Below are positions 1 through 64,000 of a stretch of DNA of 64,000 nucleotides, one piece after another. A program made the translations under genes and the position numbers. The stretch comes from Squalus acanthias (taxonomy: Eukaryota). Position 1 is the first letter of the stretch, and each line of letters begins with the position of its first letter. The DNA lies in NCBI GenBank assembly GCA_030390025.1, contig CM059445.1:48236001-48300000 (forward strand). Reading direction: 5' to 3'. Under the pieces are notes generated by a model, which saw only the letters and a list, made by a program, of their open reading frames with translations, searched no databases and had not been told where the DNA came from.

Positions 1-2861
1 AAGGGGGGTGGTATCCTGCTATATTTTATATTATTTATTGTACCATTGTCCACTTATCCAAAACCCTGCATAATTTGAAAGTTATCTTATACAATCCGAT
101 TAGAATTTATATAACACTCAGTATGATTGAATATGTAGGACAAGACCTGTAGGAATCTCATAGGAATTTGGGGTAGGACATCCTTTTATTAGGAAAGAGC
201 ACTGTGGTGTATTCCAGTCTGACTGAAATGTGGTAATTCTTTGCTGAAGGATAAAAGGATGGGAATTGGATTTTCATAGGAACATAAGAAATAGGAGCAG
301 GAGCAGGCCATTCCGCCCTTCGAGCCTACTCCACTATTCAATATGATCATAGCTGATCTTCTTCCGCAAAAGAGACCTTTTCAATTATGAATTTGGGTAT
401 CATGGTACATACTGGTGCCATTATATTTGTTAATTTATCTTAGCACGTTGTAACAGCAAGAATTTAATTGAACAAGACAACAAAAGTTAATTGGCTACTG
501 TGAACAAGAAATTAGTCAGCACTGGTATAAAAATAGCCATTCTGTCGATTTGATAGAATACATATCTGAATTGTTTCCTTGATAAAGAGAAATTATGACT
601 AGGGTATAACATTAGCTGCCATTAGTGTTTTCTTGTTCTGCCTGCATCTAGTTTATACTGCTAGCTAACTACTGTAGCCAAAATGGGGCTGTGATTCTAT
701 AGAATTTTTTTTTCCACAGCATCATAATGTTTACAGTCCAGAAGGCGGCCATTTGGTCTTAATGTACCTTTGTCAGTTTTCTGAAAGACCTTTCCAATTA
801 GTCCCATTCCCCAGCCCTTTCCCTATACCCCTTTTAAATTTTTCCTTTAAAAATATTTTCCCTACTTTTAAAGGCTATTTTGGACTCTGCTTCCAACATG
901 GTCTCTGTGTAAAAATAATAATTCCCCTATCCTCGCCCTTTGTTATTTTGGTGTTCATCTTAAATATATGCCCTTTAGTTGCCAGCTCACTGCCTCCTTA
1001 CAGCAGATCACCTCTGTTATCAAATTCAAAATATCCAAACCTTAGAAACTATACTGTGATATTAGTGTACAAACACTTAATGCATTTAACCAGTTTTAAT
1101 GCCTCAATTAAAATAGAAGACAAAGTAATCTCATAGAGATGTTAAATGTACATTAATATCAGAAAGCAAAATTTCTAGGCACTAGATTTTTTCTCTGACT
1201 ATTTTGTGGGATGTAGGAATCTAATCCATTTGACCAAACCACCAGATTTTCAGAACTTGTCATTTTAAGTTGTTATAAGGCATCAGTGTTATTCTTCTAA
1301 AAACTGTAAAGGACCCAACATATTTTGTAGCTAGCCCATATGTAATTATTTGGCACTTTATTACAGAGCAGAAGGATCTTTGCATGTTATTTATTTTTAT
1401 GATGTGAAATTAGTGTCTCCAAAAGTAATTAAATGCAAATGCCACAATATAGTTAAAAGCCTTAAATTGATCACATCAAATCTCCATGGTGCCAAAAGAA
1501 TGATTCATAGATATAATTCAACCATTGCAATAAACAGAGCACAGAGGCGCTGACAGCATGACCATTATCCTTGACAATCTGGGCAGTATTTTAAAATAAT
1601 TAAACATAAAACGTTTCAATATCCTTTAAAAACTCAGTGCATAGCTGAGTTACGTTAAGGAGATCCAGCGGTTTCTTATTTCATTTTATTTTGCACAAAG
1701 GAGAAAAATGCTTGAGAATGGGGCTTGCCAATCATCACTGGATGTTTGAATTCTCAGCAGTGAGTGATGCCAGGGCTGGAATGTCACTGATTGCTGGTAT
1801 GTACATGTCTGTGCTTTTTAAATTTGTGATGGACTGTGAAAATTAAAAGATGCTGTAAACACTGGCAAACACCAAATAAAACAACTCATCCAGATAAAGA
1901 AAGTGATGGTATTAAAAGATTCTCATAGCTTACTGTAAAGGTCCTCAGCAGAATTGCTGCAGTGTTTTGTGGATTATACTCTTAATTTTCTCTCATAATT
2001 AAACATAAAAATATGGCATGATGAAGATCCCTTCAGCAGAGCTGAATCCAGCTGGAGACAAGGTAATAAGGACATACATTTTGTGATATTTTGAGATTAT
2101 AGAGAAGTACTAATGGGCAAGTCACTGATTCCCCACTGCATGCTCCAGTAGTTCTGGTCATGATTTGCAGTGCCTGCTGCACTTACACATGACTTTATTT
2201 TCACCTTGCACCGTGTCTGCTTGATAGTAACTCCTTTTCTTTCCAGATTCAAATGCGTTTGCTTTCTGGTCATTGCAACATTCAGCCCCTCGAGCCTGTT
2301 CCGCCATTCAATCAGATCATGGCTGATCTTGTACCTCTACTACATTTGTTCCCTATCCCTCGATACCCTTACCTAACAAAAATCTATCGATTTCAGTCTT
2401 GGTCACGCCAATAGGGATATAATTAAAACCTATTGCCCGGATGGATGCAGTTTTCAAGCCTCTATGAAACACTTTCAAGTCTTTCTACTTTAATGGACTT
2501 TTTACTCTGTGCAAACAAAATATATTCCTTGTCTGCCCACGATGCTTAAAGCTAAGGTTAACTATTGTCAGGTGATATTGCACCTATTCAGTCAGCCTGA
2601 AACATTAGACAAAAGTCTTAGGTCGCCCTTCAATAGATATGACCTATTCATGCAATGAGCAATGCATTTCCTTTGGTTAAAAAATAATAATTAATTAACA
2701 GGCCAGCTCCGAACACAGAATGTAATGGATCATCGGGATGAAGTATTTTTGGGATCCGACATTATAGTAAGATACTAGAAAATATCTCAAAGAAATACAA
2801 ATGTAACTCAACTTATATTGATAGACTTGGTGAAACCATAGCCATACATTACTGAAACAGG

Positions 2862-3002
2862 AGCAAAATACCGCGGACACTCAAAATCTGAAATAAAAAC
2901 AGAAAATGCTGGAAACACTCAGCAGGTCAGGCAGCATCTGCGGAGAGAGAAACAGATGCTGCCTGACCTGATGAGTGTTTCCAGCGTTTTCAGTTTTTAT
3001 TT
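2862..3002. mobile_element. Short palindromic family A remnant without the hammerhead core
   Basis: AAACAGAAAATGCTGGAAACACTCAGCAGGTCAGGCAGCATCTG followed by its imperfect reverse complement; homologous to 17088-17325. Confidence 0.7.
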
Positions 3003-3044
3003 ATTATATCTGTAAATTACAGTCTATTCTAAGGAGGTACTTAC

Positions 3045-3208
3045 TTTGGGTTCAAATACTTTAAAGTCGCTTCTCCCTCTGACACGGCAGAATAGTTTAC
3101 ACCGATCTATCGGGGACACGCCAGAGTATTTGGGTATCCATTTATCAGCATTGACAACCAAGTCTTTGCTGTTGTACTTTTCACACTGCTCCTCTCTGAA
3201 ACTTTTCC
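3045..3208 (-). CDS. ADAMTS8: ADAMTS8-like coding exon 6 (cysteine-rich domain); not in the supplied ORF track
   Basis: Translated by hand: acaatag|GG then [54 protein letters not shown], then |gtaagt; 164 bp, phase fits exon 5. No later exon recognised in 1-3044. Confidence 0.92.
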
Positions 3209-3977
3209 CTATTGTAAAATAAACAGAGTCTAAAAGTTATTTTCTTTGGGAGTGAGTTCTATCCTTATTTTAAAATATTTACTCTATTGTAATGTGACTC
3301 AGATCCAAACTGGCAAAACCATGGTTTCTTCTCAGAGCACAATCTGTGTGCCAGACAAAACTATAAAGGGCTTATATTTCTGTAAGGAACAAGATTGAAG
3401 TGGCCTTGCTCCTTTCAAACCTCTAATGCAACATTTTAGAAAAGAGCAAAATGCAAATTAATTTGTAGCATTACTAGACAGCATTGGCATCCCTTATGCG
3501 AATAGCCCCATTTCAAGACTGTCAGAGCAATGTAGGGGAACTTTCCATTGCACCTACCATATCTGACCTGAATACCTGATGCTGTAACTGGGTCTAACAT
3601 GCGAACATTTCCCATTCCTCAGCACCATCATCCATCAGTTCAGGAGCACAATTAACCAAAAGTATTTCAACTCTCACAATCGATTCGATACTACATATGT
3701 GGTTAATTTGCAGTTAAGTATTTGTTTGTAACAAAGACCTTGGGTCATGAGCATGACCACTTTTTATTGTGAAATTATATATCACAAAAACCTGGAATTG
3801 AGTGGTGGAATATGGAAGAATAAATCAAATCCTGATGTCATGAAGCATGTCACCCATTTACACTTCCGGGTTGTACATTTCATCTTCCTTGTGTCATTGC
3901 AACTAACATCCCATAGTCCACCATTCCATACTGACAATTCTACAAGTATTCTTAAATGACTAAAATAATCCATTTAC

Positions 3978-4164
3978 CATTGTTATTCGGGCAATCTTGT
4001 GTATTGCAGGAACGGTACCGTCTTCGCTGTCCTTCACAATATTTTCCGCCATTTTGAGGCACTGGATCATTGCATTCTCTGAATGAATACTGCACACCTC
4101 CACCACAAGTCCTGGAACATTCACCCCAGGGACTCCAAGATCCCCAGCTTCCCTGGACAACAGT
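3978..4164 (-). CDS. ADAMTS8: ADAMTS8-like coding exon 5 (central thrombospondin type 1 repeat)
   Basis: ttgcag|ACT acceptor; [39 protein letters not shown]; G|gtaaat donor; 187 bp. Confidence 0.94.
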
Positions 4165-4660
4165 CTGCAAGAGATGCAAAAACTCATCACCCACTTATCT
4201 GATTACATGCGGTTTCAGGAGGCCACACCTATAGATTTTTAGTAAAATTATGTAATTACGTGCATTACAAGAATTATCTTGTAATTAAACCTCAATTAGT
4301 TGAGCAGAAGCTTAAAGAAGGCAGCTCCCATCAAAGCACTTCCAATTTTCTACCAAGGCTGTTGTTTTCAATTTTTTTTAATGCATCACTAACTTTGCCT
4401 TGTATTCCAATAGTGCTTTTTCGAGTGATTCCCCACCATCATTTATGATGTTCCTTGCCTTGAACTCCCTCACCCCATTAAATATACATCGAGGAAAGGA
4501 AAGTCTGTAAGATTGCAGCTATGAAACAGAGAATAATGATTCGAGATGTAGCAGGAATTGGGTGAAGCAGTAGGTTTATACATTGTCCTAAGACGGGATT
4601 TAAATCCAACCCAAACACCTTCCCACTTATGGCACACTGTGTCAGTATCAAGAACTCCTC

Positions 4661-5435
4661 GGCCAAGAATATAATGGCCAGCAGCAGCGAAGCGAAAGCG
4701 TTCGCTGTGGCCCCGAAGTACGCTCCGCACAGGGATTTTGCAATTCCTGAGTCGAGAACTTCTGACCTTGAATTCAATTTAATGGAACTTAATGGGGATC
4801 CCCTTGTGCGAAGTGCTGTGACGTCAACAAGCTGTCTAAGCAGCCAATCAAAAGGTAGAATTCTCACAGACAGCGAACAAGGAAGTGAGCAAGCTCTTAA
4901 TATTCTAGCTTTTTAAAATAGTCAGAGAGAGCAAAAGAGAGATTGGGGGTCTCACATGGGGCAAAGGCAAACCTAAAATAAAGATGCCCAAACTTAAAAA
5001 AAACACATTTAAAAACATATTTTTGAAAAGTTGCTTCAAAAATTATAATTTTTATGAAAATGGACAAATTTCACACTGCACAAAATTAAAATTAGTTTTC
5101 CAGGCCCTTAACATTTGTTTAGCAGTAATAACGCTGTCAAAACCCCAGTTACACCTAATCCCTTTGGGTCTAACTTTCAATGGGGAATTTAACAGCGTAA
5201 TTACTGCGGAAGCGCCAAAGTTTCATCAGTTTCAATGATTTACGAGATGTCACTGATTGCCGGCTGTGTGTGTGTGTGTGGGGGGAGGGGGTGGGGGTCA
5301 CAGCGCAGCCAGTTTCGGAGCTGTCATTGACAGACCGCAACTTGCGCCAAATCCCGAAGTTGCGGTCAGTTTCAACGGCGGTGTGACGGAGTATTCTGAG
5401 AGTACGCCGTCATACCGACCGCAAATTCAGGGCCA
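4661..5435. mobile_element. MITE-like element, subfamily M1
   Basis: Collinear with 56881-57650; ends GACCGCAAATTCAGGGCC; GC-rich ends, AT-rich core, no credible ORF. Confidence 0.78.
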
Positions 5436-6495
5436 TTGTCCAATGCAAATTAAAGTTCCCTGTACTCTGCCCCAACTATAGGTCATAATTTCAAATCTGC
5501 AGGTACTGTAGCAGTGTGAATTTTCCTCCTGAGTCAGAGAGATATCTTTGAGGGAACTTGGGCCAAACTGTGGGCAGTTTTGTTCTGTGTACCTGTGACA
5601 GGTTGATGCTAAATAGCTTTTGCATGGGACACTTACAGGAAGCAAAGAGAGAAGACTTTCACCCCATCAGTTTGGACTGGATTTAAACTGAGTACCAGGA
5701 CATTACGTGAATCTACTGCTCCAGCCAATGTCTACTGCTGCTCTGTCTATCTGACTGTCTTTCATTTTTATGCTCATTCTGTTTCATAGCTGCAACCTTA
5801 CGTTATCTGATCAGTACATTAATATCAAATGACAACATATAATTTCAAAGTAATACAACAATATTGAAATTTACAAGTCTGCAATTACTTAAAATTCAGT
5901 ATTCACTCTATATAAGTGAAACACAAATAAGAGTTATCAACCTTACTATCACTTTACAAATGTCCCTGTGTGGATAACAGTATGGGGGGGGGAGGGGGTA
6001 ATCTTCAATTGCCAGCTGCCCATTTCTTGCCTGAAAAACAAGTAGCAGGCTGTTAAAAATTGGGGGGGGGGGTGGGGGGAGAGGGGCACCTTGGACATCT
6101 CTTGGATGCCCCAGGCCCACCTGATGTGATTTCCAGGCAGCCCTGCAAATGGGTGAACAGCATGCCCGCTTGTTTTGGGTGGGAGGCAGTTCAAATATGC
6201 AGATCGAGGCCCTATGCCATTGTACCGCAGCACACCTTGTACTATGAGAGCGTCCCTGGGACCAAAGGAACTACTGTTCTGAATAAATTGTGACTGTGTT
6301 TTATTGTTATTACTTTTTCAGCTCTCTATTCTAATCATGATTTGTATATACTTAAAATCGTATGCTTTAAAAAATCAATTAAAACATTGAAATTTGAGGT
6401 TTTAAATTCAGGATGCTTTTCATTAAAACAATGATTTTTTCTCCAACTGGAACACAGTCAAAAATAACCTCGGGAAAAAAAAACCCACACCTTAC

Positions 6496-6791
6496 CTTTA
6501 TGCGAGTTACCTCGTCGGTGCCTATACACGCGCCATCGACACAGATTCTGTTCTGCCCACACGGAGTCCCATCTCCCCACAGGAGGCTTCCGTTTTTAGT
6601 ATGGCACTCAGTAGGTTGATCCTCAATCCTGCACCACAGCTGAGAACACACATCGGAGTCTGATGTGTTCGGACAGTGTTGGTACTCCTCTCCGAAAATC
6701 TGCTGGCACTGCATGTCTAAGTCGTATGCCTGCCCTGGCAGCTCAGTGGGCAATGGAACGGATTTAACAGGAGCGTCGAGCAGACAGTCAC
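6496..6791 (-). CDS. ADAMTS8: ADAMTS8-like coding exon 4 (disintegrin-like domain)
   Basis: ttcacag|GT acceptor; DCLLDAP...LPGQAYDLDMQCQQIFG...CHTKNGSLLWGDGTPCG; AAG|gtaag donor; 296 bp. Confidence 0.93.
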
Positions 6792-8368
6792 CTGTGAACA
6801 GCACCAGATTCAATCAAGCACTTTGTTTATACTTTGCATATTTAAAGGAATTGTATATTTTTTCCAAACGAGTATATTCTAGCTTGACAATAATACTTAT
6901 TTTTATATAGATATATATAGGTCAGATATTTTTCAGTGCATGACATTATGCCCCGAACTTAGTCCTTTTTGCGCCCGTTTTACACCTGTTTCTATGCCGA
7001 CATCTACAGGGAACATCAAAACTGCATCATCCCACTCATCTGCAAGTACATTTCCTAATTGAATAACTGACTGTAGTATGTCACTGATAGTGGCCATTGG
7101 GTAATTTCAGCCCAGAAGCCCCATATCCCCAACAGGGAGTTGCTGCAGAATGGACTAGGGAAAGAGGAAAATACCGGGGAGAAGGAAATCAGTTGGCGTT
7201 CTAATAATAATTGAACATTCAATTGTCAAAACCATTTTTTTTTGCATCTTTTGCAATTAGGTAGGGCTGGGAGCACCAACAGTAGCTCTTCCCGATAGCG
7301 TGTGTCCATTATTAGATCTATGATTGTCAAGCTAGTAATCCAGATGCTTGTTTCAAATATTAAAGGGGATTAAATTGGTCTACACCAGTAGTACGAAGTG
7401 GGCTCATAGCGAATTGGTCACCAGTTTTACACCGCGCACGATTTTCTTTGCATTGAAGTCAATGGGCTGTCGATTCATTACAAGCCCGTTTCGTGCTACA
7501 GCTGTCGAGCAATTTCACCTTGCAAGATTCCAATACTGGACTCATGAAATTCCAGTAGGGGAAAAAAGGTTACAGTAATGGTATTGTGGTCTCATATATT
7601 GGCATACTTAATAAATATGGTATCAGTATTTACTAAAATAAAAATAGAAAATATTGCACCTGAAAGAGAAAAAATATTTTAGGCGGAATCCCCCATAACT
7701 GAAACAGTTATCTATCTTTCTATTTTGGATCCCGTTTGTCTTGCTCTGTATTTCCATAATTTCCTTTTTGTTTCACTATTACGTAAGTAGACTAATACTG
7801 AATCACACTTCATTTTGATTCTATTAGCACACTGTACAATCTGAACAGCTTTTCTATAATGCCCAATCGATTAGAAGATACTGGGGTCAGTTAGAACTAT
7901 TATTGTATGAGCAGCTCTCATTTTAGCAGATTCTCAATATCCTTGTTCTGCCTTGAGTTGCAATGTTAAGCATTAGATTTGCTACAGTATGTCGGCGCCA
8001 GACCAGTGCCATTAAAAACTACTGCGAAATTAAGAAATAACATGGTGTAGGTGGGAAGTTCAAACTCCAGCTGGTGAAGTTGAACTGTGGACACAATCCC
8101 ATAGCACAGCACAAATTTGGAGACTGCAGCCTTGAAATGGCGTTATAGGATACAACACTTAACATGCTTGTTCAAAATTCCCCTCTCTGCTTTTTTAGCA
8201 GAGCTGTTAACCAGTTTAAAATAAATGAGTTAATACTTCCACTAAAATAGCAGAGGAAGGGATTTCAGATGAACACATTAAGCATTCGAACACTATCACT
8301 TCATAGTGTAACTTTAGGGCCCAGAAATGGGGAGGAGTCTCTTCAGAGGGACTTGCAAACAAATACTG

Positions 8369-9127
8369 GGCCGTATTTTGCGACCCCCTACGGGTGCGTA
8401 CGAGGTGTGTACGCGCCCGTAGGGGCCGCGCAAGTTCCAGGTTTAGGTATGCGAAGTGCATGCGCTAAAATCCGGAACTTGCGATCTGTCAAGAATCTTC
8501 TTGACAGATCCTCCGTATCCCCGGGAAAAGGGCCTCTGCGGGTGGAGAGTTGCGCTATTTGCCCAACTTCCGCCCGCTGAATGCCCGTGAAATTCTTACG
8601 CCTGGTAAAAACAGGCGTAAGGCCTGCTTTTACCAGTATAAGAGTTTTAAAAAATAGAAATAGAAAAATAAAATTTTATCACTCATTTATACATTAAAAA
8701 CCATGTCCAGTAAGTTAAGTTTATTTTTAGCCCCGTTAAAGCATATTTTTTTTTCAAAAAATTAAATTTTCATTTAAAATATTTACATTTGCATTAATTT
8801 TAAATATGTAATTTTTTTAAATTTCATGTGGTCGTGTATTTTTTAAGTGATCCCCATTCATACTTATGGGGATTCCGTAAATACAGAACTCCCATAAGTA
8901 TGAATGGGGATTCCCTTCTTTTATTGGTTGGGGCGGCCCACGTGATTCCAGGGGCGCCTGCGAACCGCCTGCGCCCCTGGGATAAGTGGGCCTCTGCCCG
9001 CGTGTGCCCGGAGAGGCCCAGGGATCGCAAGCCTCCATACCTCCCGGGCCACCAGGTACATTCGTAGATTTTTTACAGGTCGGAGACATCCGCCCGCAGG
9101 AAGCCTCCGATCGCAAATTTTGGGCCA
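8369..9127. mobile_element. MITE-like element, subfamily M2
   Basis: Termini GGGCCGTATTTTGCGA and TCGCAAATTTTGGGCC; internal palindrome GATCTGTCAAG-N6-CTTGACAGATC; homologous to the 11771, 12736 and 48952 copies. Confidence 0.8.
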
Positions 9128-10290
9128 TGATTTATTATAACCAGTGTCTGAAGCTCTGAAGGAGGGTATCAGGCTTGCTATAAGTTCATTCTCTTCATCA
9201 GCTTTGCCCCTGGCCACAGTGCACTAAATGGCTATCACCAGGTATTTTCATCTTAGAGAGCCTGTTTATCATATGCAGCTATCAAAGGATAAAATGTATT
9301 TACAGAATTGCAGCACACTTTTTGTGATACTACAAATTGTGGATAAAGATGTGTATAAAGATGCATATTCACAACCCAGTTTATGAACTAGACATTCTGT
9401 AGAATGATCAACCTATTTGCACCTACTGACTGCCAAAGAAAATAAATCTCAGTTGTAAGTGGATTCAATTGACTTGTGCGCCAAGTTCTTTTTTCTCTGT
9501 CCATGTATGTTCCTGTGCCAACTTTATTGGCAGTCAGGAAAACAAACTTCATTCAACTAGGGATCTGGGAACATGGCATCTGAAGCGTTTACTGACACAT
9601 ATTGCATGGTTAACCATGCATGCATAATTTGTGTTAAAATGGTTTAAACAGGTGGGTTTTGGCTATACATAGCTCTAAATTTGTATGTTCAGTATCTTTT
9701 TTTACTTAATTGTTTTTGTGCATATACTCAGTTTGGGAATGAAAAATTACTTCCCATTTACACACAAATATATCGAAAGTCACAAGTTAGGTACAGCATG
9801 GCTAAGATACAATTCCGTTAATCTTGCTCCCCCAGGTACACAGACCCACATTATCCTAGCACTAGGTCTAAATCCCACTTTCCACAGTATCAGCATGACT
9901 TTTTTGTTTCCCAAACTACTATCGATATAGTCTGTCTGAGCGAGCTTATGGATTTGAGCCAATCAATGCAAATTTGAGGATGGCTTTAGGCTGAAAATCC
10001 ATGGCATTTGGAAACTGAATCAAGATATGTAGTTCTGTTAACCATGTAATGGCACTACTAGCAAACAACCATAACAACATTTACATTTTTCCTTGGTTGC
10101 AAAATATGGGGGATTTTAACCAATATTTAGATATAAAGAAGTCCCAATGAACTTTGCAATAGATTCCAAAGGTATATCTCATATAAACTGGAAATAAGCT
10201 GTTCTTCAATACGAGATATACGGCAGTTACACATGTTTCACCAAAGCCTAGAAGACAACCACTCCACCATATTGCAGTTGACTCACTTAC

Positions 10291-10458
10291 CATGACCATT
10301 GTCAAAGAACTCTGTGATATAAAATGCACTGCAAGGAGACCAAGGCAGAGTTCTGTTGAGGCGGACAAACAAGGGAGCCATCATATGGTTTTTCCCTATC
10401 TGACCAAAAAGCTTATCACATGTCCTTGAGTCATCATGTGGCATGCTCAATTCGTGAC
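10291..10458 (-). CDS. ADAMTS8: ADAMTS8-like coding exon 3 (second and third zinc-binding His, Met-turn)
   Basis: tttgacag|GT acceptor; HELSMPHDDSRTC...HMMAP...WSPCSAFYITEFFDNGHG; G|gtaagt donor; 168 bp, phase 1-1. Confidence 0.93.
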
Positions 10459-10644
10459 CTGTCAAAATGAGAAAATATTAATTTATTCAAATCCAGACTG
10501 AAGACAGCCAAAACAGTACAATTACTATACTATAACCTGCTAAATATACTGATAGCATGAAGCCATTCTAAAATAATTATGGATCAATTTTGGGAACTTT
10601 AGTGGTTATGGTATCATTTTTAACAATCGAACAGTACTTTTAAT

Positions 10645-10918
10645 AAAAGACTTACATTCATAGAGTGCCTTCACGACCACCAGACGTACCAAAGCGCTTT
10701 ACAGCCAATGAGGTACTTTTTTTGAAGTGCAGTCACTGTTGCAATGTAGGAAACGCGGCAGCCAATTTGCGCACAGCAAGCTCCCACAAACAGCACTGTG
10801 ATAATGACCAGTTTTAGTGATGCTGATTGAGGGATAAATATTGGCTAGGACACCAGGGATAACTCCCCTACTCTTTGAAATCGTGCCATGGGATCTTTAA
10901 CGTCCACCTGAGAGGGTA
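10645..10918 (-). mobile_element. SacSINE1-like 3' portion
   Basis: Reverse complement of the 34440-34690 segment. Confidence 0.75.
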
Positions 10919-11562
10919 AAACTGATCATTTGGGAATAGGCAAGAATAAACCTCTTATATATTTTATATTTAAAAAAAAAATCTTTTTAGAAATCTAAAG
11001 TCATGCTACATTCCATTATATAGTTACTAACAAGACATACTGGAACTTAAACAGCATGCTAGCTGCTGATAGACTTCCTGTCTGAAGAACTAAAGAGCCA
11101 TCAGAATTGTTGATCAATGACTTCAGATAAAAAGATGTTGTCGTTGATCCAAGTGTAGAATTCCATTATATCAAGTCATTTCCCATTCACCCTATTGTAT
11201 AGTATTCCAGATCCAGGAATAATACTGAAATGTATCATTCAAATCCAAGTGTAAACATGCTTCCCAACTATTTGTGATTAATGACTCACTATGTTGAATA
11301 TGGCCAGCCCAGCATACCTTCTGCACACTAAACATCTCTTGACAAAGTTCACATTAAGTACAATAATAGTGTTTGAACTTAGATTAAATTCAAGGCGGGG
11401 TGATTTAGTGGTACGCATATAACAAAAAGCTTCATATTCCAATTAGAAGTTCACAGAAATCTTAATTCAAGCATAATGAAACTCAAATGTAAACTGCCTA
11501 AAAAATATCAGAATCCATTGCACTTTTAATATTTGGTAGTTTTAACAAACTTTTCCTTTTCC

Positions 11563-11751
11563 ACATCACTAAAAACAGGTTATCTGGTCATTATCACATT
11601 GCTGTTTGTGGGAGCTTGCTGTGCGCAAATTGGCTGCCGCGTTTCCTACATTACAACAGTGACTACACTTCAAAAAAGTACTTCATTGGTTGTAAAGCGC
11701 TTTGGGATGTCCTGAGGTCGTGAAAGACGCTATATAAATGCAAGTCTTTCA
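11563..11751 (+). mobile_element. SacSINE1-like 3' portion
   Basis: ACATCACTAAAAACAGGTTATCTGGTCATTATCAC...GCTATATAAATGCAAGTCTTTC. Confidence 0.75.
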
Positions 11752-11770
11752 TTCACTCACTCAATATAAC

Positions 11771-12529
11771 GGCCCATATATTCCGATCACAGGCCTCCCG
11801 CGGGCGGAGGACTGCGATCTGGAAAAATCTGCGCCCTTACCTGAGGGCTCCCTGGACGCACACAATTCCGATGCTGGGCCTCTCCAAACTGCCAGTGCGC
11901 AGGGCCCACGTATCCCAGAGGCGCAGGTAGTTCGCAGCGTCCCTGGGATCACGTGGGCCATGGGGAGCCAATCACAGAAGGGAGTCTCCCTTCATACATT
12001 TGACAGGAAGACCTGACAAATATATGAATGGAGATCACCCCCAAAACATAGTAAAACTTTAAATACATTAAAAAAAAAATCACATTTTTAAAATGACTTG
12101 AAATTACAATAAATTAAATATTTTAAACAAAAATTTAAATTTTTGAAAAAAATAATTAAAGTTTTTTATGGGGCTAAAAATAAACTTACCTTTTTATAAA
12201 GTATTTTTAAATGATAAATTAGTGAAAAAAAAAATTTTTTAAACTTTTTTCAACTCTTATCCTGGTAAAAACAGGCCTTACGTCTACTTTTACCAGGCAC
12301 AAGAATTGTAAGGGTTTTCTGCGGGCGGAGGGTCTCCAAAAAGCAGAACTATCCGCCCGCAGAGGCCCTTCTCCTGGGCAGCCGGAGGATCTGTCAAGAG
12401 CTTTCTTGACAGATCGGAAATGCCGGTTTCCAGCGCATGCACTCTGCATGCCTGAAACCGGCACTTCTGACGTCCCTACGGGTGAGTACACAGCGCGTAC
12501 CCACCCGTAGGGATCGGAATATCCGGCCC
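11771..12529. mobile_element. MITE-like element, subfamily M2, inverted relative to the 8369 copy
   Basis: Termini GGCCCATATATTCCGATC and GATCGGAATATCCGGCCC; its right end is the reverse complement of the left end of 8369-9127. Confidence 0.8.
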
Positions 12530-12735
12530 AATGACTTCATTCAATATAATGATAATAAGATTAAGATATTCCAGGTTTTTGTTGTTGGCGCTATATGTGA
12601 ATTGGAGAACTAGAGGATACCAATGCTTTTGTTGAGGAACACCAAGAGGGGTGCAAAGCAAGTGTGCAACTTGAAGGTTGTTATACTATACTAACAGTTT
12701 GAGACCAGTATCTATTTCCACTGATGCAAGGTAGT

Positions 12736-12930
12736 GGGCCATAATTTGTGGCCCCTACGGGTGCGTACGAGGTGCGCACGCACCTGTAAGGGTCACGCAA
12801 GTTCCAGGTTTAGGCATGCGCTGTGCATGTGCTAAATCCCGGAACTTGCGATCCGCATCCCTGGGAAAAGGGCATCCGTGGGCGGAGAGTTCTTCTGCCC
12901 AGCGAATGCCCGTGAAATTCTTACGCCTGG
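12736..12930. mobile_element. Truncated M2 copy, same orientation as 8369
   Basis: GGGCCATAATTTGTGGCCCCTACGGGTGCGTACGAGG...AAATTCTTACGCCTGGT. Confidence 0.72.
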
Positions 12931-15900
12931 TTCCAGCCTAGCCCAATGAACCATTTGCAAATTTTTAAATTTTACTTTGCATGAATTGCAGTTATACTGC
13001 AGGTGATGTGAAACTGAAGTATTGTGAGACTGCCTTCCTCGAGCGGGTCTCAAACTGCCAGTCTAAATTCAATTTGCATCACTTCACACCCGAATTACAT
13101 TATACACTTTTTGTTTCCTGCAAAGTCAAAATTGCTTCACATTGGTGCAAAATGTGTAATATAATTGGAGAGCAGGAATGTCCAGAACCATTTACTGGTA
13201 AAACAAAAAAATGATATCTCGTAAAATGTTTACTGTGTTCCAGATGTCTCCAGCACCTTATGATCATGGAAGGTGGAAATGTGCCAAATTCTCCCGAGTA
13301 CAAAACTGGCTCTTTGCCAAACCTTCTCTGAGCAAAGCAACAAAGAATTTTTAGAGTGTATAACTTTCAGTGGTGAAATGTAACTAATCTTTTTTAAATA
13401 CATAATTTTTAAATTTGATGTAAAAAAAAAATCACCTTTCTACTATTCAAAACAAAAGAGAAAGCCCAGAAAAAACAGGACTATTCCGAAGAGGTGAAGA
13501 TAAAATTTTTGCAAATATCTGACCCTCTAACAGTTAACAGATGACTAGCCATGCCGTTTTCTAAGAGTGGGAGTATTGTGTCTCTATGGTAGTAATCAGG
13601 TTAGTGCTACTGTATGCCATACATTATTTATATTCTAAAGGTAAAATCAGGACAGTACTGTGCCTGTTTACAAGGATTCAAGCATCTACATGCAGAAAGG
13701 CAAGTTAATCATCGCAGTGTCTCAATGGCCCACTTAATTTCTATTGTATTCTGTTATGCTGCTGTCTTTCTCCCTTCCCTACCCCACCATCCAATCTTTG
13801 CTCTACAAATTTGAGTGAAATCAAATAATATAATCTATGATCCTCTGTCCTGGGAACAAGCTGTCTGGTAATTACTTGCATATGGGTAGAGGCAGGTGAA
13901 AGGACTAACAATTTCAACTTAAAAGATGTACAGAATTTTTTTTTAAACTTGCTGATCCTAACCAGACCAGACTGTGCTATCTGCCAACACATTCCCTCAT
14001 ATCCTATCCTATCCCCATCTCGCTATTGCCCTTCACACAGGCTCTTGTTGCCTGCTGCTGTACAAATACAACTGAAATTAAAAATCAGACTCCTCTGTGC
14101 AGCCGCTGTTGCGTTTGAAGATTTCTTGATGTCCAAAACTTTAAGATATGAGAAATATTTGTTTTCCTATCCAAATGTTTTAAGCGTGAAAATCCTTCCC
14201 AGAAAATGTCTTTCTCCCCTTCTCCTGCCTACTCTCCAGATAAGCTGCATGTCAGAAGATAAACAATTCAAAAACAGTTTAGGATGCCAGAGAATCAGTC
14301 TTTCTGTTTTCTAACTAAACAAGTTGCAAGTTAGTTACACATGAGATAGATGTGGATGGGGACGGCAATTCAGCTCAGAAAGAACCGACCGTTCCACCAA
14401 ATGCAGCATTCTAATGGTGTCTTAAAATGATCCCAGGAGTTTTGCCTGCCTGACTCTACCCAAAAGCCCATTCTACCTCTTGATCATTCCATGTATTGAT
14501 CACTCTGTGCAAAGAACTTCCTGATAATCAGTTTGAAAATTGTTTTTTTTGTTAGTTTGAACCTTGTCCTACTGTCACAATTTAGCTATGTTACAGATTT
14601 AAATTTTCTATAACATTTACTACCTTATATATTTTTTAAGATGTCCCCTCTTAGTCTCTTGCTTTCAGGGGTGAAGAGCCCAATCTTTTGCAGTCTTTCC
14701 TCAGAACACAGATCTCTGATGCTAGGATTCAGTCTAAAGGTCTCTGGATCATCTCAAGTGCTTGAAACTCTGTCCAAAAACTGGACTCAAAAGGTCAAGA
14801 TCCTGAGATCTACTCTATGCCACTTTTAAAGCAGATACTACTATTTTTAATCATTACATTTATACTGTCTTTTATACAGGAGTACTTGGCACTTTATGTT
14901 ATCAGCTTCACCCTGCTGTAATCTAGTATATAGTCCCATGTATGACAGCCGAGTTGTGTCCAGTTCTGATACTAAACCTAGATAGTCAGTAATATTCTGG
15001 TTCCTCATATCTTGAGGTGTAAGTCTTTGTACTTTAGCCTGTTTTGCTCAGTGCTGAATAAAGTAAAAGCAGTATAAGAAGAAAGTAGAAAATTGTTATA
15101 AAGTACTGAAGAAAATGAAAATGATTTTTCAACTCTGTACCTAGTTACATTCAGCCCTCTCAAGTCAGGTATAGTATAGGTTAGAAGTAACAAATCAAGA
15201 TCCCTGCTAGCTTAGTTAATATACGGACCAGGAGCTCCCATGTTTCATTTCTAGTCTGTGCAAAGTAAGCTGATATTAGCCAGTCTTATGGCACTACAAT
15301 TGGCCTGTATTCCTCTTGTATTGTTATGTAGGAAGACTCCAGGAGGTGAAGAGTAGGTCACCGAAAAAGCATAAAGATTGGGAGGGAGCGGGTCATGGGA
15401 GAAACAGAGAAATCTGGTGGGAGTGGGCGACTGAAAGAAACACATGCTTTTGGACACATAGTGGAGCCTTGGACACATGACAGCTCCTGGAAATTGTGGT
15501 TTCATTGGATGGCGCATTGACACAGTTCAAATATAGGTAGTCAACTGGCTGGAATGGAGATTGGGAAGTACTTGGGGAGGGGGGCATGGTGTATCTGGAG
15601 CCTTGAACGTTCAGAGGCCCAGGTGAGTGCACCATGCTGTTTGGTAGGAAACTTATTGAGCAACGTTTATAGGTTAAAAAAAATTACAAATATATGCATT
15701 ATGCTGAATTTTAATTTTAACAGTATAAAATGGGGTAGATTAGAAACTGTCATGTGGTTTCTATATTACTTCTCTTTTTCTGGAATATGTTTGGGCAAAA
15801 AAAAATGGATAAACTGTGACTGGCTAAAATGTAAATGTGGAGAAACATTTTGTGCAATATGATTGGTTATTTTTCTACTTTCATTATTCATCAATTAGAA

Positions 15901-16081
15901 AAAAGCACACAAATACTTAAACACTTAACCAATGAGGAAGAAAACGGTCATACTCGATGGTCAAGATGTATACAGCGGTTAAGACTTAGATGGCTGACAG
16001 AAGATTGCATGTGCGCACCTACATGGAATATACACATTCCAGATATACATTTAAGGGCATTGACTATAGCTGTCACTGTAC

Positions 16082-16214
16082 CCAGTTCATGTGCTGTGGT
16101 GTAGGCTGCCTGAAGTCCATCATCCTCTATCACGGCACAGCTCCTACTTGAGTCACACATGGTCCCGGTGTCCGCCACCCCAACGGTGTTACAGTTCTCA
16201 TGGCCACAGATGTC
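16082..16214 (-). CDS. ADAMTS8: ADAMTS8-like coding exon 2 (metalloprotease domain, ends HELG)
   Basis: tcacag|GACATC acceptor; [45 protein letters not shown]; G|gtacag donor; 133 bp, same length as the paralogous exon at 59455-59587. Confidence 0.93.
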
Positions 16215-17087
16215 CTGTGAGGAAGGAAAAGAGACAACTTCTCAAATATTCTCACTCCAAACTGAAAATGGTTAAAAAAAAAAGGCTATAGTTGCTTGAA
16301 TCAAATTGTACTACTACAGGAAATATATTTATAATGTTCACACCTGCCTCATTTATTTCACAAAAGCATTAAACCAATTTTTGAAATTAAAAAAATGTTA
16401 CAACAGACTTGTGAATAAAATACCACAAGACCAAAATTCTAAATCTCTCACATGACTAGGAGGTCCGTCCGTGGATCAAATCCAATGTTTGCATATATAC
16501 AACCAGTAAATGACAGGAACAAATCTTTAATTAAAAGAAATTAACCTGCGGTACCAGCTGGGAGTACATGTAACTCATTGAGTGATAATTCAATTCAGCC
16601 CATATGGAATAAACTCCATCTCTGCTGTCACACTCAATTGTCCTCTCTTTCAAATCTGGATTTTTCATGGGTTGGCTCCCAGTCACAAATTCCTAGAAAA
16701 TGCATTTGTATACAGAATAACGTCTACATACTTAAAAGGACAACATTAAAATAAAACCCTCAGTGGATAAATTTAACATCCCTGAACTTTCAAAATAGAG
16801 AACACAAAGTAATGAATTAAATTTAATATTCTACATGGTTTGCTGAAAAAAAAGTGTTCATCTAAAATACCTAATTTCTAATGAACGGAACTGAAACTCT
16901 TCAAATGTTTTATTGAAATGAGGACATTCAAGCTATTAAACACTTTCCTCTGGCCTCATATTTTAGTTTTCTGTCCCCCCCCCCCCCCAATCAGCATCAA
17001 ACATTTTGCATCAGTCACTGTAGTTTAAATGAAAAAAAATCTCCGAATATTTGGAAAATAGCAGCAGAAATGACTTTACTGTTTTGT

Positions 17088-17325
17088 ATGATAGCAAAAT
17101 ACTGCAAATGCTGGAAATCCAAAATAACAACAGAAAACGCTGGAAAAACTCAGCAGGCCAGGCAGCATCCGTGGAGAGAGAAACAGAGTTGACGTTTCAG
17201 GTCGAAGACCTTTTCGTCAGAACAAAAGTTCTGACGAAGGGTCTTCGACCTGAAACGTCAACTCTGTTTCTCTCTCCACGGATGCTGCTTGGCCTGCTGA
17301 GTTTTTCCAGCGTTTTCTGTTGTTA
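17088..17325. mobile_element. Palindromic Penelope-like element remnant, family A, with hammerhead motifs on both strands
   Basis: About 100 bp near-perfect inverted arms centred near 17225; 12 bp direct repeat TTACTGTTTTGT at 17076-17087 and 17326-17337; CTGACGA...GAAACGTC cores. Confidence 0.8.
17227..17263 (+). ncRNA. Minimal type I hammerhead ribozyme motif (mirror copy on minus strand at 17187-17223)
   Basis: AGTT-CTGACGA-A-GGGTC-TTC-GACCT-GAAAC-GTC-AACT: helix I AGTT/AACT, helix II hairpin, self-complementary ACGT helix III, GUC cleavage triplet. Confidence 0.72.
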
Positions 17326-20300
17326 TTACTGTTTTGTGGCATGTGGTAAGAGTTTGTAATGAAGATCCACTGTAATGGGATCACCTATTGAGAAAAAATA
17401 ACTGGCATTTAAAGGTTTTTAATGTTTGCTTTACAGTAGCACAATTAACTTTCTATTAGTTAAGAAAAGACTATTTGAAGAAGAAGAGAAGATTTGGGTG
17501 CTTATATTAATCCATTAACATGAACACAAATGTATGCCCAAGTCACTTTAGAAAAGAAGTTTGCACATTTTCTGATACGGGCTCAGTCCCATCATTTAGT
17601 GCCAGGCGTTCGGTTTACTATTTTTATAGAACCCTTCTGGTACGTCCTCCTGCTCAGTAACTCCCATTTCAACTCTCCCCAAAGGACATACTCCTGGACT
17701 GCAGCACCTAAGGAGAAATGTTTATACAACTTTACGAGTAGCAGTTTACAGCAGCTGCCAACACTCTCGAGTGATCTGATTGCTGAAACCTTGAATAAAC
17801 AGTTTCAAGACCAGGTAGAGTTTCTGCATTGAAATCTTTACCTGTCCAGTACCGTAACCTAGACTTAAGACTTCACACTGGCGTAAAGCGAAAGGGCTTG
17901 TCATTTCTAGTATTTTCACAAGGACAGAAATAGTCCCTCTCTCATGGCTAAGCAGTGAGATAAGATAATTATATCCAGAAATCATGTGCTGGGTTATTAG
18001 AGCTATCCTTGCCACTGCAGTTATTAACATCTCATTGGCTGTAAGATTTTATTAATAAACTTGTCAAATCATAACTTAGAAATGGACTAGACTGGACTGG
18101 TTGGGCCGAATGGCCTGTTTCTGTGCTGTATATCCGATGTACAATAAATGTCATAGTTTTCTATTATATCACAGATATGAAAAATAGCTCCATAGCTTCC
18201 ACACTAGGTCTGTGATGGTACAGTCTGACTGTACAGTCCGTTACCCCTTCCCTAAACCCGACTGTTGAACCAAACTCTGCTTCACTTGCCCATTTCTTGG
18301 GGCGGTTAATGTTGACCTGTAATTCACCTTCTGTGGGTTTCCCACTTAACCATAGTGAATGGGGGGAGAGTGAGAGGCAGGACTCCACCAGTCCACCAGT
18401 TAGTTCACTGTCTGCGAGATTGTTCGAACTATGCCCCACCCCTCATTTGCGATTAGCACAGAGCTGAGAGCAACAGGAGCCGGCAGCTGAGTGTGGAAGG
18501 AAACATCTCGGTTACTGGGCACAAGTATTGTACCAGGGCTGATCGGAGCTGGTCAGACACATCACTCACTGGCCAGTAACAGGGCTATAAATATTGACTT
18601 CCTCCTTGCTTCATTATCACACTACATGCCATGCGTTATTTACCTGCCGAACAGGATACCCGGTGCTCAAAGATTAATAATTTATTTGAGCACAACACAC
18701 AGAGAAAGACAGGCACACAGACTGAGGACATGGGGAGCTAACTGCCTGGGACATGTGACATTATTACAGCTGCAATTTCTTCTCCAAATGAGCCTTTTTT
18801 GTCAATTCCACACAAACAACTCTGTCTGTCTGTCGGTCGGTGATTTCCCCCTCCCTCTGCCGGAGCCGCTGTGAACTCCCTGTACAGATCCGTGGCGGAA
18901 ACTTGGTGAGGTGACCCCCCCCCCCCCCCCCCCGCTTTAAGGGAGCGATTCCACCACCGGAGCAAGGGGGCGGGGATTTGCAGCCTTCCCACCTCCCTGC
19001 AATAGAGCAGGTAAAAGCCCCAGCCAGCAGCAGCAGGGGGTGGGAATGGAAACATATTGCAGTCAGTGTGGGGACCGACTCCAGCCGGGCTCAGCACCAT
19101 TGACATGAACCCAGCACTCACCCATCACCACGGTTACTTGCAGTCCCACAGAACTGGTGCCAGTACGGATAATCTTTGATTGCTTTGGTAGCGACACAAA
19201 GATTTCAATTTCGCTGCACACAACGACAATTCTCAAAAGCAGAAGCCAGTTCAAATGTGTTTCCCCATGGGTTTACAATTGCCACACCTTCTCTCCTTCC
19301 TCTCTCCCTTTCCCTCCCTCATCACGAAATCGCATCTGATGATTCCTTCCCCCCCTTCCCAAACATTTTTTCCCCCTGCCTGGTTGTTCTCTGGCCCAGA
19401 GCGGTCCCACCCACCCACGTGTCCTTCCAAACAGGCGCCCTGTGCAGTCCCAGAATCAGAAGCAACTGGTCCAGTCAATGTCATCCCTGGAACACGGGGC
19501 GGCCGGGGAGTGTCAGTTTCAACGGCACTTGCACACTGCACGGTGCAAATGTGCGACTAGCATTGACCTGTGAACATTTAGCTGTCAGCCCGGGAGTGTT
19601 CGGAATAGATCACTTGTCTGAATCACTGACAAGTCCATCCCAGCGCAATGGGAGCTGCACTGACCGATAGTCACTGCATTAGTTCAAATTTAAGATGATT
19701 GCGCTCTGCACATTTTCCCAAAGCCGTTCGTTAGCCGGGTCGATACTATCAGTCATCGGGTAAAAGCTGCCTTGGACTCAGGTCCCATCCCGCATCTCCC
19801 TCTTGAACCAGGGTTCGTGGGATTCGCTGTAACTGGCCGCGTTTACACTGTCGGTGTGAAGTGGTTTGGGGACACACAGCAAGGCAACGGTGGCAGTGTC
19901 GTTCAGAATATGAAGTGTACTAACGACCCTGAGACTGTGTGACCAACTCCCCGCCCTGCAAGAGTCGGTGTCACACCGGTTTGACTCCCCATTATAAATC
20001 TGGTGGCGATTTAATAGGGGTGGTTCCAAATTATGAAGGGTTTTGACGGGAGTAGATCGGGAGAGATTTCCCACTGGCGGGAAGGTCGGCAACCAGAGGA
20101 CACAGATTGGCAAAAATTGGCAAAAAAGTCCAGGAGGGAAATTTTAAGCAGCGAGTTGTTAGAATCTGGAATGCATTGAAAGGGTGGTGGAAACTGATTC
20201 AATGGTAACTTTCAAAAGTGGATTGAAAAGGAAAACACATTTGCTGGGCTCTGGGAGAGTGGGGATTCTTGGATCGCTCTTACAAAGAGCCAGCACAGGC

Positions 20301-20365
20301 ATGGTGGGCCGAAGGGCCGCCCCCTCCTGCGCTGCAGGGTTCTGCTTCCTTCAGCCATACCTTAC

Positions 20366-21334
20366 CTGGTGGGTGAACAAGATAGCCGTGTCGAAGTGCT
20401 CGGGGTGCCGGTCGCTCGGGTGGTTGTAATCCAGCTGCCAGTTGCAGAAGTTGCGCAGAGTCAGACCGGCGTTGCTGGAGACGGCCGGCCCCTCGCCCTC
20501 GTCCTCCACCAGCAAGACCTTCACCACCACCACGTTGACCAGGTTCCTGATGCTGGGGTCCTTGTAGAGCCGAGCTGCCACCGCCAGCAGGGTGAGCAGG
20601 TAGTGCTGCAAGCCGGCTCCGTGGAACCTCGTCATGGACTCGTCGGCCACCAGCATGGTCTCGATGTAACGCGCCTCGGACACGAATCTCTTGCTTCTGG
20701 GCTGGTGGACCTGCCCTTGGCTGCTGCTGTTGTCCATCTCCTCCTGCTGCCCGCTCAAGATCTCGCTCCTGGGTTTGAAGAAGTTGGGGTGGTCGGGCGC
20801 ACGTTGGCCAGGATGGGCGCATCTCTCTGCTTCTCCCTGCGCCGCTCCCTGGTCGATCCTCCTCCGGATCAGGTGAGGGCGGATCGGGCTCTCCCCAGGG
20901 CTCACCGGCTGGATCAGGTACTCCTCCCCGTCCGTGTAAAAAGCGCCCTGGATCCCCTGGCACAGACTGACGGCCACCATCGAGCCGGGGCTGGAGTTGA
21001 CCTCTCCCGAATAGAAACACCTCCTTAGGTCGGTGTCCCCCTGGGCTTGGCCAGCCCGGGCTCGGCCAATGCGTTGGACGGTGAAAGCCGGGGCCAGGAA
21101 GCTGGAGTCGGGGACCAGCCTCAGGATAAAATTTCTGCCGAAAGCCCCGAGCTGGAAGACCAGCAGATCCGCTTGTAGCTCAGGTGCGCCTGGCGTCTCC
21201 AGGCGCCCGGCTCTGCCCTCCAATCTGATGGGAGTCACCTCGGCCACACAGGCATCGAGAGCCCCCAGAGCCACCGAACGACACGCGAGCAGGGCTGAAA
21301 CTGTGCTGAGCAGCAAGGGGATTCTGCAGAACAT
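20366..21334 (-). CDS. ADAMTS8: ADAMTS8-like coding exon 1 (signal peptide, prodomain, furin site, start of metalloprotease domain)
   Basis: ATG at 21334 (MFCRIPLLLSTVSALLAC, hydrophobic signal-like); prodomain motifs LVPDSSFLAP and CFYSGEVN; RSKR|FVSEARYIETMLVAD; ends DTAILFTHQ at a CAG|gtaag donor; 969 bp, phase 0. FVSEAR and NxGLTLRNFCNWQ resemble ADAMTS8. Confidence 0.92.
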
Positions 21335-21559
21335 CTCGCTCAGTGTTTCAAATTCAAATCGAATAAAACAATTTAATAAGAAATACAAATATGCACTTTT
21401 TTTTGTGGCTTGGATAAAGTCTCTCACTGCTCCAGAAGATCCTATCTGTCTCCCAGCAGCTCCTGATAATTCAACCAGTTGGTATAACGAGTCTCCCTTA
21501 TTTGCAGAAGGTCTTTGCTTGGGGTTCAATGCACTGTAGTGACTGGGATCTCCCGCGGC

Positions 21560-21790
21560 TGCAGCACCAGTGAGCGGCTGGAAAGCGACCGTCTTTTATA
21601 CTCTTCTCAACCGCCTCCATTGACATAAGCGGTTTTATTTTTACTCGACCCCCTCGCTTTGATCACTTTCGCGATCCAGCTTTGCCCTCCCCGCACTTGG
21701 AAAGTTGCACTGACTTTGCTGCGAACTTTCCGCCAATCAGCGGCCGGCTCGCCACGCCCCCCTCCCGCTCTCGCTTTAACCCTTCGACCG
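21560..21790 (-). promoter_or_regulatory. ADAMTS8 proximal promoter (TATA box, ATF/CEBP-like site, CCAAT)
   Basis: TATAAAAG on the minus strand at 21593-21600; TGACATAA at 21621-21628; CCAAT at about 21733; CpG-rich; about 260 bp upstream of the ATG. Confidence 0.65.
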
Positions 21791-22136
21791 CTCCAGGGAT
21801 CAGAAGAGAAAGGACCGAGTTCCCCATTTCCCTCTGCGACGGTCAGCACCGAGCACGCCAAGTTAAAAAAAAATAGTCCAATAAATAGGGAAACAGTCAA
21901 TGCCGGAAACGCTCAGCGGGTCTGGCCGCAATCTCACAGCACAGAAGGAGGCCATTCGGCCCACCGTGCCTGTGCTAGCTCTTTGAGAAAGCTCTCCCAT
22001 CAGTCCTACACGCCCCGGCTCTTTCCCCATAGTCATCTGTGGAGATCGGGGGGACTCTGTCAGATCGAACCCTTCTTCAGAACTGGAACTGCTTGGAGCA
22101 TTGGGTCTTATCTGTTAGCAATTCAATCCATCCATT

Positions 22137-22249
22137 GAAAGAAAGACTTGCATTTATAGAGCGCTTTTCACGACCACCGGACGCCCCAAAGCGCTTTACA
22201 GCCATTGAAGTACTTTTGAAGTGTAGTCACTGTTGTAATGTAGGAAACA
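22137..22249 (-). mobile_element. SacSINE1-like 3' end
   Basis: GAAAGAAAGACTTGCATTTATA...GTCACTGTTGTAATGTAGGAAAC. A similar plus-strand 3' end lies at 27055-27165. Confidence 0.7.
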
Positions 22250-23020
22250 TTCAACACAGATCAATTCTACCGCTTTAATATGGTAATCAGAATATAAAAC
22301 AGTTGAGAATTCTGCTGTGTGTCACTGAGAGGGGAAAGGGGCTCCCGGCACTGAGATACAGTGACCTGTCAACTCAGAGTATCTTTATTAAGATCAGGTG
22401 TAGATTGAGACATTTCCTCTTCATTTAGTTTGATGCTGATATCATTTCCTGACATTAACCAGTGAAACACACACAGGCTCGCGTGGCACACAGCACCTGC
22501 ACTGGCGCAGTGACTGCTCGCCGCGCTTCCCTTTCTTTCAAAATTACTTCAATATGGGAGGGACAACCTTTTTTTTATTGAGAGCCCCGACCAGAATGGC
22601 TCCACTGCCGGCAGACTGGTTCAATTTGTGGAAGCCAAGCTCCGTGTCGGTCAGTCTACTTCAACCTAATCGGCTGCAGGCGAACTTCTCCTGGGCCGGC
22701 GACGCGCTGTAAATCTCTCCAGCGGCTGCATTGATCAAAGCGAGCACCGAGTCAGGAGCTTCACAGAGACGGGACTTGGGTATTTGGGAAGCGCTGGGCT
22801 GCCTCTCACCTGCCAACTTTCACTTTACAAAAAAAAGAAATCACGTTACTTTATGAATGAAATCTCCTCGACGCCGTGTCCCAGTTTTCTCTATATTTCT
22901 GTTTTTACTTTGTGCCTCAAGTGTTTACTATTATATACCTGCCCATTGCTCGCCGCCTCTTTCTTTCACACAAATTCCCACTAGAACTTGACTTTCGCTG
23001 AAGAAGAGTTCTACAATTTG

Positions 23021-24256
23021 CCACATGGTGGCAGTATTGTCTAAGAATTCTGCAATATCTATAATGTATTATGATTTCGTTATAATATTAGTTGCAAAGT
23101 GTTTTCAATAAATAATTGCACAGAGCCTCATAGCACAGTATATATATTTTAATATAATTTTTTGGCAGACAGTTGCAAATAGATTAAAAATGCTGCTTTT
23201 GTAGATTATGAAGGTAAACCCAGGCTACTCACGCGCAGAAATAAACATAAGCAATTTACTTACTATAATAATAGACTGCAAATTATTATGCAGTATGAAT
23301 TTTCTGTTTCGTTGAAAGATGTTGATCATTTAAGATACAAAACTATTACAGATAGACTATGTTACACCTCCAGTTTATACCGCCAGATGGCAGTGTTGGT
23401 CTAATCTTGCAAAAAAATAACACAACATAGGAACAGGTATAGGACGTTCAGCCCCTGGAGACTATTCAATTAGATCATGGCTGATCTGTACCTCAACTTT
23501 ACCCATCTTTGCTCCATATCACTTGATGCCCTTACCTAACAAAAATCTATCGAGCTCAGTCTTGAAAATTTCAATTGACCCAGCACCACAGCCTTTTGGG
23601 AGAGTGAGTTCCCAATTTCCACTACCCTTTTTGTGTGGAAAAAGTGCTTCGTGATTGCACTCCTAAACGGCCTGGCTCTCGTTTTAAGATTATGCCCTCT
23701 TGATTTGGGTTCACCCCCGAGGCAATAGTTTATCCATATCTACCCAATCCAATCCTGTTACTATTTTAAATACCTCAATTAGATCACCTCTCAATCGCCT
23801 AAACTCAATGGAATTTAAAAAAAAGTTTATGCAACCTGTCCTAATAATTTAACCCTTTAAACCCTGGTATTATTCTGATGAATCTGTGCTATATCCCTTC
23901 CAGGGCCAATATATCTTTCCTAAAGTTGGGTGCCTAAAACTAAATGCCGTACTCCAGATGGGAGTCTGACCCAGGCTCTGTACAAATTAAGGATCACATC
24001 CTCCCTTTTAAATTCCTGCCCCCTTGAGATAATGGCCAACATTTCATTCGCATTTTTAATTACTTATTTGCATCTAATTTAAAGCTTCAAATGTGTCATT
24101 GCTGTATTTCTAATTTATTACATCTATGTAATGTCATATCTCTTTTTATTAATATCGTCAAAGAGGTTGCTGAAATAAATTACTTATTTCCAACACCGTG
24201 TTGACAGGGTTCTTGCTTTTGACTCATTTACTTAAACTATCCACCAGGTGGCAGCA
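23021..24256 (+). promoter_or_regulatory. Cluster of three CTCF-like core motifs
   Basis: CCACATGGTGGCAG (23021), CCGCCAGATGGCAG (23380), CCACCAGGTGGCAG (24241), compared by eye with the CCASYAGRKGGCR consensus; all the same orientation. Confidence 0.55.
23425..24070 (-). mobile_element. CR1-clade LINE 3' fragment
   Basis: ACATAGGAACAGG...TTCAGCCCCTGGAG tail followed by degenerate ORF2 C-terminal sequence; same tail at 278-362 and 2280-2400. Confidence 0.72.
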
Positions 24257-25193
24257 TATTTGTTTTTGTCGGAGAATTACTTTCTCCAGCCAATTGGCCT
24301 GTAGGTTCACCAGTATAAATAAATAGAAAGAGGACCAAGTGTATAAAAAAATTATGATATGTAATTTGTGCTTAAGCTTCAGTAAATTAAGAAAACATAA
24401 AGCTTGGAAGGATGTATAATTGAATAGATTCTGAGAAGGATAGATATTTTCTCAGGCAGTCACACCTTTAAGAGTGAGCATTCTCCAAGAAGAGATTGAT
24501 TCTGTGGGGAATCCTGTGTCTTGCACCATTCTGTTACATTTTTCCCAGATAATCTCAGTATGAATTGCACTGCAGATAAATTATGAGGTCGCAAAGTTTA
24601 AATTGCAAATAAACACATATATCTGAGATTTGTATATAAGATAATCATTCCTGGTAGCTCACTATTGCTGATAAAAGAATGGTATTTGGGTGCAAGTGGA
24701 CTGATTCACCCATGAGGAATTTCAATTCATTTAGTTAATGTCCATCAGCTGTGAAGACAGTTCATTGTAATGGTGCGTTCTGGCCTCCAAGGTTGCCTTG
24801 AAACAAGAACAGCGGCTCCTGACTGGGAAGAAAAGGGGCAAATGTTAGTACTCACAGTACCCAGGGACAGTGTCCGTTATACTGATTACCCCAGTATTTA
24901 ATCCACGCTACCTAATGGTGCCCATCATCAGAAACACTGTTCATACTATTACAGGTAGTGTCAGCTGTGGCCCAGTGGGTAACAGCCTCGCCTCTGAGGC
25001 AGGAAGTCGTGGGTTTAAGTCCCACTCCAGAGACTTGAGCACATAATCCAGGCTGACACTCCAGGGAGTGCTGCACTGTCAGAGGTGCTGTCTTTCGGAT
25101 GAGACGTTAAACCGACGTCTGCTCTCTCAGGTGGATGTAAAAGATCCCGTGGCACTATTCGAACAAGAGCAGAGGAGTTCCCCGCCCCCCCCC

Positions 25194-25761
25194 CCATGTT
25201 TCCTTTAAGCCGCGCAGCTCTCAGGACCTTACACACAGCTGGCGCTGCTCCTCGGTTTTTGGCTGCACTTCAGTCCCATGCTCCTGATCTTTGGTCACCC
25301 GGTGCGGAGGGGAGCGGGCAGATCGGGGGACCCCCTCGTAGGACTGCTCCTGGGCCTGGCCAAATTGGCCATTAACTGGTCCGGGCAGCGGGCGGTCGAG
25401 GGGGTCGTTCGGCCCGATTGCCTGCCTCTCTTCTGTGGCCATGTTCGTGCCCGGGTGGCCCTGGAGATGGAGCACGCGGTTTCCGCCGACACACTTGAGG
25501 CCTTCCGCGACCGGTGGGCGCCGTGGGGACTGGAATGCATCATCACCCCGGCCAACCAAATTTTAATTTAATTTGTTAAGTTTTATTTAAAGTTTTATTA
25601 AGTTACAGATTATTTGGTTAACCACCCAAAATCAGAAGAGTACACACAGCTGGCTCACTGGCTTTTCAATGCGAGAAACCGTGCATGCAAGGTATTTTGA
25701 ATGGACCGCGCATCCCTTTAAAGGGGCTGTGCACCTAAAAAATAAATAAGAGGGAACATTG
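25194..25761. mobile_element. Small hAT-like non-autonomous DNA element (host of the Tx1-like fragment)
   Basis: Imperfect terminal inverted repeats CATGTTTCCTTTAAG and TAAGAGGGAACATTG; about 160 bp once the inner insert and one duplication copy are removed. hAT assignment is from the recalled terminus motif only. Confidence 0.5.
25244..25640 (+). mobile_element. Tx1/L1-clade LINE 3' fragment
   Basis: ORF end LLGLAKLAINWS...VRARVALE...FRDRW typical of Tx1-type ORF2 C-termini; AT-rich 3' region; 14 bp direct repeat TACACACAGCTGGC at 25230-25243 and 25641-25654. Confidence 0.72.
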
Positions 25762-26025
25762 TCCCCATCCCGATGTCCTGGGGACAATATTTATCCCTCA
25801 ACCAACATCATTAAAATAGATGATCTGGTCATTTATCTCATTGCTGTTTGTGGGAGCTTGCTGTACACAAATTGGCTGCCACGATTCCTACATTACAACA
25901 GTGACTACTCTTCAAAAGTACTTCATTGGTTCGTATGTTCGTAAAGCATTTTGGGATATCCCGAAGTCGTAAAAGATGCTATATAAATGCAAGTTCTCTC
26001 TTTTACAGGTCAATACCCTCTCTTA

Positions 26026-26298
26026 GGGCTGGATTTTGATACTGGGGCGGGTTGGGGTCGTGTCATCCGCATTTCGTGTTATCCACCCGACTGCATTTGG
26101 ATGTGGGAGATTGATGCAATTTTCACTTAATTGGGCAATTGAGTTCCAGCATGTGGGAACCCATGAACCAATTAGTGGTTTCAGTCTGAAAGTCGCCTCT
26201 GATGATGTCATCATTGCTGCTGCATTGCAGGTCAGGTCAGAGACTGCCTGGCTTTTACTGTGAGAGGACCTGGATGCAAAATAAGCAACAGCTCTAAG

Positions 26299-26330
<32 letters not shown>

Positions 26331-26788
26331 ATTTTTTTTGCATCCAGGTCCTCTCACAGCAAAGGCCAGGCAGTCTCTGAAGACATTCAATGCAGCAGCA
26401 TCAGAGGCGACTTTCAGACCTAATACTACTACTACCTTCATCACATCTCTGTTGTAATAGTGGACCTGCAGCTAATAGTCAGCTATCCATGCTCCCGCCA
26501 GGTTTCACTGGCGTGTTTCAGATCAGGTGTGCTTCACGTGGGAAAAGGGTTAAACTAGCTAAAATGTTTCAAAATGGCATTACAGAGCCAATTTAGGGCT
26601 TGTTAAGGGCTTTAATGGCCTTTCCCGCCTCTTGGAGGCGGGACGGAGATGGGACCACCGCACACGATTTCATCAAAATTGTGTGGAGGCGGAATGGAGG
26701 CGGGATCGGGTCCGCCCGCCACTTTTCGCAATTTTAACCCCCCACACGCTTCCAAACCCGCCTCCACGGGTCTATGAAAATCCAGCCC
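26026..26788. mobile_element. MITE-like element M3 with a long internal inverted repeat around (GA)n
   Basis: Perfect 12 bp termini GGGCTGGATTTT and AAAATCCAGCCC; internal arms about 26183-26281 and 26335-26419. Confidence 0.75.
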
Positions 26789-27228
26789 TAAGTCTTCAGC
26801 CTGGTGCAGGTGAATGTGGGACAGGTCTGGTTTTTCCCCAGGTCCACGTCAAGCCACATTCTGCAATGAGTGAGCACAGATCTGCTGTTCAATTCTGTAC
26901 TGGGCAGATCTACTGTTTCTACTGATAATTGCTGACCAGTTGTGGGAAATTCAGCGCTTTGTATATTTTCACTCCCCGTTATTAACAGGTGACCAAGATA
27001 TTACTATTTGTAGTTCACTGCTATCATGGATATGAAAGGTTTGACTTTTTCTCTTTCCTACATTACAACAGTGACTACACTTCAAAAGTACTTCATTGGC
27101 TGTAAAGTAAAGCGATTTGGGATGTCCTGAGGTCATGAAAGGAGCTATATAAATGCAAGTCTTTCTGTTTTTCTTTGAATCAAGGGTTACCTTGCCTCTA
27201 AAAAGAACAATGGTCCAGAAATCAGGTA

Positions 27229-27418
27229 AGGGTGAAATTATTCTATTAGCATAAACACGAATGCCTGTTTCTCTGTAATTAATGGACCACTAATGAAATC
27301 ACATTTCCGAAATTGCATTTCAAAGCCCCAAATTTCTATAATTTCATTAGTGGGTCATCAATTACAGACAAAAGCAGACATTCTGTTGTTTTTTTAATTA
27401 AAATAGGGCTTTCACCCC
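27229..27418. repeat. Old imperfect palindrome (foldback or MITE remnant)
   Basis: GGGTGAAA and TTTCACCC ends; CTGTAATTAATGGACCACTAATGAAAT mirrored by ATTTCATTAGTGGGTCATCAATTACAG. Confidence 0.62.
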
Positions 27419-28039
27419 AGTGTCATGTTTGGGAGTATGAAGTGATGGGACAGTTTCAATCCCACCAACTCCTCTGAGCTTCCAATCTCAGTTGTGCTGC
27501 TGTGGGAGGCATGACATGGAAGCCAGGCTGGAAGAGGCCTAACAGAGTGATGTATGCAGAGAATCCATCCTTAATCCATCCTTAAATCTCAGGCAATACT
27601 GAACATTCACACGCATTGAAGCACTGTGATTTGCTCTGAGATGCTGATACAATAAGAGGTGGCTGAAGACAGACCTGCCACACACGGCAAGTCTCTAGCT
27701 AGCACCCTGTTGCTCTGAAAGGTTGGCATTTCTACCCAGTAGGGGGAATTAAAAACAATTTTTTTGTGCATTGTTCATGGGGAGAGTTACTTGAGATTGA
27801 ACGTACTTCCCTCAGCGTATTGTTCTGACGTGATGAATGTCATGCAGCGACATTTAATGGGAAAGACAAACATTGCTGTCTGGAGATCCTGACCCTTGAC
27901 ACAGCATCAAATTTATTTGTAGCACCGAGTGCAGAGGGCATGTCAATCCCACCATGGCTTTATAATAACCAACATTTTAAATACTTACTGCAGCACTGTG
28001 TTGAGTGTGATCAAATCATCATGATCTTTACTGCAAGTA

Positions 28040-28345
28040 TGGTATGGTAGCATAGTGGTTATGTTATTGGACTAGTAATCCAGAGACCTGAAGTTCATAA
28101 TCCCACCCATGGCAGTTGAATTTAAATTCAATTAAATAAATCTGGAATAAAAAGTTAGTTAAAAACTACTGGATTGTTGTAAAAACCCACCTCCTGGTTT
28201 GGCCTCCACACCAATGTGGTTGACTCTTAACTGCCCTCTGAAATGGCCTAGCAAGCCACACAAGGTGTCTCACCTTCTCAAGGGCAATTAGGTATGGGCA
28301 ATAAATGCTGACGATGCCCACATCCCATGAATGAATAAAAAAAGT
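28040..28345 (+). mobile_element. tRNA-derived SINE with a LINE-derived 3' tail (second SINE family)
   Basis: GGTAGCATAGTGGTTA A-box-like head; tail GGGCAATTAGGTATGGGCAATAAATGCTG...CCCACATCCCATGAATGAATAAAAAAA; homologous to 60117-60502. Confidence 0.75.
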
Positions 28346-28393
28346 AGATGCACTGTGCTTGTTGTTGCCTCTGTCTTGCTCTAAGTATGGAAA

Positions 28394-28838
28394 AATGTGA
28401 GAAGTCGCACAACACCAGGTTATAGTCCAACAGCTTTATTTGAAATCACAAGCTTTCGGAGCGCTGCTCCTTCGTCAGGTGACAAAGGAGCAGCGCTCCG
28501 AAAGCTTGTGATTTCAAATAAAGCTGTTGGACTATAACCTGGTGTTGTGCGACTTCTCACATTTGTCCACCCCAGTCCAACACCGGCATCTCCACATCAT
28601 AAGTATGGAAAGTCAGTCTCTATAGTTTATGATGCGGAGATGCCGGTGATTTCAAATAAAGCTGTTGGACTATAACCTGGTGTTGTGCGACTTCTCACAT
28701 TTGTCCACCCCAGTCCAACACCGGCATCTCCACATCATAAGTATGGAAAGTCAGTCTCTATAGTTTATGATGCGGAGATGCCGGTGATTTCAAATAAAGC
28801 TGTTGGACTATAACCTGGTGTTGTGCGACTTCTCACTA
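28394..28838. mobile_element. Penelope-like family B: palindromic insertion plus adjacent second insertion and 138 bp tandem duplication
   Basis: Inverted arms about 28394-28472 and 28485-28564; direct repeat TAAGTATGGAAA at 28382-28393 and 28600-28611; units restart at 28510, 28648 and 28786; direct repeat CTATAGTTTA at 28620-28629 and 28839-28848. Confidence 0.82.
28446..28482 (-). ncRNA. Minimal type I hammerhead ribozyme motif, family B
   Basis: Reverse complement reads TCAC-CTGACGA-A-GGAGC-AGC-GCTCC-GAAAG-CTT-GTGA; helix I TCAC/GTGA, palindromic AAGCTT helix III. Confidence 0.68.
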
Positions 28839-29398
28839 CTATAGTTTAGTACATGAATCACTTGCTTTAACAAAAGTGCACATATCCATATACACCTTAA
28901 AAAAGTGTTATTAAAATGTTAGCACAGAGTTAACTTTCAAAGTCATTGAGAGCCCCACAGACGGTATAACAATCCTTTGAAGAATGTAAATTACTTGGTA
29001 GATTTTGGTTAGATAGAACTTCCTAACACAATATCGGTGATATGATTGCTTTACTTAAGTGACATACGAGGTGATCACAGGACAGGGCCTGTGTTGTGAA
29101 AACAGCACCTCCACTACAGATTACAAATGGGATAACACGCTGCGTTGTACGATAGGAAGGTGCAAAGGTGTTCAAGTGACATTGGCAATGTAAGCACGAA
29201 TAAGCTCTCAGCAAAATCAAATACGCTAAATTGATTAATCCCTTTAAAAAAGAGCCAGATAGATTTCTGGTTAACAATTATATTGAAGGATATATGAATA
29301 AGTATAAGGAAAGAAAGACTTGCATTTATCTGATGTCCTATCATGCCTCTCAAAGCACCTCACATGCAATGAATTATTTTTGAAGGGCAGTGATTTTT

Positions 29399-30939
29399 GA
29401 CCCAGACGTTGCATTGAGAGTAACGGTGAGGCTAACACCGCTCACCATTATTATGGAATACATCGGACAGCAACCTTCGGAGTCCGCACGTGCGCAGTTA
29501 AGCGCGGAAATCTGGAAGTTGCGGTCCGAGTTACCCTGTTCCTCCACAGGCTGCGCTATAACAGAACCTCACCGATAGACTCGGCGCTGTAATCAATGTA
29601 TGAGCGTGAAGTTGGGGTACTTGCCCACTAGATACCCACTAAACATGGCAGAAAAAGATAGGGCTGGTACATTCAGATGTAAGTGAATTTTTAACGGCGT
29701 GATCAATCATAATTACTGCCAAACAACCTCTCTGGCCCTGAAAATTTAATTTTACAAGTGTGAAGTGTCATTCTTTCCGAATTTTTTACGTTTTTTGTCT
29801 GTCTCTTTTATCTCTCTCTCTTAATCCCATATTTCTTTCCCAATCTTTATTTTGCTTTCTGTACATGATTTAAATCTACTTTATAATTCTTGTTTTATAC
29901 TTCCTGGTTTAGACTCTTCGGGCTGGATTTTGTCAATGGGGACGCGATGGAGGCGGGACTCCCACTTTTTGGGTTGTAGTCCCGCCTCCATCGACTTGTG
30001 GCCAACCCACTGTATTTTCCCTTGATTGACCTTGTTAAGCCTGTCCAGCGGGCTTAGCAGGCCAATCAAGGGTCCCTTGGATACAGGTGACGTCAGCCAT
30101 TGAAATTTCATCTGTCAAGAGCTTTTGACAGATGAAATTTCAGCGTTTGACAGCTCTGTGAAGCTGTCAAACACTGACAATATGATTTCTAACGTGAGTC
30201 CCTGTACTTAGACTCAGTTAGAAATCAATCCAGCACAGAAAACAGAGACTGCAGCTTTTGACAGCTCCGCGGCCATTCTGCTTTCTGTGCCGTGGATGTG
30301 AGGGACTCCCGACACCTTAAGGAAGCTAGCCTGCAGGACAAAGTTAAGGTAAGTAAAAGTTCTTAAAACACTTTACACACACCAAACACACTTACCTCTG
30401 CACTCATGCACCCATCACTCACCTGCACACCGGACATCTCGACCCCTCCAAGCCCTCCAGACCGACGGTCCGCCTCGCTAAATCGGACCTGTCGGGATCA
30501 GGGCTAAAAATGGGGATTAGGCAAAAAACTGCCTGTTAACTACCTGTTAACAGGCAGTTTATTGGCACTAATCCCCTTCCCGCCTCGGGGAGGCGGGTCC
30601 CAGCACAGGTCGGGTACCCGCCTCCTGGAAAACTGGCATGGAGGCGGGTTGGGGGCAGGATGGGTTCGGGACCTCCGAATCTGCTATTTTCACACCACTC
30701 CCGCCTCCAAACCTGCCTCCACGGGCCAGTGAAAATTGAGCCCTTCGTGTCTCAGTGAGGATTCTTCAATCTGATTGGTTGAAGAGCCTCACTGTTTCTT
30801 GCACGCCACAGATGCCCACCACGCTGGATCAGAATGACAGCAAGTCTACCCTCAAAAGCCTGCGAAAACCCTGTGGGCTGCAGTCAGCGAGGTGAACGGT
30901 GGGTGCCGTTCCTTCACCGCTGGCTGCAAAATCCGGGCC
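29399..30939. mobile_element. MITE-like element (outer), inserted in an old SINE remnant and containing a nested MITE
   Basis: Termini GACCCAGACGTTGC and GCAAAATCCGGGCC; flanks 29310-29392 and 30941-31005 rejoin as a SINE-like 3' end. Confidence 0.62.
29920..30743. mobile_element. Nested MITE-like element (inner), related to M3
   Basis: Termini GGGCTGGATTTT and AAAATTGAGCCC; TTC on both flanks; right end similar to 26700-26788; several internal palindromes. Confidence 0.78.
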
Positions 30940-31009
30940 ATATGTAGGCAAATATGGCAGCCATTTTGTACAAACAGCAATGAGATGAAAGACCAGCTAA
31001 CCTGTTTCT

Positions 31010-31750
31010 TTTTTATATTTGTTCTTGGGATGTGGGCGCTGTTAACAAGGCTGCAGCCATTGCCCTTCCCTACTTGCCCTGAAAAGGTGGTGGTGGGTCT
31101 TTTCCTTGCAGTCATTGTGGTGATGATGCTACCACAATGCTGCTAGGTAGGGAATTCCAGGATTCTGACTTAGCGATGATGAAGGAAGGTTGATATATGT
31201 CCAAGTGAGCATGGTGTGTGATTCGAAGGGGAACTTGGAGGTGGTGGTGTTCTCACAACATTGCTGTTCTTCTTCTTGGTGATGGAGGCTGCAGGGGAGG
31301 GAGGTACTGTTAAAAATAACCTTGGTGATTTGCTGCAGTGCATCCTATAGATTGTATATACTGTAACCACTGTGTGTCCATAGTGGAGGGGTGGATGTTA
31401 AGTCCAGTGGCAGCACCTTCAATCTAGCAAACTGCTCTGTCCCGAATGGTGTTGAGCTTCTTGTTACAGTTGCCCCCATCCAGGTGAGTGGCAAATATTC
31501 CATCACACTCTCGACTTGAGCATTGTAGATTGTGGCGAGGCTTTGAGGGGTTAGGAGATGAGCCACTCATCGCAGAGTACCATGCCTCTGTCCTGCTCTT
31601 GTAGTCATGGTGTTGATATGGCTGGTCCAGTTCAGCTCAATCAATGGTGACCCCCCCAAGATGTTGATGGTTGGGGTCTTGGGAATGGTGGTGCCATTGA
31701 AGTTCAACGGGAGGTGACTGGGCCTTTTCTTGCTCGAGATGGTCATCACC
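31010..31750 (-). mobile_element. CR1/L2-group LINE 3' fragment, frameshifted ORF2 end
   Basis: Fragments INILG...LNWTSHIN...RAGQR and LATIYNAQVESVMEY; 3' tail shared with 47728-47960. Confidence 0.72.
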
Positions 31751-31977
31751 ATGAAAAAATTATGATGGTGTTGTTTGGGGGAGAAATGTTGGCCACGTTC
31801 TGCTATTCTTTGACAAATGCCATGGTGTCTTTAACATACACCTGAACCACCAGAACATGAGGAAGGGGGAGGTTCTGTTTAATGTTCCATTCATAAGTGG
31901 TACTGCATGGAGTCCAATGGGTTTCTTACTTGGAACATGGTAATCTCATTCAGTGATTGCAATTGGTTAGACTTAAT

Positions 31978-32720
31978 GGGGGAATTTTAACATGAAAAAA
32001 CAGGTGGGTTGGAGGCGGGGGAGGGGGAAGCTAAAGTTTTAAAAACCTAAATCCCGCCTCCAACCCGCCCACTTACAACTTTTACTCAGGCGGGACGGGG
32101 AGGCGGGCTGCCAACCCGCTGCTAAGAGGTGGGTTGGCAATTTACATATTATAATGAGGCCTGAAGCCTCTGCTTTAACCTGCTGTGCAGGTATAACTGC
32201 AGGTCGGCCGGGTTCCCGGGGCTTGGGATTCCCAGTAGCTGCAGCGAGACAAGCACAGCCTCGGGGAGCAATCTTTGTGGGCCGGGAGGAACAGGAGTGC
32301 TTCCTCACGGCAGCCCCCCCCCAAGCTCACCTACCAGCAGCCTGCCTCCGCCCCCCCCCCCATTCCCGGGGGTCGGAGATCGGACCGCCCCCTCCCCCCA
32401 GGGATCGGAACTCATCCCCGGGGTTGGGGATCGAATTAACCCCAGGATCGGGGATCGGACCCCCTTGGGCTAGGAATCCCCCCTCCCCAATCGAAGACCG
32501 CACCTACCTGTTGGTTGAGGCCTCTCCTCCAGCGTTCCCTGCCCGGCTGGAAACCAAGCCTGTCAGTCAGGCTGGCTTATGGGCGGGGAAACTGGCCATG
32601 ATGTCACACTCACGCTGTGGAGTTAGCGTGCGGGGAAACCCAGACTTCGGGTTTCCTGTGCTCCACTGGCCCCCTCCCCCCCTCCACTCTCAGTGGGTCA
32701 GAAGCTTCAAAATCCAGCCC
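31978..32720. mobile_element. MITE-like GC-rich element
   Basis: GGGGGAATTTTAA start and TTCAAAATCCAGCCC end; repeated GGCGGG/CCCGCC subterminal motifs. Confidence 0.62.
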
Positions 32721-32729
32721 AAAGGGGTT

Positions 32730-33261
32730 GGGGTCAATTTAGACTTTTGGGAAACTGCACTTTGGCCTTTTGAGGCCCCAGCCTCATTTAATTTTAGTGG
32801 GTGAGCTGGAGATCGTCCCGGTGCAGCTGGCCGGATTGAGCCTGAAGATCAGGCCGGAGCAACCGCCAACAACGTACGTTGCGGTGGTGGTCACGATCTC
32901 GGAGGTTGGGGGTCCTGGGCTGGCAGCGGCCCAGATTATTTTTGTGGGTCCCAGAGGACCACTCCACGAAAATAATTCGACACTTACCTTTAAAGGGCAT
33001 CTTTGATTCCATTGTCCGTGGCACTAGTTCTGAAAAAAATGGCAATCGGGGTCCTATTTACGTTATAAGACCCAGATTCCATGTTAAAAGGGGCCTATCG
33101 CCTGAAACTGGTGGGCGCTTTGGACACCTTTCGTAGGCCACTTTCAAAATGGAGTCGCAACATCGCCGGTGTTAACGGGGGGTGGCGGTAAGGCTACCGA
33201 CTCCATTTTGAGGCCATTACCGCCCCATTAATGCCGGGTGAAGACAGGAAAAATTGACCCC
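32730..33261. mobile_element. MITE-like element abutting the previous one
   Basis: Perfect 11 bp termini GGGGTCAATTT and AAATTGACCCC. Confidence 0.68.
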
Positions 33262-33593
33262 TTTGTATGTTGTGTTGATAGACTGCTAGACTGAAGTTTT
33301 GATAATACAGTGATTAACAGTTGTATTGAATGGTGGTAAAATGTTGGAGTACTAATCAGGACCTTTGATCCTGTTCATTGTAACACTCAGACTGTCATAT
33401 TAGATCACGTAAATATTTTGTTAGCTCATCTATTTACGTTGATATAAACACGTACTTATGAATTAGTTCTATAATTAGAATGCGACAAACCAATACCAGG
33501 AAGGCCAGCATTGCTTGAGTTGGCATTGTTAAAGGTTCCAGGGATCGAAGGTTACCGGGGAGGGCTCAAAAATTAAACAGGGCGGGATGAGTA

Positions 33594-34690
33594 TTAGTGG
33601 CTCAGTTGGTAGCACCCTCACCTCTGAGTCAGAAGGTTGTGGGTCCGAAGTCCCACTCCAAGACACGAGCACAAAAATCTAGGCTGACACTCCGGTGCAG
33701 TACTAAGGGAGTGCTGCACTGTCGGAGTTCCTATCTTTCGAATGAGACATGTTGATGTAAAAGATTGAGAGGTCGCACAACACCAGGTTATAGTCCAACA
33801 GTTTTATTTGAAATCACAAGCTTTCGGAGCTATCGCTCCTTCCTCAGGTGAAGTAAATTGGATACAGAATCGCCAGAGCATATATAGATGGAAAAAAAAG
33901 CATGTGTACTTTACAATTGCAGACCAATAAATTAAATCATCCTGACTATCTGCCGAGGTGTGATAAAGTTAATTAAGTCAGCCAGGAAGGTACCACATCA
34001 AAAGACATAGCAAGATACAACTGAGACAATGAGGTGTAGTCGCAGGGGTTCCAACGTGTCAAAAGCTGCCGTCTGTATGTAAAACGAAAAGCTTTAAAAA
34101 AAATTTACTTTTTTACTGGGAAAATTTTTACTTTTTTACTGGGAATCACATCTGTGAACAAGCTAACGACGACTCGAGTCCGGATCACGTCATGTATCGT
34201 GACATAAACCCAAGATCCCGATTGAGACCGTCTTCATGAGTGCGGAACTTGGCTATCAGTTTCTGCTCGATGATTTTGCGTTGTCGTGTGTTTCTAAGGT
34301 TGCCTTGGAGAACGCTTACCCGCAGATCCGAGGCTGAATGTCCTTGACTGCTGAAGTGTTCCCCGACTGGGAGGTAACAATCCTGCCTGGCGATTGTTGC
34401 GCGGTGCTCGTTCATACGTTGTCTCAGTGTCTGCATGGTCCCATGGCACTATTTCGAAGAAGAGCAGGGGAGTTATCCCTGGTGTTCTGGCCAATATTTA
34501 TCCCTCAATCAACATCACTAAAACAGATTATCTGGTCATTATCACGTTGCTGCTTGTGGGAGCTTGCTGTGTGCAAATTGGCTGCCGCATTTCCTACATG
34601 ACTACACTTCAAAAAGTACTTCATTGGCTGTAACGTGCTTTGGGACGTCCGGAAGTCGTGAAAGGCGCTATATAAATGCAAGTCTTCCTT
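33594..34690 (+). mobile_element. SacSINE1/DeuSINE-like SINE interrupted by the Penelope-like element
   Basis: TGGCTCAGTTGG A-box-like head at about 33598; body homologous to the 24958 copy; 3' half 34440-34690 ends GCGCTATATAAATGCAAGTC. Confidence 0.8.
33766..34439 (-). mobile_element. 5'-truncated Penelope-like retroelement, family B (C-terminal GIY-YIG endonuclease region, 3' region with hammerhead at 33814-33851)
   Basis: ORF 34185-34436 LRQRMNEHR...VGEHF...EQKLIAKFRT...GLNRDLG matches the typical end of Penelope endonuclease domains; downstream TCAC-CTGAGGA-A-GGAGC-GATA-GCTCC-GAAAGCTT-GTGA; splits a SINE at AAAAGAT|CCCATGG. Confidence 0.85.
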
Positions 34691-34738
34691 TGAAATTGCA
34701 CTTTAACTGGTTGAAATGAACGGCAAGACCAGTTGTCA

Positions 34739-34754
34739 CCGCTAGGTGGCGGCG
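34739..34754 (+). promoter_or_regulatory. CTCF-like core motif
   Basis: CCGCTAGGTGGCGGCG, close to the CTCF consensus. Confidence 0.5.
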
Positions 34755-35862
34755 CTGAGCCTTGAACAGAACCTTCCAACCAGCACAGTGAGACCCACCT
34801 GTTCTAGACACCAGCAGAGTTCTCCCCAGATCAGATCCTATCTCAAACAAGCCCTGCTGTAAAACACAACTCTCTGGATACAACGAGGAGGGGGAAATGT
34901 GATAAGGAGATAAACACCTCCGGGCCCCCTTAAGTTTGAGAAACATAACATTTCGCAATCACACAGTACTTCTCTGAAAGTCGGAGATGGGGGAGCACTG
35001 GTTTGGAGGGGAACATAATGAATATTGGACTCGTTTAAAACTCAGTGTAATGGTTAAGAAATATGCAAAAATAAGTCTTTGCAGCCGTCATTGCATAAAT
35101 ATTGCAAGGAAGAATACGACCCCTGATTTGTTCCCTATTAAGATTAACTGTTAACAGCATGATATATTCAAAGAGGGCAGCGTCCTGATTGATGATAACT
35201 TCAGTGCTGCCCTGATCCCAGCCTGAGTTGTCAGATGTTTATTTTGCTGGCTCGGTCTGTTCTCTGGCGCATCTCTCTTTATATATATATCCCTCTCTCT
35301 CTCTCAATCATCCTTCCGGTCGATGTAATATAAGCATTGTTATATTGTGGACGATGTGAAGGTTATATTGTGGGCTGGGGACAGATAGATACCCTCAGCT
35401 CATTTGAGAAAGCAGCGACTAGTCCACAAGGCCATACTGATGTCAGCCACCCTGACATAAACCCAGGCCCTGCGGGACCTGGGGAGGGGTCGGCTCCGGC
35501 TCTCCGCTTGAAGTGAAGACCTTTGCCCCTGGGATCCCAGGCGGTCAGGGAGATCTCCCGGGCAGCGATTCAGACCAGATGCCGAGCTCACTTGCAGTAC
35601 CCGGGTTTAGAGACAGGACGAGGTCGGCGCTGTTGGCCAGCAAATCGCCAAAAGAAGCGAACAGGTCGGCAGCATTTTTTTTTTAAAAAACCACCCTGAA
35701 CCCCAAACAATAAACAACTCGCTTCAATCATTATCTCGAATGTAAATAAATAATTTCTTTCACTCATTTTTCTAATTGCTTTAGTAAACCGTTGAAGTTG
35801 CGGCTGTATATGGTTTCCCCGCATTCCCACTGGCCAGTTACACAATCAGATCTGCAGGAATC

Positions 35863-35893
<31 letters not shown>

Positions 35894-36909
35894 CCTTTAA
35901 TTACTTTTAACACGAGGAGATTGGTGTAAACATCTGCATTCAGTTAGTGGCACAGGTCTGTCCGATTGGAATAATCTTTGTTTACAGCATACTTTCACTG
36001 CAAGTTTCAAACCGTTTAGAGAATGGTATGTTTGTGTAACAGTAACAAGTGGAGTGTGGAAAAATGTCTACATTGCGGGGCAATTAAGATCTAGTGATTG
36101 CTGCAGGACTCCGAGCGAAATATCATTCTTAAAGGTTATCTCCAGATGTTAGAAAGACCGGGACTCGCTCTGATATTCTTGGAGAGCGTCCCCTTTTTCG
36201 AGGGTCTGGTCGTCAAGTCGAGTGTGTGTGTGTGTGTGTGTGATACAGAGTCTCGGTGTATCTCTGCCCTGGTGCTTCGTTTTCTGAGCAATCGGAATTA
36301 AATTGCCGGGAGATGCAATGATTTAACACACACTCTCTCCCAAACTTGCTTCATTTTACACTGTGGAAAGCGCATTCTGCGTTGCACAGGGCTGAGAATC
36401 CAGGGCGAGAACTAACGCCAGCTGTGACGCTTTATGTCAAACAATCAGCTGTATCTCTTGCGCTCTCCACAAGACACTTGGGGCGATTGTTATCTGTGCT
36501 TTTCCTCCCCCCCCCCCCCCCACAAGATGTCTTGTCCGTGGAATGTGTGTGTGTGTAAGAATGTGGCCCATCAGATTCACTAGTCTAATTCTAGTTTGGA
36601 TATCGACTGCTTTCCATTCAATAAGGACACACAAGCGATGATCACAATTAAAAGGGCAAAGCGCCTTTATTCACAGCATCTGTCCTTCAAACGCGGGCGA
36701 ATGATCTGCGATCCCTGTGTGAGAGCGGCTTGACTTTAATAAAGCACCGAAGGAGACGCGAGCAATATTTCAGCATCCCAGCCCAATCTCAAAGCGATCA
36801 AAACCGATCAATCCCGAAAGCCAATCTGTAATCGATCCCATTGCCAGAATATAGTTAGCAAGCAGCTTGATTCTAAATGCGGCGAAATACTGGAAATGAC
36901 TTGAAGGAG

Positions 36910-37270
36910 TTAACTGGCGGGGCGGGGTGGGGTGGGGTGGAGATGCGCTGGTGCAGCATTCGGTTATTCATCCTGTCAGGTACTTCGTCTTAAAATAACA
37001 GAGCAGGTCCCTGGACCCCGGCCACGGTCAACCCTTCTTCTGGGTGGGATGCAACACGTCTCTATCGTGATAGGATGTGCACTGGTAATATTTGGAGGGG
37101 AGGGGGGCAAACCCGCCTCTAAGTGGCTGAAACACTACATTATATTAAAAAAAACACACACACACACATCCAATAAGCATTTTCCAGGAGGTCCCAGCCC
37201 TGATTTGTACGGCTGTTTACGCATGACAGAATGTATATAAAGCACAGGCTCCCTCCACACTCCAACACAC
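36910..37270 (+). promoter_or_regulatory. ADAMTS15 proximal promoter (TATA box, GC box, forkhead-like site)
   Basis: TATATAAA at 37234-37241; TGTTTAC at 37214-37220; GGGCGGGG near 36919; about 255 bp upstream of the ATG. Confidence 0.6.
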
Positions 37271-37494
37271 AGGTACCAGAGGTAATGGAGCAGCCTGCCA
37301 GCAGCCGAGGATTTTACATTACAGAGCTCACAGATTGCTGAGAGAATATATTTCTGGATTTATTTTAATGAGAAAGGAACTCCCCCCGCTTCCCCCCTCT
37401 TTTTTTTAGATTAAGAATCGGCGTTGGACTTTTTTGTTTTAAAAAAAAGGAATCTCACTTTTTTTGTTTGGAAGAAAATAAGAATAGTCTAACA

Positions 37495-38065
37495 ATGTTA
37501 GCGGTAACTAGATCGATCATAATTCTGGATTTTTTCCTCCTGTTCACCGAGTCCACTCTCTCTATGGAAAGTCAGTTGGTCACTCCGGTCCGGCTCCACG
37601 CTGCATCCAGAGAGAAGCACTTCTTGCAAAGAAACACCGAAGATGTCCAGCTGCGGAAAGTGGCTTTTAAAATCAAGGCGTTCGACGAGGAGTTTTATTT
37701 GAATTTGGTGCCCGACTCCAATTTCCTGGCGCCGGCGTTCACCGTGCAGGCGCTGGCCGCACCTCCCAGTCCCGCCTGGGGTACCAGTCTCAGCCACTGT
37801 TTCTATTCGGGCTCTGTCAACGCCGACCCGGGATCTTTTGCAGCTGTCAGCCTGTGCGACGGGATGCACGGAGCTTTTGGTTCCAACGGATCGGAGTATC
37901 TCATCCAACCGCTTAAAAACCAGAGCGGGACCCCGGCCGGCGCAGGTGCCGACAGCACTCACGTTATCCGCCGCAGGAGCGCCCCCATCCCCTCGGTTAA
38001 CGCCACCTCCAGATGCGGCGTGAGTGGGACCCACGCCAATGTAGAAGTCCTCGAGAAATTTAAAG
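37495..38065 (+). CDS. ADAMTS15: ADAMTS15-like coding exon 1 (signal peptide and prodomain)
   Basis: ATG at 37495 (MLAVTRSIIILDFFLLF); LVPDSNFLAP, CFYSGSVNADP, SRCGV cysteine-switch-like; AAG|gtgatc donor, phase 1, joins the next exon in frame. Confidence 0.88.
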
Positions 38066-39229
38066 GTGATCTGATTTTTTTTTATTTCGCTAGCAAGAGC
38101 ATTTTCAATTGCAGATTCATTTAAATTTAGGAGGCGCGTCAAAATCTCTTTCCCTGATTTACGTCAAATCTACATCAGAATTCCCTGTCACACATTTGTA
38201 TTGCAGCTGCAATGACATTGAAACATGTTGGGGTTCCTTTAAACTGATTATATTTTACTGAATTGCATTTTAATTTTTAATTTAACGTAGGTTTTGTCTG
38301 CAGTCAGCACTTTTGGATTTGTCAATTTCGGCAACTGACTGGGTCGGGAAGCGACCAGCCGGTCAGTTACATCAGGAAGTCGGGAACAACATTGTGCGCA
38401 TTGCTCTTCCACATCTGCAGACTCAGCCGTTTAGCATAATTTCCTGCAGTTCTGACTTTATATGGGTAAAATATTTATCAAATGCAATAAAACACATTCT
38501 CTGACATGTCCGAGGCAACCACTGCAAATGCGCAACGTGCCTTTTGTAAGAAGATGTTGCACCCTGTAACTGCAGCTGCAGTCACTGTGATTACACTTGG
38601 CGCTAACGGGATTGCGGTTTCCAGAACCATTTTTTCTTGCTGCAAAGTGAAACTTCGCCTTTCCTTCCCACCCGAGCTCCCCAGTCCTTCTCTCTGGGCA
38701 GTTGACATTCAGCTGAAGTTTTTAAGCTCCTTCTTTGCACTGGTTATGTCAGGATGCAGTGCGCATGTGTTCTGCCCCCTTACTGTATATCGACAGAGGG
38801 GCTGAACCCTGCATTTCACGTGATCAAACTTGTCATGTGTGACCCCCACCCCGCACTGCAGCTGTGCATTTTCTCCACATCTGTTACCGCCCTGTCACAT
38901 TGGCGGGAGTGGGGTGTTTCTAATGCTCTGGTGATTGTGATATCGCTTCTTTATGATTCTCAGAGCCATGATGAGCTTTCACTCCTTAACAGCGGCGGCG
39001 GGTCAAACATCTTGCAGCTGAATCATTGACGGACCAACAGTATCCCCATGACTGGAATGGCTTTAGCTGTTAACCCTTTGGAGGCTGTAGGACCAGTTCT
39101 GCACAATGACGTTCCACATTTCCCGGTTTAGTTAATTCAGACCCATGTTTAGTTTCAATATCAAGCGTTTACTTTGTCGTAATCTGCAGCCAAAGGGGGG
39201 AAAAAATGACGCTGCAGTATTACATGCCA

Positions 39230-40120
39230 CAGAACTGCCGTACTGCCTCTGTGCTGTCAGACTGCTTCTCCGACATCCAGTCTTGGATCAGCCGCAATTT
39301 TCTACAGATGTTGTGAAGACCGAAGCCGAGCCTCCGCCACTCCGTACACTTGCCGCTGACTCCATCCCCCTCCCTGGCCACTATCGGGCTGAAGGTGGAA
39401 CTAGACTGTTTGCAACCTTGGCAGCCTATTTGACCTTGAGCTGAGCTTCCGACCCCATATCCCTTCCATTACAAAGGCCGCCGACTTACACCTCGGTAAC
39501 ATCGCCCGCCTCCACTTTTGCCTCAGTTTATCTGCTGTCGAAACCCTCATCCACGCTTTTGTTACCTCCAGATGTGACCACTCCAGTGCTCTCCTGACCG
39601 GCCTCCCATCTTCCACCTTCAATACACTTGAACTCATCCAAAACTCTGCTGCCCACACCCTAACCCGCACCAAGTCCCGGTCACCCACCACCCCTGTGCT
39701 CACTGACCTACATTGGCTCCCGGCCCACCAACGCCTCGATTTTAAAATTCTCATCCTCCTGTTCACATCCCGACATGGCCTCGCCCCTCCCTATCTCTGT
39801 AACCTCCTCCAGCCCTACAACCCTCCAAGATCTCTGCATTCCCCCAACTCTGGCCTCTTGTCCATGCACCAATCCCCTCACCCCACCATTGGCGGCCATG
39901 CCTTCAACCGTCTAAGCCATGAACTCTGAAATTTCCCCATCCCTCCACCTCACTCTCCTCCCTTAAAACCTATCTCTTTGACAAAGCTTTTAGTCACCTG
40001 TCCTAATATTTCCTTCTTTGGCTCAGCATCACTTGTTTGTTGTCTTATCATGCTCCTGTGAAGTGCCTTGGGACAGTTTCCTTGTTGAAGGTGCTATATA
40101 AATGCAAGCAAGTTGTTGTT
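39230..40120 (+). mobile_element. L2-clade LINE 3' fragment
   Basis: Degenerate ORF2 end (ETLIHAFVTSR, IQNSAA, LHWLP...RLDFKIL...APPYL); tail GTGCTATATAAATGCAAG..(GTT)n. Confidence 0.82.
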
Positions 40121-40809
40121 GTAGCTCAGATCATACGTGATGGATTGCTTTATTGTCACTTCACCCCCCCCCCCCAAACAACCCCACCCACCCTTACTCC
40201 ATCTCTACCACTGTCTCACAAAGTGGGATGATAATTAAATCTAAGACAAACCTTTATTGTAGAAAACTATTCAACATATTTGGCGACTGCGTAAGTACCA
40301 TTTTGATGAATGCCTTCAAAACCGCTTAAGAGCACATTGCATCTCTCCTCCCCTATTCATATCAACTAGACTAAAATTATAAGGTTAAGCCTATCCTCTA
40401 GTAACCAATATTTACCCTCAATGCACAGCCTAGGATACGAGGGAATCCAGGACAATTGGAATGAGGTTATCTAACTTAATTAAGATCTTTCTGTAGCTTT
40501 ATGAAAATGACTGTGCTGTGCCTTATAGCTTTCACTGGTGGATTAAAAACAAACTCTCCTTATACTGTATATCACTTAGAACATTAATTATTAATCATAA
40601 GGTAATTTCTGCTGAGAACAATTTGTGACACAATACTTTTGTCACCTCTCTTTTGGACAAATTCAGCTTGCCCTTAACTGAACAGGACTAATGACTAACT
40701 GGCAGTGAGTTAAATGGTGCAATTCAATCATGGAATTCTATTCTGTTTATGAACCACTTGAGATTTGGAGATTTCTGAGGTTATCAGAATCACCTGATCA
40801 GTAGCTTCC

Positions 40810-41230
40810 CTGATACCTTAGTGGGTAAATGCACTGTGTGTGTTTTTGGTGCTAAGCCATAAAGAGTCAAAGGCCTCGGGTCGATTCCTCAACTATGTTG
40901 AGTTAGCTGATCTTGCCTGGACTAGCAATTGGGATGCTACAATTGTCTTCAGTATTCCGGCCTAGGGAGATAATAAAATTCAGCTGGAATCCCTGTTCCC
41001 GATTAATGTCCAGCATCCCCTGGCAGAAAATGGGTGTATATGGATATCAGGTAAGTAACGGATTGGATACAGTTTGATGCCTATTGATGCTTGAATAGTC
41101 TGCCAGTATTTACTGTCCAGCTTCACACATGAAGAATGGCCATTTGGACAAGTTACCCCCAGATGGCTGTCAGGTCCAGCCAAACTTTACCCCAGTAAGA
41201 GTTGGCACCTTTAAGAGAAAAGGAGGGTGA
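40810..41230 (+). mobile_element. Ancient SINE, AmnSINE2-like
   Basis: AGTGGGTAAATGCACTG...TGTTGAGTTAGCTGATCT...GCTACAATTG...CACACATGAAGAATGGCCA resembles my recollection of AmnSINE2; diverged relatives at 54150-54520, about 15215-15310 and 44505-45080. Confidence 0.55.
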
Positions 41231-42951
41231 AATAATAATTTACATTGGAGTAGAGGACAGCGTGTTACTTAAACAGATCTCCATTCTCTATCCAGTACAA
41301 AGTGCACTGGGATATCCATTATAATATTCGTAAGTAGGACAGTTTTTAAATTTGATGGATCGATCTTGGCAGTGAACTCTCATGCAGTATTGCAGCTCTT
41401 TATTAAAGAAAGGGGATGTTATGACACATTTGGTGCTCACATAGCTGATTAGGTCACTTGATTCCATTCATTTATTTTACTAATATAAATCTTCCATCTT
41501 TCTATGCATTTCTATAAAAATTTTTTGTAACATTTCTTATTTTCCTTTTTCAGAGAGAGTCCTACCTCATGCACCAACCCTGGCTGACAGCATTGCCAGA
41601 TCAATTTATTGTAAGCAGTTTATAGAAGGACAGAGCTATGCAGGGGGGATGGGTGGGTTCAATGCTTCCACCAAGGCTAACATCTCACCATTCAGATCTC
41701 TGGAGACCAAACAGTTTGGGCAAATTCATTGTTTCTATACATGCAATGTGCTGTGTTCTATACAATAACCCAATGGTACCAGGCCTGTGGTCCTAAGAAA
41801 GAGAAAAATGGAGCCCAGTTTTACATTTTTAAAATGAAACAACTTCAAGACATGTGAGGTTTTCTTACTACAGAGAGCTCATAAAATCTGGAGCTACAGG
41901 AGCACCAAAAGGGCCACTATAATGGCTCATACTGATTTGATGTTTCAATGTGCTGAAGATGATGATGAAGCATTTATCAATATTGTTCCACATGCTTTGT
42001 GATCACCATAACTAGCAAACCTAACACACAGTACATTAGCTCATTCAGCACTGTTATATTTGTCACTTATCTAATTATTTTCCATGCTGACCGGCTGACT
42101 GAAAATGGATTTCGTTATTTGACTTTCTTTAAATTCAAGTGAAAGTCTATTGATCAACAGATCAGCAAGATTAACATTGACATTAACATTGTTTTAAAGC
42201 AATTTTCTACTTGCAACTTTGTGTGCTCCATCTCCCATAGATGTGGATGGTAGATAGTAAATACATTAAGGGCCATTAGGGCCATTTAAATAGATCAACT
42301 CCAATACCCACCTTCTCAGCATATCCTTCATTCTCTTCTCTCTACAAAAAGGCATCTCATTGCCTCTTGAACCCAGTAAAATAATTGGTGGATAGCTATT
42401 TAAAACGATTATTTTTGATGAATGGGATTTGGCAAGTCTGACCGTGGATAGGCAGCTACTGAACCCAGCTTTAATTGGCATTATGGTTAGCAATGTAATT
42501 ATGTCCTTGTATTTTTAAACTGTGTATTTAGTTTAGGGGCATGCCAGTGTTGCTGGCTCTTGACACACTTGTCAGCAGTTATCCCGAAGTGTATTTGCCA
42601 GATTTGCTAATGCTGGCCATTTTAACAAATTCTCCCAGCTTAACAATCTGGCAACTTCACCTTGGTATTGCTGCCAGCTTTATAAGATGGGCATTTTGGG
42701 ACTTGGTGGCACTGGTATGCCAAGAAATCCACTAAAAAAGCAATTTTACAATACTGTCGTACCTATGGCTGGGTATCTATATCATCAGGTGCATATTCCA
42801 TTCAGGTGCAAGTTCTATCGTTGTACATGAAGATCTTGTTTTGTTTGTGGGTTAAGTTGTACTCTTAAAACAAATGTCTATTTAATAAAGGTAAGCATTA
42901 GCATAACCAGCATCAGACGCCTGCTAACATTTTAAATTTTCTCTTTTAAAG

Positions 42952-43340
42952 CATCCCATACCATGGATCCTTCACCTAAAGGGGAACTTGCGGGTAAAAA
43001 GTCCGGTAGATCCAAGCGTTTTGCATCAGTTCCCCGTTTTGTGGAAACCTTAGTCGTGGCCGATGAGTCCATGGCCAACTTCCACGGTGACGACCTTAAA
43101 CACTACGTCCTGATGTTAATGGCAGTGGCAGCCAGGTTATACAAACACCCCAGCATATTGAACCCTGTCAGCGTTGTGGTGGTGAAGTTTATGGTCATCA
43201 ATCATGAAGACAAGGGCCCGAAAATCTCCAGCAATGCAGCGCTAACTCTGAGAAACTTTTGTGCGTGGCAGAAGAAGTTTAACAAGGCCAGCGATAAGAA
43301 TCCCGAGTACTATGACACTGCAGTCCTTTTCACAAAACAG
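42952..43340 (+). CDS. ADAMTS15: ADAMTS15-like coding exon 2 (furin site, start of metalloprotease domain)
   Basis: ctcttttaaag|CA acceptor; SGRSKR|[18 protein letters not shown]...[15 protein letters not shown]...DTAVLFTKQ; CAG|gtatgt donor. Confidence 0.92.
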
Positions 43341-44722
43341 GTATGTTCCTTCATCCCCTTTTCTATTGTGATTGATGACCTGTCAGTACCCATTAAGAGC
43401 ACTGAAAAGTCAGTCTCCAGTTTGGTGGTGTCTTATCAGCGTATGTTCCTTGTCTGCACAGACCTTTCCTCGCTAGAATACTGAACGATTCTACGGCCCA
43501 AGACGTGGCTGTACTGTCAGTTCCACCTGGACAGCTCAAACAACACTCCCCTTCTGCTCCATTCCCTACATCCTGCTTCATCAGAAATTTGACTTGTCAC
43601 TAAAATGCAACAAGTTTAATCTCTGTGCCATGCGACAAAATACACTCGGTGTTGCACTGCATAACCTGCTAATGTCTAATATATCACGCACTGTGGTTCC
43701 TTCTCTAATACAAGAAAATGTGTAAAGCACCCAATTTATACCATAATTTTACAATGCTTCCAAAGAAAATGTATCAGAGAGGATCTAGTGCAGCTCTTCT
43801 TATGCATATACAGTAAAAAAAATCCACTGTAATTTTAGTAATTCATAGTTATATAATATTTTGTGTCAATGCGTTATTCATTGAAGGGAAATGACTGAGT
43901 TAGGATGGGGTCATTATGCTATTGCAGCTTAAGAGGTTCTGCTTCCCATTTATTTCAATAGCTCCATATGCATCTTATTATTGTTATGGAGGATAGGTAC
44001 CAGGTACAAAAATCTTAGCAATGAGCTGGACGAAACTGGCTCTTTAATTAGCATGTCCTATTCAATGCAGGCTCATGCATTTTTGTTTTTATAGATCAAA
44101 ATTCAACATGCCAGAACAGCTCTATTTCTAGACCACTGGAGCATTGACCCTGAAACTCGTGTCTGCTCTTCTTCATTTGGACAGCTTGTGTGTTTTATCC
44201 TGTCAATCATTGACTACTAATGTCTCTTCAGGTTCACAAAACCAGTTTTTTGATGGTTTGGTTATTAATGGCACATGTTCAGTTTGGACACTTACTCAAT
44301 TAAATATATACCAGGTCAGACGAAAATAGCAACGCTAAATCAGTCTTTAACCTGATCCAATCAGATAATGTTTAAACACCGTAACAGGGTTTGTGAGAAG
44401 TGATCTAGCCAACTGAATAGAAACAAGATTGATTACATTTTTGCTCTTGATATTCAGACTCAAGTAAAATCAATCGAAATCATTAAAAAATGTTGTTTCA
44501 TTTTTTGCTCCCTTTTTTTTTCTTTTGCTCGGATACAGTTCCAAGTGTACAAGCAGCCCTCTGGCACCTCTCCACACGAGTCATTCTGAAGTAGCCTACG
44601 CAATGAGTGTCAGCAGACTATTCATTTATGGAGAGCATCACAAGATGAGCTCGATTCTGTTCTTTGATGCCCATGCAAGTGTACGGCAGGGGTCGTTGGA
44701 TAGCAAATAAGAGTGGGACCCT

Positions 44723-45005
44723 AAATAACAACAGAAAACGCTGGAAAAACTCAGCGGGCCAGGCAGCATCCGTGGAGAGAGAAACAGAGTTAACGTTTCA
44801 GGTCAAAGACCTTTCGTCAGAACTGGAAAAAAGCAGGAAATGAAATAGATTTCATTTCCTGCTTTTTTCCAGTTCTGACGAAAGGTCTTTGACCTGAAAC
44901 GTTAACTCTGTTTCTCTCTCCACGGATGCTGCCTGGCCCGCTGAGTTTTTCCTGCGTTTTCTGTTGTTATTTCGGATTTCCAGCATCCGCAGTATTTTGC
45001 TATCG
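44723..45005. mobile_element. Palindromic Penelope-like element remnant, family A, with hammerhead motifs on both strands
   Basis: About 123 bp near-perfect inverted arms centred near 44848; 15 bp direct repeat TAAGAGTGGGACCCT at 44708-44722 and 45006-45020; interrupts an older SINE. Confidence 0.82.
44871..44907 (+). ncRNA. Minimal type I hammerhead ribozyme motif (mirror copy on minus strand at 44788-44824)
   Basis: AGTT-CTGACGA-A-AGGTC-TTT-GACCT-GAAAC-GTT-AACT. Confidence 0.68.
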
Positions 45006-46265
45006 TAAGAGTGGGACCCTGCCTGATTTAATTTTCCACTCTCCGAGCCCAAAGACACTGAGGTAAATTGTACCACGACTGCTATTATTGGCAGAAGTCT
45101 GTATTCTTGCTGTGACTAGTGTTATTGGGAGATCATTGGTTTTGCAGAGCTGCAAGCTTTGTTTGTATGCACTATGATCACAGGTATTTGCATGTGCTTT
45201 TCTAGTCCTATTATGATTTAGAGGGACAGATCAACTGATACATTCCAACCTTCTATCCTGAGATAGGTTGAACCAGGTATTTCAAAACTCCAATCACCAT
45301 GGTACTGCACTTGCTTTCTGAATGTATCTCTACTTACACATGTAGCTTTCACAGCAGACATGGGTTTTGGGTGAGATGTGCATGAGTTCTGCTTCCCTTC
45401 AGCTCCAGATGTATCCTCATGTCAATATTTCTACATTTCCTGTTAACTTCTAAATTTATTTTTGACACAAAATATCAGGGAAAAATTAGAAATGCATAAT
45501 TTGTTAACCTGTTTTCAGCATTTCTGTTCTCCTCCTCCCAGACCAGACACCATTTACTTTCTCATGCTCTGTTCTGTTATTGTATACCACGGTCACTTGC
45601 CTTTCCATAACTCTTGTTTTCATGCCTTACTGGCTTTGTTCCCAGGTTTGAAGCAGCTCCACTCTGCGATTATAGGGTCCTTTCCTCTGATGCATTCAAA
45701 GCCAAGGTTCACTCTCTAAAACTTAAGAGAGCAGATGCTCTAACTATAAACTTTGTAAGAACATAGGAAGTAAAAAAAAAATGTTGTCATCCGTTTAGCT
45801 GCTGTTCAGGTCTAAGTCTTGGTTATGTTCGAATCAGGTCTTGTAAGTAGCCATGTGATGTAGTTTGCTTGCGATATACTAGAGTATAAGCAGTGTTTAC
45901 TAACCTTGTTCATGACTACATTGTCGTCTACTGAACCTCCCTAGAAAACCATGCTATTTACAGCCGGAACCACCTATTTTAGTCAAATCACCTGATTTTT
46001 GAACCATCCAGGTTGTTTGGTCATTATACATGGCCATATGCAAAGCTCAACTCAACGTGAGCAGTAATTCTTTGTGCTGAAATGGTATTAGAGGGGTTGG
46101 AGATTTAAGAGATAGTTGGGATGGAGTTTGTGACATCTTCTCAAAACTTGTAGTATAGAATCATAGATTAGTACAGCACAGAAGGAGGCCATTCGGTCCA
46201 CCGAGTCTGCAATTGGTGTGGCCAAAAGCACATTCTTTAGGCATCTAGTTCCTGCATCACTCACT

Positions 46266-46847
46266 GGGGGTTGCACATTTCTCACCTGACAAATGGGCGG
46301 ATGGCAGCTGACGATTGGGGGGGAGCGAGCACCTCAGTCCAAGGCTCGCCGAATGCAATTTTCAGGTGGGCCAGTAAATGGACAAACAGCACGCCCGCCC
46401 GTTTCCAGTGGGGAGGCTGTTCAAATATGCAAATCGAGGATCTACGCTGTTGTAGGACCCGATTGTAATTTGAAGTACAGACGGGTGGAACGTGAGCTGC
46501 GCACGCTCTGCCCATTTGAACCAGGCGGTAAGCGGTCTAACCAGCGCTCCTTAAAGGGACTGCCGGTGACCACTGCAAACTATGTTTCTTCACTGCCGGC
46601 CGGTGCTGCCCTCCCTCGGGGATTGGCTCCTTCCCACACCCCCAAGGCGTGGTCTGCCATCCGGCTCAGCATAGTAACCGGCCCATTTCCAGCCCTCCCA
46701 CAACTGAGTGCCCATTTGTTGCAGCTCACCAACTACGTTCAGACGAGGCCTGAACCTCAAGGTGGGTCAGGCCTCCTGATGCCAGTTTCGGGCAGGTGAC
46801 CCGCCCACTTCTCGCCCGTTGAGGGTGGAAGTTGACGATTCTCCAGC
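46266..46847. mobile_element. Probable diverged MITE-like element (related fragment at about 5995-6290)
   Basis: Shares GGGAGGC(T/A)GTTCAAATATGCA(A/G)ATCGAGG with 6181-6209; GC-rich block with degenerate GGG/GCC ends. Confidence 0.45.
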
Positions 46848-47727
46848 CTGTGTCGGCGTGTGTTGCCATCTTTTCCACATCGGTTGCTAGCACTTACCAG
46901 ATGGGCACAATGAAAAAGATAAAGCATGAGCTTATTAACCGAAGGATAACCACAAAGCCATTGCTTTAGGTACAGTAGAATCGGTTTACAATGAATTCTG
47001 ATATGGTGGAACTGAGTTTCTGTTGGAAAATGGCAATCTCCCAATTCACTTCATGTGTAACCAAACTAAATTGTGCTTCTGTTACATTCAAAAAAACGAA
47101 CTCATTATGGTGGAACTCTGACCATTAATTTTCCATTGTTTAATCGGTCAGGGGCTGTGGAATGCACGCCGCAGATCAGTGGAAACTCCATTCACAAAGT
47201 GTTTAATTTCTGTCTGCACACTGACTGGAACCTGGAATTTACGCTGTGTGATATTATCATAAAAATGCTTAATGCATTAATGTCAAATTCCTCTGTCATT
47301 AAATAGATGTGTTAGCTGGTTTATTTAAAAAGTTAATGCTTCTGTTAAAGGATTGGACAAAGGAATGTGTTAAGTGATTTTACCATAATATATAAACCTG
47401 GAAATTGTGATGTGTGATAACTCTTAACTTTCACTTCCATAGTCAGGGTTACTTTTTTTAAATGTTTTATATTCATTAAGAGTTTGATGTCCTGCAGTAT
47501 CAGTTGCTTTGGTTTAAGAAGTTCCTACAAATGTGACTCTACCTTCACCTGTAACTTAAATAGCTCCTGACTAAGTGAAATTGTGTTCTGATAGGCAACC
47601 TCTCCTTTTAAAATCGGTTCTACTGTCCAATGTACACTTACTTGAAAACGCTCCTAAGTTAGCAGCTATTGCATAACCATAAACTAACAAACTTTCATGT
47701 TCTTTACAGGGGAATTGTTGCAACTCA

Positions 47728-47960
47728 CTTTTTTTTCCATTCATTCATGGGATGTGAATGTCGATGGCAAGGCCAGCATTTATTTCCCATCCCTAGTTGC
47801 CCTTGAAAAGGTGGTGCTGAGCCGCCTTCTTGAAGCGCCGTAGTCCGTGTGGTGAAGGTGCTCCCACAGTGCTGTTGGGGAGGGAGTTCCAGGATTTTGA
47901 CCCAGCGACGATGAAGGAACGGTGATATAGTTCCAAGTCAGGATGATGTGTGATAGGGGG
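47728..47960 (-). mobile_element. 3' end of the same LINE family
   Basis: RSFIVAGSKSWNSLP...FKKAAQHHL-stop followed by GGGATGGGAAATAAATGCTGG...CACATCCCATGAATGAAT. Confidence 0.72.
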
Positions 47961-48951
47961 GGAAGATGCAGAAGAATTGTGTGCCACTTTTGTCACAATG
48001 GCGGAACTGTGTGTTTGCAAACCTATACCTCGTCTATATTACCGTAGTGCGCCTAGAGGCAGCTCTACCTTTTAGATGTTCTGGAGGCGAAGCACCAATG
48101 ATGGCAAATCTAAATCTGTGTTGTGGCTGATTGCTGGCGCTGCCATTTAACTCTGCTTGTGAGTAGCTGAGCTATCAACCTGCCCGTACAGGCTAGCAGA
48201 TTTCACACTGATGTTGAGGAATGCTTATGGCTAAAATACCGAGGCCTGGCGACGCTATGTAAAGCGCTGGAAACATTGCTGCATTTTGGATGCCAGCGCC
48301 CCACATAATCAGGCATGGGGACCCTGAGGTCTGTTCCTTAATGTGATGAGTGCAGTGAGATGCGGGTGCGTAGTGGAAGCCTGCACATTGGCTGTGCACG
48401 AGGTTCATTTAAGGCCCCGCATTTAGTTTTAAATTAGGGAGATCGCTCCACAATGCTGTTGGAGCATCTGAGCGGCATTCTGGGTAGGCTTGGCATCCAT
48501 TGTTGGGTGCTTCAGGGGAGGCCAGAAGAAAAAAGGAAAATGTGCCAACTGGGTGGCCTGTTCTTTGGCCTGAAGGGTATAGACACCCTTCCATTGTGGC
48601 TGGGACAAAAATGGCAGCAAGTCAAGGGCAGCCCTTTAACGGCTGGCACCTTAGATTCCAGCTGTTGACCCCCATGGCACTCCAGCATCTTATTTGGTAA
48701 ACATCAGGAGCAGCACAGAATGTTCAAATTAGTTGGCTTCACATTATTACACAAAGTCATCTCTGTGAGCATGAAAGCAGCATGCACAGCGCCCGAGGAG
48801 CTGTGGTTCCCGTGGCACAGCAGCGGAACCACTTTATTCACCCCATAACATTGCAAACGTGACTGTTGAGCAACAGCGCATGCCAACGTTGCACATGCAC
48901 AGTTGCTGTAATGTTGCATTTGTGACTACTGAACAGCTTTGCCACATCATT

Positions 48952-49726
48952 GGCCGGAATTTGCGGCCGGAGGCGTACCTCCGGAGTAGGCCTCCCGAAA
49001 AAAAATTCGGACCTACCTGCTGGCTCCCGGGCTTCGGAGACTTCGGGTCCTGGGCCTGTGGGCGTATGCCTGCGTAAAGGCCCACGGTTCCCAGGGACGC
49101 AGGCGGTTCAGAAGCGTCCCTGGGATCACGTGGGCCAGGTCCTCCAATCAGAAAGGAGGATTCCTCAGATGCTTATGGGGACTCCATTTATGAACGGAAT
49201 CCCCATTAGCATATGAGGAATCCCCAAATAATTAAATAATTTACACAACTGGAATAAAAATAAATGTTCCCATTTTAAATTTAATTAAAAGCCCCTTTAA
49301 TGAAGCATTTACAATAAAAATGTAATAAAAAAAAAATAATTTTAAACATTTTAATCTGGGCCAAAATTTGCATAAACTAATTTTAAATGTTTGTGGATGA
49401 TTTTTTTATTTTTAACTTTTTAATTTTACATTTATATTAAACCTTACGCTGGTGAAAGCAGGCACTACACCTGCTTTTACCAGGCATAAGGGTTTTGTGG
49501 GCATTTGCTGGGCAGTAGCTGGGCAAATAGCCCAACTCTGCGCCAGCTAAAGTGATTTTTGGGTCAGTCCGGTAGATCTCTCAAGGCGAACCTTGACAGA
49601 TCGCAAGTTCCGGGTTTTCGCGCATGCACAGCGCACACGGAAACCCGGAACTCGCGGGGCCTTTTACCAGGCTTACGACGGCGTACACTGAGCGTAGTCC
49701 GTCATCAGCCCCCCAAAATCCGGGCC
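48952..49726. mobile_element. MITE-like element, subfamily M2
   Basis: Termini GGCCGGAATTTG and CAAAATCCGGGCC; collinear with 11771-12529. Confidence 0.78.
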
Positions 49727-51014
49727 GATATGTTTTATATCTCAAGATGGCGTCCCTTTCAAACACCAGGTCACTTGCAGTATTTCTTATGAACTGAAAA
49801 GAGGTAGTTGACCTGAGCAGTTAAATTCAATCAACAGTGTGTTTTGTTCATGGGAAGATATTCAGACCCAGGGAGAGGGTTTGAGTGATCATAGTAGGTT
49901 TACACACTTCTTGACCTCCGGAAGCCATAAGGGGATGGCACGTCTGCTATTCTGACCTTGCTAATGTGGGGACTTCAAAGTGAATTTGGATATCCTTGAT
50001 CTGAATTTATTGCAGGGGTCTCAGAGTTCTCCACCCCACTTAGGAGATGCTGTGCAGAGGAAGCTTTTATCTGGAGTGCTGAACAAAAAGGGCAGCAGTG
50101 GAAACTTAGCAAAGGAGCCAAGGTTTTAGGAATTGTGGACAAATAGTCAATTTACAGGGTTAGAAAAACAATACTAGTTGCTATATCTAATTTGGAATGA
50201 TTGTGCATAGAAGAAAACACAGCCTTGAAACTGAGAGATTATTCCTTCACTCAAGTATCAATCCTGGTCCAAACATGGGGATAGTCATTTCCCAAATCAT
50301 TAAGCCAGTTGTTATATTTATCCAATAATTAACAGTATCACAAAGTATCAGCATGTAATAGCCCTTGGTGATCCTGCTAAGTGTTTTGGCCCATTTGTAG
50401 TAATTGCAAACTGGGTTTGGTCATTTCAATAGATCACAAAAACAAAAAGCTTCAAAAAAAAGCAACTGAGCCACCTGCATGAAGATAGGAAAAAAACGTT
50501 GTTATCAAAATTCCATTGCGTCATCGCAATAGATGGAGAAAAAAAACTAATTGTGTCACCTCAACATACAAATCTAGCACATATTTAGATCTAATCTAAC
50601 CTGATTCCAGCTTCGATGTGGGTGAATTTCTTTGCAATTGTAACTTATCATGTCGCAACATCGCAAAGCATTTCACATAAGGAATCACTTTCGAGGTGAA
50701 GTGACTGTTGTGTAGGCAAACGCAGCAGCCATTCTGTGCCAGGAATGAGCCAGCAATGAGAAGACCAATCAACCTGTTTATTTTGGTGGCATTGGTTGAG
50801 GAGGAGTGTTGGCCCATACCTCAGGAGAGCTCTGTGCCCTTAAAGTTTATGTGATTCTTAGTGCAGTGAATCCACCTGCTAAACATGCAGTACTTTTAAT
50901 TTGAATCTACTTCACTTTTGGTTCAGTATTAAGTAAACCTGCAAATGGATCAAAGTATATTAATGTATATGAATTTCCTGGAAAATTCCTCATCATAATA
51001 ATCATATGATTATA

Positions 51015-51514
51015 AAACTCTGCTGCCCATGTCCTAATTCGCACCAAGTCCCGTTCACCCATCACCCCTGTGCTCGTTGACCTACATTGGCTCCCGGTTA
51101 AGCAACGCCTCGATTTTAAAATTCTCATCCTTGTTTTCAAATCCCTCCCTGTGGCCTCATCCCTCCCTATCTCTGTAATCTCCTCCAGACCTACAACCCT
51201 CCAAGATATTTGCGCTCCTCTAATTCTGGCCTCGTGAGCATCCACGATTTAAATCCACCATTGACGGCCCTGTTTCAGCTGCCACGGCCCCAAGCTCTAG
51301 AATTCCCTCCCTAAACTTCTCCTCTTCTCGACCTTTCTTTCCTCCTTTAAGACGCTCCTTAAAACCTACCTCTTTGACCAAGCTTGTTGTATTATGCCCT
51401 AACATCTCCTTATGTGGCTCAGTGTCAAAAGATTTGTTTGATAACGCTCCTGGGAAGCGCCTCGAGACATTTTACTACATTAAGGTGCTATACAAATACA
51501 AGTTGTTGTTGTTA
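51015..51514 (+). mobile_element. L2-clade LINE 3' fragment
   Basis: Homologous to 39640-40120; (GTT)n tail. Confidence 0.8.
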
Positions 51515-52451
51515 TAGTATTGGAAACTCTCTTTCTGTCAGGTTCTTAACACCAATTCCATGGGAAGCTATTAGAATATATCCGACATGCTAAAACATGT
51601 ATTACTAATTGATGCTTGTACTCCTAAGTACTGCATCCTTTTTGTGTGCAAATTATAAAAAGAGGTGAAGTTGTGCCTGTGTAATTAACACACCTACTAT
51701 ATATTTCTTCTTTGCTATTTACACAGTATTGTTAAGATCTGACATTCTTTCACATTTTGATGTGTAAAAGACCAGGAGGCAGGCTTGTGAATTTTTTGTT
51801 AACATTTGATATACAGTACTATCCAAAATCACTTCACATATTCCACCAGGCCTTGATAAGTGTTGACTTTTGGTGCAGTTATACTGCACCTACCATTTTG
51901 ATACTTGCATGAAGTTGAGAGTAGTGAAAATGAGCAGCGTTGACCTCTACCTTTCTCATTGTGCCCTCAGCTCACTAGACTCTGACTACCAGTAGAATTT
52001 CTAATGTTGCAAAAAAAAAGCCCACTGTTTGGTCAGTTTAACATCACAAAGTTAAAGCAGGCTGCCTACAATCTTCTTAAACGCTAACTTTTAAGTCGAG
52101 CATTCTTTCTCTGAGGTCTACTATTTTGCCGGAACATGTACCAGTCATTTCTGTAGACCATTTAGGATCCTTTAATTTCATATTAATTGCACGGTTCAGT
52201 CATTCAGTGGGAGAATCTTGGCTGAAATCTTAGCGCAAACCGCCTGACTTTAACATAATGGCTCTAATTACATGAACACATCAAAATCACTTAATCTGTT
52301 GCTTCATGTGGAACTAGTCCTCATTGTTTAATCACACCATGTATACAGGTTGCTGTGTATTGTTTTGTTTTTCAGACTGAACTTTGTCATATAAACATCA
52401 AGATTTTATCAGCTAGATCAGGTCAAAGTACTTGACATGGGGGTATCATGT

Positions 52452-52785
52452 CATAGAGCCATAGAGTCATAACGGCACAGAAGGAGGCCATTCGGCCCAT
52501 CGAGTCCGTGCCGCCTCTCTGTAGAGCAATCCAGTCAGTCCCATTCCCCCGCTCTATCCCCGTAGCCCTGCAAGTTTATTTCCCTCAAGTGCCTACCCAG
52601 TCTCCCCTTGAAAACATTGAGTGTTTCCGCTTCCACCACTTCTGTCGGCAGCGAATTCCAGGTCCTCACCACTCGCTGCGTAAAAAAGTTTTTCCTCACA
52701 CCCCCCTGTTTCTCTTGCCCAAAACCTTAAATCTGTGTCCCCTAGTCCTTGTACCATCAACTAGTGGGAACAGCCTTTCCCCGTC
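52452..52785 (-). mobile_element. CR1-clade LINE 3' fragment
   Basis: CATAGAG(C/T)CATA tandem tail, GCACAGAAGGAGGCCATTCGGCCCA; related tails at about 21935-22030 and 46155-46210; an opposite-strand relative at about 20000-20340. Confidence 0.7.
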
Positions 52786-53624
52786 TGTCTGGAGTGATGT
52801 AAATGCTCATGATTTCTGTGATGAATTGTTACCTTGTACCGAAGTATAATCATCAGAGATGCATTTCTTTCTGTTTAAAGTCAATTCTTTTTTTGCAAAA
52901 ATGTAATTGGTTTTTAATAGTTTAGGAAAATAATTTTTACCTTTACACATGGAGGGGAATATACCCCGTAATATCCACTTTTTCCCTCCAGAAATTTCTC
53001 AAGTTATTTAAGAATTGTGCGATAATTGTCATTCATATCAAATATGTCAACTAGATTGGAAATCGTGGCACAAGTGAGGTGCTGGGAGGCAAATTACGTC
53101 CTTGGCATTCCATATAATGGGCCAGATAGCCTTGTGTTTTCTGGTGGTTTGGTTTCCAATGCCATATCAAAAATCACCTTAAAAAAAACATTCTGATTTT
53201 GATACATCTTAAAGAACAGTAATGGACTTCTGTTAGCCAAGATTTATAGAAAGTTAGTTTAGAATCTTGTCAGCTAGCCACCAGAAGAGATATTAAACCA
53301 GAACACAGTGTTCTGAAACAATGGCTTGAACCCAACTAATCAGTTAGTGATTGGAATGAGAAGGCGATAGCAGATGGGTTTTAGGATGTAGCCCCAGGTT
53401 CAAACCCCAGCCTTCAAAAGAAGCAAGCATATTGTACAGTGCCTCATTGCACAATTGTAATTCATCCCCTGGGTGCTCTGTGACTCCTTTGTGTAGACAG
53501 CAGCTACAGATAAGGTTCTAACACCATATATGGGAATAAAATTGTGATACTAAAGTATTCAGTATAGCTTTGCCAGTAAGAAGGAAATGTCTTTGGGCCT
53601 GTGTTTATTTCTGTCTCTGCCACT

Positions 53625-53627
<3 letters not shown>

Positions 53628-53670
<43 letters not shown>

Positions 53671-53679
53671 CTCTCTCTC
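53628..53679. repeat. (CT)n microsatellite
   Basis: Read directly; other simple repeats are (GA)n at 26303-26329 and (GT)n at 35871-35892, 36222-36242 and 5265-5280. Confidence 0.9.
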
Positions 53680-54149
53680 ATTTGCGACTATTCCTCACAG
53701 ATGCTGGAATGATCAAGAAAGAAACTCTTGCATTTGTGTAGCTCTTTTTCAGGTCAGAATGTCTGAACCTTTCAAAGTGCTTCACACAATGAACTACTTT
53801 TGGGAGTTTGGTGACTGTTATATGAACAAACACCTACATAAGATGTGGAATGAGTTTGTGGTGGTCGGCACGAGATTCACGAAAGAACCTAATTGCACAA
53901 TGATAAACGTTCAGTGAGAGGGAGAACAGCATGGCCACATTTCAAGGTGAACCCAGCTCCTGAGCGTTCATGCACCATTTGCTGTTCTACTCAGGTCAAC
54001 AAAGTGGTTGACGCACAATTCCCACTCATGGACAACAGAATACTGGCTTCCTCAAAGACACTCACAATATGTTATAGAACCAGAATTAGTAGTACTTCTC
54101 TGCAATAAATTACAGAAATACTTAATGCCCATCTGAAGCTCACCTGATA

Positions 54150-54520
54150 ATATGGTGGGTAAACCCATCGCTCGTGTGGTGCTGAACCGTACAGACCAGG
54201 GAAGACTCCCGCTCAGTCCCTGGTCTGTGTTGAGTTAGATGGTGCGGTGGGTGTCCTCAGAAATCTTTGTCTAGGGAGAGGAAAAAACAGCTCCCACATT
54301 TATTTCCGAGCTAGGTAGCCATGTTGGAAAGTGCGTGTGAAAGGGCATCGGATAGGGGCAGGACTGGGCTCAGTTGTGTTGCCCCCGCTGTCTGCAAATA
54401 CTCACTATCTGGGCTCACTGCTCAAGAATAGCCACTTGTATATGGTACCAGAGGGTTCCCATTGCCTGTCGAACAATACCCAGCATGAGTCAGCAACTTC
54501 AAAAAGGTAAGGGAAAAGCC
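54150..54520 (+). mobile_element. Ancient SINE, AmnSINE2-like
   Basis: GTGTGGTGCTGAACCGTACAGACCAGGGAAG...CCCTGGTCTGTGTTGAGTTAG...AAGAATAGCCACTTG...CCCAGCATGAGTCAGC. Confidence 0.55.
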
Positions 54521-56634
54521 TGAAGAAAAAACGCATACACCCTTCCAATATTTGGGTATAGCTGGCTATTGATATCCAAATTTAAAAGTCCGCTTTGTTT
54601 AAGAATTTTTAAATTGAATTTCTGTTTTGCAGTAACCTGTACCAATTTGGCTTGACAATTTGATTTGCGGGTTTAAATTTCAATGACCTTGGTAAAAGTT
54701 CGCAATACTTAATTTTAGCAGTATAAGTTACTGATGACAGGGGACCAGATCTGTATCAGGGGGAGGGATCTATACAAGGGAAATCTCAAGTTTCCTGGCA
54801 GGTTAATATGTTACAGGTCATAGTGATGAGCACTTATCCAAGGAGGAAATCTGAGTTGGTCTGAATTTGATTGGCTTGATCAGTTCAGGGTCCAGTTTCT
54901 TGTACAATAGCAAAATCCTCCATTATAAGGAATTTGAACCCGTGCCAGTTTAAAAAAAAAACTTGGACTGGAGTCAAATTCTCCTTGGTGGAGTACCATT
55001 TATTTAAAGGTGTTTTTTTTATATTTTAGCAGTTCATTTCTGGCTGAGTTTAATGGGCTTGAGTAAGTGGAGATTGAACTGAATGCCATATCTTAAACCA
55101 AAATCTGACATTTCTACCAGGTAAAAATATTGGAAAACTGAAAAAGAAAGGCTAAAAATCCAAACCTTTAGATTTAAACTTGTGTTCTGATCCTGGGGAA
55201 AGCTTTCCTCTGTTAGCTAATTGTAGCAAAATTGTGATTCTTTATGGGTGTGTTTATAATTTCACTACAAATAGTAAATCCCCCCACCCCCATCCCGCCG
55301 ACCTCCCTTTCCTTGGATAGTGCAGAGCCGCACTGGCATCAGTCTGACTGAAGTTTGTATGTTCTGTCTAACTGTCCTAGTTGTAGGGCAGGGTAGAGGT
55401 GGGTAAGAGCAGCAGACAAGATACCACAGATATATAGCATTGGTTCATGGGAGTTCGCTCCCCATGGAAGCCAATGTCTCTTTACCTTCTAAGAGGTATC
55501 GACTCTCTAAAAAATGTTTTAAAATGTTTATCAGTCAATCCTCCTACAAACCCATCAGTTGTTCCGAATGCCCCACTGCCCCTTCAGACTCTCATTCATT
55601 GCTTCGCCCACTATTGAAGTGCATTTTATTTGATAACATAACAAGCATAACATGGTATTGTAGAGGCTGGAGGTGTTTTTTTAAAATAATATAGGATCAG
55701 TGTGGATCTCAGTTATTTGAGATGTTTATCTTGTGTTTGCAAACAGTGTCCCTGATGGGTCAGAAGAATCACAAACAATTCAAAAACATGCTGTAGTTTA
55801 ATCATGAACATGCGTCACTGGTGCTACTGGTAAAGACCCAATATCTGGACCTGCTGTACCTCCGGTATGCTGGGCTGGTATTCACGTTCTGCTGTTTATG
55901 AGCTACATTTCTGGCTAACATTCTTTGTGAACATATATCTCACAGGATCATGAAACAGGTCAGACTCGAGAGAGAGGTTTTGAATTTGGTTTATGTGGAC
56001 AGAACAATATTATCTTAAATTTTCATAATGCTACAATGCAGGGAGAGAAATTACACCATGTTCTAGTCTTATCTTTCAGCTCATTCCCTTTTAACTCTTA
56101 CTAGTCTCTATGGGGACATTATGTTCTGTGACAAATGGCTTCAGTATTGGAGATGTCTAATTAATCACCTGCAGAGCTCTCTGATGTCAAAGGTCATATT
56201 CAGGTCTGTTTCCCACCAGCTTGAGTACTTGTACATGAGGATCTGCTTTTTTCCACATCTGCCTTTCAGTCACATCATCAGCTTTCATCTAATCAATTAT
56301 ATCCTTAACACATTGAAATCAAAACGTTGCATTTTGCCATACCCTTCACTGGTGCAAGATATATACCAATCACAGCAGCTACTTCTGTTTTGTTTTAAGT
56401 TGTTTGAAACTCACTTTTGCTATCCCTGATAAAGAGAAGCATTAGATGCTAGCAGAATACAAAGACCCTGTCACCAGGGATTTCACATAAAAGTCTTGAA
56501 ACAGCTCAGGCTGAGCCACCTCTGATGTTACCTACCGTGCTACAAAGGAAAGCAACTGAGGGCTCTCGGAGATAAATCAGAGATGTCATAAATTATGTGA
56601 AAGTGTACCTTTAATTTTGCCGTACAGATTAAAA

Positions 56635-56742
56635 AAAAACTTTGCTGGAAATCTGAAATAAAAATGGAAAAATGCTGGAAATCGGCAACAGGTCAGTCAG
56701 CACTTAAATGACAAAAGGCAGCGAGACCCTTCATCAGAACAG
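56635..56742 (-). mobile_element. Degenerate family A remnant
   Basis: GCTGGAAATCTGAAATAAAAATGGAAAAATGCTGGAAA...GACCCTTCATCAGAAC resembles the family A arm. Confidence 0.5.
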
Positions 56743-56880
56743 GTTTTAGCTTTACCGCGGACACTTAAAGGGGCATTGTAGCGAAATGATATCTTGTGTC
56801 GAGAAACTCAACCTGCGAAACAACAGATTCGCCATCTCATTTACAAACTAAACTACCTTTTCACAAAACCAGGAAATATT

Positions 56881-57650
56881 GGCCCGGAATTTGCGGTCAG
56901 CAGCGAAGCAAAGGCGTTCGCCGCTGGCCCCGAAGTACGCTTCGCACAAGGATCTCGCGATCCCTGTGTCAAGATCTTCGGGTTTCCTGACCTTCAAGTC
57001 AAATCAACGGAAGTTAGTGGGGATCCCCTTGTGCCAACTGCGGTGACGTCAACGGGCTGTCTGAGCAGCCAATCAAAAGGCAGCATTCTCACAGACAGTG
57101 ACCAAGGAAGTCAGGAAGCTCTTTAAAATTCTAACTTTAAAAAAAAAATGTTAGCGAGAGCGAAACAAGGATTGGGGCGCTCACATGGGAAAAAGGCAAA
57201 CCTGAAATAAAAATCGACAAACTTTAAAAAAAAAATGTTTTTGAAAAGTTTCTTTAAAAATTTTAATTTTTATTAAAATGGACAAATTTCACACTGCACG
57301 AAATTAAAATTAGTTTTCCAGGCCCTTAACATTTGTTTAGCATTAATAACAATGTCAAAATCCCAGTTACACCTAATCCCTTTGGATCTGACCTCTAGTG
57401 GGGAATTTAACAGCGTAATTACTGAGGGAGAGCCAAAGTTTTCGTCAGTTTCCCTGATTTGGCTGATTGCACAGATTGCCGGCTCTGTTGTGGGGGGAGG
57501 AGGCACAGCACAGGCCTGTTTCAGAGCTGTCAATGACTGACCGCAACTTCAGGTCATGCGCCAGATCCCGAAGTTGCGGTCAGTTTCAAAGGTCGGGTTG
57601 ACGGTGAACGCTGCCAGTTCGCGGTCATCAAGACCGCAAATTCCGGCGGC
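56881..57650. mobile_element. MITE-like element, subfamily M1 (PIF/Harbinger-like)
   Basis: Terminal inverted repeats GGCCCGGAATTTGCGGTC and GACCGCAAATTCCGGCGGCC; ATT on both flanks. Confidence 0.8.
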
Positions 57651-59454
57651 CATTACTTTTGTGAAAGTGAGATACAGCAGGAGCAGAATCTGTGCTTGTG
57701 CCGAGAAGGAAGAAACTGGGGCCGATCTGAACAAACAGCCCCTGCAGCCAAATTGCGCCCAGCCTAATACCACTCACTGATTCACTCCCCAGCTCTTATC
57801 TCCCTCTGCACAGCCCTGGGACGAGTGGATCATGTTATCATTGATGTTTCAAAACAGACATAACCAATCAGCAATGTACAAGCTATCAGATCCGTGTATC
57901 AGTAATCCATCTTCTGCAGTACCTTAATCCCAGTTGATGATTCAGCTGTGAATGTGAATTTTTACCCCCTTAATTTACAGCTGTTTTAAGTCAAAACATT
58001 GAAAGGAATCACTTACAGTGCTGTAGTTGGTAAAAAGGATTCACCAGGGATGGGAACTGTTTAACTGGTAAATCTTGCTGAATGTTTGGCCTCTTCTAGC
58101 ATTACCATCTTCAGTGTGTTGGGACTACAAGTATAAACCATTTGTCAGAACAGTTTCAAGGAGTACATAAGTTTATGGTACTGTATCTAGGTTACAGCGA
58201 CATTTTATTTAAACTAGATCTACTGAACATACTTTTAAAGATATACCAGTGTCAAAACATAATCACTCTGACGATCATGTGGCGTCAATCTGGAACACTC
58301 TGAATAATTGGTGGTGTTGATTTGGAAAAGAAGTTTTCCTGTGGTGTAATGGTTGGCGTGTTTTACTAGCTGCATTCTCCTCAGAAATGTTGCCCCTCCT
58401 AAGCAATGTAGGTGGCGGTTGCACAGAGAACCCTTTCTACCACATTGCGGTGAAGTACATTGTTAGTGCAACCAGACAGAATGAGAGATGATGTAGTGGG
58501 GAACATTTCTCCCACCACAGAAGGTGGAGTGAAGGCTGGGTAAGCTTTCCTGAGAGTAAAATATACTCTGCATTCTTCCAGAAATTGACAGGGGAAATGA
58601 CAAGTGGTCCAAGCTTTCTCCATGCTTTAAAGCTGGGATCCCTTCTCATTTACCCTGGAATGCGGGGAGAATAATTTTCTTTCTGTATGAAATCAGATAG
58701 GGATAAACTTGCCTTTGTGTTTAGACAACTTTGGGGAAAAGTAATACAAAATGCAACTTTCCCTTTGGTGTGGTAAAGTAATAGGAGCTTATTATACTAC
58801 TAGAAACTAAAACACACACTGTACACTTTCAATTCTTTGGGATGCACTCAATCTGATCTTTACACTCATTGCATATAAGAGCTATAAATCTGTACAGTGG
58901 CACACAGCTTACGACAACCAGTCTTCAAGCTGTTGCAGGACTGCTTCCAACCAGGGTCTTACTCTTCAGTATTTAGCTGGCAAAAATATGTTGGTGACTT
59001 TTTAAAGAAAATTACTTCGAAATAAACTTTTGGAAAAAAATACTTACCATATGTCAGCCAGCCTCTCAATCATGACATTTGCAATAAAATGCAAACACAT
59101 GTAATCTACTGGCAGTGATAAACTCCGCGCTGAATGATTTAACCAGGCATTAGCTTGCCAGATGTGACTTTAGTACTTGGACGGTCTGTACCTTGAGCTG
59201 AAAACATTTCATGAATTCGCAACTATAATGAGCCCTCACCTTTTTTTTTGTTTAAACCTACCATTGTTAGAAGTTATTACCAACGGCCTTACAGACTTTG
59301 CACACCATGCAGTTCTGTGGAACCTTAAACGCGGATGGTGGGAGAGTTTATTTTTTTAAATGGCTGCACTTTCCATTTCCAGTTAACACTTCTGCTACCA
59401 GCGTGCCAAGCTCACAGCTGCTTTATGAAGGGTGTGTGTTTGATTGATTTCTAG

Positions 59455-59587
59455 GACTTATGCGGCGCTCAGACCTGTGACACGCTGGGGATGGCGGACG
59501 TGGGGACGATGTGTGACCCGAAGCGAAGCTGCTCTGTCATTGAAGACGATGGGCTCCCATCAGCCTTTACCACGGCTCATGAATTAG
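59455..59587 (+). CDS. ADAMTS15: ADAMTS15-like coding exon 3 (metalloprotease domain, ends HELG)
   Basis: ttctag|GAC acceptor; [45 protein letters not shown]; G|gtatag donor; 133 bp. GLPSAFT resembles ADAMTS15. Confidence 0.93.
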
Positions 59588-59697
59588 GTATAGATTACAT
59601 TGCATTAAATTTAGCAATATCCAACATTCCTTTCTGTATGTTTTCTCCCCATTTTGTTTTAGTTCTCAGCCTATTGTACAGTGGCAGGGTACGGTAG

Positions 59698-60116
59698 ACA
59701 AAAATGAGAAGTCGCACAACACCAGGTTATAGTCCAACAGATTTATTTAAAATTACAAGCTTTCGGAGCTGTCGCCCCTTCCTCAGGTAAAGGTACAATG
59801 AGTGAATCTACAATATTTCACAGTATATAAACACAGAAACTGCAGAGATACAATCTTTCAGGGAAGGTGTCCTTACATCAAAGACACGCCAGAGCACAGC
59901 CAAGACAATGAGATGTGTCACAGGAGGTCCAACGTGTCAAATCCTGCTGTCTGCAGTTTTTTGGGGGGTTTGCTTTTTTTGTGTTTTTTTTTAAAATAAA
60001 AACTGGAAAGACAGACAATGATGTCGAGTCACGTTCTGTAGCGTGACATGAACCCGATATCCCTATTGAGGCTGGCCTCTGGGTGCGGAACTTGGCGCCG
60101 GCATCTCCGCATCATG
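59698..60116 (-). mobile_element. 5'-truncated Penelope-like element, family B, with hammerhead at 59753-59790 and a short inverted tail
   Basis: Homologous to 33766-34260 (frameshifted AKFRT...LNRDIGFMSRY end); direct repeat AGGGTAYGGTAG at 59686-59697 and 60117-60128; GCCGGCATCTCCGCATCAT tail in the opposite orientation. Confidence 0.8.
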
Positions 60117-60502
60117 AGGGTATGGTAGCACAGTGGTTATGTTACTGGACTAGTATTCCAGAGGCCTGGACTAATGATCTGGAGGTATGAGTTCACAATC
60201 CCACTATGGCAGCTGGAAAATTTAAATTCAGTTAATTAAATAAAAATAAAATTAAAAAAGCTAGAATCAGTAATAGTGACCATGAAACTACCAGATTGTA
60301 GTTAAAAACCCATCTGGTTCACTAATGTCCTTTTTAAGGAAGGAAATCTGCCATCCTTACCCAGTCAGGCCTATATGTGACTCCAGACCCACAGCAATGT
60401 GGTTGACTCTTAACTGCCCTCTGTTGTATCAAAGGGCAATTAGGGATGGGCAATAAATGCTGGCATTGCCAGCGACGCCCACATCCCGTGAATAAAAAAA
60501 AA
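60117..60502 (+). mobile_element. tRNA-derived SINE, second family, near full length
   Basis: Same head and tail as 28040-28345; A-rich end. Confidence 0.78.
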
Positions 60503-61371
60503 TCTTAAATAAGACAGATATTCAGCCCGGGTAAAATATTTTGTAAATTTAGTGAAAACATTTTAATGCATTTACTTGAATGCAGGCAAAATATTGCCTT
60601 CATCCAATTATTTTTATCAAGGGAGAGAAAATGGATCCAAGTTGAAGAAAATGTGTCCATTAACTGGCGTGTGCCGATATTTGTTACGGTCGAGAAACCA
60701 AACAAAGGAGAATTGATAATCCAGAGACAGCGCTGTTTGCTAGCTATTTGCCCTTAGATATTACAATAAATTGTCATTGAGATTTTGCTGATTAGTCACT
60801 GAACTGTCCAGATCTGGTGAATGCACCAGTCACTGCTAGACGTCAGTTGGCATTGTTCCCTCAAGTTCCTGGAGAGATGCCAGATAGCATCTTTATTGCA
60901 GCTGTGCTGAATGAGTGGAGCCTGTTACAAGCGATATCACAATGACAATGTGGAGTGACCATGCTGAATGGCCTTCCTTCAGAAGAAGCTGGCTTCTGCA
61001 CAAACCTTTCAGACATTTAGTTTGCTTGAGTTTGGTGGGAGAGTTGCGAAAGCTGATTATCTACTCTTTTGCCATTGAAAGCTGATCATTGAACATTATT
61101 GATAGCACAGTTAGGGAATATACATATCCCAGTGATGAAGGATATATAGAGATGAGGCAAAATCTATCTGAGGTATAGTGAAACAATTGAGTGTAGTGCC
61201 AGTCTGTAGTTGATGGTGTCCTTTTTGACGTACACTATCTTACAATATTTTGCAGTCTCCTTTGATAGAAAACTAGTTATTTGCATTGGTTTATCCTGAA
61301 GGATCTCCAGTAACTGACAGGATCTATATGACCGCATTTTTATTTGAAATTCTTTTGTCTTTGGGTTTTAG

Positions 61372-61539
61372 GCCACGTGTTTAATATGCCACATGACAAC
61401 GTCAAGGCGTGTGAAAATGTGTTCGGGAAGCTGAAGGACAATCACATGATGTCTCCAACCCTCATACATATTGATCGTTCTAAACCGTGGTCAGTGTGCA
61501 GCGCTGCGATCATCACAGACTTCTTGGATAGTGGTCATG
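61372..61539 (+). CDS. ADAMTS15: ADAMTS15-like coding exon 4 (zinc-binding His residues, Met-turn)
   Basis: ttttag|GC acceptor; HVFNMPHDNVKACENVFGKLKDNHMMSPTL...CSAAIITDFLDSGHG; G|gtaagc donor; 168 bp. Later exons lie beyond the window. Confidence 0.93.
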
Positions 61540-62869
61540 GTAAGCAGGAAACCGTTGCTGCGTGGCAAAGCCTACATGAATTTTAAATGTGTTTACTTAT
61601 ATGAATAACCCACCTCTTCCACTTTTTTTGTTTGCAACAGAATTTCACGAAGAACAATACAGCTCATTTGCTATGTTGTTCTTTGTGGGCTGAACTGTTA
61701 CCCTCACAAAGCTGCCACACTGTCCTTCACAACTCAAACAATTGATCCATTGTAGAGAAGCAAAAAAATCAGAAAACAATGCATTATAACCACACCGCAT
61801 GCCAACCATTCTCCTTGAGTAGGGATTTGGTGTATGAGATCAGCCGTTGAACTTGAAATGGGTTAGCAGCTGTCTTTAAAAAAAAAGGCTAGAGAAAAAT
61901 GTAATATGAAATGCTAATGGTTCATAACTGGACTTTGCCAATCAGAAAAAATACGCTGTAAGTCCTGTTCAATCATTTATCTCTTTCAAACTCACTCACC
62001 TGATAGGCCAGTTCTGGTCAGCAGCAATAATGTGAATACATTCTTTTTTTTAACGGTTCATTTCATGATATGGGTAATACTGTGATCCTTATTTTAAATG
62101 GGTTACTACCTCGGAGATTAGCAACGCCGTTTATTGATATTAATGCAAATTGCAACACAAGCATAATGAACTATGGAGCATTGAGAAAAATGCATGAATA
62201 AATCCAGAATAAGTGTCCAGAAACGCAGGACTTTTTTTTGCTAATTGCAGAATTCGCCTTCAGAAAAATTAAAATTATAATTAATACGATAGGGTTCCAT
62301 TCTGCTGCTTGGCAGAAAAATAATGACACTTCAGTGGGCAAGCTGCACAACTTATACTTGATGGGACATTTTAATCTTGAGATTCATCATGAATTAAATT
62401 GGTTTTCAAACACCTACGCCGACTAGTATTTTTAGTGAGGTTTTTAATTCTTCCCACCTCTCCCCTTCTTGTTTCTGCACAGCTGTTTTCAGTTCTGTAC
62501 AGTGAATGCTAAAAACGTGAATAGACCAACACTTGTATTAATCAGTGAAGTTCTATATACTCAAAAGTCTTGTACAAGAGACCTGTTACAGAAAAGTCCA
62601 TTGCATAAGGGAGCTCTAATGTCCTATATGGAAGGTTATCAATCTGGCTGCAATAATCTTTACTTATTTATTTCACTTTGACTATAGTTTATCCTATTAA
62701 AAGCAATAATGTAATGTTGTCTATTTCAAACTAAATACTGTATGATGATGTCCTGTCACAAGTCCCTTGGCTGGATATTTCTCATGAAATTACATCCATT
62801 TCATGCACTTAATATAAATGTAATCTACAGAGGACTTTCTAGCCAAATATATGTAACTTAATAAGATAG

Positions 62870-63068
62870 GGTTGGAGGGAATTGAATGGCACAATGTCAT
62901 TCACTTCTGGGCCTTGGGTTTGGATCTAGACTAGAAGGATCAAAAAGAATTTCTCTACCTTTGGCAATTGTACAAGATCCTACGTGAAATTAATTTGGGC
63001 GGTCTTAACTAAATTTTTAATTGACATGAGTTCACATAGCACAAAACTCGGCACTACTTTGGCACTTT
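62870..63068 (+). mobile_element. Possible degenerate LF-SINE-like 5' half
   Basis: TTCACTTCTGGG...CCTACGTGAAAT...GGCGGTCT...CACATAGCACAAAA...GGCACTACTTTGGCAC follows the motif order I recall for LF-SINE. Confidence 0.4.
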
Positions 63069-63860
63069 CAATGTGCATGGTAATAATTCAGTATGCTAAT
63101 TTACAGCGATGTAAACGTAACTGGCAAGTTCAGAGTATAATTTTAAAAATGGTGTAGAATTGCTGAATCCATGAATTCTACTCTGTTATCTTTTAAATAT
63201 GTAGAGAAACTGACTGTTTAAAACTCAGTTTAACAAGCTAGTTTTGTTTTCTGCTGATTTTAGTCACGGAGTTGAATAATTTTATTACATCAATTTAATC
63301 TTGGCTGATGTGCAAATTAACAACAGCATTACTTGCCTAAAAAGCATAATCACTGGAGTTATATTATCCATGTTTTCTAAGGAGTCACTCAGACTCATTT
63401 CAAATTAGATTTGATTGAAAGCTGAGATTTTGTTGAAATCGCCGAGTACCATTATGATATCGTGAAGGCTTAATTTTAGGGGAACCTTATTTATCTGGAT
63501 AAATAAAGGGATTGCTTTGACTACCTTCCATCTTGCATGTAGCACTATATATACACAAACACATTAGGTATTCTGTTCAGTAACAATCAATTATATTTAT
63601 TTACATTTTTAAACTAGTTATTTTAAGCAGGCACTCAACCATGTTTAAAGGGAAGGAATGGAAGGCACTTGAATTCAGAGTTAAATTAAGCATCTAGTTA
63701 GCATCACATATTATCCCATTATTTTAAACACAACATGAATTGAAGTGTTTAGATTGGAATGCATATTTTGATATGGAAACTAAGAAGTATGACCATGTAT
63801 AGCAATAATATTGCAACACCTTGGTATCTAAGTGAAGAGTCAGAGTGGAAACGTAATATT

Positions 63861-64000
63861 GGCCCGGATTTTGCGGTTGGGATGACGACGAACTGGCAAC
63901 TGACCGCAACTTTGGCGCAGTTCTCGACACGGGGATTGCGAGATCCTTGTGCGAAGCGTACTTCGGGGCCAGCAGTGAATGCCTTCGCATTGCTGCTGAC
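63861..64000. mobile_element. Internally deleted M1 copy in reverse orientation, cut by the window edge
   Basis: GGCCCGGATTTTGCGGT start; after about 60 bp joins the reverse complement of about 56897-56972. Confidence 0.72.

What the first reader, a model, noticed from the sequence alone, without database searches (positions are those of the whole stretch)
17088..17325. Palindromic mobile unit with back-to-back hammerhead ribozyme motifs in ADAMTS8 intron 1
Seen: a 238 bp insertion with a 12 bp direct repeat whose two arms are reverse complements. Each arm has a full minimal type I hammerhead (CUGACGA, hairpin, GAAAC-GUC, helix I GUU/AAC). Established: Penelope-like elements carry minimal hammerheads with a short palindromic helix III and are thought to cleave as dimers. 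Inference: one ribozyme is in the sense of any transcript, including the ADAMTS8 pre-mRNA, but the mirror arm could lock it in a long hairpin. That would make a self-repressed or co-transcriptionally gated ribozyme cassette and a possible dsRNA source.
Basis: partly seen in the sequence, partly recalled or inferred. Interest (0 to 1): 0.8.

Follow-up and report, generated by a model that had tools for sequence, protein, structure and literature searches.

The report
Fold-back stump of Penelope-like retrotransposon
This 238-base palindrome in a gene's intron is two short ends of a very common jumping gene joined back to back, each with that element's hammerhead-ribozyme motif; it is likely a dead by-product of one insertion, predicted to be locked in a hairpin, and likely neither a mobile unit nor a switch for the host gene.

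Summary
In detail: a 238-bp insert, a 12-bp target duplication, 97%-identical mirror arms and a minimal hammerhead motif on each strand, in intron 1 of an ADAMTS gene. Both arms are the terminal repeat (pLTR) of a Neptune/Nematis-type Penelope-like retrotransposon with intact 971-aa copies and 33,322 exact hammerhead motifs in this genome. The centre of this palindrome occurs once in the genome. Hundreds of look-alikes have other centres, and 38 of 90 sampled copies carry an inverted arm; longer examples reach 2.6 kb. One arm has the 35-nt PLE 'tail' and the other lacks it, as published for PLEs. The ribozyme fold costs about 53 kcal/mol against the hairpin, and the core is no better conserved than its flanks. 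RNA-like contigs join exon 1 to exon 2 across it. Side result: arm geometry favours two separate primings on one source element over self-priming, and 5' ends pile up at the hammerhead's 5' edge, 31 nt below a TATA-like box, not at its cleavage site. This scan reported the same kind of palindrome twice before on other DNA.

The parts
17076..17087 (.). left copy of 12-bp target-site duplication
   Evidence: 55 of 90 sampled family copies have a TSD of 10 nt or more, mode 14
17088..17223 (-). tail-bearing pLTR arm (family positions +1 to +135); also encodes the first ~43 codons of the element's ORF
   Evidence: matches the N-terminus of the intact ORF in L175
17088..17122 (-). 35-nt PLE 'tail', present on this arm only
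   Evidence: self-palindrome starts at 17123; inverted arms end at +94..+103 in 24 of 38 sampled copies
17188..17223 (-). minimal hammerhead motif in pre-mRNA sense: helix I 3 bp, one extra A after the core, predicted cleavage between 17191 and 17190
17224..17226 (.). junction of the two arms: three A not found in the parent element (the fourth A, 17227, matches family position 0)
   Evidence: the 37-nt centre is unique in the genome
17227..17325 (+). tail-less pLTR arm (family positions 0 to +98; the next two T are shared with the TSD)
17227..17263 (+). minimal hammerhead motif, antisense to the host gene: helix I 4 bp, predicted cleavage after 17259
17326..17337 (.). right copy of the 12-bp target-site duplication
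16215..20365 (-). host intron (first coding intron of an ADAMTS gene, GT..AG on the minus strand) that holds the insert
   Evidence: exon-exon joint in contigs of runs X1 and X5, two studies; edges
20366..21334 (-). first coding exon of the ADAMTS gene (named ADAMTS8 by recall only)
44720..45006 (.). second, independent head-to-head copy of the same family, with a different centre (both arms reach upstream of the hammerhead) and its own TSD TAAGAGTGGGACCC

Best explanation
The insert is two short terminal-repeat (pLTR) ends of a Penelope-like retrotransposon joined head to head, likely made once during a single insertion, likely unable to move or be transcribed on its own, and predicted to hold both hammerhead motifs inactive in a hairpin. 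Shown: the parent element is a 3.2-kb unit with the hammerhead at the start of a 971-aa RT plus GIY-YIG ORF. Head-to-head arms with one tail are a routine product of this family, and this centre is unique. Inferred mechanism: the element's protein cut both target strands 12 nt apart. One end primed reverse transcription at family position ~+135 and the other at ~+100, on RNA from the same source element. Both cDNAs ran to the RNA's 5' end at the hammerhead's 5' edge and were joined through three extra A. The putative TATA box lies 31 nt upstream of that edge and was not copied, so the stump likely has no promoter. In host pre-mRNA it would form a ~100-bp hairpin that is spliced out with the intron.
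For: Parent element: the arm continues upstream into RT and GIY-YIG sequence. A tandem array of three open ~1000-codon frames starts its ORF at the ATG inside CUG-AUG-A. Abundance: 33,322 exact motif matches and 11,185 exact tail-junction matches; controls 0. Not a family of its own: the exact centre has 1 match. 296 and 297 loci hold tight fold-backs with varied centres (first 50 loci listed in each). Of the first 90 tail-bearing copies on contig C1, 38 have an adjacent inverted arm and 8 have two back-to-back hammerhead cores like this one. The same layout occurs with 2.1-2.6-kb arms (L178, L179). Two primings: 0 of 72 head-to-head pairs (68 loci) have two tails. All 15 loci picked blind to the tail have exactly one. 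The tail-less arm reaches more than 20 nt further 5' than the tailed arm in 15 of 38 copies, the reverse in 4; a fold-back copy of the tailed cDNA cannot do that. Same source: subfamily site +39 agrees in 66 of 66 pairs (14 C/C by my count), and 51 of 81 minority bases are shared between arms against 14.7 expected. RNA 5' end: 27 of 90 direct arms and 16 of 38 inverted arms begin within a few nt of position 0, only 1 of 90 and 1 of 38 near the cleavage site. A TTTAAA-like hexamer lies at -30 to -33 in 51 of 57 arms that keep upstream sequence. Inactive fold. Published matches: inverted pLTR, 31-37-nt tail and 9-10-bp TSD (PMC3846280); two RT start sites bracketing the tail, both strands cut and extended (PMC11167929).
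Against: No cleavage or transposition assay was run. The window's two arms differ at three places, one of them site +12, which is polymorphic in the family (discordant in 4 of 54 pairs); later mutation or two templates would both explain this. Unequal arm reach could also come from fold-back followed by asymmetric deletion of the palindrome's centre. The cap signature is unproven: G precedes position 0 in 787 of 1613 junctions against 27-33% background, but of 10 G-class solo copies with a TSD only 1 has a lone extra G and 6 have the G inside the TSD. The same upstream sequence also reads as a strong 3' splice site, and an intron ends at helix I in D. virilis Penelope (PMC4209133). The 90 copies come from one contig and one exact 28-nt pattern, so they lean towards young copies.
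Confidence: 0.88

Rival explanations
1. Same origin and same dead-end status, but the mirror arm arose by self-priming: one cDNA (or an antisense RNA) folded back at a short palindrome and copied itself, as proposed for rotifer Penelope elements.
For: Arms of one insertion share alleles (66 of 66 at site +39). 20 of 38 junctions show 1-13 nt of overlap. A recurrent centre falls on the near-palindrome TCWGA. The idea is stated in the Discussion of PMC3846280.
Against: The tail-less arm is the longer one on the 5' side in 15 of 38 copies. Its outer end is fixed near +100, which matches a second RT start site (PMC11167929). Neither arm contains the other in those cases.
Confidence: 0.25
2. The short palindrome is a non-autonomous, MITE- or retrozyme-like unit that is copied as a whole.
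For: One 49-nt centre recurs among the loci listed, and zero- or one-base centres recur.
Against: This copy's centre is unique. The six fetched loci with the recurrent centre (L033, L036-L038, L041, L046) carry different subfamily alleles and arm ends. Arm lengths form a continuum up to kilobases. The upstream TATA-like box is missing. A second-generation copy would need priming through a ~100-bp hairpin.
Confidence: 0.04
3. One reading: a self-repressed or kinetically gated ribozyme cassette that cuts or regulates ADAMTS8 pre-mRNA, or feeds small-RNA or editing pathways in a locus-specific, selected way.
For: A complete core lies in pre-mRNA sense with a GUC triplet. PLE hammerheads can be activated by the element's protein (PMC11167929). 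The hairpin is long enough to be a dsRNA substrate (general knowledge).
Against: The antisense arm is transcribed first. The active fold is 53 kcal/mol uphill. The sense motif has a 3-bp helix I and an extra A. A single arm prefers a fold that pairs the core with CGUCA. A monomeric minimal hammerhead showed no cleavage in PMC4209133. The core is not conserved above flanks. The copy is 96-98% identical to family members, so it is young. Exon 1 joins exon 2 in contigs of two studies, although it is not known whether those animals carry the insertion.
Confidence: 0.03

Closest known systems
Canonical endonuclease-positive Penelope-like elements with inverted pLTR and tail (PMC3846280, passages and Discussion; PMC8557442, passages)
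   Same: Head-to-head 5'-truncated copies, a tail on one arm only (35 nt here, 31-37 nt there), a TSD around the whole unit, tandem full-length arrays, RT plus C-terminal GIY-YIG with CxxC between the motifs.
   Different: This copy is the shortest class: no ORF between the arms. The published explanation is self-priming; the arm geometry here favours two primings.
Minimal hammerheads of metazoan PLEs (PMC4209133, parts 1-2 of 4)
   Same: Conserved core, no helix III except palindromic ACGU, an unpaired base after A9, short helix I; that paper already notes pairs of motifs 100-700 bp apart on opposite strands.
   Different: Helix II is 5 bp and closed by A-U or G.U, not G-C; the two cores here are only 10 nt apart; the pre-mRNA-sense copy has an extra A.
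Poseidon element of the green anole, PAc (PMC11167929, parts 1-2 of 4)
   Same: ORF start inside the hammerhead; two RT start sites just inside the ORF bracket the tail; uncleaved RNA is the template.
   Different: PAc is of the Penelope/Poseidon clade; this family has the CX4CxxC linker of Neptune/Nematis. That paper's main text, as far as read, does not explain the inverted arms.
Non-LTR retrozymes (bioRxiv 10.64898/2026.07.22.740005, part 1 of 5 and passages)
   Same: Type I hammerhead derived from PLE pLTRs, no protein.
   Different: Retrozymes are head-to-tail tandem repeats with both motifs on one strand; this is head-to-head with one motif per strand, so no dimer can form in cis.

Membership tests
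EN+ Penelope-like element (parent family) | single ORF with RT followed by GIY-YIG endonuclease | tested here: met
   971-aa ORF in L175: RVT_1 E 2.4e-5, GIY-YIG E 6.2e-4, both under Pfam's cut-off; RVT_1 passes the cut-off on L078; DKG and YIDD motifs read
EN+ Penelope-like element (parent family) | [quoted passage not shown] | tested here: met
   VYCIRCSRCGLLYIG; feature as defined in PMC8557442
EN+ Penelope-like element (parent family) | tandem or inverted pLTRs with a 30-40-nt tail and variable TSD | tested here: met
Neptune/Nematis clades | CX2-5CxxC linker between RT and EN | tested here: met
   CKRRRCNTC in L077/L078, CTRRRCNTC in L175
Neptune clade specifically | RT phylogeny with reference elements | not tested
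   no named reference sequences were fetched
Minimal type I hammerhead of PLEs | core CUGANGA...GAAA...UH, helices I and II, palindromic 15.2-16.2, extra base after A9 | tested here: met
   the minus-strand motif has two extra bases
Minimal type I hammerhead of PLEs | G10.1-C11.1 pair closing helix II | tested here: not met
   A-U in most family copies (69 of 76) and in the minus arm; G.U in the plus arm
Minimal type I hammerhead of PLEs | self-cleavage as dimer or with protein help | not testable with these tools
   folding only
Non-LTR retrozyme | head-to-tail tandem units, each with a same-strand hammerhead | tested here: not met
   head-to-head, one motif per strand
MITE-like non-autonomous family | many copies with the same internal structure and fixed ends | tested here: not met
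   centre unique; variable centres and arm lengths

The most novel reading that the evidence does not exclude
The palindrome is a fossil of how Penelope-like elements insert. Both ends of a staggered double-strand cut prime reverse transcription on the same source RNA at two fixed sites (+100 and +135), and the two same-sense cDNAs are joined through short palindromic microhomology. The RNA itself starts at an initiator whose first four bases are hammerhead helix I, 31 nt below a TATA box supplied by the upstream tandem copy, and it is copied uncleaved. This would explain the inverted pLTRs, the one-sided tail and the mass of solo hammerheads with one mechanism, and intact copies in this genome make it testable.
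Probability: 0.45. Interest if true: 0.55.

Novelty: new member of a known kind. Interest (0 to 1): 0.22.

Why it matters
As a feature of the ADAMTS gene it matters little: it is one of hundreds to thousands of like stumps. It is a caution that perfect palindromes with a ribozyme on each strand arise routinely from Penelope-like insertion. The family-wide statistics have some value for specialists. How PLEs make inverted pLTRs and what the hammerhead does are open questions in the papers read, and this young, very abundant family gives evidence for two-ended priming and for an uncleaved template that begins at the hammerhead.

Tried and rejected
Rfam: no hammerhead family among 16 matches; the miRNA hits are generic hairpin matches below gathering scores. 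Hammerhead cleavage as the source of 5' ends: rejected, 1 of 90 direct and 1 of 38 inverted arms start within 4 nt of the site. Purifying selection on the core among copies: not seen; Fisher p = 0.09 in the opposite direction, low power, and positions near the junction may be inflated by alignment. Cap-derived G: the excess is real and is absent for starts at +1 (33 of the first 100 listed, counted by hand), but the test for a lone untemplated G was inconclusive (1 of 10; 70 loci examined, 40 of them hand-picked by that base, 28 without a TSD found, 17 with an inverted arm). Part of the excess comes from helix I microhomology between arms. A recurring spliced upstream exon: none seen by eye in the 200 junctions listed; no RNA test of splicing inside the element was obtained. 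Sequencing runs: no holder on record as RNA. The four runs laid are assembled contigs, family copies swamp the element, and they say nothing on editing, cleavage or presence of this insertion. No structure-atlas result was obtained for either protein. Literature: four searches listed no paper on this family in cartilaginous fish or on twin priming in PLEs. The library lacks most subscription papers and Repbase, and no supplements were read (those of PMC4209133 and PMC11167929 may bear on this), so absence from print is not shown.

Full report
Observation. The insert 17088-17325 sits between exact 12-bp repeats. Its arms are 97% identical over 101 columns and fold into one long hairpin, z = -28 against 200 shuffles. 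The left arm is 35 nt longer. Each strand carries CUGACGA, a 5-bp helix II, GAAAC-GUC and a short helix I. Rfam lists no hammerhead here, so the motif call rests on the descriptor in PMC4209133. The insert lies in the first coding intron (16215-20365) of a minus-strand ADAMTS gene. Contigs from two studies join the two exons at exactly these edges; those runs are only guessed to be RNA. The name ADAMTS8 is my recall, not a tool result.

What the arms are. A search of the own genome returned 40 places at 96-100% identity among the 40 candidates scored of 2029. In many of them the arm continues upstream into a pyrimidine-rich UTR and then a GIY-YIG and RT coding region. Many copies have open frames of 1004 codons. 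One locus holds three 3.2-kb units in tandem, each with a 971-aa ORF that starts at the ATG inside the hammerhead core. [quoted passage not shown] The window's longer arm translates to the N-terminus of that ORF. The motif has 33,322 exact matches in the genome and the tail junction 11,185.

Is the palindrome a unit that moves? The 37-nt centre has one match in 3.7 Gb. Two looser patterns find 296 and 297 tight fold-backs with many different centres. I took the first 90 of the 100 listed tail-bearing matches on contig C1. Of these, 38 have an adjacent inverted arm, 8 have two back-to-back cores like the window copy, and 55 have a TSD of 10 nt or more. The same layout occurs with arms of 2.1-2.6 kb. 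One centre recurs, at the near-palindrome TCWGA, but the six fetched examples differ in subfamily alleles and arm ends. The palindrome is therefore built anew at insertion. Inverted pLTRs with a one-sided tail and a TSD are described in PMC3846280 and PMC8557442, and opposite-strand motif pairs in PMC4209133.

How it likely formed. The tailed arm ends at +130 to +135 or just beyond in all 90 copies (selected by that region), and the inverted arm ends at +94 to +103 in 24 of 38. None of 72 head-to-head pairs has two tails, and the 15 loci chosen blind to the tail all have exactly one. PMC11167929 shows for an anole PLE that both target strands are cut and extended and that two RT start sites bracket the tail. 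Here the tail-less arm reaches further 5' than the tailed arm in 15 of 38 copies and the reverse holds in 4, which simple fold-back of one cDNA does not give. Yet both arms come from one source: site +39 agrees in 66 of 66 pairs, and arm-to-arm divergence is 2.0% within insertions against 4.4% between them. I infer two primings on RNA of one source element, with the cDNAs joined by microhomology (20 of 38 junctions) or a few extra bases (16 of 38). Fold-back followed by deletion at the centre is not excluded.

Where the RNA starts. 27 of 90 direct arms and 16 of 38 inverted arms begin at the hammerhead's 5' edge; one of each begins near the cleavage site. The template was thus mostly uncleaved, in line with PMC11167929. 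Position 0 lies in CCAGTTC, which fits the initiator consensus (recalled), and a TTTAAA-like hexamer lies at -30 to -33 in 51 of 57 arms with upstream sequence. G precedes position 0 in 787 of 1613 junctions against 27-33% expected, but a lone untemplated G was found in only 1 of 10 informative copies, so a cap is not shown. The same bases also form a good splice acceptor. PMC2377424 (passages) reports that the D. virilis pLTR supplies the promoter but calls it TATA-less. Both window arms start at 0 or +1 and lack the upstream box.

Can it act as a ribozyme on the host RNA? In any head-to-head palindrome the complement is transcribed before the ribozyme arm. Forcing the hammerhead fold costs 52.8 and 53.3 kcal/mol in the whole insert and 5.7 and 7.4 in single arms, where the core prefers to pair with CGUCA. 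The pre-mRNA-sense motif has only 3 bp of helix I and an extra A. A same-strand partner for a dimer is absent from the insert. A monomeric minimal hammerhead was inactive and dimers weak in PMC4209133. Across the 90 copies the core decays at least as fast as the flanks. No data bear on editing or small RNAs.

Verdict. A real but ordinary product of a known class of element. Two earlier notes of this scan, seen after my reading was set, reached the same view on other genomes; they are not independent support. The family-wide evidence for two-ended priming and for an RNA that starts at the hammerhead is the part worth a specialist's time. My four literature searches did not list it, but the library is incomplete and no supplements were read.

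Noticed in passing
window 44720-45006: Second head-to-head copy of the same family, with its own 14-bp TSD; both arms share two private variants.
   Followed up: yes
window 2862-3002: Older, ~84%-identical fold-back of a related subfamily, truncated downstream of the hammerhead; lies in another intron of the same ADAMTS gene.
   Followed up: partly
window 28388-28569, with further pieces to 28836; solo copies at 33755-33851 and 59700-59788: A second, unrelated minimal-hammerhead family (G-C closing pair, AGCU palindrome) that also forms a palindrome here; no significant match to the first family. Likely another Penelope-like family.
   Followed up: partly
L175-L176 (G000:C4:15715600-15728500): Tandem array of three 3.2-kb units with open ~1000-codon frames, ending at the tail-less site +100; the family was active recently.
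   Followed up: partly
family position 8: About half of the copies, the window's included, have CUGACGA instead of CUGAUGA, which removes the ORF's first ATG; the next in-frame ATG is 16 codons on. Whether that subfamily is autonomous is open.
   Followed up: no
L143, L190, L214: Three solo copies inserted in the same target sequence (TCTTAAAGGG), suggesting a preferred site within another repeat or later duplication.
   Followed up: no
window 20366-21334 (-) and 37372-59560 (+): Two ADAMTS genes arranged divergently; the plus-strand one resembles ADAMTS15 (recall).
   Followed up: partly
window ~18093-18141 and ~20000-20300: Other very high-copy repeats in the same intron, seen as deep cover.
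   Followed up: no
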